Shown: positions 1-64,000 of the stretch, in pieces
How positions within the stretch are numbered: the first letter of the stretch is position 1
Layout of the letters: every line of letters begins with the position of its first letter
Source of the DNA: an uncultured Planctomycetota bacterium
Lineage (GTDB): Bacteria > Planctomycetota > Planctomycetia > Isosphaerales > Isosphaeraceae
Reading direction: 5' to 3'
Length of the DNA: 64,000 nucleotides
Assembly (NCBI GenBank): GCA_963823665.1
Contig: CAWGMQ010000006.1
Span: 288,001 to 352,000 of the forward strand
Notes under the pieces: generated by a model
Seen by the model: only the letters and a program-made list of their open reading frames with translations
Told to the model about the DNA's origin: nothing
Databases searched by the model: none
Translations under genes and position numbers: made by a program

Positions 1-385
1 ATCCGTTATGGGATCGGGAATTGGATTGAGACGGCGTTGGACGAGGAGAGCATCGTCGAATGCCGACAAGACGATTCAACCCGATTGGTTGCGCTTGCTC
101 GAAGAGCCGCGGGATATCCCGGGCTCCCTGGATGATTCGGATTAATTCAATCCCGTCTTTGATGGGTCGATAGAATACGGCGTAGTTCCACACCGCGAAA
201 TGCCTGAGATTCGGTGCATATTCCTCAGAACGTGCTCCGATTTGAGGATGCTCGGCGTGAAGCTCGCATGTCCGCTCAAACTTGGTCGCGAAGCGGTCCG
301 CGGCGTCGGTCCGCTGGCTGTCCAGATATTCGAGGATTCCTTCCAGGTCTTCCTGGGCCTGTTCCGAGCGGATGACTCGGGCCAT
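1..385 (-). CDS. parE: ParE/RelE-family type II toxin (runs off the left edge of the window)
   Basis: Manual translation from ATG at 385: MARVIRSEQAQEDLEGILEYLDSQRTDAADRF...HPQIG...NYAVFYRPIKDGIELIRIIQGARDIPRLF. The start overlaps the antitoxin stop (TGATG). No stop codon before position 1. Confidence 0.8.
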   Translation of the reverse strand, partial: MARVIRSEQAQEDLEGILEYLDSQRTDAADRFATKFERTCELHAEHPQIGARSEEYAPNLRHFAVWNYAVFYRPIKDGIELIRIIQGARDIPRLFEQAQPIGLNRLVGIRRCSPRPTPSQSNSRSHNG

Positions 386-654
386 CACACTCCTCCGCTG
401 CCGTTCCGTCGGCGACTGCGGACCTTCGCAAGCGTTCCCTGGACATCCAACGGCGCGACTTCGCCGCGGTCGGCCTGGTCGATGCCGATTTGAATTGTTC
501 TCCGAACCTCGTCGAACTTCATCGCCTGAAGCTTGTCACGCTCCTCAAGAAGCCGAAGGGCCTCCCGCACGACTTCGCTAGCCGAGAGATACAAGCCGGT
601 CTCGACCTTCTTGTGAATCAATTGTTCGAGCTCTGGTGTGAGTGACACATTCAT
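385..654 (-). CDS. parD: ParD-family (CopG/Arc/MetJ ribbon-helix-helix) antitoxin
   Basis: MNVSLTPELEQLIHKKVETGLYLSASEVVREALRLLEERD is the typical ParD-like N-terminus. GGAGG RBS at 661-665. Confidence 0.85.
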   Translation of the reverse strand: MNVSLTPELEQLIHKKVETGLYLSASEVVREALRLLEERDKLQAMKFDEVRRTIQIGIDQADRGEVAPLDVQGTLAKVRSRRRNGSGGV

Positions 655-1447
655 GGGATACCTCCTTCGCTGGTCGGAGTCGAACCTCGACTCCACAATA
701 GCCGGAGTAGCGAACTTTGTCAAAGTTCGCTATCGACGAGGCGAGTTGGCACTGAGATCCGGCCACGTTCCGCTTGCGCAAGAAGTCGGCGATGGGGGCA
801 TGGCGCCGGCCGGTTGAGCAGCCTTGCACAATGGGAGCTCAACGGCGCCGCACGCCGCCGGGACGGTGCGCGTGGTTACCAGGCCCACGCCAGCGCGGCT
901 CGGCGGAAGCCTCGCACTTCCGGTTGCCCACTTGCCGGCATTTTCTTCACTCGGCGGGGCGAGCAACGGGGACGTGAAGCGCTCTTCAAAGACAGCAATC
1001 GTCTTGTCAGGTTTCTCATTGTTAAGCTCGGCACTCTTCGACCCGGTACGGGCGAGTGCAGCATTAGATGTAAATGTCAACACGAAAAAAAAGAGCCTAA
1101 TTCCTTTGCTCGCCTGGATGTGCGATTTACGGAAATTGGAAAATCGCGCATTGAAGTTGCCGGAGCGAAAAACCGGTGCATACTCTTCATTGGGAAAAGT
1201 GCGGCCCGTGCGCGGGCCGGGCTGGTGGCTTCGCGATGTTGCGAACTGTCGGGACCAACTAGCCGGTTGGCTCCTGGCTCAAGACCCCATCCCATCAGAG
1301 TTCAGGTCTTCAAGCCTCTTTCATTCCAGAGTGTGCAAGCCAGTGCAGTATTGTCTCGAAAACCCGCCGCGCTTGGCGTATCGTAAGCGGATCGGGGATT
1401 CACACGCCCCTGGCCCGCGGTTTCACTATTGATCGAAGGAACAGGCG

Positions 1448-2392
1448 ATGAGCCCTATGTCGCAGAATGATAAACAACCGGAACAGACCAATCGCAGGGC
1501 GATGCTCAGGAGTTCGGCCGGCGCGGCCGTGCTGGGCATGACGGCCCTTTCCAACAACAACCTGCGCGCGCAGGACCAACCACCCGCGGAGCACATCGTG
1601 AAAAACGGCCGTATCAAACAATCGATCGTCTACTGGTGCTTCGAGAAGCACTGGACCATGGAGCAGGCGGCCAAGGCGGCCAAGGACCTGGGCTGCCTGA
1701 GCATCGAGCTGGTCGCCCCCAAGTTCTTCCCGACACTCAAGCAGAATGGGCTCACGTGCGCAATTGGCACCATCGATATGGGCGCGGACCCGCCGTTTGT
1801 GAAGGGATTCAATAACCCCAAGTACCGCGAACAAGTGGTCAAGGCGACCACCGACGCCATCGACGCCTGCGCTGACTTTGGGTGCAAGAACGTGATCTCG
1901 TTCACCGGCATGCGCGAAGGCATTCCCGACGACCAGGGCGCGGCCAACTGTGTCGAGGGATACAAGCAGGTCGTGGGTCATGCCGAACAGAAAGGCGTGA
2001 CGCTCTGCCTCGAGATGCTCAACTCGCGCGTGAGCACGCACCCCATGAAGGGCCACCCGGGCTATCAGGGCGACCATACCGAGTACTGCATCGACATCAT
2101 CAAGCGCGTGGGCTCGCCCAACCTGAAGCTGCTCTTCGACATTTACCACGTCCAGATCATGGACGGCGACGTCATCAGCCGCATTCGCCAGCACAAAGAC
2201 TTTATCGCGCATATCCACACCGCCGGCAACCCGGGCCGCGGCGAGCTGGATGGCGATCAAGAAATCAACTACCCGCCGATCATGAAGGCCCTGCTGGAAA
2301 TCGGCTATAGCGGCTTCGTGGGACAGGAATTCATACCCACGAGAGACCCGCTGGACGGGCTGCGGCACGCTGTTGCGCTCTGCGACGTGTGA
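1448..2392 (+). CDS. Hydroxypyruvate isomerase / AP-endonuclease-2-like TIM-barrel protein with Tat-type signal
   Basis: TNRRAML twin-arginine leader. Motifs LEMLNS, LLFDIYHVQI, HIHTAGNPGRGE, GQEF. Confidence 0.85.
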   Translation: MSPMSQNDKQPEQTNRRAMLRSSAGAAVLGMTALSNNNLRAQDQPPAEHIVKNGRIKQSIVYWCFEKHWTMEQAAKAAKDLGCLSIELVAPKFFPTLKQNGLTCAIGTIDMGADPPFVKGFNNPKYREQVVKATTDAIDACADFGCKNVISFTGMREGIPDDQGAANCVEGYKQVVGHAEQKGVTLCLEMLNSRVSTHPMKGHPGYQGDHTEYCIDIIKRVGSPNLKLLFDIYHVQIMDGDVISRIRQHKDFIAHIHTAGNPGRGELDGDQEINYPPIMKALLEIGYSGFVGQEFIPTRDPLDGLRHAVALCDV

Positions 2393-2606
2393 CGAGCACC
2401 CGCGCGGTTCGCGGCCGGCCCGGAGATTAGCTCCACGGCTGGTCCGCGGACGCGGGAGCGTGGGGCCCTGGCGCGTGCTCGATTGTGCTCACGCTGCGGG
2501 CCACAACTCTGGTCACAAAAGATTTCGCTCCCTGGTGCTGTTTCGTGATTACACTACGGGATGTCTTGCGCGCTGTGCATGTTCAATCCCCGGGCGGGAC
2601 TCTGAG

Positions 2607-4292
2607 ATGGCCAAAAGAAAACCGAAGGAACCCGAGCCGGGCGATGCGGAGCCGGTTTCGGCGGAAGAGGAGGCGGCTTCGCGCGGCGATCACCCAGACG
2701 AATCCGCGACCAAGCCTGGCGAATCATTCGACGACTCCACCCAGCAAGGCAGGCTGGATAAGAGTGACCCCGGCGAGAAAGGATTCACGCCGGAAGTCCT
2801 CGACAAGACGATCATCGCGATTCCGCTCCTCAAGGACCTCAAGAAAGAAGATGACGAAGCGAAGAAAACCGGTCAAACCGCGGCGACCAAGGCCGCGCTG
2901 CATCCGGTGATCATCGACCTGAATCTCCTGTATCCGGTCAACGGGCGAAAAGGCGCGCGAAAGAGGGTGGAGGAGCTTGTCCCGAAGGCGGTTGCCCTTA
3001 CCGGGGGAGACTCGGACGAGGAGGGCATCAACGTCGATAAGAGCAAGCTCAGCGAGCAATACCTCTTCTGCCGTTTGTCAGGCGCGACCATTCGCAAGCT
3101 GGTGGTCCTCGATAACCCTCCGAAACGCAGCGCCGGCGCGGGTGCGCACGGAAATGCGATCTATCACATCTGGCCGGACTTTCGCATCAAGGGGCTCATC
3201 AACAAATCGATCAGCACGGTGAAGGCAGACGCGGCCCATCGGTCTTTCTCGGCACTGGGCGAGAACATCGTCTGGGCCGTGATTGATTCGGGGATCGACT
3301 CCAAGCACCCCCATTTTGCGAAGCACGGCAATTGCACGTTCGATGAAACGATCGAAGCCATAGACTTCACGACTGTCGGCAAGAAAAAAGGCAATGCATA
3401 TCGCGATGTCTACGGGCACGGAACTCACGTCGCCGGCATCATCGCCGGTTGGAGCGGCGCGTCGGAGCAAGAGCCCATCAAGGTCACGTGCCGGCACCGC
3501 GACGAGCGAGGTGAAGTCGCGAGAGAAAGCCAGACGATCAAGTCTCCCATCTCGGGAATGGCGCCGCACTGCAAACTGCTTTCACTCAAGGTGCTGGACG
3601 ACAAGGGGAACGGTGAGGTCAGCAGTGTGATCGCGGCGCTCGAGCACATTCAGGAGATCAACGGTCACGGCCGGCGCATCCGGGTGCACGGGGTGAATCT
3701 GAGCGTCGGATACGACTTCGAGCCCGAGTGGTTTGCGTGTGGTCAAAGCCCGCTTTGCGTCGAAGTCAACCGGCTGGTCAAGTCGGGCGTTGTTGTGGTG
3801 GCCGCGGCCGGCAATTCGGGATATGGCTCAATCCTGCCGCAATTCCCCGGCCGTGTGAACTCGGCCGGAATCGAGCTGACGATCAACGACCCGGGCAACG
3901 CCGACCTGGCGATCACCGTCGGCTCCACGCACCGCGACATGCCGCACATCTATGGCGTCTCGTATTTCTCGTCGAAAGGGCCGACCGGTGACGGCCGTTA
4001 CAAGCCCGACATCGTTGCGCCCGGCGAGAAGATCATTTCGTGCTGCTCCAAAGACGAGGATTTGGGCGAACACCACAAAGGCGAACACTACAAAGAAGAA
4101 AGCGGCACCAGCATGGCCGCGCCGCACGTCTCGGGCGTGATTGCCGCGTTTCTTTCGATACGCAGCGAATACATCGGCTCGCCGGAGGAGGTGAAGCGGA
4201 TCTTCCTCGCAACGGCCACCGACTTGAATCGCACCCCGTACTATCAGGGGAAAGGATTGGTGGACCTGATGCGGGCTATCCAGTCGGTCTAG
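2607..4292 (+). CDS. S8 (subtilisin-like) serine protease, no signal peptide
   Basis: Catalytic triad motifs AVIDSGID, HGTHVAGII and SGTSMAAPHV; oxyanion motif AAAGNSG. Charged, non-hydrophobic N-terminus starting at ATG 2607. Confidence 0.92.
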   Translation: MAKRKPKEPEPGDAEPVSAEEEAASRGDHPDESATKPGESFDDSTQQGRLDKSDPGEKGFTPEVLDKTIIAIPLLKDLKKEDDEAKKTGQTAATKAALHPVIIDLNLLYPVNGRKGARKRVEELVPKAVALTGGDSDEEGINVDKSKLSEQYLFCRLSGATIRKLVVLDNPPKRSAGAGAHGNAIYHIWPDFRIKGLINKSISTVKADAAHRSFSALGENIVWAVIDSGIDSKHPHFAKHGNCTFDETIEAIDFTTVGKKKGNAYRDVYGHGTHVAGIIAGWSGASEQEPIKVTCRHRDERGEVARESQTIKSPISGMAPHCKLLSLKVLDDKGNGEVSSVIAALEHIQEINGHGRRIRVHGVNLSVGYDFEPEWFACGQSPLCVEVNRLVKSGVVVVAAAGNSGYGSILPQFPGRVNSAGIELTINDPGNADLAITVGSTHRDMPHIYGVSYFSSKGPTGDGRYKPDIVAPGEKIISCCSKDEDLGEHHKGEHYKEESGTSMAAPHVSGVIAAFLSIRSEYIGSPEEVKRIFLATATDLNRTPYYQGKGLVDLMRAIQSV

Positions 4293-4388
4293 CGGCTGGA
4301 TGGTCAGGAGCTTGCGAGCGATCACATATTGCGGCCGGGTGCGGCCCAGGTGATCAAGCCGTTCTTTGATGGACTAAAGGAGATCATC

Positions 4389-5809
4389 ATGCCTGCAGTC
4401 GCGAATTTATCAGGGTTTCCATGTTATGAAGTTCAGTTCAAGAAGGACGGCAGCTTGAACGACGGCGCTGACCTGGACGGGCCTGTCGCGTTTATCAAGA
4501 ACAAAGAAATCACCGATCTATTCGTGATCTCTCACGGGTGGAACAACGATATGAAGGATGCCCGGGCGCTTTACAAGAACTTCTTCGCCGTCCTGCGAAA
4601 GGCTCTCGACGGCGACCAGGCGCCGCTCGAGCGCGGCCGGAAGTTCGGCGTGCTCGCGATACTCTGGCCGTCGAAGCGATTTGCCGAAAAGGCGCTCATC
4701 CCGGGCGGCGCGGCCGCGGCGAGCTCGAAGGCGAGTGCGAAGCTCGTCAAGGAACACATTGATTCACTTAAAGGATTCTTCGACGCGCCCGGGGCCGACC
4801 TTGCCCTCGAGAAGGCGAAGGAGCTGGTGCTCGATCTCGAAGACAGCGCGAGAGCTTGCGCGAATTTGCTCGCCTGATTCGCTCGGCCCTGCCGGCTGCC
4901 GGCGACGATCCGGAAGGAGCCCTGGATCACTTCATCGCGGCGGAGGGTGACTCGCTCATGGTGCGGCTCAAAGAGCCGATCGTGGTGCTTCAGGGGAAGC
5001 AAGCCGGAAAGGGTGGCGCTGCGAATCTTCTGGGGGACGCGGCGTGCGCGGCGGGCAACGCAATCGTCGATGCCGGCAAGGGGATGGCTGCCGCGGCGGG
5101 CCGGCTGCTCAATCTCACCACCTATTATCAGATGAAGGAGCGCGCAGAGATCGTCGGTCGGGGTGGCGTCTACCAGATTCTGCGGAAGATTCGCGACGCC
5201 AAGTTGAAGGTCCGTCTTCATCTTGCCGGGCACAGCTTCGGTGGGCGGCTGGTGACCTCGGCGGCGCTCGGGCCGCCGGGCGGGCCCGCGATCAAGCCGG
5301 AGACGATGATGCTCATGCAGGCTGCGTTTTCCCATAACGGTTTTGCAGCGAAATATGATGGAAAGAACGACGGTTTCTTCCGGCAGGTGGTCGCCGCGAA
5401 GCGAGTGAACGGCCCGATCTTGATCACGCACACCGCGAATGACAAAGCGGTGGGAATCGCGTATGCGCTTGCCTCGCGAATCTCGGGCGTGACGGGCGCG
5501 GCCCTGGGGGATGCGAGCGACATTTACGGCGGCATCGGCCGCAACGGGGCCGTCAAGACGAAGGAAGCAAAGTTCCTCGAGCTCGGCGAGGTCGGCACCG
5601 ATTATGATTTCGCCCCCGGAGTTCTCTATAACCTGCACGCCGACGTCATAGCCGAGCACAGCGACATCTGCAAGGCACCGGTCGTCGCCGCTTTGCTCGC
5701 GGCGGTTGCGAAGAGCGGGCCGCTTGCAAAGAGCGCACCAGCCGCGGCCTCCGCGCCCAAGAAAACAAAACCGCGAGCGACCAAGCGCGCTTCGTCTGCA
5801 ACCCGTTGA
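4389..5809 (+). CDS. Alpha/beta-fold hydrolase (one frameshift near 4860)
   Basis: AAGGAG RBS. ISHGWNND in the first frame; nucleophile elbow GHSFGG, NDKAV and EHSDI in the second frame (ORFs 4329..4877 and 4856..5809 join). Confidence 0.75.
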
Positions 5810-5897
5810 GTCGGTGGTTGCCAGGACTTATGATCAGTGTTTGGTCCGATTCATCGGTGCGCGTGTTCTTCGAAGCCAAAGTTGAGATCGAGTTGCC

Positions 5898-6908
5898 ATG
5901 AAGCATCCGGAGTCGAAATCAGACTACAGGATGGTGCTGGATCCGTTGCTCGAAGGAAAGGTTGTTCCCTTCATCGGGGCGGGCGTCAACCTGTGCGGAA
6001 GGCCGCGCGACCCGGATGACGAGACGAAATTTGTTCCGTGGGAGGGTAAGTATATCCCGAGCGGCTGGGAGCTCACGGAGTACCTGGTCGAAACGTACAA
6101 CTATCCCAGGGACGAGCCACGTGATCTGTTGCGCGTGTCGCAGTACGTGGCTGTCAAGAACGGTACCGGGCCGCTTTATGAAAGGTTGCATGACGTGCTG
6201 GTGAAGGGAGACTTTCCAATCACGGCGGTGCATCAGTTCCTGGCGCGCTTACCTGCCGCGAGTAGTGCGGCGAGAAACAAGAGGCGCGACCCCAAGAAGG
6301 TGTATCCTCTGATCATCACGACCAATTATGACGACGTGATGGAGCGCGCGTTCGACGAGGTGGGCGAGCCTTATGATCTGGTGTTTTACGCGGCGCAAGG
6401 GAACGAGAAGGAGAGGTTCTTGCACCGCGCACCAGGTGAGGAACCTCGTCCGATCCTCATAGCGAACAACTATCAAATCGAAGTCGACGGCCGAGCGTGC
6501 ATTCTGCTGGACCAGCGTCCGGTGATCCTCAAGATCCACGGGGCGGTGGACCGGCGGTCCCCGGACCGGGACAGTTACGTGATCACCGAGGATGACTACA
6601 TCGACTACTTGACGCTGCCCCCTCTGACTACCTTGCTGCCCGTTCCCTTACCCGCGCGGTTGGCTCACTGCCATTTCCTGTTCCTGGGCTACAGCCTGGC
6701 GGACTGGAACATGCGCGCGTTTTTCCGCCGGATCTGGAAAGACGCAAAGCTCAGCTACAGGTCGTGGGCAGTGGAAATCCTCAACCGGAAGATCGATCAG
6801 ATGTTCTGGAGAGAGCGGAACGTGGACGTGATCGTCTCGAGTCTGGAGGATTATTTTGCCGATCTGACGGAGCTTCTCGAGTCCCCTGCGGCGGGTCCAA
6901 CTCCATGA
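5898..6908 (+). CDS. Stand-alone SIR2-like (SIR2_2 type) protein, putative NADase
   Basis: Motifs PFIGAGV, IITTNYDD, ILKIHG and FLFLGYSLADWN. Confidence 0.88.
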   Translation: MKHPESKSDYRMVLDPLLEGKVVPFIGAGVNLCGRPRDPDDETKFVPWEGKYIPSGWELTEYLVETYNYPRDEPRDLLRVSQYVAVKNGTGPLYERLHDVLVKGDFPITAVHQFLARLPAASSAARNKRRDPKKVYPLIITTNYDDVMERAFDEVGEPYDLVFYAAQGNEKERFLHRAPGEEPRPILIANNYQIEVDGRACILLDQRPVILKIHGAVDRRSPDRDSYVITEDDYIDYLTLPPLTTLLPVPLPARLAHCHFLFLGYSLADWNMRAFFRRIWKDAKLSYRSWAVEILNRKIDQMFWRERNVDVIVSSLEDYFADLTELLESPAAGPTP

Positions 6909-9900
6909 CGGACACGGGAAGTGCTGGCACCGTTGAGAGGCCCTTCGTCGGGCTGGCGCCATTCGCCGAGGGTGACGCGCGCTACTTCTTCGGCCGTGAC
7001 ACGGATCGGGCAGTGATCACGTCAAACCTGGTTGCCTCGCGGTTGACTGTACTCTACGGGCCCAGCGGGTGCGGCAAGAGCTCGTTGCTCGACGCGGGTG
7101 TCGTGAACCAGGTCAACAACATGGTCGTGCCGCGGCAGACTGCCGAAATAGGCAAGCCCGAGTTTGTGGTCGTGAGCTTTCACGAGTGGCGCGACCGCCC
7201 GCGGGATGCGCTGCTCGAGCGATTGCGGGCGCGCATCGAAGCCGTGGTGGGTCGAGCCATCGAGCCGCCGGGGCAAGACTTGCTGGCCGATGTTCTCGCT
7301 TCATGGTCGAGTGAGGTCAGCGGGGCGCTTTTGCTCGTGCTGGACCAGTTCGAGGATTACTTTCTTTATCACGGGCGGAAGGTGGTGGAGGGGAAGTTCG
7401 CGCACGAGCTCTCTGGCGCGATCAACCGCAGCGGTCTGCGGGCAAACTTCCTGATTTCGATTCGCGAAGACTCTCTGGCACAGCTCGACGCCTTCCAGGG
7501 GCACGTACAGAATCTGCTATCGAACACCCTTCGCCTCGACCGGCTCGACCAGAAGCGGGGCCGTGAGACGATCGTCGGGCCGATCGAGCGGTACAACGAG
7601 CTGCGCGGGAACGGCGCCCCGAAGATCACGATCGAGCCGGAGCTGGTTAACGCCGTGCTGCACGCGGTGAAGGCGGGGTCGATCAACCTCGATACCACGG
7701 GCCGCGGACGTGTGGACCAGCGTGATGAGTCGGGTGAAGATGCCGGCTCGATCGAGACAGCCTACCTGCAACTCGTCATGAGGCGGCTGTGGGAGGCCGA
7801 GATCGCCGCCGAATCACACGTGCTGCGAATGGCGACGTTCGATGCCTTGGGCCGTGCGCAACGGATCGTCGGAACGCATCTTGATACGGTGATGAAGTCC
7901 TTCGACACCGAGCGGCGCGGCATTGCTGCGGAGCTTTTTCGCTACCTGGTGACGCCGACGGGTACCAAGATCGCGCTCTCCTTGAACGACCTGGCGGGCC
8001 TGACCGGGCTGTCGGGAGAGGCCGTCGCTCCGGTGCTGGAGCAGCTTGGCTCGCCGCGTGTGAGAGTGCTGCGCGAGGTCAAGGGACCGATCGACGATCA
8101 GGCGACGCACCGGCACGAGATCTACCATGATGTCCTGGCGGGTGTGGTCCTCGACTGGAGGCGGAGGTATTCGACCGAGCGGGCCAAAAAAAGAGTGCGC
8201 CGGAACATTCTGCTTGTCAGCTCGGGCGTGCTGGTGGCATTGATCCTGCTCTTCAGCGTCCTCGAGGCAAGATACAAGGAACGAATTGCCGAGGAGAGAG
8301 CGACACTCGACGCGAAGGAGCGGGAGCTGACGGCCGTCGCGAACACGAGAATTGCCAAGGCCGAGTCCGAGGCCGCACAATCGAGCGTGCTCGCGACGGG
8401 TGCCGCGCTCGTCCTCGGTGACGACCCCGATCTGAGTCTGGCGCTGGCGCTGGCCGCAATCGGGTCTCACAGGTCTCCGACTGCGGAACGCGCCTTGCGG
8501 CAGGCGCTGGCAGCGGCTCGCGTGCGCCAGGTCGTGGGCAAGGCCGGCGGAAGCAAGCTGGTGTCGGTCGCGTACAGCCCGGATGGCCGGCAATTCGCCA
8601 CGGCGGGGGAGGATGGCAAGGCCGAGCTCTGGGACACGGCCTCCGGCGCTCCGGTGGGAAGAATCGACAACGTCGCGATCAGAGGCGCGAGCCTCGCAGC
8701 GCTTCAGTTTGTCGGCGAGGGCCAATACTTCGCCACCGTTGACGTCGGCGGGAACGTGGCTGTCTTCGACCTCTCTTCGCCGGGTATGAAGCTCGAAAGA
8801 GTCATCGGGCCTCCGAAGAGCACGAGGATGCTTGCGCTTTCATTCGCCGGCGCCGCAGCCCGAGTTGCCGTAGCGACTGATGACAAGGCCATCCGTTGCT
8901 GGGAACTTCCGTCGGGAAAGCCGCTTGTCGACAAGATTCACCCGAGCGATTCGGTAAAGGCGCTCATGCTCAGTCCGGATGGCGAGAAGCTCGCGATCGG
9001 ACTGGAAGCAGCCGCCGCGAATGGACCTGGGCACCCGGGCGGCGCGCGGGTTGGCACCGGCGACGGCGCTGGCGTGGGCGACTCGCACACGGGCGATCGA
9101 TCGACTGTGCGGATCGTCGAGCTTTCCGATCCCGATGCAGGGGCGAGCCTGAGCGAGACGGCGACAGTCACCGCCCTGGCCTTCGACCCAGACGGCAAGC
9201 GACTCGCGGTGGGCACACGCGTGGAGCAGTCGGGCGTGACGGCCCTCTCCCCCTTGCGGCTCTGGAGTTTGCAGAACAAGGCATGGCGCCACGGAGCGAA
9301 CATCCAGGGCCGGTTTGAACCCGCGGTCGTCGAATTCAACCCAACGGGGACGCTCCTGGCCACCGGCGGCAAGGATGGGTTCGCACAACTTTGGGACGCG
9401 AACCTCGGCTACCCTCGGGGCACGCTGAACTGTCAGTCTCCGATCACGCAGGTGGCATTCAGCCCGGACGGTGAACGAGTTCTCCTCGCGTCCGAGGATT
9501 TGTCGGTACGGATCTGGCCCGTCGGCACGAACGGCTCGCTGCTGGTGCTTCGTGGGCACAGGAACGATGTTCTGGATGCGGTGTTCGCGCCGGACGGTCA
9601 GACGATCGCGACCGCCAGCGCAGACGGAACTGCGCGAATATGGAATGCGTCTGCTGAATCTCCATCAATCGCACTCCCCGCCCCGGCAGCGCCGTGGACT
9701 AACGCCGTCTTCACCCCCGACAGCAAGCGCGTGATCCTGGCGGGAGCCGACAATCAATTGCGGATGGTGGAAACGACCACGGGCCAGGTCGTCGGCGAGC
9801 CGCACCCGCACCCCGCGCCGGTGATCGCCATGGACCTGAGCACAGATGGGTCGAGGCTGGCCACGGCGGGTGGTGACAGGATTGCACGGGTGTGGAATCT

Positions 9901-12865
9901 AGCCGCCTGGCAAACTCCGATCGAGTTTTCCGGGCACACAGCCGCCCTTGCGGCCGTGGCATTTTCCCCGGACGGGCGCCGGCTCGCGACGGCATCGTAT
10001 GATCAGACGGCCCGCGTCTATGACCTCGCGTCGGGCCGAGCGCTTGCGGCGCTCGAGGGTCACTCCGCGGCTGTCACCGGCCTGGCGTTTCGGCACGACA
10101 GCGCGCGGCTCGCGACAACGGGGCTCGACAACACGGTGCGCCTGTGGAACACGGCAACGAATCGGGAGATATGGAATCAAGCGGGCTACACGGCCCACCT
10201 GAGCAGTGAAGTGTTTGGCCCCGACGGCCTCGTGATCACGCCTAACATGGGGATTGGAGCGAGCCGGGAAACGAAGACCGACATGGCTCAAGTGATCGAC
10301 GTGGCTACCGGCAGCACCCGCAGACTTCGGGGCCACGCGGGGACCGTCGCGGCCGCAGCCTTCAGCCCGGATGGCAGGACGGTGGCCAGCTCCGGGTTCG
10401 ACAGGACGGTCCGGTTCTGGGAAGCAGCGAGCGGCCAGCCTGCCGGCCAGCCTCTTTACGGACACACCGCCCGTGTCGGCAACGTTGTCTTCAGCCCCAA
10501 GGGGACGTACCTCGCGTCGGAAGCGTTCGATGCTACAGGGATCATCTGGGATGCCCGGCGCAAAGTCGAGTTGTTTCGTCTTTCCGGTTTGACAAGCGCG
10601 GTTTCGATCCTGGCGTTTGATCCCGACGAGAAGGTTCTCGCAACGGCGGACCGCAAATTCAGCGTGAATCTCTGGGATGTCGCGCAGGGCCAGATCGTGC
10701 GAATGCTGGAAGGCCACACCGGGGCGATCAGTGCGTTCGCCTTCAGCCCCGACGGCCGTTTCGCCGCTACGGCGAGCAACGACGGCACGACCCGAATCTG
10801 GAATGTGAGCACTGGCGGACTGGTTAATTTATTCAAGCTCCAGAATCGAGTAGCTGTTACACCGATCCAGTTCGCCGTCGACGCCAAGGGAGAGCTCATT
10901 TTCACGTATGCTGATGAGGCGGCCCATTTCTGGACAGTGCAGGGCGGCTCGAAGGACCCACGGGTCGTTCCAGTAGGAGCGCATGGTACCGCGCTGGCTT
11001 TCGACAAGGAGGGAAAGAAACTGGCCATCGGTTGCTCGGACGGGTCAGTGCATCTGGCAGATACAACCACTATGGGAATCACTTCTCGACAGCCGAGCTG
11101 GTACATGTCGACTGAGAACCTGCCTGTTTTCAGTCCGGACGCCGGACGGCTCGTCACGGCCGACCTGAACGGCCTGGCACACGTCTGGGACACCAAGACC
11201 GGGTCTGTGATCCACGATTTGCCGCATGAGGGCCAGCGCGTGTTAGCCGCCACGTTCAGTTCCGACGGCCGCCTGCTCGCCACGGCGACGGATCGTGCCG
11301 TCGTGCGGCTCTGGAATACGGCGATGGCGAATGCCCCACTCTTCCGCCATGTCGTCAAATATCCACAGGTGCTCCTCGCCTTCAATCCTGCCGGCACGCT
11401 TCTGGCCACCGGTAGTGGATCGGAAAACACGGTGCTTCTGTTGAACTGCGACAAAGGCGTCGAGGCCGCCAGGCTCACGGCCAGCGGAAGTGGTTTGAGT
11501 AAGATCGTCTTCAGCGCAGACGGTCAACAAATCGCGGCGAGCTGCCGCGACAATGCGACGCACGTATGGGATGCCCAGACTTTCAAGGCCGGGCGGCCGC
11601 TGCTGTGCGATGCGAGCGTCAATCAGCTTTCCTTCAGCCCCGACGGGACCAAGCTGGCGACGGCAGGAGGATTGAAGGCACGCATCTGGGACCTGAAGAC
11701 ACGGACGCCGAGGGATCTGCCTGTCCAGATGCCGGGCGTCGTCCGCTGTTTGAAATTCAGCCCGAGCGGAGAGCAGCTTGCCTCCGCGGGCGACGATCCG
11801 GTGGTCCGGGTCTGGGACGCGCAGACACTCAAGCAAGTCGCCGACCTGCCGGGCCTTCGCTATCCTGTGAATGAAGTTGATTTCAGTCCCGACAGCAAGT
11901 GCGTCGTGGCGGCATCCGGCGATGTTTCGGTTCGGAGCTGGGAAGTCGCGACGGCCAAGCTGGTCGCCGAGATGCGCGTCGGTGCGGCGACTCCGGCCGT
12001 TGCATACACCAAAGATGGGGCATTCATCACGACCGTCGACTACGCGAACGGGGCGAAAGTCTGGGATGCGAAGTCTGGCAAGCTCCTTTCCGCGCTCGGA
12101 AATATCGCCCACTCGCCCGTCAAGAGCCTGGCATTCAATCGTGACGGCAAGTCAATCATCGCCGTTCTGGGCGACGGCACGGCATGGGTCCGGGACGCAG
12201 ATACGTTGCGGTTCAAAGACGTTGTCGGCTCAGCCGAAGCGTTCACCAACGTACTTCAGATCGATCGCGACGGCGCCCGCGTGGTGATTACCCACGGCGA
12301 GGCAGGCTGGAACGATTCCGATCAGAAGCCGTTTGCTCTGATCGTGCATGAGGACAACACGCCCGCCGAGCACGTGCGCGATCGGACCACCTCCGCGGTG
12401 ATCGAAGCAGGGTTCAGCCGCAGCGGCAAGCTCGCGTTCACGCTCAGGCGTGACGGTACAGCGACCGTGTGGGAAACTTCCTCGAGGAAGTCGCTAGTCA
12501 GGACGGGCGATTCGTCGTTTCGGCCGGGCGTGACCGCGTTCCCGGATGTGGACATCAGCCCGAATAACAAGTTCCTGGCGATCACCAGTTTGTCGGGAAA
12601 GATCAGCGTGTGGGATCTCGATTCCGGCAAAATCCTGACCACATATACAGGGCCATCGGCCAACATCCAGTGGATCGGCTTCAGTCCCGACAGCGCAATC
12701 TTGATGGCGCTTTACGACGACGGAATTGGACGTCTTTTTGGCGCCGACATGTTGGGTCCCATCGACGACGTTGCCAGGAAGGCGCAGGCCATCCTTCGCA
12801 AGGTGGGGCGGGAATTGACGGAATCCGAGCTACAGAAGTACCTGAAACAATCTCTGATCGATTGA
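6905..12865 (+). CDS. nSTAND1-type P-loop NTPase - transmembrane helix - WD40 repeat array (NLR-like)
   Basis: ATG overlaps the SIR2 stop (ATGA). PFVGLAPF...FFGR, Walker A LYGPSGCGKSS, Walker B LVLDQFEDYF, YLQLVM, EIYHD. Hydrophobic helix ILLVSSGVLVALILLFSVL at ~8207-8263. More than 20 GH...WD repeats follow. Confidence 0.9.
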   Translation: MTDTGSAGTVERPFVGLAPFAEGDARYFFGRDTDRAVITSNLVASRLTVLYGPSGCGKSSLLDAGVVNQVNNMVVPRQTAEIGKPEFVVVSFHEWRDRPRDALLERLRARIEAVVGRAIEPPGQDLLADVLASWSSEVSGALLLVLDQFEDYFLYHGRKVVEGKFAHELSGAINRSGLRANFLISIREDSLAQLDAFQGHVQNLLSNTLRLDRLDQKRGRETIVGPIERYNELRGNGAPKITIEPELVNAVLHAVKAGSINLDTTGRGRVDQRDESGEDAGSIETAYLQLVMRRLWEAEIAAESHVLRMATFDALGRAQRIVGTHLDTVMKSFDTERRGIAAELFRYLVTPTGTKIALSLNDLAGLTGLSGEAVAPVLEQLGSPRVRVLREVKGPIDDQATHRHEIYHDVLAGVVLDWRRRYSTERAKKRVRRNILLVSSGVLVALILLFSVLEARYKERIAEERATLDAKERELTAVANTRIAKAESEAAQSSVLATGAALVLGDDPDLSLALALAAIGSHRSPTAERALRQALAAARVRQVVGKAGGSKLVSVAYSPDGRQFATAGEDGKAELWDTASGAPVGRIDNVAIRGASLAALQFVGEGQYFATVDVGGNVAVFDLSSPGMKLERVIGPPKSTRMLALSFAGAAARVAVATDDKAIRCWELPSGKPLVDKIHPSDSVKALMLSPDGEKLAIGLEAAAANGPGHPGGARVGTGDGAGVGDSHTGDRSTVRIVELSDPDAGASLSETATVTALAFDPDGKRLAVGTRVEQSGVTALSPLRLWSLQNKAWRHGANIQGRFEPAVVEFNPTGTLLATGGKDGFAQLWDANLGYPRGTLNCQSPITQVAFSPDGERVLLASEDLSVRIWPVGTNGSLLVLRGHRNDVLDAVFAPDGQTIATASADGTARIWNASAESPSIALPAPAAPWTNAVFTPDSKRVILAGADNQLRMVETTTGQVVGEPHPHPAPVIAMDLSTDGSRLATAGGDRIARVWNLAAWQTPIEFSGHTAALAAVAFSPDGRRLATASYDQTARVYDLASGRALAALEGHSAAVTGLAFRHDSARLATTGLDNTVRLWNTATNREIWNQAGYTAHLSSEVFGPDGLVITPNMGIGASRETKTDMAQVIDVATGSTRRLRGHAGTVAAAAFSPDGRTVASSGFDRTVRFWEAASGQPAGQPLYGHTARVGNVVFSPKGTYLASEAFDATGIIWDARRKVELFRLSGLTSAVSILAFDPDEKVLATADRKFSVNLWDVAQGQIVRMLEGHTGAISAFAFSPDGRFAATASNDGTTRIWNVSTGGLVNLFKLQNRVAVTPIQFAVDAKGELIFTYADEAAHFWTVQGGSKDPRVVPVGAHGTALAFDKEGKKLAIGCSDGSVHLADTTTMGITSRQPSWYMSTENLPVFSPDAGRLVTADLNGLAHVWDTKTGSVIHDLPHEGQRVLAATFSSDGRLLATATDRAVVRLWNTAMANAPLFRHVVKYPQVLLAFNPAGTLLATGSGSENTVLLLNCDKGVEAARLTASGSGLSKIVFSADGQQIAASCRDNATHVWDAQTFKAGRPLLCDASVNQLSFSPDGTKLATAGGLKARIWDLKTRTPRDLPVQMPGVVRCLKFSPSGEQLASAGDDPVVRVWDAQTLKQVADLPGLRYPVNEVDFSPDSKCVVAASGDVSVRSWEVATAKLVAEMRVGAATPAVAYTKDGAFITTVDYANGAKVWDAKSGKLLSALGNIAHSPVKSLAFNRDGKSIIAVLGDGTAWVRDADTLRFKDVVGSAEAFTNVLQIDRDGARVVITHGEAGWNDSDQKPFALIVHEDNTPAEHVRDRTTSAVIEAGFSRSGKLAFTLRRDGTATVWETSSRKSLVRTGDSSFRPGVTAFPDVDISPNNKFLAITSLSGKISVWDLDSGKILTTYTGPSANIQWIGFSPDSAILMALYDDGIGRLFGADMLGPIDDVARKAQAILRKVGRELTESELQKYLKQSLID

Positions 12866-12931
12866 GCTTCAGCTTGAAGCGCAAGATCGCCTGACACGAT
12901 ACCGACCGGAGCGCAGGCTGCCGGAGAAATC

Positions 12932-14266
12932 CTACGCCTTGGCGAGCCGCGCCGCATGCTTCTGCACCTTGCGGACGGCTGCGGCGATTTCATCCATGTC
13001 TGATCGCGGGCCCAGGAGCATCGTCTGGGTGAGCCAGACGGCCACTTCGCAAAGTGCGTCGTTCGCCGGGCAGCGAGTCTTTTCCAGGTAGCTCGCGATG
13101 CGGCCCGCTCCGTAAATCGCCTGGAACCCGCGCGACTGGAGCGTGTTCTTCAAGAACGGCTCCTTTTCGAGCGGCTGATAGCCGCCGGAGGCGGGAATTC
13201 CCTCCGCCACAAGCGCCTGGAGAAACTTGCCGCGAGGCAAGCCGTCGAATTGAGCTTGATCATAGCGGAACATGTAAAGATGATAGGCATTGCGAGTGCA
13301 GCCCTCGTAGATCCGCGCCGGCGCGATGCCCTTGATCTCGCGCAGGAGCTCGGTCAAGTACGCGGCGTTCTGCTCGCGGCGGCGGGATTGTTCTTCGAGC
13401 CGCGTCAGTTGTTGCAGCAAAAGCGCGGCCTGAAACTCGGTCATGCGCAGGTTGGCGCCGTTGCGCACGTAGGAGAAGCCGGCGGTCGAAGAGCCGCGGC
13501 CGTTGTTCTGAAAGCTCTTGCATTGCTCGATCAATTCGTCGCTGTTCGTGAGGATCGCGCCGCCTTCGCCGGAATTGAGGTTCTTCGATCCCTGAAAGCT
13601 GAAGCAGCCCAGATCGCCGAGCGTGCTCACCTTGCGGCCGCGCCACTCAGCCAGGTGTGCCTGGCAGGCGTCTTCGAGCACGGGGATCTTGTGCTTGGCG
13701 GCGATGACGGCGATCGTGTCCAGATCGGCAGCCGCGCCACCCAGGTGCACGGGGATGATGCAGCGGGTTTTCTCGGTGATGGCCCCCTCGATCTTGCGGG
13801 CGTCGATCTGGAAAGTTTCTGGATCGGTGTCGACGAAGACGGGAAGAGCGTGGTGCATGAGCACGGCGTTGACGGTGGCGACGAAGGTATACGGCGGCAC
13901 GATCACCTCGTCGCCGGGCCCGACACCGAGTGCGGCCAGCGACGTGATGAGCGCGCTTGTGCCGTTGGCGACGGCCAGGCAGTGCTTGGCGCCCAGGGTT
14001 TTTGCCCAGGCTTGCTCGAACTCGTTGGCGTAATCACCGCCGAGGCGGCACCAGCGACCTTTGCGGAGGACGTCACCCCAGGCCTTCTCGTCGTTTTGGC
14101 GGATGATGGGCCACTCGGGGAACGGACGATTCCGCACGGGCTTGCCGCCCAGGATGGCGGGAGTCTCGTCTGTTCGCGCTGCCGCGTGCCGCGGAGCGAG
14201 GCCGATGGCACCGGCGGCCGAGGAGATCGCACCCAGAAACCCGCGACGCGAACGGGGCTCTCGCAT
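12932..14266 (-). CDS. DegT/DnrJ/EryC1/StrS PLP-dependent aminotransferase with Tat-type signal
   Basis: SRRGFLG leader. [36 protein letters not shown] (PLP lysine). Confidence 0.9.
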
Positions 14267-14293
14267 GGTCGGTCCTTTCTTTCCGTATCGTTT

Positions 14294-15782
14294 TCAGATC
14301 AACTGGCGGATGGGCTCGGCGCCTTCCACGCCGACGAGCTTCTGATGCAAGCCGGCGTAAAAATAGTTGAGTCCGTTGGGGTCGAGGCCGAGCTGGTGCA
14401 GGATCGTGGCATGGAGGTTCTTGACGTGGAATCGATCCTCGACGGCCGCGCTGCCGAGCTCGTCCGTTTTGCCCACGCTGGTTCCACCCTTGATGCCGCC
14501 GCCGGCCATCCACATGGTGAAGCCGAAGGAGTTGTGGTCTCTCCCGGTGCCCTGGGCGAACTCGGCGGTGGGCTGGCGGCCGAACTCGCCGCCCCAGACG
14601 ATGAGGGTTTGATCGAGGAGGCCGCGCCGCTTGAGGTCTTTGATCAGGCCCGCGATCGGTTGATCGGTGTTGCCGGCGTGAAAATTGTGGTTGGCCATCA
14701 GATCGGCGTGGGCATCCCAGTTGTCGTCGTTATGGGCGCCGCCGGAGTAGATCTGGACGAAGCGGACGCCGCGCTCGACCAGCCGCCGGGCGATCAGGCA
14801 CTTGCGGCCGAAGTCGGCCGTACGAGGCTGGTCGATGCCGTAGAGCTCTCGAGTCTCGGCCGATTCCTGGCCCAGGTCGACGGCTTCGGGCGCGGACCGC
14901 TGCATGCGAAAGGCCAGCTCGTAGCTGGCGATTCTTGCGGCGAGCTCCGAGTTGTCGGCGCGAGGCGAAGTGGGCGTCGTTTTTCTCTCGAAGGCGATCG
15001 AGCAGGAGTCTCCGCGTGGCGCGGTCTGCGCCCGGTGGCGAGGCCAGGTCATGGATCGGCACCGAATCGGCGCGCAGGACGGTTGCCTGGAACGCCGCGG
15101 GCATGTAGCCGCTTGACCAGTTCTTGGCCCCGCTGATCGGCCCCCCCTTGCGGTCGAGCATGACGACGAAACCGGGCAGGTTCTCGTTTTCGCTGCCGAG
15201 TCCGTAGGTGACCCACGAGCCCAGACAGGGGTGGCCTGAAAGCAGGCGCCCGGAATTCATCATGAGCATGGCCGACCCATGGATCGGTGATTCAGCATAC
15301 ATCGAATGGATGAAGGCGATGTCGTCGACGCAAGTCGCCAGGTGGGGGAAGAGCGTGGAGACTGGCTTGCCGCACTGCCCAAACTGCTGGAAGCTCCACT
15401 TGGGGCCGACGATTCGCCCCTGATTTTTCTTGCCGCCGCGGCCGAAGGTCTTGACCGCGATCGTCTTGCCGTCCAGAGGGTAAAGGTCGGGCTTAAAGTC
15501 GAAGGTATCGACGTGGCTCGGACCGCCGTACATGAACAGGAAGATGACGCTCTTCGCCTTTGCCCGAAGCGGCGGGACCCTGGGAGCGAGCGGATTGACG
15601 AAGGGCGTGACGCCGTCGGCCGCGACGGCCTGACGTGCGAGGAAGCCGTCGGACTGCATGAGCCCTGCAAGCGCCGCCGACCCGAAGCCGCCGCCGATCT
15701 GCCAGAGGAATTCGCGGCGGGTGCGGCCACAGAACGAGCCGGGTGGCGGACGGTCCGGACGGAACAGAGAACGTTCATCCAT
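14294..15782 (-). CDS. DUF1501 planctomycete protein (frameshift near 14960)
   Basis: TRREFL Tat motif, AKSVIFLFMYGGPSHVDTFD, GSWVTYGLG. Second frame: SYELAFRMQ, ARRLVERGVRFVQ, GGEFGRQP, GRDHN. Confidence 0.88.
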
Positions 15783-16026
15783 GGTGGATCGTCTCGCGGC
15801 GAATGGGGTTCATGCAGGCGAACTCGGAGGAAACGGAAGGCGGGGGCAAGCTGTTCGCGACCGGGCGCGATCCTTGACATTCACAGTATGCGGAAATGTG
15901 CGAGGTGACGCAATGGAGCGCGGCCCGCGGGCGACGCTGGGCTCTCGACGTATGCACGCGTGGTGTTGTCGGTTACGATGTTATTGAACGTTTCCGCGCA
16001 CGCTTTTTTCAGGTAAATTCAGCGAC

Positions 16027-16652
16027 ATGGCGTCGGCATCCAGCAATCACACGATTCAAATTCAAGGCTGGCTCGACAGGCTGCGCGACGGGGACGAAGC
16101 CGCCCGCGAAAAGCTGCTGCAATTCTCCTGCGAACGGCTCAGGCGATTGACTCGCAAGATGCTGCGCAGGTTCGAGCGGGTGCACCGCTGGGAGCAAACC
16201 GACGACGTGCTTCAAAGTGCGATGCTCCGATTGCATCGAACGCTTCAGGACGTGCGGCCGGATTCGCCGGCCGATTTTTACCGGCTCGCCGCGCTGAACA
16301 TTCGCCGCGAGCTGCTTGATCTGGCCAAGCATTACTTCGGCCCGTGCGGGCTGGGAGCCAGGCACGCGAGTGTGGAGGGCACGGCTGACTCGCTCGGCGG
16401 GCGCAGGAGCAGCGGGCGGCTGCGCCAGACGATGCTCCCGACCAGCTTGCGCGATGGACCGAGTTCCACGAAAAGATCGCGAGCTTGCCCGCGGACGTGC
16501 GAGATCTGTTCGATCTATTGTGGTATCAGGAGCTCCGGCAGGCCGAAGTCGCGGAGATTTTGGGCGTATCGGAGCGCACCATCAAGAGGCGCTGGGCGGC
16601 GGCTCGGCTCCAGTTGCACGAGCTCTTAGGCGGCGAATTGCCTGAAAGTTGA
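16027..16652 (+). CDS. ECF sigma factor (frameshift near 16400-16440)
   Basis: WLDRLRDGDEAAREKLL...RWEQTDDVLQ. In another frame: RWTEFHEKIASLP...QAEVAEILGVSERTIKRRWAAARLQL, stop at 16652. Confidence 0.8.
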
Positions 16653-16660
16653 TTCTGCCC

Positions 16661-19600
16661 ATGACGTCGTTAAAAAGCCTTGCCGACCTGCTTGTCGAGT
16701 GGGAAGAGCAGACGGAGGCCGGCAAGACGGTGGCACTCGAAGAGCTTTGCCGCAATGCTCCCGAGCTGCTGGATGTGCTGCGCGGAATGATCGATAAGCT
16801 CCGCGCGGTGAACTCGGCCATGGCGACCCAGAGGCTCGAGCGGAGCGAGGGGAACATCGAGTTCCGTACGGTCGCGCCGGCCGAAGCGATGACGGGCACG
16901 GTCTTGCCTTCCGTTCCGGGCTACGCGATCCAGCGCGAGCTGGGCCGCGGCGGGATGGGGGTTGTTTACCTGGCGCGCCAGGAGGGGCTCGAGCGTCTGG
17001 TGGCGATCAAGATGCTACCCCAGGGGGCAGAAGCCGAGCGCACGATGCAGCGGTTTCAAACCGAGGCGGAGGTCATCGCGCGGTTGCAACATCCCAATCT
17101 CATTCAGATCTATGAAGTCGGGACGGTCGAAGGCAGGCCGTTTTTCTCGATGGAATATGTGCCGGACGGCACGCTGGAGGAGCAGCTTCGGCGTCAACCG
17201 CTGGCACCGCGTGAAGCGGCGCGGCTCATCCAGATCCTGGCGACCGCCATGCACGAGGCCCATCGCTGCGGCGTCGTGCACCGCGATCTGAAACCGGGGA
17301 ATATTCTGCTGAGACGAGAGGGCGATGGAACGGAAGATACGACGCTCGAGAGCGGCGTGTGGCTCGCCACGGCGGCCGAGGCTCCGGGGTCGTTCTGTCC
17401 CAAGATCACGGATTTCGGGTTGGCAAAGCGGCTGGGCGAGGCCGAAGGGCTGACGCTCACGCACAGCGTTCTGGGCACACCGTGCTACATGGCGCCCGAG
17501 CAGGCGCGGGGCGACTCGAAGAATGTAGCAGGGACCACCGACATCTACTCGCTGGGCGCGATCCTTTACGAGCTGCTCACCGGCCGCCCTCCGTTCAAGG
17601 CAGCAACCGTGTGGCTCACGCTGCAGCTTGTCAGCAGCGCCGAGCCCACGCCGCCGCGCTCGCTCCAGCCGAGTGTGCCCGGCGATCTCGAGGTCATCTG
17701 CCTGAAGTGTCTGGAAAAGAGCCCGGCGAAGCGTTATCCCCGGGTCATCGATCTGGCCCATGATCTGCGGCGCTTCCTCGAGGGGGAGCCTATCCTGGCG
17801 CGACCAACGCCGTTGCTGGAGCGCGGAGTCAAGTGGGCGCGACGGCGGCCGGGCCCGGCGGCTGCGATTGCCGTCGGCGTGTTCGCACTGGCGGCGCTGC
17901 TTTGCGGGGATCGCGTATCACAATGTGAAACTACAGAGCGCGCTTCGGGCCGAGCAGGCCAGCGCCACGGAGAGCCGCCGGAGGCTCGTGCGTCTGGAAG
18001 TGGCGCAGGGAAACCATGCTCTCGATCGCGGTGACAGCACACTCGCGATGCTCTGGTTTGCCGATGCCTTGCGTCTGGATGATCCCGCCCATACCCGGGC
18101 TCATCGCCTCCGGCTGGGAATGGCTGCTGCTCTTGCTCCGCCGTTGCGGCAGATCTGGTTTCATGGCGACGCGGTGCGGCAGGCCAGCTTCGATTCAGGC
18201 GGCGCGCGGGCTTTCACATTCAGCGAGGACGGGACGGTCAGGATCTGGGATGTGGAAACCGGAGCGGCGATCGGCAAGCCGCTCGTCCATCCAGCTCCGG
18301 TAGTCGACGGAGCACCCGGCGCCTCGGGGCTGGTCGTGACGGCTTGCACGGACGGATCCGGTCGAGTATGGGACACGGGCCGAGGAGAAGTCAGCGCCTA
18401 TCTCGGGCACCAGGGCCCGCTCACGACCGCGCGGTTTGACCGGGCTGGCCGAAAGATCGTGACGGCATCGCGCGACGGGACGGCCAAGCTGTGGACGGCC
18501 GATGGCAAGCTGATCGCGATCTTGAAGCATAGCGGTCCGGTGAACGATGCCGCGTTTTCTGCGGGCGGGCAGCTCGTCGTCACGGCGGCCGAGGACCGCA
18601 CGGCACGGGTCTGGGAGACCGAACATGGCGCGCCGGTGACTCCCCCCCTGCTCCATGACAGTCGAGTTGTCCAGGCGGCGCTATCGCCAGACGGGACGCT
18701 CGTCGCGACGGCCAGTGACGACGTGGTGGCGCGGATCTGGCAAGTCAGCAACACGCCGGCTGCCCCCAAGATTCTCAAACATGCGCTTCCGGTAACATGC
18801 GTATTGTTCAGCGGCGACGGCGGACGGCTCGCCACCGGCAGCCACGACGCCACCGCACGGATCTGGGACCCGCGTGATGGCAAACCGGTGGGCTCGCCGC
18901 TACGGCACGAGAGCGGTGTGCTAGGGGTTGCCTTCCATCCCGACGGCAACCGCGTTGCCACGTGCAGCGACGACAACACCGCGCGGCTGTGGGACGTGGC
19001 AACCGGCGAGCCCTTGACCGCACAGCTCAAGCACGGCGGAAATGTGCAGTGTGTCGCGATTGACCCGCGGGGGCGCTTCATCTTGACCGGCAGCATCGAC
19101 GGAACCGCGCGGCTCTGGGACATCTTGCCGGCGCGCGACAAACCGTCGGTCGAGAGGGAACCGGCGTCAAAGGTGGTGCCGCGGGAAGAGACCAAGGTTT
19201 GGTGGAGCGCTGACCGCAAGTATTATGCGACACCCGAAGGCAGTCACTCGGCGCGAATTCACGACGCGGGCGGTAAGCCGGTCGGGCCGGAGCTGCGTCA
19301 TGGCAGCCTGGTCAGCTTTGCGGCGTTCAGCCCGGATGGAGCGCGCCTGGTCACAACCAGCGAGGACTGCACGGCGCGGTTCTGGGATGCGGCGACGGGA
19401 GACCTGCTCGCACCGCCGTTGCGGCACCTGGGAAGCGTGCGCTGCGCCGCGTTCAGTCCCGACAGCCGCTCGTATGTGATGACCGCGAGTACGGACGGCA
19501 CAGCACGGATCTGGGATGTTGCGACGGGGGAGCCCGTGAGCCCGGCGCTGCGATTTTCGGGTGCACCGGTGAGTGTGGCGTTTCCTTCTGCAGAACGGGT

Positions 19601-19808
19601 TCAGGTGAGGACCGTTCAAGGGAGCGAGACCTCGACCTGGACGTGGCCGCTCGTGAGCACTCGTTTGGCCGCCGGAGTGTTGCTTTCGGAAGCGGAGGTT
19701 CTTTCGAATTGTCGCATCGATGCGGACCGCGGTCTGACGCCGCTCGATATTCGCACGTTGCGGGAGGCGTGGGTTGAAGGTGGGCGAGTGCGAGCGGGCG
19801 GTAAGTAG
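16661..19808 (+). CDS. Hanks-type Ser/Thr kinase - TM - WD40 repeats (frameshift near 17903)
   Basis: LGRGGMGVVY, VAIKM, HRDLKPGN, DFG, GTPCYMAPE. Hydrophobic segment after WARRRP. WD40 repeats in ORF 17760..19808. Confidence 0.85.
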
Positions 19809-19849
19809 GCGTCGTGAAGACGGGGCGAGCCCACGCTTTACAAACAGGA

Positions 19850-19935
19850 TGACGGGGCTTGGAATCCCTGATCGCCCGCCCTAAATCATCGCGATCAGGA
19901 AGCTTCGCCACCGACGAATCCAGGACGTATTTCAT
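19850..19935 (-). pseudogene. Truncated PIN/VapC toxin remnant
   Basis: MKYVLDSSVA is a PIN-domain N-terminus coupled (ATGA) to the upstream small gene. Similarity is lost after about 10 codons; the left boundary is approximate. Confidence 0.5.
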
Positions 19936-20150
19936 TCAGGAAGGTCGCCCCGGAGCTCGCGGATGGCCGGCACACCGATATCGAGCAGACCGTGTTGCCG
20001 GTACGTCTCTTCCCGCATTTTATCCATCCGCTCGGCAGCCCTGCGCATCGATTCCGGATCCCGCTTCGAGGACATAGCTTGCTGGACGGCCGCTTGAAAC
20101 TCGGCTTCCAGTTCTGGCGTTATGGCCGATTTGTTCGCCTGCTTAATCAT
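19932..20150 (-). CDS. Putative antitoxin (small helical protein upstream of the PIN remnant)
   Basis: 72 aa, GGAGG RBS, ends DIGVPAIRELRG, stop overlaps the PIN-like start. Confidence 0.55.
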   Translation of the reverse strand: MIKQANKSAITPELEAEFQAAVQQAMSSKRDPESMRRAAERMDKMREETYRQHGLLDIGVPAIRELRGDLPE

Positions 20151-20312
20151 GGGTACCTCCAGAAGGATTCTAAATCACCTCGCGCGAATAGGAAACGCCG
20201 ACTTTACCTCTCGAATGTTGCGATTCACGTTCAATTTGGCGCAGCTCAGCGACTCGAACTGCGTCCAGGCCGACACGGTCATGGGTGTGATCGCGAAACA
20301 ATTCCTAACGGA

Positions 20313-20618
20313 TCACTTGGTCTGGCGCTCATTAGTGCTTTCCAGGGTTTCCTGCTCGGCGCGATATGTCTCCACTGCCGCCAACCAGGCGTCGAACAAG
20401 GGGTTTTGCGGTAATGGTAGAACCGGGATTGGGGGCCAAGGCGGATGGACGGGATGATCGATGAGAATCGCCCCGCGCTCAAGCCGGCTAGCGAGCTTCT
20501 CGTCAAGGGCATTAAAAGCCTCCGCAGCGGAGGCCGCTTCCGCCGAGAGCTCCAGCGGCCCACCCGTCGTCGCGCGAAACCCAATTTGGCTGGGTTCGAC
20601 CAAGATCGGAATCGTCAT
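20313..20618 (-). CDS. Small hypothetical protein, possibly an orphaned antitoxin
   Basis: 101 aa with GGAGG RBS (MTIPILVEP...NPLFDAWLAAVETYR), located among TA remnants. Confidence 0.5.
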   Translation of the reverse strand: MTIPILVEPSQIGFRATTGGPLELSAEAASAAEAFNALDEKLASRLERGAILIDHPVHPPWPPIPVLPLPQNPLFDAWLAAVETYRAEQETLESTNERQTK

Positions 20619-20647
20619 GGCAGCCTCCCACGATAAGTCGTTCGCCT

Positions 20648-20885
20648 ATGCCGAAATCGAAAACGCCGACGCGACCCGGTACCACCCTCGTCCTGAAGGG
20701 GCATACGGGCGCAGTGTGGGGCGTGGCGGTGACGCCGGACGGCACTCGGGCCGTCTCGGGGTCGCAGGACGCGACGCTCCGCGTCTGGGATCTCGCGACC
20801 GGACAGTCCCTCGTCTCCTTTGAGGGACACACGAACGGAGTGACTGGCGTCGTGGTGACGCCGGGCGGCACTCGGGCCGTCTTGA
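20648..20885 (+). pseudogene. WD40-repeat gene fragment
   Basis: LKGHTGAVWGVAVTPDGTRAVSGSQDATLRVWD followed by a partial second repeat, then unrelated sequence. Confidence 0.65.
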
Positions 20886-20915
20886 GCCGCATGCGTTTCA
20901 CATGCACGACACCAC

Positions 20916-21241
20916 TCAAAGAGCCATTGCGGTCCCGAGACTCGCCCGGACAGCCAGCCAGTCCTGGTCGGAGAGATGGCCCGCGACCTGGTATATGGCG
21001 GTCCTCGGCACGGTCACAACGAAGTTGCGAAACAGCGACGGAACCCGCAATCCGGCGGCGGCCCACTCCGCGAGCGCGTAATGGGTCGCGCCCGTCGGAC
21101 CAGCGATCTGGCTGGTGATAAGACCGAGGATCGCGTCAGGCCGGGTTGAGTGGTATGCGTCAGAAGACACAACTACTGCGGGCCTGCACTTGATACCGGT
21201 CACGCCGGGGAAATCGACGAGACGTCACCTGGTTTCAGCAA
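20916..21241 (-). pseudogene. PemK/MazF-family toxin with a frameshift near 21222
   Basis: TTG start gives LKPGDV, then a shifted frame gives VDFPGVTGIKCRPAVVVSSDAY...ILGLITSQ...AGLRVPS. Confidence 0.72.
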
Positions 21242-21491
21242 GGTTTTCTCCCTCGGTGCATTCCGCTGCGAATAGCCGCGCGGAATAGGCGGTAACATCC
21301 CGCGTGTCTTCTTCATCCCAGGAGTCGCGGATGTCCACGACGCTCTGCGGTGCGATTTCGTTGAGTATGAGCGTGGCCAACCGAAACCGCTCTGACGGCG
21401 GCAACGGTTTGATGGATTCTTGGTAAAGCTGTTCGATCGTCACTTTAGTCGGTCTCGTCAGGAACGGAGGCGTTCGATGAAGTTCCTCCAT
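21225..21491 (-). CDS. Putative antitoxin of the MazF-like toxin
   Basis: Small ORF (IKPLPPSERFRLATLILNEI...SWDEED) overlapping the toxin start. The true start may be internal. Confidence 0.55.
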   Translation of the reverse strand: MEELHRTPPFLTRPTKVTIEQLYQESIKPLPPSERFRLATLILNEIAPQSVVDIRDSWDEEDTRDVTAYSARLFAAECTEGENLAETR

Positions 21492-21610
21492 TCACAGTAT
21501 TCTAGCGAATGAGCCTCCTCGAGCCAATCAGCGCCGTCCTCGCATGGCAACGTATCGAGGCTACTTGCTGTTGCTTGCCTGGTTTTGGCTGTGGACATTG
21601 CGTCATTCGC

Positions 21611-24600
21611 TCATCGCTTCTGGGCTCCTTCTTCCGGAGCAGACTTGATCGCCTCCAGTTCCTTTCGCCATTTCGCGACATCGTCTTTCTTGTTCGTCGC
21701 CTCATACAGTTGCACCAGCCGCTCGCCTGCCTCGATCAGGCGGGGTTTGCTGCGCGGCGGGATCGTCTTCTCACGCTGCTTCATGCCCTCGTAGGCTTGC
21801 AGCAGCAAGGGTTCGGCGTCCGTGTATTTCTGCTGACCGAGCAGAGCGCCGCCGAGCAGGGACCTGGTGTTGAATGTGGCCCAGTCGTCGGACTGCGTTT
21901 TTTCGCGGATCGCCAAGGATTCGCGGAGGGGGGGCTCGGCATCGACCGGCTTGTGCCGCCTGAGGAGGTTCGAGCCCAGCGATTCGAGGTCACCGGCGAG
22001 GATGGGGCTATCGGGACCGACCGTGTCGTGGCGTCTGGCCACGATCTCACGCCAGAGGGGCTCGGCGCGATCCCATCTGCTGAGGGATTCGTGGGCCGTG
22101 GCCAGCGTCGCTGAGGTCTTGAGCGTGGCGGCGTGACGCGGTCCGGAAACTTTGCGCAGGGTCGGGAGCACCTCCTCGAGGATGGCGACCGCCTCGGCTA
22201 TCAGGCCGGTGTCGTGGTAGGCGGCGGCGAGGTTGCTGCGGACGGTGAGCGTCGAGGGGTGTTTGGGGCCTAGCTTCGCGTTCATCGAATTGAGCGTCGC
22301 CTCGAGCAGCGCAATAGCCTCGGCGGTGCGGCCGGCTTCGCCGAAGGCGACGGCCAGGTAGCCGCGGTTGTTGAGCGTGATGGGATTGTCGGACCCGAGG
22401 GATGACTCCATCTGCTTGACGACGGTTTCGTCAAGCGCGATCGCATCGCTGGTGCGACCGGCGGCGCGGTAGGCGCCGGCGAGGTTGCTGCGGACGATGA
22501 GCGTGTTGGGGTGGTTGGGACCGAGCACCGACTGCACGTTCTTCACCAGCGCCTCGTTGATGGCGATCGCTTCGGCCGTGCGTCCGGCGGCGCGGTAGGC
22601 CGTGGCGAGGTTGTTGCGGGCGGCGAGCGTTGCGGGATTGTTGGGGCCCAGCGCGGATTCATTCTGTTTCGCCGCCGTCTCGAGCAGTGGGATCGACTCG
22701 GCCGTGCGTCCCGCGTCCTGGTAAGCGGCCAGGAGGTTGCTGCGGAGAGTCAGCGTGGTGGGATGGCCGGGACCGCGCCTGGCCTCGGCCAGCTTGAACG
22801 CTGCCTCGAACACGGGAATCGCGTCGGCCGGGCGGCCGGCGGCCATGTATGCGGCGGCCAGGCTATCGCGGGCTGTGAGTGTTTCGGGATCATCCGGTCC
22901 CAGCAGCCGCATCAGGCCCTCGGCTCCGGACCGCGCCAGCTCGAGCGTCTCGTCATCGACGCGGCCGCGATGCCGGAGGACATGGGCCAGTCGAACCTGG
23001 GCCTGGTACAACGAGGCTGGGTCGGCATCTGGCCGCCGCGCCAGGTCGAGCGTCGCCCGGAATTCTCGTTCGGCCTTCTCCCACGACGCCAGGCCGTGGA
23101 ATGACTCGGCGAGCGCCTGGCGCACGGCCGCCTCCACCGCCGGCTTGCCGGCGAACCGGCCGCCGACCTTCGGGGCTGCACGATCGAGAACGTCGAGCAA
23201 GGTCACGCGGTCCTCGACCGCGTTGTTGGACGGCTCGGCCTGGGTGAGCAAATCATTTGTGAGGAAATCGTTGATGGCCCGGGCCTTGTCGGCTTCGGCG
23301 CGGGCCTGGCGCTGGGCATTCACAGCGCGGTCGCGGTCGGCGCGAGCCTGCTCTTCGGCGAGCAATGCCCGGCGGGCCTCGGACGTCGCATTGCCGGCCT
23401 CCGTCTTGGCGCGCGCCTCGGCCTTGATCGCGCGGAACGCCTGCCAGGTGCTCACGGCTGTGGCGAGCGCGAGCAGCAAGGCGAAACCGGCCGCCGTGGC
23501 CAGAGCCGCAGCGTGCTTCCAGGCGAATTTCCGCAGGCGATAGGATGCGCTCGGCGGGCGGGCCTCGACGGTGTTTCCTTCGAGGTAGCGCTCGATGTCT
23601 CTGGCCAGGCCGCTGGCAGTTTCGTACCGGCGCTCACGCTCTTTCTCCAGGCACTTCATCACCACCCAGTCCAGATCACCTCGCAGCATTCCCATCAGCT
23701 TGCGTGGCTCGGTCTGGCGCAGGGCTGCCAGCGAGGGTAGTGAGTCGTCCGCTGAAAGACGCGTGCTCGGCTTCGACGGCTCTTCCTCGCGGATGATCCG
23801 GATCATCTCGGTGATCGCCGCCTTCTTGAGTCGTTTTGCGTCGATCGGCCGCAGCCCGGTCAACAGCTCATAGAGAATTACTCCCAGCGAATAGATGTCG
23901 GCTCGTGTGTCAATATCCACGCCCGAGAATCCAGCCTGCTCCGGCGACATGTATTCCAGAGTGCCGATGATCGAGCCGAACTGCGTGGACATCGATTCGT
24001 CGGTGATCTTTCCGGCCGTCGCCTTGGCTACACCAAAATCGATGACCTTGGGCACGGGGCGGCCATCGAAGGTTGTCACGAGAATATTGGCCGGCTTCAG
24101 GTCGCGGTGCACGATGCCCTTCTGATGCGCGTGCTGCACTGCGTGGCAGATCGGAACGAACAGCTCGAGGCGCTCCCCGGGCGTGAGCATCGCCTCGTCG
24201 CAGAACATCGTGAGCGGAACGCCGCTCACCAACTCCATGACGAAGAAGGGCTGGCCGGCGGGCGTCATGCCGCCGTCGAGGACCCGCGCAATGTTGGGGT
24301 GATCCATCATGGCCAGCGCCTGCCGCTCTTGCTCGAAGCGCTGGAGCACAGCTCGGGAATCCATGCCGGGCTTGATGAGCTTGAGCGCGACCTTACGCTT
24401 GACGGGCTCGGTCTGGTTGGCGAGCCACACCTCGCCCATGCCGCCTTCCGCGATCATTTCTTCCAGTGTATAACGGCCGGCGATCACCGCGCCGGCTGCG
24501 AGCATGCCGCCGTGCTCAGTCGCGGGGGTCGCCGCGGCCGCGGCGCTCGTGTGCTTTGCCCCTGCGGGGGCGGGTGTGAACTCTCCGGTTGCGTCGCCGC

Positions 24601-24802
24601 GCCGAGCTGCTGGAGCGGAATCGACGGTTGCTTCCGTGCCGGCGAGTGGTTTACCCAGGAGGTCTGACGTGTCATGCGCGGCAAGGAGGGCTTCGACGGC
24701 GGCGCGAAGCTCCGGCTGGCCGGCGCATGCGGTATCGAGGAACGCGGCGCGCTCGGCGGGTGGTCTCGAGAGTGCTTCGTGAAAGAGCGTCTCTTCGGTC
24801 AT
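21611..24802 (-). CDS. Ser/Thr kinase - TM - TPR (42-aa type) protein
   Basis: IAEGGMGEVW, VALKLIK, HRDLKPAN, DFG, GTLEYMSPE. TM segment AAALATAAGFALLLALATAV. Repeats of GPxHPxTLxxRxNLA. Confidence 0.92.
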   Translation of the reverse strand: MTEETLFHEALSRPPAERAAFLDTACAGQPELRAAVEALLAAHDTSDLLGKPLAGTEATVDSAPAARRGDATGEFTPAPAGAKHTSAAAAATPATEHGGMLAAGAVIAGRYTLEEMIAEGGMGEVWLANQTEPVKRKVALKLIKPGMDSRAVLQRFEQERQALAMMDHPNIARVLDGGMTPAGQPFFVMELVSGVPLTMFCDEAMLTPGERLELFVPICHAVQHAHQKGIVHRDLKPANILVTTFDGRPVPKVIDFGVAKATAGKITDESMSTQFGSIIGTLEYMSPEQAGFSGVDIDTRADIYSLGVILYELLTGLRPIDAKRLKKAAITEMIRIIREEEPSKPSTRLSADDSLPSLAALRQTEPRKLMGMLRGDLDWVVMKCLEKERERRYETASGLARDIERYLEGNTVEARPPSASYRLRKFAWKHAAALATAAGFALLLALATAVSTWQAFRAIKAEARAKTEAGNATSEARRALLAEEQARADRDRAVNAQRQARAEADKARAINDFLTNDLLTQAEPSNNAVEDRVTLLDVLDRAAPKVGGRFAGKPAVEAAVRQALAESFHGLASWEKAEREFRATLDLARRPDADPASLYQAQVRLAHVLRHRGRVDDETLELARSGAEGLMRLLGPDDPETLTARDSLAAAYMAAGRPADAIPVFEAAFKLAEARRGPGHPTTLTLRSNLLAAYQDAGRTAESIPLLETAAKQNESALGPNNPATLAARNNLATAYRAAGRTAEAIAINEALVKNVQSVLGPNHPNTLIVRSNLAGAYRAAGRTSDAIALDETVVKQMESSLGSDNPITLNNRGYLAVAFGEAGRTAEAIALLEATLNSMNAKLGPKHPSTLTVRSNLAAAYHDTGLIAEAVAILEEVLPTLRKVSGPRHAATLKTSATLATAHESLSRWDRAEPLWREIVARRHDTVGPDSPILAGDLESLGSNLLRRHKPVDAEPPLRESLAIREKTQSDDWATFNTRSLLGGALLGQQKYTDAEPLLLQAYEGMKQREKTIPPRSKPRLIEAGERLVQLYEATNKKDDVAKWRKELEAIKSAPEEGAQKR

Positions 24803-24864
24803 GGTGGGGCCCTTCTGATCCGGCTCCGCTCGATCGCCGAGAGGATCTGGGTGACTTCATTCAT
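24799..24864 (-). pseudogene. Internally deleted ECF sigma factor relic (21 codons)
   Basis: Reads MNEVTQILSAIERSRIRRAPP*. The first 12 residues match the N-terminus of the ECF at 54408 (MNNEVTRILGAIE). The stop overlaps the kinase ATG. Confidence 0.7.
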
Positions 24865-25068
24865 CGTTGGTCAGCTTCCAGGCGCTGGCTGCGCCTTCGG
24901 TCTGCGAAGAGGCGCCGTTGTCACGCCACGCCAGTGTAACCGGGCTTCCCCGGGCGAGAAAAGCAGTCGAACCGTGTCCCCTGCGGCGGGGCTCTCTCGC
25001 TAATCCCCGTATCAGCGACGCGAACGACGTCGCGGGACCTGACCCGGAATCCTTTGAGGAGGCACACC

Positions 25069-25488
25069 ATGTTTGCAAAACAGAACTTTTGTCCCACCGG
25101 TGAAGAGCTTGAATCCCGGAGCTTGCTGAATATCGGAACACCAGTGCTAGGCGCGTTTCTCGGGATAGAAAGTCTACACGAGTCCGAGCACCGCGCGATG
25201 GTGCAGCAACGAGTGCATGCCCGAACACTACCGAAGACTTCTGAGCACTCCTCGACGACCACTGTCACGCCGCCTACATTTTCCCGGCAGATACCCGCCG
25301 GTTTGGAGCTGAATTTCACGCCGATGGTGCATCCACACGCGATCCAGATACGGATGTACACGGCGGCAGATCACGTTACGACTGGGTCGGTTCAACAGCT
25401 CGTGCACACGGGCCAGCAGACGCCCTTGACGCTCACCCCTGCCGCGAGCCTGCCTGCCGGCGTGATCGGGGCATTCAACCGTGGATGA
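25069..25488 (+). CDS. Small protein with planctomycete extracellular LESRxLL motif
   Basis: GAGGAGG RBS; MFAKQNFCPTGEELESRSLL. Confidence 0.55.
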   Translation: MFAKQNFCPTGEELESRSLLNIGTPVLGAFLGIESLHESEHRAMVQQRVHARTLPKTSEHSSTTTVTPPTFSRQIPAGLELNFTPMVHPHAIQIRMYTAADHVTTGSVQQLVHTGQQTPLTLTPAASLPAGVIGAFNRG

Positions 25489-25524
25489 TCAACCGCACGA
25501 GCGGCATGATCGGGAGAAAAGCGG

Positions 25525-25549
25525 ACGGCACACGGAGTGTGCCTGCTAC
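25525..25549 (-). repeat. GTAG-type REP-like palindrome
   Basis: Minus strand reads GTAGCA-GGCACAC-TCC-GTGTGCC-GT, in the gap between convergent genes. Confidence 0.6.
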
Positions 25550-25594
25550 ACCGACAGCCGGGCGCATCCGTTGTGGCGACTGTCGGGCGTGGTT

Positions 25595-27865
25595 TCAATC
25601 GAGGTACAAGAACGCGTTCGTATTCAGGGTCAACAGGCAGTACTGCGTCAGTGCACCTGCGGCGTTCAGCCTGCCGTGGGATGCGAGTTGCTTCACGAAG
25701 GCGACATCGCGCGTCACCTCGAGCTTTTCCGGGTTGCGCGAGGTCGTCAGCTTGAGTGCCAGTCGGACCTGGTCCTCGACGCCCTGGGGTGCCTCACGCA
25801 TCAGGCGCTCGGCGAAGCGGGCGGCTTGCTCGTTCGCGAACGAGCCGTTCAAGAGACCGAGGGCTTGCGTCGGCACAGTTGTCGTGTAGCGCACCGGGCA
25901 ACTGAGATCGGTGTCGGCCGAGTCGTGCGTGGCCAGAATCGGCACCAGGAGCGAGCGCTTCACGTGCACGAAGATGCTGCGCCGGGCCGATTCGAGCGGC
26001 GAGGATACCGGCCAGCCCTGTCCGGGCACGGATTGGCCGGCCATCACCTCGGCTGGAATCGGGGGATAGACCGGCGGGCCGCCGGCTTTCAGGTTCAGAA
26101 TGCCGGCGACCAAGAGGATCGAATCGCGAACCTCTTCAGCGGTGAGGCGGCGCATCGGAAATCGCCAGAACCAGCGGTTGGAGGGGTCGCGAGCGAGAGC
26201 GGGCTCGCTTCCCTGCGACGACATCCGATAGACGCTCGAGAGCGCGATCATCCGGTGCATTCGTTTCAGCGTCCAACCGCCGTCCATCAAGTCGGAAGCG
26301 AGCCAGTCGAGCAGCTCGGGATGCGTGGCCGGCTCGCCGAGGCCGCCGAACTCATTGGGTGTGGGCACGATTCCCCGGCCGAAGTGGTGCTGCCAGACCC
26401 GGTTGGCGATGACGCGGGCCGTGCGCGGGTTGCGCGCGTCGGTGAGCCACTCGGCGAGTGCGCCGGCGGCGAGACCGAGGATCATTAACTGCGAACGACG
26501 AGCCGCCCAGGATTTGGGGCACGCCGGGCTCGACGCGGTCGCCGTGGAGCGAGGGATTTCCGCGCAACAGGACGTGGGTCTCGGCCTGGCCGCGCTCGGC
26601 GACCGACATCACCTCAATCGGCGATCCGTCGGCCGCCTTCACCTTCTTCAAGTCCTTGCCGTTCGAATGGGTGACGTTGTGAAAGACGGCGAGCAGGCGA
26701 TAGTAATCGCGCTGAGGAATCGGGTCGACCTTGTGGTCGTGGCAGCGCGCGCAGTTGATCGACATTCCCAGCACGACCTGGGCCGTAGTGGCGAGGACGC
26801 CGTCCAGGCCGTCGTAGCGGGCAAGCTGGCGATCGGCGGGTTCGTCGTCCCAGATGCCGAGGCGATAGAAACCGGTTGCGATCAGCGGACCGGCCGCGCC
26901 GGGAGCGATCTGGTCGCCCGCCAGTTGCTCGCGGACGAACTGGTCGTACGGCTTGTCGTGGTTGAGCGAGGCGATGACGTAGTCGCGATATCGCCAGGCA
27001 AAAGGTTTGGCCGAATCGCGCTCGTAGCCGTTGGTCTCGCCGTAGCGGACCAGGTCGAGCCAGTGGCGGCCCCATTTCTCGCCGTAGTGCGGGCTGGCCA
27101 GAAGGCGATCGGTGAGGCGTTCAAAAGCATCCGGCGCCGGATCGGCGACGAACGCGTCGACCTCTGCCGGCGTGGGGGGAAGACCAGTGAGGTCATATGT
27201 CAGCCGGCGAATCAGTGTTGTTCGATCGGCGGGGGGAGCGGGGGTGAGCCGTTCGGCCTCGAGGCGAACCCGGATGAACGCGTCGACGGGCGTGCGGCAC
27301 CAGGCGTTGTCCTTGACTGGCGGAACTGCTGGGCGGACCAAAGTGCGGAGGGACCAGTCGTCTCGCGGCTTCGGCTTCGCCGGCGTGACGCCGGGCAGGC
27401 GCGCGTTCGACGCTGGGGCGGGGCTATCGTTGGCTGGCGCGAGCCAGCGCTCCAGGGCAAGCCCTCCTTCACCCAGCGCGTGAGGATTTCGATCTCGCGA
27501 GCCGGCAGCTTGCCCGCGGGCGGCATTTCGAGCTCGTCATAGTTGATCGCCTTGACGAGCAGGCTGTGCGAGGGATCTCCGGGCGTGGCGGCTGGGCCGA
27601 GATCACCGCCGCGCAAGATCGCCTCGCGAGTGTCGAGGCGAAACCCACCGCGGATCTTCGGTCCGCCGCCGTGGCATTTGAGGCAATGCTGGGTGAGGAT
27701 CGGCTTGACTTCGGATTCGTAGAGGCGAAGCTGGTCGGAGGTGAATGTCGTGGATGTGCGGCTCTGTTCATCGCCAAGTGCGAGAGAACCGAGGACGACC
27801 AATCCCATGAGGACGGCCGGCGAGGCGATCACGAGGAATATCCCAAGGCCGGCTGAGCCATTCAT
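25595..27865 (-). CDS. Planctomycete cytochrome c + DUF1549 + DUF1553 (PSD1) protein (frameshifts near 27400 and 26485)
   Basis: CLKCH heme motif, [71 protein letters not shown]. Confidence 0.85.
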
Positions 27866-27944
27866 TCTCCCGCGAAACGAAAGACAGAACACCATTTCAC
27901 GATTTTAGTTCAACCTAAGATGGAAGACAATCGGTGCAGGAAGT

Positions 27945-28865
27945 CTATGGGCTCGCAGCGCTCAGCTCGTCGGCGATTGCGATACTCGATTTCGTCCGGT
28001 TTCTTGACCAGAACGGCCGGATGATTTGACCGCTCTGGACGGCGCGAACCATCAAGTAGATGGCCACCGAAGTGCAAACGACGACTGCGAAAATCGATGC
28101 CTCCGCCCCGAACTTGCCGCCTGAGAGAGTTTCCGGCCCCGTGAGCGACGACTCGAGGAGTCCGCGAACAGGCCCGCCCGAAACGGGGACGCCGAAGATT
28201 CCGCCCTGGGTGAAGTTCCAGGCGAAGTGCAGCCCGATCGGCAGCCAGAGCCGGCGGGTCGTGATAAAAGCCGCCGCCAGCAGGATTCCGGCTTCCACGG
28301 CGATGCACAGTGCGGCGAACCAGCTCGATTCCGGATTGAGGATATGAGTAAGACCGAAGAAGGCTGCGGAGATCGCCACCGCGAGCCAGGTCCCGAGTGA
28401 TTCCTCGGTGATCCGAAAAATGACGCCGCGGACGATGATCTCCTCCAGGAAGGCCGAAGCGAAGCCTAACTGCATCAGCGTTGCCGCCGACGGGATTCGC
28501 CCGATCCCCTGCACCCGATAGTACCCGCCCACCCAGAGACAGGCGACCGTCGCGGTAAAGAGACCGAAGCCGATCGCGGCGCCCGTCGCAAACTCGCGAA
28601 GTGCGTTTTTCTTCGAGAGCTCCATGATCGGTCGCCGCTCGAAGAGTCGCACATAGCCGGCGTAGACGAGTATACCCGAGACGATGATGATCAAGGTCGA
28701 AAGAACCACGTACCAGGCTTGCCTCGTCAAGCCGTAAGCCTCGCCGATCGTTCGCGCGGCCACGGATTCCCGGAACGCGACGAGCGCGATCGCAAAAACC
28801 GCGATGATTATCCGGGTCAGCGGGAAGAACAAGATTCTCAAGAAGATTCGCGCGAGGAAACTCAT
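27945..28865 (-). CDS. CPBP (CAAX/Abi) family intramembrane metalloprotease
   Basis: Multiple TM helices; EEIIVRG, FGLTH and HFAWN motifs. Confidence 0.88.
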   Translation of the reverse strand: MSFLARIFLRILFFPLTRIIIAVFAIALVAFRESVAARTIGEAYGLTRQAWYVVLSTLIIIVSGILVYAGYVRLFERRPIMELSKKNALREFATGAAIGFGLFTATVACLWVGGYYRVQGIGRIPSAATLMQLGFASAFLEEIIVRGVIFRITEESLGTWLAVAISAAFFGLTHILNPESSWFAALCIAVEAGILLAAAFITTRRLWLPIGLHFAWNFTQGGIFGVPVSGGPVRGLLESSLTGPETLSGGKFGAEASIFAVVVCTSVAIYLMVRAVQSGQIIRPFWSRNRTKSSIAIADELSAASP

Positions 28866-28882
28866 TCCGATCGTCTCCTTCG

Positions 28883-31002
28883 TTATTTCTCAATCCCCAC
28901 CTGGCTCATCAGCCAGGCGTATTCGAACGCTGTTTCGCGCAAGCGGTCATACCGGCCGGAGGCGCCTCCGTGGCCGGCGCCCATGTTGCACTTGAGAAGG
29001 AGAGGATTGTTGTCGGTTTTGAGCGACCGGAGCTTGGCCACGTACTTGGCCGGTTCCCAGTACATGACCTGGCTGTCGTTGAGACTCGTCGTCACCAGGA
29101 TTGCTGGGTAGACCTTTTTTTCGAGGTTATCGTACGGGCTGTACGAGCGCATGTACTCGGCGGCGGCCTTCTCATTGGGATTGCCCCATTCGAGATATTC
29201 GCCGACGGTCAGCGGCAGGCTCGAATCCATCATGGTGTTCATCACGTCGACGAACGGCACGGCTGCGTGGACGGCCTTGAACAAGCCGGGCTCGAGGTTG
29301 GTCACGGCGCCCATCAAGCAGCCCACCGGCGCTGCCGCCTTCGATCACCAGTCGGTCGGGGCTCGTCCACTTGTTGGCGATCAGCCATTTCGCGCTGTCG
29401 ATGAAATCAAAAAACGTGTTCTTTTTCTTCATGAGCATGCCGTCGTCGTGCCATGCCTCGCCCATCTCGTTGCCGCCGCGAATGTGGGCGATCACGTAAA
29501 CCATGCCTCGATCCAGGAGACTGAGCCGGTTCGAGTTGAAGCTCGCTTGCATGCCCGCGCCATACGAGCCGTAACCGTAGAGGAAAAGCGGGGCGGAGCC
29601 GTCTCCCTTCATTCCCTTACGAAAGGCGATGGACAGTGGAATCTTCACACCATCGCGCGCGACGGCCCATGCGCGCTCGGTGGCGTAAAGCTCCCGGTCA
29701 AATTGGGGAACTTCCAGACGCTTGCGCAGCACTCGCTCGCGGCTCGCCATGGTGTAGTCGTATACGCTCAGCGGTGTGATCATGCTTTGATAGCTGAAGC
29801 GGAACGTGGGCGAGGTGAAATCGGGTGTCTCGGAGGCGAAAGCCGCGTAGACGCTTTCCGGCAGATTGACGTCATGCCAGAGGCCGGTTTCGAAGTCGAG
29901 CACGCGGAAGTGATTGAGCGCCGCGGATTTTTCGGACGCGACCAGGTTGTTCTTGAATATCTCGATTCGTTCCAGAAGCACATCTGTACGGTGGGCGAGC
30001 AGTTCTTTCCAGTTCTCCGGCGACGGGCTTGCGACCGGTACCGTGACCAGGCGGAAGTTCTTGGCGTCTTTATTGGTGCGCAGGTAGAAGAGTCCGTCGC
30101 GGTGCTCGACGGTGTACTTGTGGCCCTTCTGGCGCGGCAGCACGACTTGAAAGGGCGCGTCCGGCTGATCCCTCATCAGATGGCGAACTTCGTAGGTATC
30201 GGTGCTCGTTGATCGCAGGAAGAGCATCTTTTTATCTTTGCTGGCTCCCAGGTGAATACTGAACAGCTTGTCTTTTTCCTGGTAGATCGGTTCGCTCTCG
30301 TCAGCGAGCGTATGCCGCCAGAGGATGTTGGTCCGCTTGGTGACGGGGTCTTCCGTCGTGTAGAAAAGAGTTCGGTTATCCGCGGCCCATTCCACTGAAG
30401 TGACTCGCTCGACGGAATCCGGCAGCGTGGCTCCGGTGCGGAGGTCTTTGACGTGCAGGCGATACTGGCGGAAGCCGGTGGTATCGACGGTGTAGGCGAG
30501 TAAGTTCGCATCGTCGCTAACTTCGAAGGCGCCCACTGAGAGGAACTTGAGGTCCTTGGCGAGCTCGTTGGCGTCCAAAAGAACTTCCTCGGGGCCATCG
30601 CCGCCGAACGCGCCTCCAGGCGTGGCCTTCTTGCGGCAGCGGATCGGGTATTGTTTTCCTTCCTCGGTGCGCGACGTAGTAGAAGTAGTCACCGAGGCGA
30701 ACCGGGACGTCTTGATCGGTCTGCTTGATGTGGCCGAGCATTTCCTGATAGAGGGTCTCGGCGGAGGGCTTCAGTCCCTTCGTCATGGCCTCGGTGTAGG
30801 CATTCTCGGCTTCGAGGTACTTGACGACGGCGGGGTTGGTTTTCTCTCGGAGCCAGAAGAACGGGTCGTTCACTTTTTCGCCGTGCCAGACGGTGATGTG
30901 CTCGACCTGCGGGGCCGCGGGTGGCTGAGATGGGCTTTGAGGGTGGGCCGTGCTCGAGAAGGCGACGAATGCGGCCATGAAGACACCTGAGTAGAGACGC
31001 AT
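28883..31002 (-). CDS. ptrB: S9A oligopeptidase B (protease II), signal peptide, frameshifts near 30675 and 29320
   Basis: DPFFWLRE, LYGYGSYG, HIRGGNEMG, GGSAGG nucleophile, VPFVDV, NDSQV, GHGGASGRY. Confidence 0.85.
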
Positions 31003-31254
31003 GGAACTTTCCTTTCGCAAAGCCGCAACGGGCAGATCCGAGACCGAGCGTCCTGCAAACGCGGCTCGATTGCGTAGTAGTATTTCCGGTTTTCAGCCGC
31101 CACGCTAGCCGAGTCGTAGAGGTCGGTCTGATGGGCGACCGAATCTGGGTTGAGGATCCCAAGAATTCGCGGCTCCCGCCCGAGGCCCGAAACAGTTTCC
31201 GAATCAATGGGAAAGGCGGCGAGGGTCCGACCGGCATTCTTATCCCGGGTGGGC

Positions 31255-34200
31255 CTATGGCGTGTACGAAACGCCGCGCGACTTGCTTATATTGACATTG
31301 CCCTCGGAGTTCACGGCGATCATGTTGGATTGCACCACGGTGCCGGTGCAGACGCCGGCGGCAAGGACGCCGAAGCCAGCGTTGCTGACGATCTGATTGC
31401 CGGCGCCGGAAGCGATTCCGCCGACAGTCGCATTGCGGGAACCAATGATCGTCACGCCGTCGCCGCCGTTGCTCATGATCTCATTGCCGGACAGCTTGTT
31501 GCCGCTCGAGGATCGCATCATCACGCCTGATCCGCCGCTGTCGTGGATGATATCCTGGAACGGGGCGGACGATCCGCCGATCGTCGTCGACGACGAACCC
31601 GGGCCCAGATAGATGCCGCCAAGCTGGTTGCCAAGGTCGCCGACCCCCAGATAATTCGTTCCGATATAGGTGTGAACGATCAGGTTATCGTGGGCGGAGC
31701 CGACGACCGCGATTCCGTACCCGTCGTTGTCCGAGATGGTGACTTGCGGCTCAACGGATGGCTGGAAGCCGCCGATTGCGTTACCGTGCGCCCGGCCGTC
31801 GATCTTGATTCCGTTCTCCAGGTTCGGGATTTCAAGGATTCCCGTATTCGTCACCTCCAGCCCAACCGTGGTGTCCGTCACCTGTACGCCGGTTGCGCTG
31901 CCGCCGAGCTCGATTCCGTTACGAAGATTGCCGTTAATCAAGCAGGTGCGTATCTGATTGTTGCCGCCGCTGGACGTGATCAGGATCCCATCGCCTTTGT
32001 TCGAAGCGATGCCCCCGAACGCGAAAGTCCCGGCGAATGTGTTGAACGAGACCAATCCACTGGCTGTGCCGGTCTCTTCGATGCCGTTCTTGTCATTGCC
32101 GGAAATCACGTTTCCGAGAGGGATCACACCGCCAACCTGCGTGTTCCTGGACGTTCCTGATACCATGAGGCCGTTGCCTCCGTTGGCCACGACCGTGCTG
32201 TTGTCGGCGCCGGCGCCCATGAAATTGGCCTGCACCGTCGTGTTGCTCGAGTTCGTGATGCGCAGGCCATTGCCCCCGTTGCCGCTGAGCACGTTGTAAA
32301 ACACAAACGGGCTCTGCTGGAACGTGCAGCCGATCAATTGGTTGCCACTGGCCTTGACGATGGCCACGCCGTCCTGGCGGTTCCCCAGGGCCGAGTCACC
32401 AGTGGCGGTCGTTCCCACGAAGTTCCCGGAGAGCAGCGTCTTTGTCGCTCCGCCGGTAATCAGCACGCCATTGGCACGATTGCCTGAGATCAGGTTTCCC
32501 TGAGGCGGACGAACAATCACGGGGACCGTCGGATCGTTGCCGCCGGTTGCCTGGCCGCCGATCAAATTCGCCGAAGCACCGTCGGTGACGAGGATCCCGT
32601 TCTTGGCGTTACCGCGTTTGAGCGTGCCGGTTGAATCCGTGCCGATGTCATTCATCGCGATCGTGTTGCCGCTGGCGCCGTAGAGCCCAATGCCGTTACC
32701 CCCGTTGCCGCTGATGACGTTGGAGAGCTGGAAACCGGTATTCACGGTCGCCTGGTATGAAACGCTTCCTGAATCCGTGATCCCGATCCCGACGACCTGG
32801 TTGCCTTCGACCGCATCGGCCGTGAGAGAGGCCTGCAAATCCGGGTCGCTCAGATTGGTCCAGACGGCCGGACCAAATGTTCCATCGGGATTGCGCCGCA
32901 CCGAGGCGACGGAAGCCACCAGATCGGTGCTCGAACCTGGCTGAAGCTCATTCGCACCGAGCGTGTAGACGCCTGCTTGCGTGCTGCTTATCCCCTGAAA
33001 GTGGACCGCCAAGCTCTGATTGTTCGGATCTGTGAATGAAGTCCAGTTGGTGAACTGCCCGGTCGACGAGTCGTAGTCGACCAGATAGCCGGCAAAAGGT
33101 GGTTGGCCCGGCTGGAGAGGCGCACCATAACCACCGCAGATTGTATAGCTCGTGCCTCCGTTAAACCAGATTCCGTAAGCCGAGGTTGTCGTCGAGCCCG
33201 GATAGACGATGGGGGTCAGAATCTTGTCCTGCGAGACGCTGTAAAGAAAGGCGTGGTCCGTCTGGGCGGGGATGTCGCCACCGTTGCCGACCGCGAGGTC
33301 TCCCATTGTACTGTGAACATACGTATAAGTTACATTGGGAAAATCGATCGTCTGAAAGTTCGCGCTGTTCGATAGGTCAGCGAGTGATCCCTGGAAGATG
33401 AACCCCTGGGTTTGACCGTTGCCGGTGGTGTAACTGCCGACCAGGCGAATTTGGCCGTTGCTGAGAAGGTCGGGTCCGTACACGCTCGTGGTTGCCGCAC
33501 CCTGGTAGTTCACGGAATACGCTGTTCCGCCGCTACCGGAGATTGGCCCGTCGTACAACAGGCCGTTACTGTCCGAAGTTCCGGTGATCAGGTACTGGCC
33601 GCTCACGCCGGATGCGCGAATGCCCTGCCACCCCGACACCGGCATGCTTGTGCCGTTGCTGGTGTAAACATCGGAAGTGGGATAATAATCGACGCTCGTG
33701 ACCGGATCGGTCCGGCCGATCAAGTCGCCATGCGACGACGCGTTGATTCGAACACCATCGGCACGATTTCCCGCGATTGTCGTTCCATTCGACTGGAGGC
33801 CGATAAAATTGCCTTCCAAGGTCACGCTCGAAGCGCTCAGTGTGACGCCCGCGTTGCCGGCCCGGACGAGGGAGAGCGCGCTGAGGGTCGAACCGTCGGC
33901 GCCCTTGGCGAAGTTGAGCCCCCTGGAACCCTGAAAGTTGATGGTAAAGACGGGCGATCCGCTATAGCCGGGGGCTGTGGTGCCGTCGATCGTGACGCCA
34001 TCGGTGATCGCGGGAAGCGATGTCCGGCTGATCCGGATGGTGCCGGCGATGCCGAAGTCAATGGTGTCGGGCCCCGGTTGCTTGTTGGCCTGGATGATCG
34101 CCTGGCGGAACGAGCCGGTACCGGCACTCTTGAGGTTCGTCACTGTAAACATGGCCAGCAAGTCCCGGCTCTCGAGGACCTCGAGCCGCATGTTTGACCG

Positions 34201-34281
34201 GCGACGAGCGTGTCGTCTACTGCGCGCGAGTTTTGTTATGAATGGTCCTTGGAAGCGATTCACAAATCCCAGTTCCTTCAT
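31255..34281 (-). CDS. Large extracellular protein with LESRDLL motif and parallel beta-helix repeats
   Basis: RLEVLESRDLL, then FTVTN..GTGSFRQAI. Repeated NVISGN.xxG and GNFIG/GNFVG motifs. Confidence 0.8.
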   Translation of the reverse strand: MKELGFVNRFQGPFITKLARSRRHARRRSNMRLEVLESRDLLAMFTVTNLKSAGTGSFRQAIIQANKQPGPDTIDFGIAGTIRISRTSLPAITDGVTIDGTTAPGYSGSPVFTINFQGSRGLNFAKGADGSTLSALSLVRAGNAGVTLSASSVTLEGNFIGLQSNGTTIAGNRADGVRINASSHGDLIGRTDPVTSVDYYPTSDVYTSNGTSMPVSGWQGIRASGVSGQYLITGTSDSNGLLYDGPISGSGGTAYSVNYQGAATTSVYGPDLLSNGQIRLVGSYTTGNGQTQGFIFQGSLADLSNSANFQTIDFPNVTYTYVHSTMGDLAVGNGGDIPAQTDHAFLYSVSQDKILTPIVYPGSTTTSAYGIWFNGGTSYTICGGYGAPLQPGQPPFAGYLVDYDSSTGQFTNWTSFTDPNNQSLAVHFQGISSTQAGVYTLGANELQPGSSTDLVASVASVRRNPDGTFGPAVWTNLSDPDLQASLTADAVEGNQVVGIGITDSGSVSYQATVNTGFQLSNVISGNGGNGIGLYGASGNTIAMNDIGTDSTGTLKRGNAKNGILVTDGASANLIGGQATGGNDPTVPVIVRPPQGNLISGNRANGVLITGGATKTLLSGNFVGTTATGDSALGNRQDGVAIVKASGNQLIGCTFQQSPFVFYNVLSGNGGNGLRITNSSNTTVQANFMGAGADNSTVVANGGNGLMVSGTSRNTQVGGVIPLGNVISGNDKNGIEETGTASGLVSFNTFAGTFAFGGIASNKGDGILITSSGGNNQIRTCLINGNLRNGIELGGSATGVQVTDTTVGLEVTNTGILEIPNLENGIKIDGRAHGNAIGGFQPSVEPQVTISDNDGYGIAVVGSAHDNLIVHTYIGTNYLGVGDLGNQLGGIYLGPGSSSTTIGGSSAPFQDIIHDSGGSGVMMRSSSGNKLSGNEIMSNGGDGVTIIGSRNATVGGIASGAGNQIVSNAGFGVLAAGVCTGTVVQSNMIAVNSEGNVNISKSRGVSYTP

Positions 34282-34629
34282 CGATCACCCTCACGTCGAT
34301 TGGGCGTTACCCGGTTTCGTTGTGGATGCGTAGGGGTGCCGTCTTCCGCGACCTGGCGTCGTCGGAGTCTCCTTGAGACGCAAGCAACCGGGGCCGAGTT
34401 CTCTCGTTCGCGGGACGGACCGGAAGCGACACGCCACGGACGAGGCCTGCGGCCTCGTCCGGTCGTTCAAGACGGCCGTGGCGGTGTTTCGCCTAATCAA
34501 GACGTAGGACAGGAACTCAAAGGAAGCAACAAACCGAGGACGGTGAGCTCGGTTCGGGCGCGTCGTGGATTAGCCACCACGGTCGAGCGGGCCTTGCCGT
34601 TTTTCGTCGTCGATTATTGTCGTCGTCGA

Positions 34630-34896
34630 TTATTGGATCTCGCGGACGGCCTCTGCTACCGCATGATCGAGTATAGAATCAACGAAGGGCGCCTGGGAGT
34701 TATTCCAATTTGACACGGCGACGAACTGATAACCAGCATTATGACCGATAACCCCGCCACCATGGATTGTCATACCGCCGTGAGAAAGCCAAGGGCGTCC
34801 TCCTGAAAAGCGGACGTGGAAGCCCTTGCTGTAATAACTCGAGCTGGCCGGATCGAAATTTGCTTGCCTGGCGTAGTGTGTGTGTTGGTTCACCAT
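34630..34896 (-). pseudogene. Possible C-terminal fragment of a serine hydrolase (beta-lactamase-like) gene
   Basis: YSKGFHV...WLSHGG...GYQFVAVSN resembles the C-terminal strands of that fold. No N-terminal SxxK part is found. Confidence 0.3.
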
Positions 34897-35249
34897 GAAA
34901 CGGAATTCCGCGCGGGTGGTGCGAACGGATCGTGCGTGACATTGTATCACGGGATGGAAATCGCCTTCCTCACGATAGGCCGGCTATTCCGGATTGCATA
35001 CCACCTCGTTGAATGCGATGCATGTCGTACTTCTCTGTGCTCGGCGTCCCTCCGGTTCCCATTCCGTAGCGGGTACTGAGCCCACTTCCCGCAGCCGTCG
35101 AGCCACCGCCGCGCGGCGTCGGCGGATTGGGGAGTTCAACAATTCCGCTTGGTCGTTGCAATGACTCTCTTGCCTCGTCTGCGCATACGTTACATACTTT
35201 ATAATCGATAAGGTTGCTCTATGTCCCACTGGGAGCGAGCGCCGTGACG

Positions 35250-38200
35250 ATGGACGAACGCGAGCTTGTTCGCGGCTTGAATGCGGCACGCACGCCGCAA
35301 CAGCTCGCAGACGTGCTGAAGAACCCCGGCCCCGACGAGGAGCGCGCGCTCCGAGCATTCCTCGGCGAAGCGAAGTTCGAGCGCCTGAGCTCGCTCGCGT
35401 ACTCGCTGAACGTGGTTCGGGGGGACGGTCCGACCGCGCCGGAGCGGAACGTAGTCGTACTACCGGGGATCATGGGGAGCGAGCTGACTGTCCTGGAGCG
35501 GGGGTGCGTATCGTTTAACCTCTGGCTCGACCTGGTGCGTATCGGGATCCAGGGCTTGGACAAGCTCAAGCTCGAGGAAAACGCGTTCGCGACCGCGGAG
35601 CCGCCGTACTCGATTGTCGCGAGCGGTCTGCTGATCAAGTACTACGGCGAGATCTTGCTGAAGCTCGGCGCGCATTGGAACGTCCGCGCCTTCCCATACG
35701 ACTGGCGGTTGGACCTCGATACGCAGGCGGCGAATTTGCTGGCATTCATTCGACTTGAGTTTGCGGGCAGGCCGGTCTCGATCGTGGCGCACTCGATGGG
35801 CGGCCTCCTCTCACGGGCCTTGATGCGGCTCGGTCCGAAGGCCGACTCCGGCGAATCGCTGGTCCGAAGGCTGGTGATGCTGGGGACGCCCAACTTCGGG
35901 TCATACGAGGTCCCGCAAATTCTCGCCGGCATCCAGGGCACGGTGAGGAAACTGATCCGCCTGACGCATCCCATCCTGTCAGTCTGGGACAGCAATCAGG
36001 CCCGACTGCGCATCCTCCAGATCCTCAGCACGTTTCCGGGCGTCTACCAGATGCTCCCGCGCAAGGGAATCGGGGCCGAGAGCCTGCAAAGATCCGAGGT
36101 TTTCCGCACGGTCAATCCGTATGCCACGCAGTCGCACATCAATCGAGGTGTGGGGTTCCTCGACTCGCTGGGGGCGGTCGTCGATCCCGAGCGGATGACG
36201 TACATCGCCGGCTACGGCTTCGAGACGATCGTCGGGTTCGACGCGAGCCTGCCGCTGGACCGGTTGAGCAGCTACTGGTCGAGCAAGGCGGGCGACGGAA
36301 CGGTTCCGCACGAGCTGGGGCTCCTCAAGGGCGTTCAAGCGTACTACGCCCCCGTCCAGCACGGCGACCTTGCCTCGGACGACGGCGTGATCGCGGCCGT
36401 CGACGAGATCCTGGACACGGGCAAGACCAAGGCTCTGTTGAAGGAGATCGTCTCCGATCAAACGCTCGAGCGGCCGACCCGTCGCGCCGTCGAAGACGAT
36501 CGGGAGTTTGCCGAGGGCGCACGCGGAGCTCGTCGAGTGGTCGCGGGCCGATCGGGGCGGATCCTCGCACATCATCGACCCGCAGGAATCCCGGCTAGCC
36601 GACGAAGTGCTTGCGGGTTGGGTGTCGGACGGCACGTCCTGGGCTCGGATGAGGAAGGACAGCGTCCAGGCGGGCGGCCTGGCCGGGGTGGTGCCTGGGC
36701 GGGTCGCCGGCTCTGCGCTTGCGCCGGTAAGAATACGCCTTAGGATTGTTCCCGGCAACATCGCCCATTGCCATGACCCGGCTGCGGTCGAGGATCGCCG
36801 GGCGGTCGACGATGTCGTCCCGATTGACGCAGTTGCTGTGGGGATCTACGAGAACGAGCGCCGGGCCTGGGGAGCGATTCAGGAGATCGACAAGTCGATC
36901 GACCCAGGTGCGCGGCCGGAGAACGGTTTGGGCGTGCTCTCGAGCTTGATCGCCCGGGGGATGGTGAGGGGGGAGCTGGGAATCCCGACACTGATCCCGG
37001 ATCCGCGCCCGCAGGGGTCGGCACCCCGCGGATCCCGGCACATCGTGCTGGTGGGCATGGGTATCGTCGGCCGTTTCGGCGCATCGGAGGCGCGGCGGAC
37101 TGCCCGCGAGACTGCATGGTACCTCGGCCGCGTCGGCAAGAAGCACTGGGCGACGCTCTTGATCGGAGCGGGGAGCGGCAACTTGAGCTCGCAGGTCGGG
37201 ATCCGCGAGACACTGAGCGGAATCGCTCGTGCCGTCAGCGAGGCCCGGTCGAGCGTTCCGCCGGCACCCATCTCGAGGTCGTCTCGATTGTCGAGCTGTA
37301 CGAGGACCGGATCCGCGATCAGCACAACGCGATCGTGGAAATGCTGAGCTCCTGGACGAAGACGGGTGCGCTCGATGACTACGGCGTCGAATTCGACTAC
37401 GAAAAGCCGACTGAGGCCCAATTGGAGGCGCACGACGAAGCCGGGATCCAGCGTCTCTGCGAGCTGGAGCGGAAGCGGATCGCGGATCGTGCGGCGACCG
37501 GGTACTCGCGAGATGCGAGCAATCCGCAGCCGACGCGGATCAGCGTCGAGCAGGTCGAGGGTTCGTTCTGGTTCAGCGCCCTGACAGAGACAGCCTCGAT
37601 CCCGCAGCGGCAGGTCGAGATCGACCCGTTGATCGTCGCGGAGCAGAACGACCTGGTGGTCGCGGCGGCGACGATGGCGGACCAGAAGAAGGCAGGGCGG
37701 ATCCTCGGCCACGAGCTGCTGCCGGCCGACTTCCGGACGCTGTTCGCATCGGGGGCACGCGTGGTGCTGGACGTCGACGCAGACATGGCGCGAATCCCCT
37801 GGGAGCTGATCGTCGTCGAGACCAGCTCGAAGCGTGACGACGACGACGACGCGTCGCGAGCTGACGACGACAACGTCGTCCTGGCCCTGGATCGGGGGTT
37901 CACGCGTCAGTTGCGCACGAAGTTCGCCGCTCCCCCCGAGCCGATGCCCACCGCGGGCCGGCTCCTCCGGGCCCTCGTGGTCGCGGACCCTGCACCCGAT
38001 GCGCCGCTCGCCGGCGCGAGGCGTTCGAGATCGTCCAGATTTTCGAGGCCTTCAACAAGCTGGGAACGGGCGACGCGGTCTCGGTCACGGCGCTGATCGG
38101 CCCCAGCGTGGCGACGAGGTCCCGGGTCCTGGGCGAGCTGCTCGACGGCTGGTACGACATCCTGCACTTCTCCGGGCACTGCTTCTTCGACCCGGCCGCG

Positions 38201-40474
38201 CCGCTGGCCTGCGGCTGGCTGTTTGCCAAGGGCAGGACGGTCGCCGATCGCCGCGTGCTCGCGGCTCGGGAGCTGCGCCGCGTCGATCGGCTGCCCAGGT
38301 TCGTCTTCTCCAACGCCTGTGAATCCGGCGTGATGCCCGGCCGCCCCGAGGGGCGTTCCAGTGGCCTGGCGCCGGCGTTTGCCGAGACATTCTTCGAACG
38401 AGGCGTCAGCAATTTCATCTGCACGGGCTGGCCGGTGGGCGATGGCGCCGCCCGGCAGTTTGCCCGGGTTTTCTACGGCGCCATGCTCGGGCTTGACCTC
38501 ACCGAAGAAAAAGGACGGTTGGTCGCGATGCGGGCGATCACCGGGCCGACGGACCTGGCCGAGGCGCTCCGCCGGGCGCGGGCGGAGGTCCAGAAGATGC
38601 GCGGCGGTCTACGGACCTGGGGCGCCTATCAACACTACGGAAATCCCTTCTCGCGATTCCTCGTGTGGTCCGCAGACGATGCAGCGGCGACGACAGCGAG
38701 CGCCGGCGGCTCGGCACCTTCGCCTTCGCCGCTCGGGCAAACCACCGGCCCTCTCGCGCCGGCGGGAGGAGGGGCGACATCGCTGCCGCCGGGCTCACGA
38801 GCCTCGTTCGCGCAGGTCCAGGACGTCCTCAGGCGACACGGAGATGAGCTCCATCGAATTCCCGGGGTTGTGGACGTCCGGCCGGGTTACCGGTTCCTGG
38901 ACAACTGGATCACGAACGAACCAGCGGTGGTGGTGGTGTTCGATGGAATGCCCGCGGCGGGGGCGATTCCGCCCGAGGTGGACGGTGTCCCGATCGACGT
39001 TGCTCCGGCCGACCCGTTCGAGCAGGTGGGCGGGGACGTCGAGCTCAGATCAATCTCCCCCGGCATCGAGCCCCAGCGTTTTCTGCTTCCGGGCGAAACT
39101 CCGACCATCGAGGAGGAGCGTGCCCTTACCGCGTACGAGGCGCCTCCGCACGCGACGCTCGACGAGGTAGTGGACGAAATGGTCGTGACCTGCCATGTGA
39201 GCCCGGACTGCGGCTGGTCCGTGCTAAGCGAGTTCCTTTCCGACGTTTCGAAGAGCTTGACGGTCGCGATGTACGACTTCACGGCCCCGCACGTGCGCGA
39301 CGCTGTGCGGGCGGCTGTCAAGCCGAGGCCCCGGTCGCTCAAGCTCGTCCTCGACCCCAAGCTCGCGCTCTCTGACGGCGGCAGCGACGATAACCCCAAG
39401 GCGGAAGACCTCCCCGAGGACGAAGTCGTTGACAGCCTGAAGCGGGCCGCCGGCACGCGTTTCGACTTCGTCTGGGCAGCCGTCTCGCTCCGGGGGAAGG
39501 TCCATGACGGGATCTTCCCGAAGGCGTATCACATCAAGGTTGCCGTGCGCGACGGCTCGAGCTTCTGGCTGTCGAGCGGCAACTGGCAGTCGTCGAATCA
39601 GCCGCCGGAGGAAGTCGTGCCGGCTGCCTCCGACGCTGGGTTCGACCTCAGGGCCGTCCTTGCGAAGTACAACCGGGAATGGCACGCGGTGGTCGAGCAC
39701 GAGGGGCTCTCGCAAGTCTTCGAGGAGTTCATCTCGTGGGATTTCGACCAGGCCAAACCGCTCCAAGACGTGGAGGACCGCGGGCTCGAGGCCGTGCGGC
39801 TTCCCGACCTGCTCGTCCCGATTGCGGAGGAGGTCGAGCGGAAGATCACCGACGCGGAGCGCCAGAAGCCGCTTCAGGTTGCGGGCAAGGTCAAGATCCA
39901 GCCCGTCCTTACCCCGGACAACTACCCGGACGTCGTCGAGCGGCTGATCCGGGAGGCGAGGAAATCAATCCGCTTTCAGAACCAGTACATCAACATCGCC
40001 GAGACGATTCCTGATGGGTTCGACCGCTTGCTCAAAGCGCTCAAGGAGAAGTGCGAGGACCCGGCGGTGGAAGTCCGGATCATCCTCCGCTCGATCGGCA
40101 ACGTCCGGAAGATGGTCGAGGCGCTCAAGGCGTACGGATTCGACGTCGCGAATCGCGACCTGTTCCGACTTCAGGCGGCGACGCACACGAAGGGGATTGT
40201 CGTGGACGACGCCCGGGTGCTGATCGGCAGCCACAACTGGTCGGGCCCCGGTACGACCCGGAATCGGGACGCCTCGCTGAAGTTCGACCACGCCGGGATC
40301 GCGAAATACTACGCTGCAGTCTTCGACCACGACTGGAAGAACCTGGCCAAGGCGCGGGTCCCGGGCCCGGGCGACATGCCCCGCGTCGCGCGCCCGACCC
40401 GCGACGCCACCACGCCGCCCGGCTTCGCCCGGATCCCGTGGGGCGCCTACTTCGAGGACGTGGACGACCTCTGA
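35250..40474 (+). CDS. Multidomain protein: alpha/beta hydrolase (LCAT/PGAP1-like) - Macro/aminopeptidase-N-like domain - CHAT protease - phospholipase D (frameshifts near 36510, 37265, 38020)
   Basis: VLPGIMGS, FPYDWR, AHSMGG, LGTPNFGS, GDGTVP. IPWEL, LHFSGH, FSNACES, WGAYQHYG. Two HKD motifs, HIKVAVRD and HTKGIVVD. The CHAT dyad and both HKD motifs share one unbroken frame (38108..40474). Confidence 0.78.
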
Positions 40475-40492
40475 ACATGACCGTTTTCATCA

Positions 40493-40524
40493 GCAGCCCC
40501 GGGAGAGCGAAGTCCCGGGGCTGC
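40493..40524. terminator. 12-bp GC-rich hairpin between convergent genes
   Basis: GCAGCCCCGGGA-gagcgaag-TCCCGGGGCTGC. No U-tract, so it could be REP-like instead. Confidence 0.4.
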
Positions 40525-40573
40525 CTGGCGACTCATCCTTGGCGGCCATTTATTCCACGTCCAGCGGTTGTCA

Positions 40574-43500
40574 TCAACCGCGCGGATGGTTCGATCCCAC
40601 GCGGACCGGGCTCGGAGCCGGCAGAGGAGTCAGGTCGCCCGATACCGATAGCGCGTCGATGGCCGAGGGCGACAGGGCGGTGACGACCTGAGAGCTGGCG
40701 GCGGCCGTACTGGTTTTCACGGCCGAGCTCGATCGGACTTTGACGGCCCGAGTTTTGGCGGCCGACTTTGCGGTTTCCGCGGCAATCCTTTTCTGTCGCG
40801 CAGCCATTTTCTTTTCTGCCGCTGCGAGTTTCTTCAGCTCCACGCCGGCTTTCTTGGTTTCGGCGTGAAACAGTTTCTCTTTCCTGGCCAACTCCCTCTG
40901 TTCCGCGGCGAATAACTTGGGGGATGTGGTCTGCAATTCAGTAGCCGCACCGGCGAGGATCTCCCCCGAGAACATGTTCACGTAGTTCGTGCCGGGTGTC
41001 CCGTTTCCCGCACCGTCCAGCGCAACGCCGGTTGCACTGGTGAGCCCGCCCGGAGTCGTGCCGATGACGGTGAGCTGGTAGACCATCTGGAGATTGAGTA
41101 GCTGGGAGGGAGTCAGCGTCACGGTCAAACTTGTCGGGTCGTAAACAGCCGAGGTGATGGGGATGCTGGCGCCCGTCGAATCCACAAGCTGATAGTTGTT
41201 GAGATTTTCAGCGGGCGTTGCGTCGAGCGCCGTGCTGAAGGTCAGCACGAGCGTCGTCTGTTGCATGTGGAAGCCGAAGCGCATCAGGGACACGACCGTT
41301 GGCGCCGCGGCTGCATAAGTGAACTGGTCGGCGGTTGACGTGGGCGACGTGCCGCTCGGCGTGATCACGGTCACTGATGCGACGCCCGTGCCCGCCGGGC
41401 TCGTCGCGGTGATCGAGGTGTCGCTGACCACGGTGAAGCTCTGGGCTGCTGTGGTGCCAAAGTCGACGGCAGTCGCCCCGGTGAAACCGGTGCCGGTGAT
41501 CGTCACCACCGTGCCGCCCGAGGGTGGACCGCTGGTGGGGCTCAGGGCGGTGACCGTGGGGGCGGTGACCGCATTGAATGTGAACTGATCGGCGGCTGAA
41601 GTGGCCGAGGTGCCGAGCGGCGTCGTCACGGTGACGTCCACGGTGCCGGTGCCTGCGGGGCTGGTCGCCGTGATCGAGGTGTCGTTGACCACGACAAGAT
41701 TCGTTGCGGCCGTCGTGCCGAAGTCGACCACAGTGGCGCCGGTGAATCCTGTGCCAGTGATTGTCACCGAAGTGCCGCCGGTGGCCGGACCGCTGGTCGG
41801 GCTCAGCCCGGTGACAGTGGGGGCAGTGGCCGCCGTGTAAGTAAACTGATCAGCGGGTGAAGTGGCCGAGGTGCCGAGCGGAGTTGTCACGGTGACGTCG
41901 ACGGTGCCGGTGCCCGCCGGACTGCTCGCCGTGATCATGGTGTCGTTTACCACGACGACGCCGGTGGCGGCGGTCGTACCGAAGTCGACCGCTGTGGCGC
42001 CGGTGAAACCCGTGCCGATGATCGTCACCGGAGTGCCGCCGGCGGTCGTACCGCTGGTCGGGGTGAGCCCGGTGACAGTGGGGGCAGTGGCCGCCGTGTA
42101 AGTGAACAGATCAGCGGAGGAAGTGGGCGAGGTGCCGGCCGGAGTCGTCACGGTGACGTCCACGGTGCCGGTGCCCGCTGGGCTGTTCGCCGTGATCGTG
42201 GTGTCGCTTACCACGACGACGCCGGTGGCGGCCGTCGTACCGAAGTCAACCGCTGTGGCGCCGGTGAAACCTGTGCCGGAGATGGTGACCGGAGTTCCGC
42301 CGGCGGTGGTACCGCTTGTTGGGCTCAGGCCCGTGACCGCAGGTGCGGCGTGCGCCGTGAAAGTGAACTGGTCGGCGGGTGAAGTGGCCGAAGTGCCGGC
42401 CGGAGTCGTCACGGTGACGTCCACGGTGCCGGTGCCCGCTGGGCTGTCGGCGGTGATCTTGGTGTCGTTGACCACGACGAGGGCCGTCGCTGCCGTCGTA
42501 CCGAAGTCGACGACTGTGGCGCCCGTGAAACCCGTGCCGGTGATTGTGACCGGAGTGCCGCCGGCGGCTGGGCCGCTGGTGGGGCTCAGGCTGGTGACGG
42601 CGGGCGCAGTGACCGCGGTATAGGTGTACTGATCAGCCGAAGTGGTGGGCGAGGTTCCGGCCGGAGTTGTCACGGTGACGTTCACGGTGCCAGTGCCAGC
42701 CGGGCTGTCAACGATGATCGACGTGTCGCTGACCACGTCAAGATCAGTTCCGGCCGTCGTGCCGAAGTCGACGGTCGTGGCGCCGGTGAAACCCGTACCG
42801 GTGATCGTGACCGGAGTGCCACCGGCCGCCGTACCACTGGTGGGGCTCAGACTGGTGACTGCGGGCGCAGCCGCGGTGTAGGTGAACTGGTCGGCGGGTG
42901 AAGTGGCCGAGGTGCCGGCCGGAGTCGTCACGGTGACGTCGACGGTGCCGGTGCCCGCGGGGCTGTTGGCGGTGATCTCGGTGTCGTTGACCACGACGAG
43001 GCCCGTTGCTGCAGTCGTACCGAAGTCGACGACTGTGGCGCCGGTGAAACCCGTGCCGGTGATTGTCACCGCGGTTCCGCCGGCGGCCGGACCGCTCGTG
43101 GGGCTCAGACCGCTGACCGCAGGCGCAGTGACCGCGGTATACGTGAAAAGGTCGGCGGAGGAGGTGGGCGAGGTTCCGGCGGGAGTTGTCACGGTGACGT
43201 CGACGGTGCCGGTGCCAGCCGGGCTGTCAACGGTGATCGACGTGTCGTTGGCCACGACGAGATTCGTTGCTGCCGTCGTGCCGAAATCGACGACAGTGGC
43301 GCCTGTAAAACCTGTGCCGGTGATCGTCACGGGAGTGCCACCGGCCGCCGTACCGCTGGTGGGGCTCAGGCTGCTGACTGCGGGCGCAGTGACCGCGGTG
43401 TACGTGAACTGGTCGGAGGCGGACGTGGGCGAGGTTCCGGCGGGAGTCGTCACGGTGACGTTCTCAGTGCCGGTGCCCGCGGGGCTGTCAACGATGATCG

Positions 43501-44008
43501 ACGTGTCGTTCACCACGTTAAGATTCGTTGCTGCCGTCGTGCCGAAATCGACGACAGTGGCGCCTGTAAAACCTGTGCCGGTGATCGTCACGGGAGTGCC
43601 GCCGGCCTCCGTACCGCTGGTGGGGCTCAGGCTGGTGACTGCGGGCGCAGTGACCGCGGTATAGGTGTACTGGTCGGAGGGGTTGGTGGGCGAGGTACCG
43701 GAAGGAGCTGTCACGGTGACGTCGACAGTGCCGATGCCGGCCGAGCTGTCCACGGTAAGCGATGTATCACTGAGCACATCGAGATGTGTTCCCGCCGTCG
43801 TGCCGAAATCGACGACGGTGGCGCCGGTGAAGCCGGTGCCGGAAACCGTCACCGCAGTGCCGCCAGCCTCGGTCCCGCTGGTGGGACTCAGGCCGGTCAC
43901 CACCGGTGTGAGCAGACTTCTGGACTCCATCCTTTCGATCAGAGGCTGACGTGATTTCGAGCGCCTCAGTGTGCCGTTTCGTTGGGGACGCGCGGGGCTC
44001 GTGAGCAT
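40574..44008 (-). CDS. Surface protein with 10 tandem IPT/TIG domains
   Basis: IERMESRSLL motif. Ten ~87-aa repeats P.V..LSPTSG..AGGT.VTITGTGFTGAT.VDFG, then an Ig-like domain and a basic coiled-coil tail. Confidence 0.9.
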   Translation of the reverse strand: MLTSPARPQRNGTLRRSKSRQPLIERMESRSLLTPVVTGLSPTSGTEAGGTAVTVSGTGFTGATVVDFGTTAGTHLDVLSDTSLTVDSSAGIGTVDVTVTAPSGTSPTNPSDQYTYTAVTAPAVTSLSPTSGTEAGGTPVTITGTGFTGATVVDFGTTAATNLNVVNDTSIIVDSPAGTGTENVTVTTPAGTSPTSASDQFTYTAVTAPAVSSLSPTSGTAAGGTPVTITGTGFTGATVVDFGTTAATNLVVANDTSITVDSPAGTGTVDVTVTTPAGTSPTSSADLFTYTAVTAPAVSGLSPTSGPAAGGTAVTITGTGFTGATVVDFGTTAATGLVVVNDTEITANSPAGTGTVDVTVTTPAGTSATSPADQFTYTAAAPAVTSLSPTSGTAAGGTPVTITGTGFTGATTVDFGTTAGTDLDVVSDTSIIVDSPAGTGTVNVTVTTPAGTSPTTSADQYTYTAVTAPAVTSLSPTSGPAAGGTPVTITGTGFTGATVVDFGTTAATALVVVNDTKITADSPAGTGTVDVTVTTPAGTSATSPADQFTFTAHAAPAVTGLSPTSGTTAGGTPVTISGTGFTGATAVDFGTTAATGVVVVSDTTITANSPAGTGTVDVTVTTPAGTSPTSSADLFTYTAATAPTVTGLTPTSGTTAGGTPVTIIGTGFTGATAVDFGTTAATGVVVVNDTMITASSPAGTGTVDVTVTTPLGTSATSPADQFTYTAATAPTVTGLSPTSGPATGGTSVTITGTGFTGATVVDFGTTAATNLVVVNDTSITATSPAGTGTVDVTVTTPLGTSATSAADQFTFNAVTAPTVTALSPTSGPPSGGTVVTITGTGFTGATAVDFGTTAAQSFTVVSDTSITATSPAGTGVASVTVITPSGTSPTSTADQFTYAAAAPTVVSLMRFGFHMQQTTLVLTFSTALDATPAENLNNYQLVDSTGASIPITSAVYDPTSLTVTLTPSQLLNLQMVYQLTVIGTTPGGLTSATGVALDGAGNGTPGTNYVNMFSGEILAGAATELQTTSPKLFAAEQRELARKEKLFHAETKKAGVELKKLAAAEKKMAARQKRIAAETAKSAAKTRAVKVRSSSAVKTSTAAASSQVVTALSPSAIDALSVSGDLTPLPAPSPVRVGSNHPRG

Positions 44009-44624
44009 TGCGATTGCCTCCAAAGCTGGCTGTTCGAGCACTGTGGAATCGGAGCTCGGGATCGCTCGAAGCCCGCATCGCCGGACGTGACTGACGAGTG
44101 ACGACTCGGACCGATGCGCTTCAAAATAACCCCGAACGCGGTGAAGACTTAAGAACGCAACCCTACTAGCACTTTACGTGCCTGTTATAGGGCCGGACGC
44201 CCCGGATCAAGTTATCGTAGAGTAACGAAAACGTTCAATCCGGAACGTAACGCGAGCCCGTCAACTTAGCCAGTGCGAACGCGAATGTAAATAGTCTAGT
44301 CAAACTGGAGTGTTTGCAGTGTTTGACATGGGTTTAACGACTTCGGTGGTCGCCCGGGTGGGGATCGTTGAAGTTTCGTAGGATGGGTGCAATCCACGAG
44401 ACGCAAAGCATTACGAAGAGGCGGGTTGCATCTACGTTGTGAGCGCGTCGATTGTGGTGCGGCCCCGGCCGGCGCTGGGGGCTCGAGTCGATTCACGCGG
44501 CAGGCGAAGTGGAGCGGGGTCTGACCGTCGCCGGCCCGGGTGTGCACGCTTTGAGGATGACACTCGCTGAGCTGCTTCGTCGAGACTTAACTGCGGGCCC
44601 AGCCGGTTTCCAACACGACGTTCA

Positions 44625-44692
44625 TGGGAGACGCGCCGGACTCAGAATCCTGGCCTCGCAAGAGCGTGTGGGTTCAAGTTCCACCTTCGGTA
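44625..44692 (+). pseudogene. Degenerate 3' fragment of tRNA-Leu(CAG), att-like scar
   Basis: TGGGAGACGCG-CCGGA-CTCAGAA-TCCTG, long variable arm, GTGGG-TTCAAGT-TCCAC, CTTCGGTA. No 5' acceptor strand upstream. Confidence 0.7.
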
Positions 44693-44981
44693 CTCATTGC
44701 AACGCGCGACGTGCAGAATGGGACGGACACTGCGCGGCGACGGGTGAAACTTCCCCCGCAACAGGCCCCCGCCCCGATCACATTGGAGTTATCATCTCGC
44801 ACTGTGCGTTAATCGCTGCGCACAGCAGGAAACCAGACGCCGCTTTCGATAATCGTAGCGAGCGCCGCCTGCGCGGACGAATTACCAGAAACCGCTACCA
44901 AGCTCTGGAAACAGGAACGGCCAGCGGGCGTTCGCCCCCTGGCCGTTCCACTTGAACATGGGTCGCCGACACCGCGCTCCC

Positions 44982-47074
44982 TCAATCGACGTACCAGACA
45001 TGGAATCGGATGTGCACGATGCCCGGCACGCGCAAGGCATTCACGTCAATCTTGACCCGGTTCGGAGGTAGGATCGTCAGATTGAACAGGCCGAGCCTTC
45101 TGCCGACCTCGTAGGGATTGTTAACGGCCTCCCACTGGACCGCCCGCACTTCTTTCCCGAACTGCTGCGGGAAAACGTGGGAAGTCGTTGTCGGCCCGAT
45201 GCGGATTGCATACGGATAATCGGCTTCAATTCCGAATGTCGCATCGAAGCTGGTGACCTTCAGCGCGTTGTCCTTGAGCGCCTTGATGTCGCCAACAAAA
45301 CCGGAGAGCTTCCCCTCGAAGGCAACGAGTTTCTTCTCGCCCTTCTCGAGACGACCATTCGCGGCAGCGAGGTCGTTCGTGTGTGCATCACTGACCTTGC
45401 GGAGTTGGGCGATCTTACGAGCCTGCCGTTCAACGGTTTCGGTCAGCGCGTTATTCTTGGTTTGCAGCTCCTGGAGATGTTTGGTGATCGCGAGGAAGTC
45501 CTCGTGCGGACGGGTGCGCAGCGGCAGCTCAGAAACGGAGACGTGGTCTTCGACGTCGCCGATCTCCACCCAAGAAACGACGGCCCTGGTCAGGGCACCG
45601 ATTCCACGCTCGTCGATGCGGTAGACTTGCAGGGTCTTGGCCAGGCCGTTTCCTGTCTCGAAGACGCCCTTACGCTGGTAGTGCAGTTTGGCCGCGGCCT
45701 CCGTCAGGCGATCGGAATCGTTGAGGAAATATTCACGGCTCTCGCTGAATCTCTTCCATTCTACGTCCGAGAGCTGGTCCGTCTCCTTGTTAAGTGAAAG
45801 GGAGAGGCTACCGCCGAAGATCCCGAAACTGGCGCTCGTCTTCCCTCGACCATTAAACTTTTCGCGAAGCTCGTGGTGTGCCTTACGGTCATCTTTGTGC
45901 TCGCGGAACACGTCCTGGATCGCGCGCAATGCTTCCTTCGCCTTGTGGAAATTCTCCTCGTCCTTCACTTCCTCGAAAAGCTGGTCGCGCGTCAGGATCG
46001 GCAAGGCCTCAACCTTTCCGTTCGCGACCGTAAAGACCTTGTCGCCCGCGGACCTGTCGAGCAGGTCGATCAGGTCATGCGCCGGGAGCTGGAGCTGTCC
46101 GAAAGAACCCAATGCCTGCTGATTCATCTTCTCCCGGATAGCCTCCAACTTCATTGGGTCGAGGTCGTTGCTCTCGAAGTAATGGACCATAGCCTGGGCA
46201 AGCCGGGTCATGATGTCACCGAGTACGGCTCGATCAACCCAGAGTTCGGAAGGAGCGTGCCCGGGGTCCGAGGGCTGGACGATTTCCTTGACAACCTCCC
46301 AGGCGCGACCTGTCATGGCCGTGACCGCGTGATAGAATGTGACCCGCTCGAACTCGTAGATGCAACGGACCTGGAGCATGGCATATTCGGGCTCACGCTC
46401 GAGCAGCCGACGCAGGCCGACCATCGTTTCAGGGACCTGGAAGACGATGCTCTTGTGATTTGTCGGAGCGATCGTGCCGTTCGGACCTCCGGTTTCCCCC
46501 GACGTGAGCTCCTGGTCCGGCCCGGCACCGCGAAGGATAATCTCGTAGGATCTCATGGCCATCGGCTCGAGATGAACGAAGTCGGCGCCCAGCTCTTTTT
46601 TGAGTTCCTCCTGTTTGGCCTTGAGGATCGTCACCGGCAAGGTGAAGTCCAGGACCGAGCGGAATTCGCGGGACTCCGGATTGTAGCTATGGGAAACGAC
46701 GCGAATCGGCAGCTCGTACTCGTAAAACTTACGAGGCGCTGATCCCTCGTCGTCGAGGAGCGGGCCGTAAATCGGCACGGGGCGCCCATCGAAGAACATC
46801 GTTTCGGTGTGCCTGACTGAGGGCTTGCCCGCGCGCCCTTCGCGGCACCAGGCCGCGGCTTCGCGACGCCAGGATAGGACGCCCTTCCAGGCTCGACCGC
46901 CGCAGCATTTGGAGTCGGTGTGGCGGCCTCTGCCTTCGGCAACGTCTCCGCCGCCGAAGCGTGCCAAGCCAAAAGACGCAGGCCAGCCACTCCCGTCACG
47001 GCCAACCCGATCGCCGCGAGCGCGATCGCCAGCGGCAACCGCCGGGATTTCAACATTCTACAATTCCTCACCAT
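44982..47074 (-). CDS. Secreted or membrane-anchored hypothetical protein with coiled coil (frameshift near 46808)
   Basis: Hydrophobic leader RRLPLAIALAAIGLAVTGVAG in ORF 46631..47074 joins the long ORF 44982..46967. Heptad-rich segment near the C-terminus. Confidence 0.6.
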
Positions 47075-47145
47075 GGGTGTGACCTCTTTGGGTAAGCTAT
47101 CGAACCGTGGGCATGCCTCGAGAGCCGAGGCATGCCCACATCGAT

Positions 47146-47526
47146 TCAGTTAATGGTGACCTTCACAGCGGTCCCAAGCGGGATGCCGCGGAACCGCACT
47201 TTGACGGTCCCAACGCAATCGCACGTACGGATGACGGTGTAGCGGACCAACCGGTCTTGATGCTGCCGGCCATCTGCGCCGAAGTACAAGACTTCGCCGT
47301 CGATGGAAGAACCTCCGATTGGTGTCGCGGTGATTGTGTAAGTCACCGCACCGGCGTGGGCCCCGACCTGGTACCAGCGTCCGAAGACATTCGGACCAGC
47401 CTGGACGATGTGGTCCTCGGCGTGGGCGGTCGAGACAGGACCGGCCATGCCCGCCAGCAACGTCAGGCACGCCACCAAGGCGGTAATCGAGTGTTTCGGC
47501 GATCGAAACAAGTTCAGCTTCAGCAT
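47146..47526 (-). CDS. Small secreted beta-rich protein
   Basis: Signal peptide ending TAHA|ED; ~90-aa mature domain with a CDC motif; GGGGG RBS. Confidence 0.7.
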   Translation of the reverse strand: MLKLNLFRSPKHSITALVACLTLLAGMAGPVSTAHAEDHIVQAGPNVFGRWYQVGAHAGAVTYTITATPIGGSSIDGEVLYFGADGRQHQDRLVRYTVIRTCDCVGTVKVRFRGIPLGTAVKVTIN

Positions 47527-47599
47527 TCGAGACACCCCCTAAAGAAATTGTCAGCGACCGGGCAGGAACCAGCGTGCGCGTCGGTCGACGTGCGCGCCC

Positions 47600-47791
47600 T
47601 CAGAACTGGTGCCCCAAGCCGCCTTGCGGGCAATGGTGCAGCCCTAAATGTCCAGGATTATCACTGCATTGGAATTGGTGTATCGGGCATCGCGCGACGC
47701 ACCTGCCAATCAGCCAGGCCGCGTGCGCGGTCACACCGAGTGAAAGGCCGAGGAGTGCGAGGATCAGCGTCCGCTTCCACACATACTGCAT
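47600..47791 (-). CDS. Secreted Cys/His-rich mini-peptide
   Basis: AAGGAGGTG RBS at 47796-47804. Signal peptide MQYVWKRTLILALLGLSLGVTAHA, then 39 aa with 4 Cys and 5 His. Confidence 0.7.
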   Translation of the reverse strand: MQYVWKRTLILALLGLSLGVTAHAAWLIGRCVARCPIHQFQCSDNPGHLGLHHCPQGGLGHQF

Positions 47792-48165
47792 CGAACACCT
47801 CCTTCAAGACGAGTTGTTAAAGAGGCGAGGCTCTGCGACCCCGACCACGATGGCCTAGGTCGAGGGCGCGGGCATCCAGTTGCCCGGCGTAGTGAAGACC
47901 CGCTGCCTTCACCTTCCACCTGACCCCCTTCATTTCGATAATCGTTCGGAGGGGACAGACCACGGATCCGACGCCCTCAAAAGGGCAGCGCGCGTCGCGG
48001 ACGTCGCCCGATGATGCCGCCACTCGCGGGGAGGGAGTACACCTCCCTAACGGCGCGGGGGGTCGTTACGATGGAAGGGCGCTAATGTGCACTACAAGTC
48101 TTGGCTACCGGCCGTGACGGCGTTAGGCTGCGCTGCGGCTTTGGGAGTCACGTGGAGATCAGGGG

Positions 48166-48813
48166 ATGAGCGGCGAGCGGACGGTAGACTCCCACGGACC
48201 AAGCGACCGGACGACGGCCCTGATGGGGCTGATCCAGCGGATCAAGCAGGGCGATCAGCAGGCGGTGAACGAGCTGATCGCGCTGGCTTACAATCGCATC
48301 CGCAAGGTTTCGGCCAAGATCCTGCACTCATCGAGCTTCGATGCCGTCACGCCGAAGCTCTACCAGACCGAGGACGTGGCCCAAGAGGCCTCGGTCCGCC
48401 TGATTGCAAGGCTTCGCAAGGTCCCCGTGGAGGACGTCGATCACCTGTTCGGATTGACTGGCATGATCGTCCGGCGCTACCTGCTCGACCTGGTGAGACG
48501 GGGCTCGATTGCCAACCTTAACTCCCAGGACCAAGCGGGTCTGGTTGCCCCTGATGGAGGGGGGACGTCGTCGTTCGAGGGGGCCCAGAAGATGGTTGCC
48601 GTGCTGGAAGGCATCGAGGCGCTCCCGGAGAAGCTGCGTCAAGTCGCCGACCGGATCCTCACCCTTGGCCTGTCTCAGGACGAGATCGCCGAGCAGATGG
48701 GCGTGAAGAGGGAGACGATCAAGAGGCAATGGCAGAGGGCCCGTATCCGTCTGGCGCAAGCCCTCCGGCCGAACTCGACCGGGCCCGAAGCCGGCCCGAC
48801 AGGTACTCCTTGA
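48166..48813 (+). CDS. ECF sigma factor
   Basis: LIQRIKQGDQQAVNELI, YQTEDVAQE, LSQDEIAEQMGVKRETIKRQWQRARIRL. Confidence 0.85.
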   Translation: MSGERTVDSHGPSDRTTALMGLIQRIKQGDQQAVNELIALAYNRIRKVSAKILHSSSFDAVTPKLYQTEDVAQEASVRLIARLRKVPVEDVDHLFGLTGMIVRRYLLDLVRRGSIANLNSQDQAGLVAPDGGGTSSFEGAQKMVAVLEGIEALPEKLRQVADRILTLGLSQDEIAEQMGVKRETIKRQWQRARIRLAQALRPNSTGPEAGPTGTP

Positions 48814-51800
48814 ATGATCGACCACGCGCGGTTGGAAGACCTGCTCGAACGGTGTCTAGAACTCCTCGACGACGGGATCGAACCGACTCGGCATGTGGTC
48901 GACGTAGCGCTCACCCCGGAGGAGTGGGATGAGCTCGCGCCGCGGCTCGCCGCCCTTAGACATGTGAACGACGGAGCGGCGGCACTGAACCCGTTCCACG
49001 CGGGCAACGCGGACAGGCGGCCCGCCCGTCCGGCGGCCCCGGCCTGGCATCAGGGGGACGAGCCGATTAGGGGCTATACCGTCCAGGAAGATGCGCCCAG
49101 GTCCCGTGGTGGCTCGGGGGAAGTTTGGTTGGCGAAGACCTCGGGGGGAGTTCGGGCCGCCCTGAAGCGCGTCCGTCTCGATCCGAACCGCCCCCTGGGA
49201 CAGCGCGAACTCGAGTCGCTCGAGCACGTCGAGACTTTGCGCCACGCCCACCTGCTGCCGATCCTGGCTTGGAAACACGATGGGGACGACGACGGCCGCG
49301 GTGGGGAGCTGGTCATTGCCATGGAGTGGGCCGACGAAGACCTGGAATCATATCGTTTGCGGCATGGCAGGGTTCCGGTCGATGAGCTCCTCAGGTTCAT
49401 GCAGGAAATCGCCGAGGGGCTCGATTATCTGAGGGCGAGCATGTCGGGCTGCGACAAGCGTGGTGTTGGCATCCACGGCGACGTCAAGCCGAGGAACCTG
49501 ATGATGGTCAACAATTCCATCAAGGTGGGGGACTTCGGTCTGGCCAGGGTCGTCACTCGCGGCTCAGCCGAGAGCGGCCCTTCGGCCATGACGCGGCGTT
49601 ACGCGGCCCCGGAGTGGTACCTGGGCCAGGAGTCGCCGCTCGCCGACCAGTACAGCCTGGGTCTCTCTTACTACGAGCTGAGGACAGGCCGTCACCCGTT
49701 CGATGAGTATAATGAGCAGATCCGCGCGGGGCTGATCTGCAGGAGATCCTTCAGGGCGCACGTCCAGACCAATTGCCCTCGCCGAAGGCAGAGGGTCTTT
49801 CCTTGTTGCGGGAGCCCGAGCGCATGGCGCTGGCCCGCGCCCTGGCCACAGGACCGGAAGAGCGTTACGCGACCTGCTGCGATTTTGTCCACGCGCTGCA
49901 AGACGCATGCAAGTCACCTTACGTTGCCCATACCCACACGCAACTGCCCTGCAACCTGCCGCTGGCCTCCATCGGCATGCTCTTCAAAGGGCGGGAGGCA
50001 TTCCTCGGCGAACTGCGAACCAGGTTCGGCACACCTGACGGCCGGGCGACGGCGATCGTGAACCGGCTGGCCGTGCACGGCCTCGGGGGCGTGGGCAAGA
50101 CGCGAACCGCGATCGAGTATGCCTGGCAACATGCCGATGAGTATACGGCCCTGCTGTTCGTTTCCGCTCCCTCCGCCGCCGAGCTCCGCGCCAACCTGGC
50201 CAACCTGGTCGAGGTGCTGGGGACGACTGCCGAAGGGACGTCAGTCGACCACCAACTCGCGGATGTCCTCAACTGGCTCGGCACCCATCCTGGCTGGCTG
50301 CTGATCATAGACAGCGTCGACACCGACGCGGCAGCGAGCGAGACCGAACGGCTGCTGGCGCAGCTCCGTGCTGGGCACGTGCTGATCACCTCGCGGATCG
50401 CCAACTGGAGTGCGGCGGTCGAGCCCTTGGAGCTAGACCTCCTGGCCCCGACCGAGGCGGTGGCCTTCCTGCTGGAGCGGACGCCACACCGCCTCCAGGC
50501 AGCCGACGATGCGGCTCGGGCCGGTGCCATCGCCCGCGAGTTGGACGGGTTGGTCTTGGCGTTGGAGCAGGCTGGGGCTTACATCGACACGCTACGGCTC
50601 TCATTCGCGGAGTATCTCCAGCGCTGGGAGGCCAAGCGGCACGAGGCGCTCAAGTGGCACGACCCGCGGCTGATGCAGTGTCCGGCCAGCGTGGCGGCGA
50701 CCTGGGAGACAACCTTCGCCCAGTTGGCCGAACCGGAGCAACGGCTGCTGGAAGTGCTGGCCTGGCTGGCACCGGAGCCGATCCCGCTCTTTCTCTTCGA
50801 GGCCGCGCCGCTCTTGGCGGCGATCCCCGACCCGCGCCAATCGCTCGCGGGCCTCGCGGGCTACTCCCTGGCACGATTCGATGCGGCGGGCGACGCGGTC
50901 CTGGTCCATCGGCTGGTGCAGGAGATCGGGCGGCGGCGACAGGCCCCAGCCGATCCCAAGGCGGGACTGAGGCTCGCCCTGAACTCAGTGGATGCGGTCG
51001 CGGTAGACAACCCGGAAGACATTCGGACCTGGCCCATCTGGAACCCGCTGGCACCACACGCGGCAGCAGTCACTCGACATGCGGATGCTGTGGGCCTCGT
51101 CGATCCGACCGTGCGGCTCATGATTCTACTGGGCACGTACCTGACTTTTCGCGGGCAGTTCTCCCGAGCAGAGCCACTGTCTCGCCGCGCCCTCGCCATC
51201 GCCGAGGACCGTTACGGCTCCGACCATCACAACGTCGCCGCCGCCCTCAACAACCTGGCGATTTTGCTCCGGGAGACCAACCGGCTGGGCGAGGCCGAGC
51301 CGCTCTGCCGCCGCGCCCTGGCGATTCGGGAGCGAAGTCTCGGCCCCGACCATCCAGCCGTCGCCACCGCTCTCAACAACTTGGCGATTTTGCTCAAGGA
51401 CACCAACCGGCTGGGCGAGGCCGAGCCGCACTTCCGCCGTGCCCTGGCGATTGGGGAGCAAAGCCTTGGCCCCGCCCATCCCGAGGTCGCCCACGCTCTC
51501 AATAGCCTGGCGATTTTGCTCCGGGACACCAACCGGCTGGGCGAGGCCGAGCCGCTCTTCCGCCGCGCCCTGGCGATCGCCGAGCACAGCTATGGCCCCA
51601 ACCATCCTACCGTCGCCATGCAACTCAACAACCTGGCGAATTTGCTTCGGGAAGCGAACCGGCCAGGCGAGGTCGAGCCGCTCCACCGCCGCGCCCTGAC
51701 CATTCTCGAGCACAGCTACGGCCCCGACCATCCAATGGTCGCCAGAGCTCTCAAAAGCCTGGTGAATTTGCTTCGGGAGACCAACCGGCCGGGCGAGGCG

Positions 51801-53072
51801 GAGCCGCTCTGCCGCCGCGCCCTGGCGATCGCCGAGCACAGCTACGGTCCCAACCATCCCGAGGTCGCCAGCGCTCTCAACGACTTGGCGACTTTGCTCC
51901 TGGAGACCAACCGGCCGGGCGAGGCGGAGCCGCTCTACCGACGTGCCATGACCATCGCCCTGGACGAGCCATGGCCCCGCTCATCCCAAGTTCGCCACCG
52001 CTGTCTACAACCTGGGGGCTTTCCTTCAACACACCAACCGGCTGGATGACGTGGAGCTGCTCTACCTCAACGCGCTCGATATCTGGGAGCGAAGTCTCGG
52101 CCCCGACCATCCCAAGGTCGCCACCGCCCTCAACAGCCTTGCGAATTTGCTCGGGGACACCAACCGGCTGAGCGAGGCGGAGCCGCTCTACCGCCGGGCC
52201 CTGGCGATTGCCGAGCACAGCTACGGACCCGACCATTCCGAGGTCGCGATAAAACTCCACAACCTGGCGCTGATGCTCAGGAAGACCAACCGGCTGAGCG
52301 AGGCCGAGCTGCTCTGCCGTCGTGCCCTGGCGATTCGGGAGCAAAGCCTTGGCCCGGACCATCCCGAGGTCGCCGCCTCCCTCAACAGCCTTGCGAATTT
52401 GCTCGGGGACACCAATCGGCCGAGCGAGGCGGAGCCGCTGTACCGCCGCGCCGTGGCGATTGCCGAGCACAGCTACGGCCCCGACCATCCCGAGGTTGCT
52501 TTCCCACTGAACAACCTGGCGCTGCTGCTCCGGCAGACCAACCGGCTGAGCGAGGCCGAGCTGCTCTGCCGCCGTGCCTTGGCGATTCGGGAGCAAAGCC
52601 TTGGCCCGGACCATCCCAAGGTCGCCGCCGCTCTCAGCAACCTGGCGGGGTTGCTGATGGCCACGAACCGGCCGGCCGAGGCCGAGCCACTGTACCGTCG
52701 GTCGCTGGCGATCGACGAGCGGTCCTATGGTCCCGAACACGAGAAAGTCTTCCACGACCTCAACAACCTAGCGGGACTGCTGCGGGAAACCAAGCGGTTG
52801 GCTGAGGCTGAGCCTCTGTATCGGCGGGCATTGGCAATCTGGCGGAGAACCGCCTCGGTCCCGACCAGCCAACCGTGGCCACCTCCCTCAACAACCTAGC
52901 GGGATTGCTGCGGGACACCAACCGGCAGGGCGAGGCCGAGCCGTTGTATCGGCGCCAGATGGAAATCTTCCGCATGTTCACCGAGGCGATCGGCCACGGG
53001 CATCCCCACCACCACGCCTCCATTGGAAACGACATCAGCCTGCTCGATGCCATGGGCCGGACACCCGACTAG
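48814..53072 (+). CDS. Ser/Thr kinase - NB-ARC-like NTPase - TPR array (frameshifts near 49775, 51965-52050, 52850)
   Basis: GGSGEVW, ALKRV, HGDVKPRN, DFG, YAAPE. Walker A VHGLGGVGKT, Walker B WLLIIDSVD, LITSR, LALEQAGAY, VHRLVQ. About 14 repeats of GPDHPxVAxxLNNLA. Confidence 0.82.
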
Positions 53073-53558
53073 ATCGAGCAAGGGGTCCACGAGTTGATCG
53101 GCCCAGCGGATTCTGAGGGCTCCTGACGCCGGAAATCATCGAGCGACGGATGAGAGCGGGCAAGGGCTGCGGCCCCGCGATGGGTCGCTGTCGCGCCGGC
53201 CGGTCCCGACCTTCAGGCCGGACCTCGGGCCTCTGGCAGGGTAGTCAGTCTGCCTTCGGCACCTCGACCTCAATCGTCTCAGCACAATCGCCACGCACCA
53301 GGTTCGCCTCGGGCTTCGCCGAGGCGTTCTGTCGGGGTTACGGGGCAGGTGAACCTGGTTTATCGCCCGGGTCTGCGCTCGCGGTCGATCTCCTCCTCGA
53401 CAGACGGAGCTTGCCCCCTTCCCGTCGTGGTCACTCACGATTCTCGGGCTGGGTCAAGATGACTTCGCCGCATCGTCGGTTTGACGGGATGGAGAGTCCA
53501 CCATCGAGCGAGCCGCTCGGGTTCCGGTCGGACATATCCGCCTGTACGGGCCTTCATT

Positions 53559-53589
53559 TTGGTAACAAATTGGTAACGGCATTGGCAAC
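53559..53589 (+). repeat. Three direct 8-mer repeats, possible integrase arm-type sites
   Basis: TTGGTAAC (53559), TTGGTAAC (53570), TTGGCAAC (53582), ~400 bp from the tRNA fragment. Confidence 0.4.
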
Positions 53590-53977
53590 ATCAGCCCAAC
53601 ATGGCTACAAGATTGCCGGGTCGAGGCTGTATTGTCGCCGCCTCGAAATCAAGCAATTCAAGTCTCACCGCAACTTGTTGCCGATATCACGGCGATGGCA
53701 GAGGTTCCGGACTCAAAATCCGGTCCATCGTCGCCGGGCAGTTCGATCCGATTCCATGCGGCCCGTCCCGATACCTCGTCTACCACGATCAGCGTGAAGC
53801 CATCGCAGCTCTTCGAGATATTGGTAGGGGCGGCCGAGTTGCAGTTCCGCGGCACCAAAACGGTGGCAAACCACAGAAAAACAATACCGAAAAACTTTCG
53901 AAATCCTGGAAAACGGCAGCCCTTGGTATATCGCATTTAACTGGTTACCGAGAAAGGCGTTGTGTCAGACTGAACCT

Positions 53978-54024
53978 CCTGGTTTGCAACCAGGAGGTTG
54001 GCGGCTCGATCCCGCTGGTCTCCA
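53978..54024 (+). pseudogene. 3' half of tRNA-Ala(TGC), attR-like scar
   Basis: CCTGG-TTTGCAA-CCAGG, AGGTT, GGCGG-CTCGATC-CCGCT, GGTCTCCA. D-arm and 5' acceptor strand are absent. Confidence 0.75.
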
Positions 54025-54370
54025 TTTAACACCAATCAGACGTTCAACTTACGTCAGCTAATTGCTTCGGTGAGCTTCTGCTCCGGATTGACCATCGAAT
54101 GGAAGCGGCGTGGAATTGTCCCGTGATTCTGCGGGTTTTTCATTAGCGCGAGCGCCTGGGTGAGTACCAGGCGCTCTCCGGATCTCCAACTCGACAGTCG
54201 CCTTGCTACCTGAATCTCGCCCCGCCTTGCCGGGATCGCCGAGATTCATGTTGCCCGACGCAAGGTGGCCGCATAGCAGCGAAGCACTCTGCCCCGTCCG
54301 AATTGTCGCGACGGGGGTTCTCGCGTTGATCGTGCGATCGCTTCCCCCCGAACGTCCCGTTCCCTCCATG

Positions 54371-54400
54371 TTGGCCGATCTTCGTCCGGAGCGGTATTCT
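54371..54400 (+). promoter_or_regulatory. Putative sigma70-type promoter for a leaderless or very short-leader ECF transcript
   Basis: TTGGCC-N18-TATTCT, 7 nt before ATG 54408, no Shine-Dalgarno. Both boxes are conserved in copy 2 (59127-59156) while the spacer diverges. Confidence 0.45.
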
Positions 54401-54407
54401 TGACCTC

Positions 54408-54995
54408 ATGAACAACGAGGTCACCCGCATTCTTGGCGCCATTGAAGCGGGAAGCCCGCAAGCCGCCGAACGGCTACTGCCGCTGGTCTACGACGAGCTG
54501 CGCAGGCTGGCGGCGGCGCACATGGCGAACGAGGCGAGCGGCCATACCCTGTGCGCAACGGCTTTGGTTCACGAGGCCTATCTGAGACTGGTGGGAGATC
54601 AGCAGTTCAACAACCGGGGCCACTTCTTTGCGGCGGCATCTGAGGCCATGCGGCGCGTGCTGGTCGACCATGCTCGCAACCGCAAGCGGTTGCGGAGAGG
54701 CGGTCCGTCGCGATGGCGGGAGGAGCTTGAGCTCGACGCCGTGGCCCGGCTCGACGCCTCGCCCGACGACCTGCTCGACCTCGACGCCGCCCTTTCCCGG
54801 CTTGAGCGAGAAGACCCCCGCGCCGCCTCCTTGGTAAAGCTCCGTATGTTCGCCGGATTGACCCAGGACGAAGCGGCGACCGCGTTGGGTGTCGTCCGTC
54901 GGACCGCCGACCGCGACTGGGCATTCGCACGCGCCTGGCTATTTCGCCAGCTTTCGGAGAATTCATGTCGCACGGCGGAGCCAGACGGAGCATGA
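54408..54995 (+). CDS. ECF sigma factor (TIGR02999/ECF43-like, kinase-associated)
   Basis: EVTRILGAIEAG, LLPLVYDELRRLA, TLCATALVHEAYLRL, HFFAAASEAMRRVLVDHAR, DRDWAFARAWL. Confidence 0.92.
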   Translation: MNNEVTRILGAIEAGSPQAAERLLPLVYDELRRLAAAHMANEASGHTLCATALVHEAYLRLVGDQQFNNRGHFFAAASEAMRRVLVDHARNRKRLRRGGPSRWREELELDAVARLDASPDDLLDLDAALSRLEREDPRAASLVKLRMFAGLTQDEAATALGVVRRTADRDWAFARAWLFRQLSENSCRTAEPDGA

Positions 54996-55064
54996 CGATG
55001 AGGAGGCCGCTTTCGGGCCTCCGATCCAGAGTCGTTCCGAGCCGATCCCGAGGAGTCGACGCCC

Positions 55065-58000
55065 ATGACTTCGCCCGACCCCGACCTGAAGAGCTTATTC
55101 TGTGAAGCCCTCGAGCGGCCAGGCGGCCCCGAGCGGGACGCGTACCTCGAGGACGCATGTCGCGGCAACCCGGCGCTCAAAGCGGGAGTCGAGGAGCTAC
55201 TGGTGGCCCACGACCAGGCAGGCCGCTTCCTCGCACAAGGCCCGCAGCGCCCAGTCGCTGACGGTTCAAAGACCCTCGACGCCACCGTCACCGATGAGCC
55301 GTCGATTGCCACCAATGCGGCGGAAACGATTGCGGCCGAAACACACGATTTGGCACGAACTTCCGCCTCGGAAACGCTCGCCTTCGCGGAGAATGGGTCT
55401 GGCACCACGAACTCCACAACCGTCGCCTCAGGGCGGAAAAACCTTCCTGGCGGGTTCGTCCCGGGTCAGGTCATTGCGCTGCGGTACACCCTGCGAAGCC
55501 TGCTCGGCGAAGGGGGCCTGGGGACCGTCTACCTGGCCGAACAGACCGAGCCGGTCAAACGCCAGGTCGCACTCAAGTTGATCAAGCTTGGCATGGACTC
55601 GCGCACGGTCCTGGCCCGGTTCGACGCCGAACGCCAGGCGCTGGCGCTGATGGATCACCCGAACATCGCCCGCGTTTACGACGGAGGCACCACCGAAACC
55701 GGCCAGCCGTTCTTCGTGATGGAACTGGTGAACGGCCTGCCGATCACGGATTACTGCGACCGCAAACGGCTGCCGGTTCGCGCTCGGCTGGAGCTGTTCA
55801 TGGCCGTTTGCCAGGCGGTGCAGCATGCCCATCAAAAAGGAATCATCCACCGCGACCTCAAGCCTTCGAACGTGATGGTCACCGAGGTCGACGGCCATCC
55901 CACGCCCAAGGTCATCGATTTCGGCGTGGCCAAGGCCACGGAGTTCGACCTGACCGACCAAAGCCTGGGCGATACGGGAGCGATCGTCGGCACGCCTACC
56001 TATATGTCGCCCGAGCAAGCAGACCCGTCGTCGATGGACATCGACACACGGACCGACGTCTATGCGCTGGGCGTGATCCTCTACGAGTTGCTCGCCGGCT
56101 CGCCGCCGCTGAATGCATCGCAGTTCAAGCGAGGTGCGCTCTTGGAGATGCTGCGCATGGTGCGGGAGGTGGACCCGCCCCGTCCGAGCACGAAAGTGAG
56201 CACGGCGGAAGGGCTGCCCAACATCGCGGCCGGTCGCAGCATCGATCCGGCGCAATTGAAGCGAGCATTGACAGGTGATCTTGACTGGATCGTGATGAAG
56301 GCCCTGGAGAAGGACCGCACGCGGCGGTACGAGACAGCCAACGGCTTCGCCGCCGACATCAATAGGCACCTCTCGTTCGAGCCGGTACTGGCTGCGCCGC
56401 CGAGTCGGGTCTACCGAACGAAGAAATTCGTCCGCAAGCATCGCAACGGGGTGCTCGCGGCCAGCCTGGTGCTGCTGTCGCTGCTGGGCGGGTTGGCCGC
56501 CGTGGCGGCAGTGCAGACGGCGGCCAACGCCACGCTCGCCGCCTCGCTGACGAGAGAAACGAAAGCGAACACGGCCCTGAATGAAGCCAACGGCCAGCTC
56601 ACCAAATCACGTGCGGCCGTGGAGGCGCGGTACAAGCTGGCAACGGACGCGATCAAGACATTTCACACCGGCGTGAGTGAGGACTTCCTGCTCAAGGAGG
56701 AGAAATTCAAGGAGCTGCGCAACCGGCTGTTGAAATCGGCCTCGGACTTCTACGGCAAGCTCGGCGCCCTGCTCGGCAAGGAGACCGACATCGCCTCACG
56801 GCGGGCCCTGGCGCAGTCGAACTTCGAGCTGGCTGACCTGACGGCCAAAGTCGGCCGCAACGAGGACGCCCTGGCGGCGCATAATGCGGTGCTGGCGGCG
56901 CGTGAGGCACTGGCGGCCGAGCCGGGAGCGGGCACCCTAGCCAAAGTCGACGTCGGGCGCAGCTTCATCGCGGTCGCAGGGCTGCTCGAAGCGACCGGCA
57001 AGACGGACGAGGCGCTGGCGTCTTACCGGCGGTCAGAGTCACTGCTGGCCGTCCCAGCGGGTGCCGATCCGTCGGCGCGGGCCGCGCTGGCGGACTGCCG
57101 GTCGCAAATGGGTGGGCTCCTAACGGCCACGGGCAAGTCCGCCGCCGCCCTGGCGGCCTTCCGGCTGGCGCGGGCCGACCAGGAGGCGCTGGCCGCCGCT
57201 CCCGAAGCCTCCAACGACGCCCGCTACGACCTGGCGAACACGGTCCTCCATCTCGGCGCCCTGCTGGGGGCGACGGGCAAGGGGTCAGAGGAGGAGGCCG
57301 AGTTCCGCCGGGCGCTGGCGCTCTTCCAGAAGCTGGCCGACGACAACCCCGCCGTCACCAAATTCCGTAGCAGCCTGGCCTGGAGCCACAACAGCCTCGG
57401 GCAGGTGCTGATGGGCTCAGGCAGGACATCGGACGCGGAGGCCGAGCTCCGCAAGGGGCTGGCGCTCTACAAGAAGCTGGCCGACGACAACCCCGCCGTC
57501 ACCGACTTCCGCAGCGAGCTGACCGGGACCCACGACCACCTCGGCTTTTTGCTGTGGAACACGGGCAGGCTGGCGGAAGCGGAGGCCGAGCTCCGCAACG
57601 CGCTGGCGCTCGTGCAAAAGCTGGCCCACGACAACCCCACCGACACCGGCTTCCGCAGCCAATTGGCGCAAACCCACTTCGTCCTCGGTCACGTGTTGTC
57701 GGACATGGGCAAGCCAGTCGCGGCGGAGGCCGAGTACCGCGAGTCGCTGTCGATCCGGCAGAAGCTGGCCGACGACAACCCCGCCGTCACCTGGTCCCGC
57801 TTCAGCCTGGGGCACAGTCACTACTTCCTCGGCGCCCTGCTGTCGAAGACGGGCAAGCCGGCGGAATCGGAGGCCGAGTTCCGCAAGGCGATGGCGCTCT
57901 ACCAGAAGCTGGACGACGACGAGCCCGTCCGCACCGACTTCCGCCACTATCTGTCGTGGAGTCACCGCGCGCTCGCCGAACTGCTGTCGAAGACGGGCAA

Positions 58001-58820
58001 GCCGGCAGAGTCGGAGGCCGAGTACGGCAACGCGCTGGCGATCCGGCAGAAGCTGGCCGACGACGACCCCGCCGACACCGGCTTCCGCACCGTCCTGGCG
58101 GACTTCCACCTCGACCACGCCATCCTGCTGTCGGGGACGGGCAAGCCAGCGGAGGCGGAGTACCGCAAGGTGCTGGAGATCCGGCAGAAGCTGGTCGACG
58201 ACAACCCCTCTGTCATCGATCTCCGCGTAAACCTGTCCCTCGACTATTTGAGGGTAGCTGCCCTCCAGGCGTGGTTTGGGCAGGACAAGGAGCTTTCCTC
58301 GACTTGCGAGAAAGTCCTTTCGCTCGCGAAAGATACGGAAGATCCCACGGTCGCCGAAAGGGCGGCGAAGTGTTGCAGCCTGCGCCAGGCCGACCCCAAG
58401 CTGCGCGAAGCCGCGCTGGTTCTCGCCCGTCGCGCGGTCGAACATGGAAAGGGTTCCCAGTGGCTGGTTTTTTTCGAGATGGACCTCGGCATGGCGGAAT
58501 ACCGTAGCGGGCACTTCGCGGAAGCCGACGCCGCTTTGACCGCGGCGATGAATGATCCAGGTAAGAATAACACTGTATCAAGCACTTCAGCGTTCTACCG
58601 CGCGATGGGCCTGTTTCGACAGGGCAAGACCGACCTTGCCCGCAAGCTCGCTACCGAAGCGGCCGCGAAGATGAAACCGCTGCCCGTCGACGAGCAGAAG
58701 CCGCTTCTCGGCGGTGCCGACGAGAACGACCTGATCATGTGGCTGGCCTACAAGGAGGCGAAGGCCTTGATCCCGTTTGACGCGACCCCCGCCGCCCCGG
58801 CGCAGCCCCACACGAAATGA
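55065..58820 (+). CDS. Ser/Thr kinase - TM - TPR protein (copy 1)
   Basis: [32 protein letters not shown] segment [21 protein letters not shown]. 48-aa repeats containing [11 protein letters not shown]. Confidence 0.92.
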   Translation: MTSPDPDLKSLFCEALERPGGPERDAYLEDACRGNPALKAGVEELLVAHDQAGRFLAQGPQRPVADGSKTLDATVTDEPSIATNAAETIAAETHDLARTSASETLAFAENGSGTTNSTTVASGRKNLPGGFVPGQVIALRYTLRSLLGEGGLGTVYLAEQTEPVKRQVALKLIKLGMDSRTVLARFDAERQALALMDHPNIARVYDGGTTETGQPFFVMELVNGLPITDYCDRKRLPVRARLELFMAVCQAVQHAHQKGIIHRDLKPSNVMVTEVDGHPTPKVIDFGVAKATEFDLTDQSLGDTGAIVGTPTYMSPEQADPSSMDIDTRTDVYALGVILYELLAGSPPLNASQFKRGALLEMLRMVREVDPPRPSTKVSTAEGLPNIAAGRSIDPAQLKRALTGDLDWIVMKALEKDRTRRYETANGFAADINRHLSFEPVLAAPPSRVYRTKKFVRKHRNGVLAASLVLLSLLGGLAAVAAVQTAANATLAASLTRETKANTALNEANGQLTKSRAAVEARYKLATDAIKTFHTGVSEDFLLKEEKFKELRNRLLKSASDFYGKLGALLGKETDIASRRALAQSNFELADLTAKVGRNEDALAAHNAVLAAREALAAEPGAGTLAKVDVGRSFIAVAGLLEATGKTDEALASYRRSESLLAVPAGADPSARAALADCRSQMGGLLTATGKSAAALAAFRLARADQEALAAAPEASNDARYDLANTVLHLGALLGATGKGSEEEAEFRRALALFQKLADDNPAVTKFRSSLAWSHNSLGQVLMGSGRTSDAEAELRKGLALYKKLADDNPAVTDFRSELTGTHDHLGFLLWNTGRLAEAEAELRNALALVQKLAHDNPTDTGFRSQLAQTHFVLGHVLSDMGKPVAAEAEYRESLSIRQKLADDNPAVTWSRFSLGHSHYFLGALLSKTGKPAESEAEFRKAMALYQKLDDDEPVRTDFRHYLSWSHRALAELLSKTGKPAESEAEYGNALAIRQKLADDDPADTGFRTVLADFHLDHAILLSGTGKPAEAEYRKVLEIRQKLVDDNPSVIDLRVNLSLDYLRVAALQAWFGQDKELSSTCEKVLSLAKDTEDPTVAERAAKCCSLRQADPKLREAALVLARRAVEHGKGSQWLVFFEMDLGMAEYRSGHFAEADAALTAAMNDPGKNNTVSSTSAFYRAMGLFRQGKTDLARKLATEAAAKMKPLPVDEQKPLLGGADENDLIMWLAYKEAKALIPFDATPAAPAQPHTK

Positions 58821-59163
58821 CCGCGTGTCTGGGATGAGATGGATCAGCCCGCGAGAGCACCAGAGGTGGGGCCAGAGTCCGGGTCGGGCAACCCACCAAA
58901 GCCGCCGACCTGCCGCGGGCAGTGGAGCTGTGGGATAAATTTAGAAGGTCTTCATTCGTAGAATGGTATCTATCCATTTGTGGCTAGACTCCATCATGTC
59001 GTGCCCGGAGCCGCCGATTTTTCACGCCCAATGCAAAATGGCTGCCTGGCTCGGTTCCCTATATACTTGCGATGAGCTTCATGCAGGACGGGATCCCTTT
59101 CCACGGAACGTCCCGTTCCCTACGTGTTGGCCGATCATCGCCCGGGCCGGTATTCTTGACCTC

Positions 59164-59751
59164 ATGAAGAACGCGCTCACCCGCATCCTCGGCGCCATTG
59201 AAGCTGGAAACCCGCAAGCCGCCGATCGGTTACTGCCGCTGGTATACGAGGAGCTGCGCAAGCTGGCGGCCGCACACATGGCGAACGAGGCTGGTGACCA
59301 TACCCTGTGCGCAACGGCTTTGGTTCACGAGGCCTATCTGCGGCTGGTGGGAGATCAGCAGTTCAACAACCGAGGTCATTTCTTCGCCGCGGCGTCTGAG
59401 GCCATGCGGCGCGTGCTGGTCGACCATGCTCGCAACCGCAAGCGGCTTCGAAGGGGCGGTCCTTCGCGACGGCGCGATGAGCTTGAACTCGACGCCGTGG
59501 CTCGGCTCGACGCTTCGCCGGACGACTTGCTCGACCTCGACGCCGCCCTTTCCCGGCTTGAGCGAGAAGACCCCCGCGCCGCCTCGTTGGTCAAGCTACG
59601 AATGTTCGCCGGACTGACCCAGGATGAAGCGGCGACCGCGTTGGGGGTGGTCCGTCGGACAGCCGACCGCGACTGGGCCTTCGCACGCGCCTGGCTTTTT
59701 CGGCAACTTTCGGAGAATTCATGTCGCACGGCGGAGCCAGACGGAGCATGA
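59164..59751 (+). CDS. ECF sigma factor (copy 2)
   Basis: MKNALTRILGAIEAG...TLCATALVHEAYLRL; close paralog of 54408..54995. Confidence 0.92.
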   Translation: MKNALTRILGAIEAGNPQAADRLLPLVYEELRKLAAAHMANEAGDHTLCATALVHEAYLRLVGDQQFNNRGHFFAAASEAMRRVLVDHARNRKRLRRGGPSRRRDELELDAVARLDASPDDLLDLDAALSRLEREDPRAASLVKLRMFAGLTQDEAATALGVVRRTADRDWAFARAWLFRQLSENSCRTAEPDGA

Positions 59752-59820
59752 CGATGAGAAGGCCGTTTTCGGGCCTCCGATCCTGAGTCGTTCCGAGCCG
59801 ATCCCGAGGAGTCGACGCCC

Positions 59821-62800
59821 ATGGCCTCACCCGACGCCAACCTGAAGAGCTTATTCTGCGAAGCCCTTGAGCGGCCATTCGGCCCCGAGCGGGACGCGTA
59901 CCTTGAGGACGCATGTCGCGGCAACCCAGCGCTCAAGGCGGGAGTCGAGGGGCTACTGGCGGCCCACGACCAGGCAGGCCGCTTCCTTGCACAAGGCCCG
60001 GAGGGACCGGTCGCTGACGGGTTAGAGACCCTTGCCGCCACCGGAACCGATGCGCCGTCGATTGCCGCCAATTCAGCGGAAACGATTGCCAACGAGTCAC
60101 ACCAATCGGCAAGAACTTCCGCCTCGGAAACGCTCGCCCTCGCGGAGAATGGATCTGGCACCACGAACGCCACAGCCGTCGCCCCAGGGTGGAAAAAACG
60201 CCCTGGCGGAGTCGTGCCGGGTCAGATCATCGCGTTGCGGTACACGCTGCGAAACCTGCTCGGCGAAGGGGGACTGGGAACGGTTTACGTGGCCGAACAG
60301 ACCGAACCGGTGAAACGCCAGGTCGCGCTCAAGCTGATCAAGGTTGGCATGGACTCGCGCGCGGTTCTGGCCCGGTTCGACGCCGAACGCCAGGCGCTGG
60401 CGCTGATGGATCACCCGAACATCGCCCGCGTTTACGACGGAGGCACGACCGAAACCGGCCAGCCGTACTTTGTGATGGAACTGGTGAACGGCCTGCCGAT
60501 CACGGATTACTGCGACCGCAAACGGCTGCCGGTTCGGGCTCGGCTGGAGCTGTTCGTGGCCGTTTGCCAGGCGGTGCAGCATGCCCATCAAAAAGGAATC
60601 ATCCACCGCGACCTCAAGCCTTCGAACGTGATGGTCACCGAGGTCGACGGCCGTCCCACGCCCAAGGTCATCGATTTCGGCGTGGCCAAGGCCACGGAGT
60701 TCGACCTGACCGACCAAAGCCTGGGCGATACCGGAGCGATCGTCGGCACGCCTACCTACATGTCGCCCGAGCAAGCGGACCCGTCGTCGATGGACATCGA
60801 CACACGGACCGACGTCTATGCGCTGGGCGTGATCCTCTACGAGTTACTCGCCGGTTCGCCGCCGATGGATACATCGCAGTTCAAGAGAGGTGCGCTGCTG
60901 GAAATGCTGCGCATGGTGCGGGAGGTCGATCCGCCCCGCCCGAGCACTAAGGCGAGCACGGCGGAAGGGCTGCCCAGCATCGCGGCCGGTCGCAGCATCG
61001 ATCCGGCGCAATTGAAGCGAGCATTGACGGGTGATCTCGACTGGATCGTGATGAAGGCCTTGGAGAAGGACCGCACCCGGCGGTACGAGACAGCCAACGG
61101 CTTCGCCGCCGACATCAATCGGCACCTTTCGTCCGAGCCGGTACTGGCCGCGCCGCCGAGTCGGGTCTACCGAACGAAGAAATTTGTCCGCAGGCATCGC
61201 AACGGGGTGCTCGCCGCGAGCCTGGTGCTACTGTCACTGCTCGGCGGCCTGGCCGCGGTGGCGGCAGTGCAGACGGCGGCCAACGCCATGCTCAAGGCCT
61301 CGCTGACGAGAGAAACACGCGCGAACATGGCCCTGAATGAAGCCAACGGCCAGCTCACCAAATCACGTGCGGCCGTGGAGGCGAGATATAAGCTGGCAAC
61401 GGAGGCGATCAAGACGTTTCACACCGGCGTGAGTGAGGACTTCCTGCTCAAGGAGGAGAAATTCAAGGAGCTGCGCAACCGGCTCTTGAAATCGGCCTCG
61501 GACTTCTATGGCAAGCTCGGCGCCCTGCTCGGCAAGGAGACCGACATCGCCTCGCGGCGGGCCCTGGCGCAGTCCAACTTCGAGCTGGCCGACCTGACGG
61601 GCAAGGTCGGCCGCAACGAGGACGCCTCGGCGGCGCATCGTGCGGTCCTGGCGGCTCACGAGGCGCTGGCGGCCGAGCCGGGGGCCGGCGTCGTGGCCAA
61701 GGTCGACGTCGGGCGCAGCTTGATCGCGGTCGGCGGGCTGCTCGAAGCGACCGGCAAGACGGACGAGGCGCTGGCGGCCTACCGGCGGTCGGAGTCGCTG
61801 CTCGCCGGCCCGGCGGGTGCCGATCCGTCGGCGCGGGCCGCGCTGGCGGCCTGCCGGTCGCAAATGGGTTGGCTCCTGAACACCACGGGCAAGTCCGCAG
61901 ACGCCCTGGCGGCCTTCCGGCTGGCGCGGGCCGACCAGGAGGCGCTGGCCGCCGCTCCAGAAGCCTCCAACGAGGCCCGCCACGCCCTGGCGGACACGGT
62001 CCTCCGACTTGGCACCCTGCTGAAGCAGGCGGGCAAGCCGTCACAGGCGGAGGCCGAGTACCGCCGGGCGCTGGAGATCTCCCAGAAGCTGGCCGACAAC
62101 AACCCCGTCGTCACCAAATTCCGCAGCCGCCTGGCGGAAAGTCACTTCAGCCTCGGCTGGCTGCTGGACAGCACGGGCAAGAATACGGAGGCGGAGGCCG
62201 AGCACCGCAAGGGGCTGGCGCTCTTCCAGAAGCTGGCCGACGACAACCCCGCCGTCACCAAATTCCGCAGCGACCTGGCGTGGAGTCACAACAACCTCGG
62301 CGCCACGTTGAATCACATGGGCAAGCCAGTCGCGGCGGCGGCCGAGTTCCGCAAGGAGCTGGCGCTCCAGCAGAAGCTGGCCGACGACAACCCCTCCGTC
62401 ATCGAATTCCGCAACGGCCTGGCGCTCAGCCACTTAAACCACGGCATCCTGCTGGGGGAGGCGGGCAAGCCGGCGGAGGCGGAGCCCGAGTACCGTAAGG
62501 CGCTGGCACTCTGGCAGAAGCTGGCCGACGACAACCCCGCCGTCACCGAATTCCGCATGTGGCTGGCGGATAGCCACAACATCCTCGGCAACGTGCTGTC
62601 GAAGACGAGCAAGACGGCGGAGGCGGAGGCCGAGCGCCGCACGGCGGTGGCGATCCGGCGGAAGCTGGTCGACGACCACCCTGCCGACACCAGCTTCCGC
62701 CAGCGGCTGGCGGACAGCCACTTCGACTTCGGCATCCTGCTGTCGGGGACGGGCAAGACGGCGGAGGCGGAGGCCGAGCGCCGCAAGGCGGTGGCGATCC

Positions 62801-63582
62801 GGCAGAAGCTGGTCGACGACCACCCCGCCGACACCAGCTTCCGCCAGCGGCTGGCGGACAGCCACTTCGACCTCGGCATCCTGCTGTCGGGGACGGGCAA
62901 GCCAGCGGAGGCGGCGGTCGAGTACCGCAAGGCGGTGGCGATCCGGCAGAAGCTGGCCGACGACAACCCCTCTGACATCGATCTCCGCCGTAAGCTGTCC
63001 TGGGACTATTTGAGGGTAGCTGCTCTCCAGGCGTGGTTTGGGCAGGACACGGAGCTTTCCTCCACTTGCGAGAAACTCCTTTCGCTCGCGAAAGATACGG
63101 AAGGTCCCGAGTTCGCCGAATGGGCGGCGAAGTGTTGCAGCCTGCGCCAGGCCGACCCCAAGCTGCGCGAAGCCGCGCTGGTTCTCGCCCGTCGCGCGGT
63201 GGAACATGGAAAGGGTTCCCAGTGGCTGGTTTATTACGAGATGGCCCTCGGCATGGCAGAATACCGGAGCGGACACTTCGCGGAAGCCGACGCCGCTTTG
63301 ACCGCGGCGATGAATGATCCAGGTAAAAATAACGCTGTATCAAGCACTTCAGCGTTCTACCGCGCGATAAGCCTGTTTCGACAGGGCAAGACCGACCTTG
63401 CCCGCAAGCTCGCTACCGAAGCGGCCGCGCAGATGAAACCGCTGCCCGTCGACGAGCAGAAACCGCTTCTCGGCGGTGCCGACGCGAACGACCTGATCAT
63501 GTGGCTGGCCTACAAGGAAGCGAAGGCCATGATCCAGTTTGACGCGACCCCCGCCGCCCCGGCGCAGCCCCACACGAAATGA
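59821..63582 (+). CDS. Ser/Thr kinase - TM - TPR protein (copy 2)
   Basis: Same motifs and architecture as 55065..58820, with a diverged TPR region. Confidence 0.92.
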
Positions 63583-63598
63583 CCGCGTGTCTGGGATG

Positions 63599-63634
63599 GG
63601 ACGGAAACAGGGACGCGGACGGAAACAAGGACGC
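63599..63634 (+). repeat. Short tandem repeat (2 x 18 bp)
   Basis: GGACGGAAACAGGGACGC GGACGGAAACAAGGACGC starts exactly where the duplicated cassette ends. A partial third copy is at 63668. Confidence 0.6.
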
Positions 63635-63734
63635 GACCAGTATCGACAAAGACGGCGGGGTAGTGGCGGACGGAAACCGCAACGTCTCCAACCGCTCGGA
63701 ATGGATTTTGGTTCCGAGCGAGGTGTCGCTCTTG

Positions 63735-64000
63735 GGTACCTTGCTCCCTTGCCGACGTTCTCTTCCTTCAGTGCCAGTCCGAAATCGGCGACGTAGGGCT
63801 TGTCGTCCTGACCGATCAGGATATTGCCCGGCTTCACGTCCCTATGAACGAGTCCGTGCTTGTGGGCGTAATGCAGGGCGTCGGCCACAGTCGCCACCAG
63901 CACCGCGGCGTCCCGATAATCGAGCCGCTCGCGTTTCAGCCGTTTCGACAGGTCGGTCTCGTCGGTGTATTTCGAGACAACGTAGCAGGGGCAGTGCTCG
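63735..64000 (-). pseudogene. Ser/Thr kinase entering from the right edge, truncated after the DFG motif
   Basis: [24 protein letters not shown]...[20 protein letters not shown], then no GTPxYMxPE; the sequence becomes unrelated. Confidence 0.7.

Follow-up and report, generated by a model that had tools for sequence, protein, structure and literature searches.

The window, by which we mean the whole stretch of 64,000 nucleotides that was analysed, belongs to a 16.5-Mb assembly of 12 contigs (G000), and a check of its ORFs found four co-oriented genes between positions 2607 and 12865 in the order S8 protease, alpha/beta-hydrolase, SIR2 protein, and nSTAND1-WD40 protein (Table 1). The gaps are 96 bp between the S8 and hydrolase genes and 88 bp between the hydrolase and SIR2 genes, and the SIR2 and nSTAND1 genes are translationally coupled via an ATGA overlap; the orientation and spacing reported in a first-pass annotation of this DNA were reproduced. 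The catalytic motifs that it had described as apparently intact were also found (D227/H271/S502 in the S8 protease, GHSFG in the hydrolase, N143/H214 in the SIR2 protein, and Walker A K58 and Walker B D147 in the NTPase), and the first 45 residues of the S8 and SIR2 proteins are, as claimed, unlike signal peptides when judged by hydropathy only. The surroundings are housekeeping-like genes with the exception of a ParD antitoxin/ParE toxin pair identified with Pfam at positions 2-723 of the minus strand, 1.9 kb upstream of the cassette. Promoter and terminator scans gave results at chance level (3 versus 2.2 and 9 versus 8.4, respectively). The combination had not been recognised as a named system, and no PADLOC or NCBIfam profile named one for the window genes; in these searches the S8 protein matched the 'subtilase' model and, weakly, IetS, while the SIR2 protein weakly matched ThsA.

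Table 1. Features of the cassette (window coordinates) and layout of the joined loci found elsewhere
Feature or locus	Position or gene order	Strand or orientation	Remarks
S8 subtilisin-like protease	2607..4292	+	561 aa; PF00082
Alpha/beta-hydrolase, DUF900-like family	4389..5809	+	~473 aa when intact; here split into 4389-4877 and 4856-5809
Stand-alone SIR2_2 sirtuin-fold protein	5898..6908	+	336 aa; PF13289
nSTAND1 NTPase + WD40	6905..12865	+	1986 aa; PF20703, PF00400
Predicted single transmembrane helix of the nSTAND1 protein, residues 435-453	8207..8263	+	hydropathy only
S8 + hydrolase segment missing at the syntenic locus of G001 (L032)	2428..5791		blastn, DNA alignments
G502 (L138)	SIR2-SIR2-STAND-S8-hydrolase	co-oriented	inter-module gap ~600 bp
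G1058 (L164)	S8-hydrolase-SIR2-STAND, window order	co-oriented	gap within 70-130 bp
G1158 (L165)	SIR2-STAND-S8-hydrolase	co-oriented	gap within 70-130 bp
G1031 (L163)	STAND-WD40 then S8-hydrolase, contig cut	co-oriented	gap within 70-130 bp
L051, 5425-19935	S8-hydrolase-SIR2-STAND between tnsA and glmS	co-oriented	gap within 70-130 bp

The SIR2 protein and its nSTAND1-WD40 partner

The SIR2 protein matches PF13289 (E 3e-23) and carries the motifs GAG, TTNYD (with N143), KIHG (with H214), and FLGY. A TTNYD-type motif was present in 116 of 120 homologues and KxHG in 119 of 120, and both N143 and H214 are kept in all 70 aligned members of the subfamily to which the window protein belongs. When its profile was compared with solved proteins, the best sequence relatives were ThsA, DSR2, and KomC (E 2e-17 to 2e-14). 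At least 5,531 relatives were found. Catalytically degenerate SIR2 copies also adjoin nSTAND1 genes, as in L138, where the second SIR2 copy has neither the Asn nor the His, and in L015, again for the second copy.

The downstream gene encodes an nSTAND1 NTPase (PF20703, E 1e-40, 141 bits versus a cut-off of 27.1) spanning residues 13-433, and its homologues retain Walker A in 118 of 120 sequences and a DQFE Walker B in 96 of 120. The NTPase begins at residue 13, and no effector is fused to it; an N-terminal extension of more than 60 residues occurs in a single homologue of 120, where it is an insertion inside the NTPase. After the NTPase come a predicted transmembrane helix and a helical linker, and then WD40 repeats that extend over ~1400 residues. 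The hydrophobic helix, absent from the first-pass annotation, has a mean Kyte-Doolittle value of 2.85 over 19 residues (best elsewhere 1.17 in the WD40 region and 1.34 in the NTPase), is preceded by the basic run RAKKRVRR, and has a counterpart with a hydropathy of at least 1.8 in the post-NTPase segment of 115 of 120 homologues. The transmembrane call is based on hydropathy alone, and the helix is placed differently in two linked STAND proteins (L051 and L138). On the basis of this predicted helix, the WD40 propellers likely face outside the cytoplasm.

The SIR2 gene adjoins an nSTAND1 gene in 29 of 30 loci, which were drawn from three sets (9 of 10, 12 of 12, and 8 of 8). In the first set, of 10 genome loci, nSTAND1 lies immediately downstream of SIR2 in nine, and the remaining locus is cut by a contig end; none of the 10 has an S8 or hydrolase gene in its flanks, with at least 6.5 kb available upstream in eight. 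The 12 of 12 set was chosen from the stronger SIR2 matches among 121 genomes of the family, 17 of which matched. Co-folding of SIR2 residues 1-330 with NTPase residues 8-425 gave a score of 0.73 (0.72-0.74 across runs) in comparison to 0.00 for the best of three controls, with 100% of contacts shared among runs and a partner pLDDT of at least 83; the score mark is reached by 116 of 157 solved pairs and 2 of 215 mismatched pairs, counts that are roughly applicable with these alignments. The predicted interface includes STAND residues N41, A44, N207, and L209 (at least 90% conserved) and the invariant SIR2 residue N190, the predicted docking surface on SIR2 being formed by residues 190-205 and 244-257. 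In this model, the SIR2 protein is predicted to dock on the N-terminal lobe of the NTPase, although resemblance to SIR2-STAND proteins of solved structure, Avs5 among them, may contribute to the score. The proposal of the first-pass annotation that a trans-encoded SIR2 protein is partnered with the STAND protein is supported by gene adjacency and, at the level of a predicted complex, by the co-fold.

Related arrangements occur elsewhere in the same genome. Contig C3 holds tandem SIR2 genes, the second degenerate, together with a STAND-WD40 gene (L015, 9666-17072), and contig C10 holds a SIR2 gene with an nSTAND1-SIR2 fusion (L013, 10300-13657). On contig C71 of G1593 (L195, 2287-5738), a SIR2 gene is found with an nSTAND1-like gene whose product, as read by eye, has a hydrophobic helix and a non-WD40 C-terminus, which suggests that the outward sensor of the SIR2-STAND pair may be swappable.

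The hydrolase is split in the assembly

The hydrolase gene starts with an ATG at 4389 and has a GGAG ribosome-binding site. It had been listed as one gene but is not a single ORF in this assembly: it reads as two pieces of 162 and 317 residues in different frames, with the break near 4850-4877. The span measures 1421 nt, one base below what 473 residues and a stop codon would need. The relative P0243 is intact at this length and shows 93% identity to the first piece and 89% to the second. Because relatives that are ~90% identical are intact, and because further genes of the window assembly and of its relatives are likewise split, the break is probably an assembly indel, as judged from these comparisons; the gene may instead be a true pseudogene. 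One public soil run contained 0.20 of the sequence words, with positions 4850-4880 left uncovered by the exact pieces compared, and no RNA run was listed as containing them. A DUF1501-like gene, and a presumed kinase-WD40 gene next to one of ECF sigma-like type, also appear to be split between frames elsewhere in the window (14294-19808), which fits frequent indels in the assembly.

Alignment of the family identified the conserved motifs HGWNN and GHSFG, an Asp, and a His. The family resembles DUF900-bearing clusters, with DUF900 present in 19% of the members of the first match. An intact homologue from L051 was modelled with a pLDDT of 80.8 and adopts an alpha/beta-hydrolase fold (best Z 13.3). 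The top VIA-align rows for this model were tied and none names a substrate, and Foldseek returned no match at E 0.001 or better. Low-confidence loops at residues 107-115 and 208-236 surround a helical insert, and these Gly/Ala-rich flanking loops are predicted by the model to be disordered. At least 1,559 relatives were found. Their distribution is patchy, with matches at E 1e-30 in 3 of 401 Planctomycetota, 5 of 351 Acidobacteriota, and 4 of 351 Chloroflexota genomes. Viral contigs yielded no homologue, and none of the PADLOC models matched the intact hydrolase.

The S8 protease is paired with the hydrolase

The S8 protein matches PF00082 (E 3e-47) and the PADLOC 'subtilase' model PDLC03014 (E 1.5e-50), and its catalytic triad is invariant in all 11 aligned sequences. 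Its N-terminus is of low complexity, residues ~65-200 appear to form a conserved prodomain-like region, its C-terminal residues are LMRAIQSV, and no recognisable sensor domain was found. Pairing was tallied for 80 of the 112 metagenome loci found, and in 68 of the 69 with room upstream, that is, the informative ones, the S8 gene adjoins the hydrolase gene (50 clusters at 90% identity). The same pair is present on Burkholderia, Rhodococcus, Rhizobium, and Sinorhizobium plasmids (five of the seven plasmid matches examined, of 25). The remaining two, from Nostoc and Planktothrix, have no S8 gene and adjoin C25 protease and CHAT-nSTAND1(-WD40) genes; these hydrolase homologues show 27-29% identity, and the Nostoc protein reached 99.9% in hhalign. 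A further homologue in Planctomycetota adjoins a trypsin gene. The first-pass annotation had raised the possibility of a protease-activated hydrolase. By analogy, this is probably correct, given the near-constant S8 neighbour and the C25, CHAT, or trypsin proteases beside distant homologues, and the S8 protease likely cuts and activates the hydrolase.

The S8 clade also has other partners. For 20 S8 homologues taken from two other orders, the gene that follows encodes an MBL protein in 17 cases, the hydrolase in one, and a metallophosphoesterase-like protein in one (its motif being read by eye); the remaining S8 homologue is fused to another hydrolase. The MBL partner of this clade matches the PADLOC LmuA and Avs1a models. 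Most stand-alone S8-hydrolase and S8-MBL loci sit among housekeeping-like genes.

Several additional loci were noted. Of 186 genomes sampled from a single order of Acidobacteriota, 16 have S8-MBL pairs (L169-L184 and L186), mostly with housekeeping neighbours and no visible sensor. In the window genome itself, contig C5 carries an S8 gene followed by an MBL hydrolase gene that is LmuA/Avs1a-like in PADLOC (L016, 8284-11307), and on contig C11 a different hydrolase is apparently fused to a frameshifted S8 protein and converges on a kinase-like WD40 gene (L017, 11688-14095). A close S8 homologue (61%) in G1593 is followed by the metallophosphoesterase-like gene, with two upstream genes that have no Pfam family (L167, 2-4975); for lack of the hydrolase downstream, this locus was not counted as an S8-hydrolase pair. 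Other SIR2-type genes directly flank the S8-hydrolase pair in L104 (3-1199), L113 (11657-13600), L065 (6481-7608), and L120 (5550-7805), one of them with TPR repeats, and TIR genes directly flank it in L053, L093, L096, and L159.

Repeated joining of two separable modules

Each module mostly occurs alone. In G001, a genome of the same genus, the flanks are syntenic with the window but the S8-hydrolase segment is missing, so that a TIM-barrel gene is directly followed by SIR2, and no hydrolase was found anywhere in this genome (84% complete). Conversely, G539 (98% complete) has the S8 and hydrolase genes with no match to SIR2 or nSTAND1, and four Acidobacteriota genomes of unstated completeness with the S8-hydrolase pair have no SIR2 match. 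Linkage to SIR2-STAND was seen in none of the 20 S8 loci of the two other orders and none of the five plasmid loci; it occurred in 1 of 50 metagenome clusters, and a hand count of those flanked by at least 2 kb on either side gave 1 of 19.

Among S8-hydrolase loci from whole genomes, 5 of 13 are directly joined to nSTAND1-WD40 (the window, G502, G1058, G1158, and G1031; 4 of 12 without the window), two of the eight unlinked loci being cut on one side. Outside the window, all four genes are joined in four genomes or contigs, and a fifth locus is truncated by a contig end (Table 1). These loci span Planctomycetota, Chloroflexota, and a Tn7-like element, show both module orders, and include two SIR2 subfamilies with 30-40% identity to the window SIR2. 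The position of the L051 set is consistent with the four genes being cargo of a Tn7-like element, as judged from its flanking genes. The window and L163-L165 are flanked by metabolic-type genes. G1031, G1058, and G1158 are of one order and hence not fully independent, although their gene orders differ.

Six genomes have both the S8-hydrolase pair and the SIR2 family, and the two are adjacent in four, including the window genome; of the other two, G289 carries them on separate contigs, and the second has an S8 gene adjoining nSTAND1-WD40 where the contig ends. The linked SIR2 gene is the sole SIR2 match in G1058 and G1158. On contig C2 of G033 (L129, 115-13722), a SIR2-SIR2-nSTAND1-WD40 set converges on MBL and S8 genes, with a TIR-kinase gene on the far side. 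In two records, a near-identical hydrolase and a SIR2 homologue are each found on contigs of 702,760 bp and 130,014 bp; the equal sizes suggest a shared contig and do not imply adjacency. G1081 was left out (2.5-kb contig), and G1254, which is marked as unpublished, entered only some search tallies and is not the sole basis of any statement. The linked S8 proteins do not form one clade, with at least five changes on a quick tree and 19 of 500 shuffles as low; this test used seven linked rows, including the unreliable L129, many 'unlinked' rows were short contigs, and the long-branched L017, L129, and L161 are unreliably placed. Linked and unlinked S8 proteins have no distinguishing domain.

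An obligate four-gene system was rejected, as the modules mostly occur alone, with G001 having no S8-hydrolase pair and G539 neither SIR2 nor nSTAND1. Two unrelated pairs that never co-occur as four, a possibility that the first-pass annotation had kept in view, were likewise rejected by the four other joined sets. Its proposal of a multi-effector system stands in part: a conflict or defence-type reading is supported, but a single fixed set of four genes is not.

Discussion

The results suggest that the four-gene locus may be a facultative two-pronged immune operon. The interpretation that we prefer, with modest confidence, is that two separately conserved pairs have been joined into a layered cell-death or defence operon with parallel, co-expressed killing routes. 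In one arm, the predicted membrane-spanning nSTAND1-WD40 sensor would bind and switch on a SIR2 enzyme of the NAD-cleaving type; by reference to Avs5, ThsA, and DSR2, a cell-surface ligand may cause ATP-dependent oligomerisation, clustering of SIR2, and depletion of NAD+. In the other arm, by reference to Evans et al., the S8 protease could cut in the disordered loops of the hydrolase and thereby free a toxic lipase- or esterase-like enzyme. The two arms would be able to work separately, and their repeated joining most likely reflects an advantage of expressing or transferring two independent killing routes together, and not strict mutual need. A bolder extension, which we regard as distinctly unlikely, is that a bacterial transmembrane NLR-like receptor detects a threat outside the cytoplasm with its WD40 propellers and sets off two killers encoded apart from it, a SIR2 NADase docked directly on it and a subtilisin acting on hydrolase zymogens of a new family. 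This would be an inflammasome-like branched arrangement, put together independently several times from free modules.

The arms might instead form one cascade, in which the S8 protease is triggered directly by the activated nSTAND1-WD40 protein or by a result of SIR2 activity such as low NAD+ or ADP-ribose, so that a single sensor would set off NAD+ depletion and the hydrolase alike. The S8 protease would then take, in trans, the place of the CHAT domain that cyanobacterial loci have fused to nSTAND1. The CHAT-nSTAND1(-WD40) and C25 neighbours of the Nostoc and Planktothrix plasmid homologues point in this direction, as do the adjacency in four of six genomes with both modules (and the S8 gene next to nSTAND1-WD40 at a contig end in a fifth), the linked SIR2 being the only one in G1058 and G1158, and the S8-MBL pair converging on SIR2-SIR2-STAND in G033. 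Against a direct trigger stand the S8-hydrolase pairs of G539 and the four Acidobacteriota genomes that have no SIR2 match, the rarity of linkage (a single case among the 19 metagenome clusters with good flanks and none among the five plasmid loci), and the want of any domain that distinguishes linked from unlinked S8 proteins, and we consider the cascade possible but unlikely.

The joining could also be neutral, with mobile cassettes sharing integration sites in defence islands or landing beside any NAD-acting gene. The patchy occurrence of the hydrolase across phyla, the Tn7-like setting of L051, and the other SIR2 and TIR genes flanking the pair in L065, L104, L113, L120, L053, L093, L096, and L159 would all fit such clustering, which appears very improbable given that the five other linked loci are all co-oriented, four with operon-sized gaps, that the neighbours of L163-L165 and of the window are metabolic-type genes and not island cargo, and that chance adjacency is ~1 in 1000 per genome, a rough estimate from 1-3 such SIR2 loci per 5-16 Mb genome in which kin are not independent. 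A role outside immunity seems quite improbable as well. It would make the membrane STAND protein an envelope or cell-contact receptor with SIR2 as an adaptor or deacylase, and the S8-hydrolase pair a stress-regulated system for lipid or ester processing. The retention of N143 and H214 in 70 of 70 sequences and the anti-phage NADases as best structural relatives argue against this role, together with the LmuA- and Avs1a-matching MBL partner of the same S8 clade, the patchy distribution, and the swapped partners; the degenerate SIR2 copies beside nSTAND1 (L138 and L015), the frequent housekeeping neighbours of S8-effector pairs, and the hydrolase family that has neither a viral-contig homologue nor, when intact, a PADLOC match are the features that speak for it.

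In the layered operon that we prefer, the SIR2 and hydrolase counts given above mark two large module families. The STAND protein would be a receptor whose sensing probably takes place outside the cytoplasm and which enlists an NADase-type SIR2 in trans through a predicted conserved interface, and the subtilisin-hydrolase pair would bring a new hydrolase family and a new protease class into the range of protease-gated effectors. The repeated joining in differing gene orders and in different phyla points to modular immune operons being assembled, and the joined loci indicate a possible signal source for the sensor-less protease. The features that are new here are the NTPase with no fused effector, the predicted transmembrane helix, the predicted docking of SIR2, and the distant hydrolase homologues beside CHAT-nSTAND1-WD40 genes.

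Comparison with known systems

In the literature searched, mostly outside subscription papers, no account was found of the SIR2-nSTAND1-WD40 pair, of the S8-hydrolase pair, or of the two combined, and the papers found contained no phage-defence data for either pair. Among nSTAND1 systems, the accessible parts of two reports (PMC8195603, PMC10907252) describe counter-invader systems with repeat sensors, some with trans effectors, in large-genome or multicellular bacteria. According to these parts, such systems use fused effectors or EAD adaptors, whereas the window has a bare nSTAND1-TM-WD40 protein, a SIR2 protein predicted to dock on it, and an S8-hydrolase pair. Thoeris ThsA, together with DSR2 and KomC, provides the best solved relatives of the window SIR2, which keeps their catalytic motifs; however, ThsA is a SIR2-SLOG protein encoded with a TIR gene, while the 336-residue window protein has no SLOG or sensor domain and no TIR match was found among the four genes with Pfam or PADLOC. 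IetAS (an AAA-ATPase with an S8 protease) resembles the cassette in placing an S8 protease in a defence setting, with weak profile matches, but the window S8 scores 29.6 bits against NF042956 (cut-off 900), has 561 residues versus ~750 for IetS, and gave no IetA match in PADLOC.

The protease-hydrolase arm is best compared with the systems of Evans et al. (bioRxiv 10.1101/2025.11.14.688446). The accessible parts of that preprint show double cleavage of a caspase-paired hydrolase, pairing of MBL clade 3 with S8 proteases, and protease partners fused to WD40 or STAND sensors; an alpha/beta-hydrolase beside a protease and a caspase-hydrolase pairing also appear in the accessible parts of Kaur et al. 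2020 (PMC7159879). The window S8 clade likewise pairs with MBL hydrolases, and genes of the window hydrolase family are constantly beside a protease gene. The partner swapping of both families fits the way in which Evans et al. link proteases to effectors, as far as those parts describe it. The hydrolases themselves differ. The caspase-activated LcHydrolase has 296 residues in those parts, in contrast to ~445 in the window family, which has the HGWNN...GHSFG signature and a sensor-less S8 subtilase as its partner in place of a caspase-like protease, caspase-clan partners being found only for distant homologues. The two share the alpha/beta-hydrolase fold type, but comparison of the window hydrolase with an LcHydrolase-like proxy (the N-terminal domain of L185, similar by eye) gave an hhalign probability of 0.3%, and the families appear to be different; as the window hydrolase is not detectably related to this proxy, the analogy of protease activation rests on gene context. 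The accessions of four hydrolase homologues were not found in two supplementary files of the preprint, in which no hydrolase family table was seen.

The SIR2-STAND arm most resembles Avs5 (AVAST type 5; a further record is PMC12931631), in which a STAND NTPase that bears its sensor at the C-terminus controls a SIR2 domain of the NADase type. According to the accessible part of one report (PMC11897194), defence by EfAvs5 requires the active-site Asn of SIR2 as well as the residues of both Walker motifs; the corresponding N143, K58, and D147, as well as H214, are present and conserved in the window proteins. No Avs model in PADLOC or NCBIfam matched the SIR2 or nSTAND1 protein. Avs5 fuses SIR2 to the N-terminus of the STAND protein, whereas the window SIR2 is a separate ORF; the window locus also differs in its nSTAND1-type NTPase, in a WD40 sensor behind a predicted transmembrane helix, and in the added protease-hydrolase pair. 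By analogy, we conclude that the locus would work like a split Avs5 combined with a zymogen pair of the Evans type, while not being a member of Avs5, Thoeris, or IetAS.
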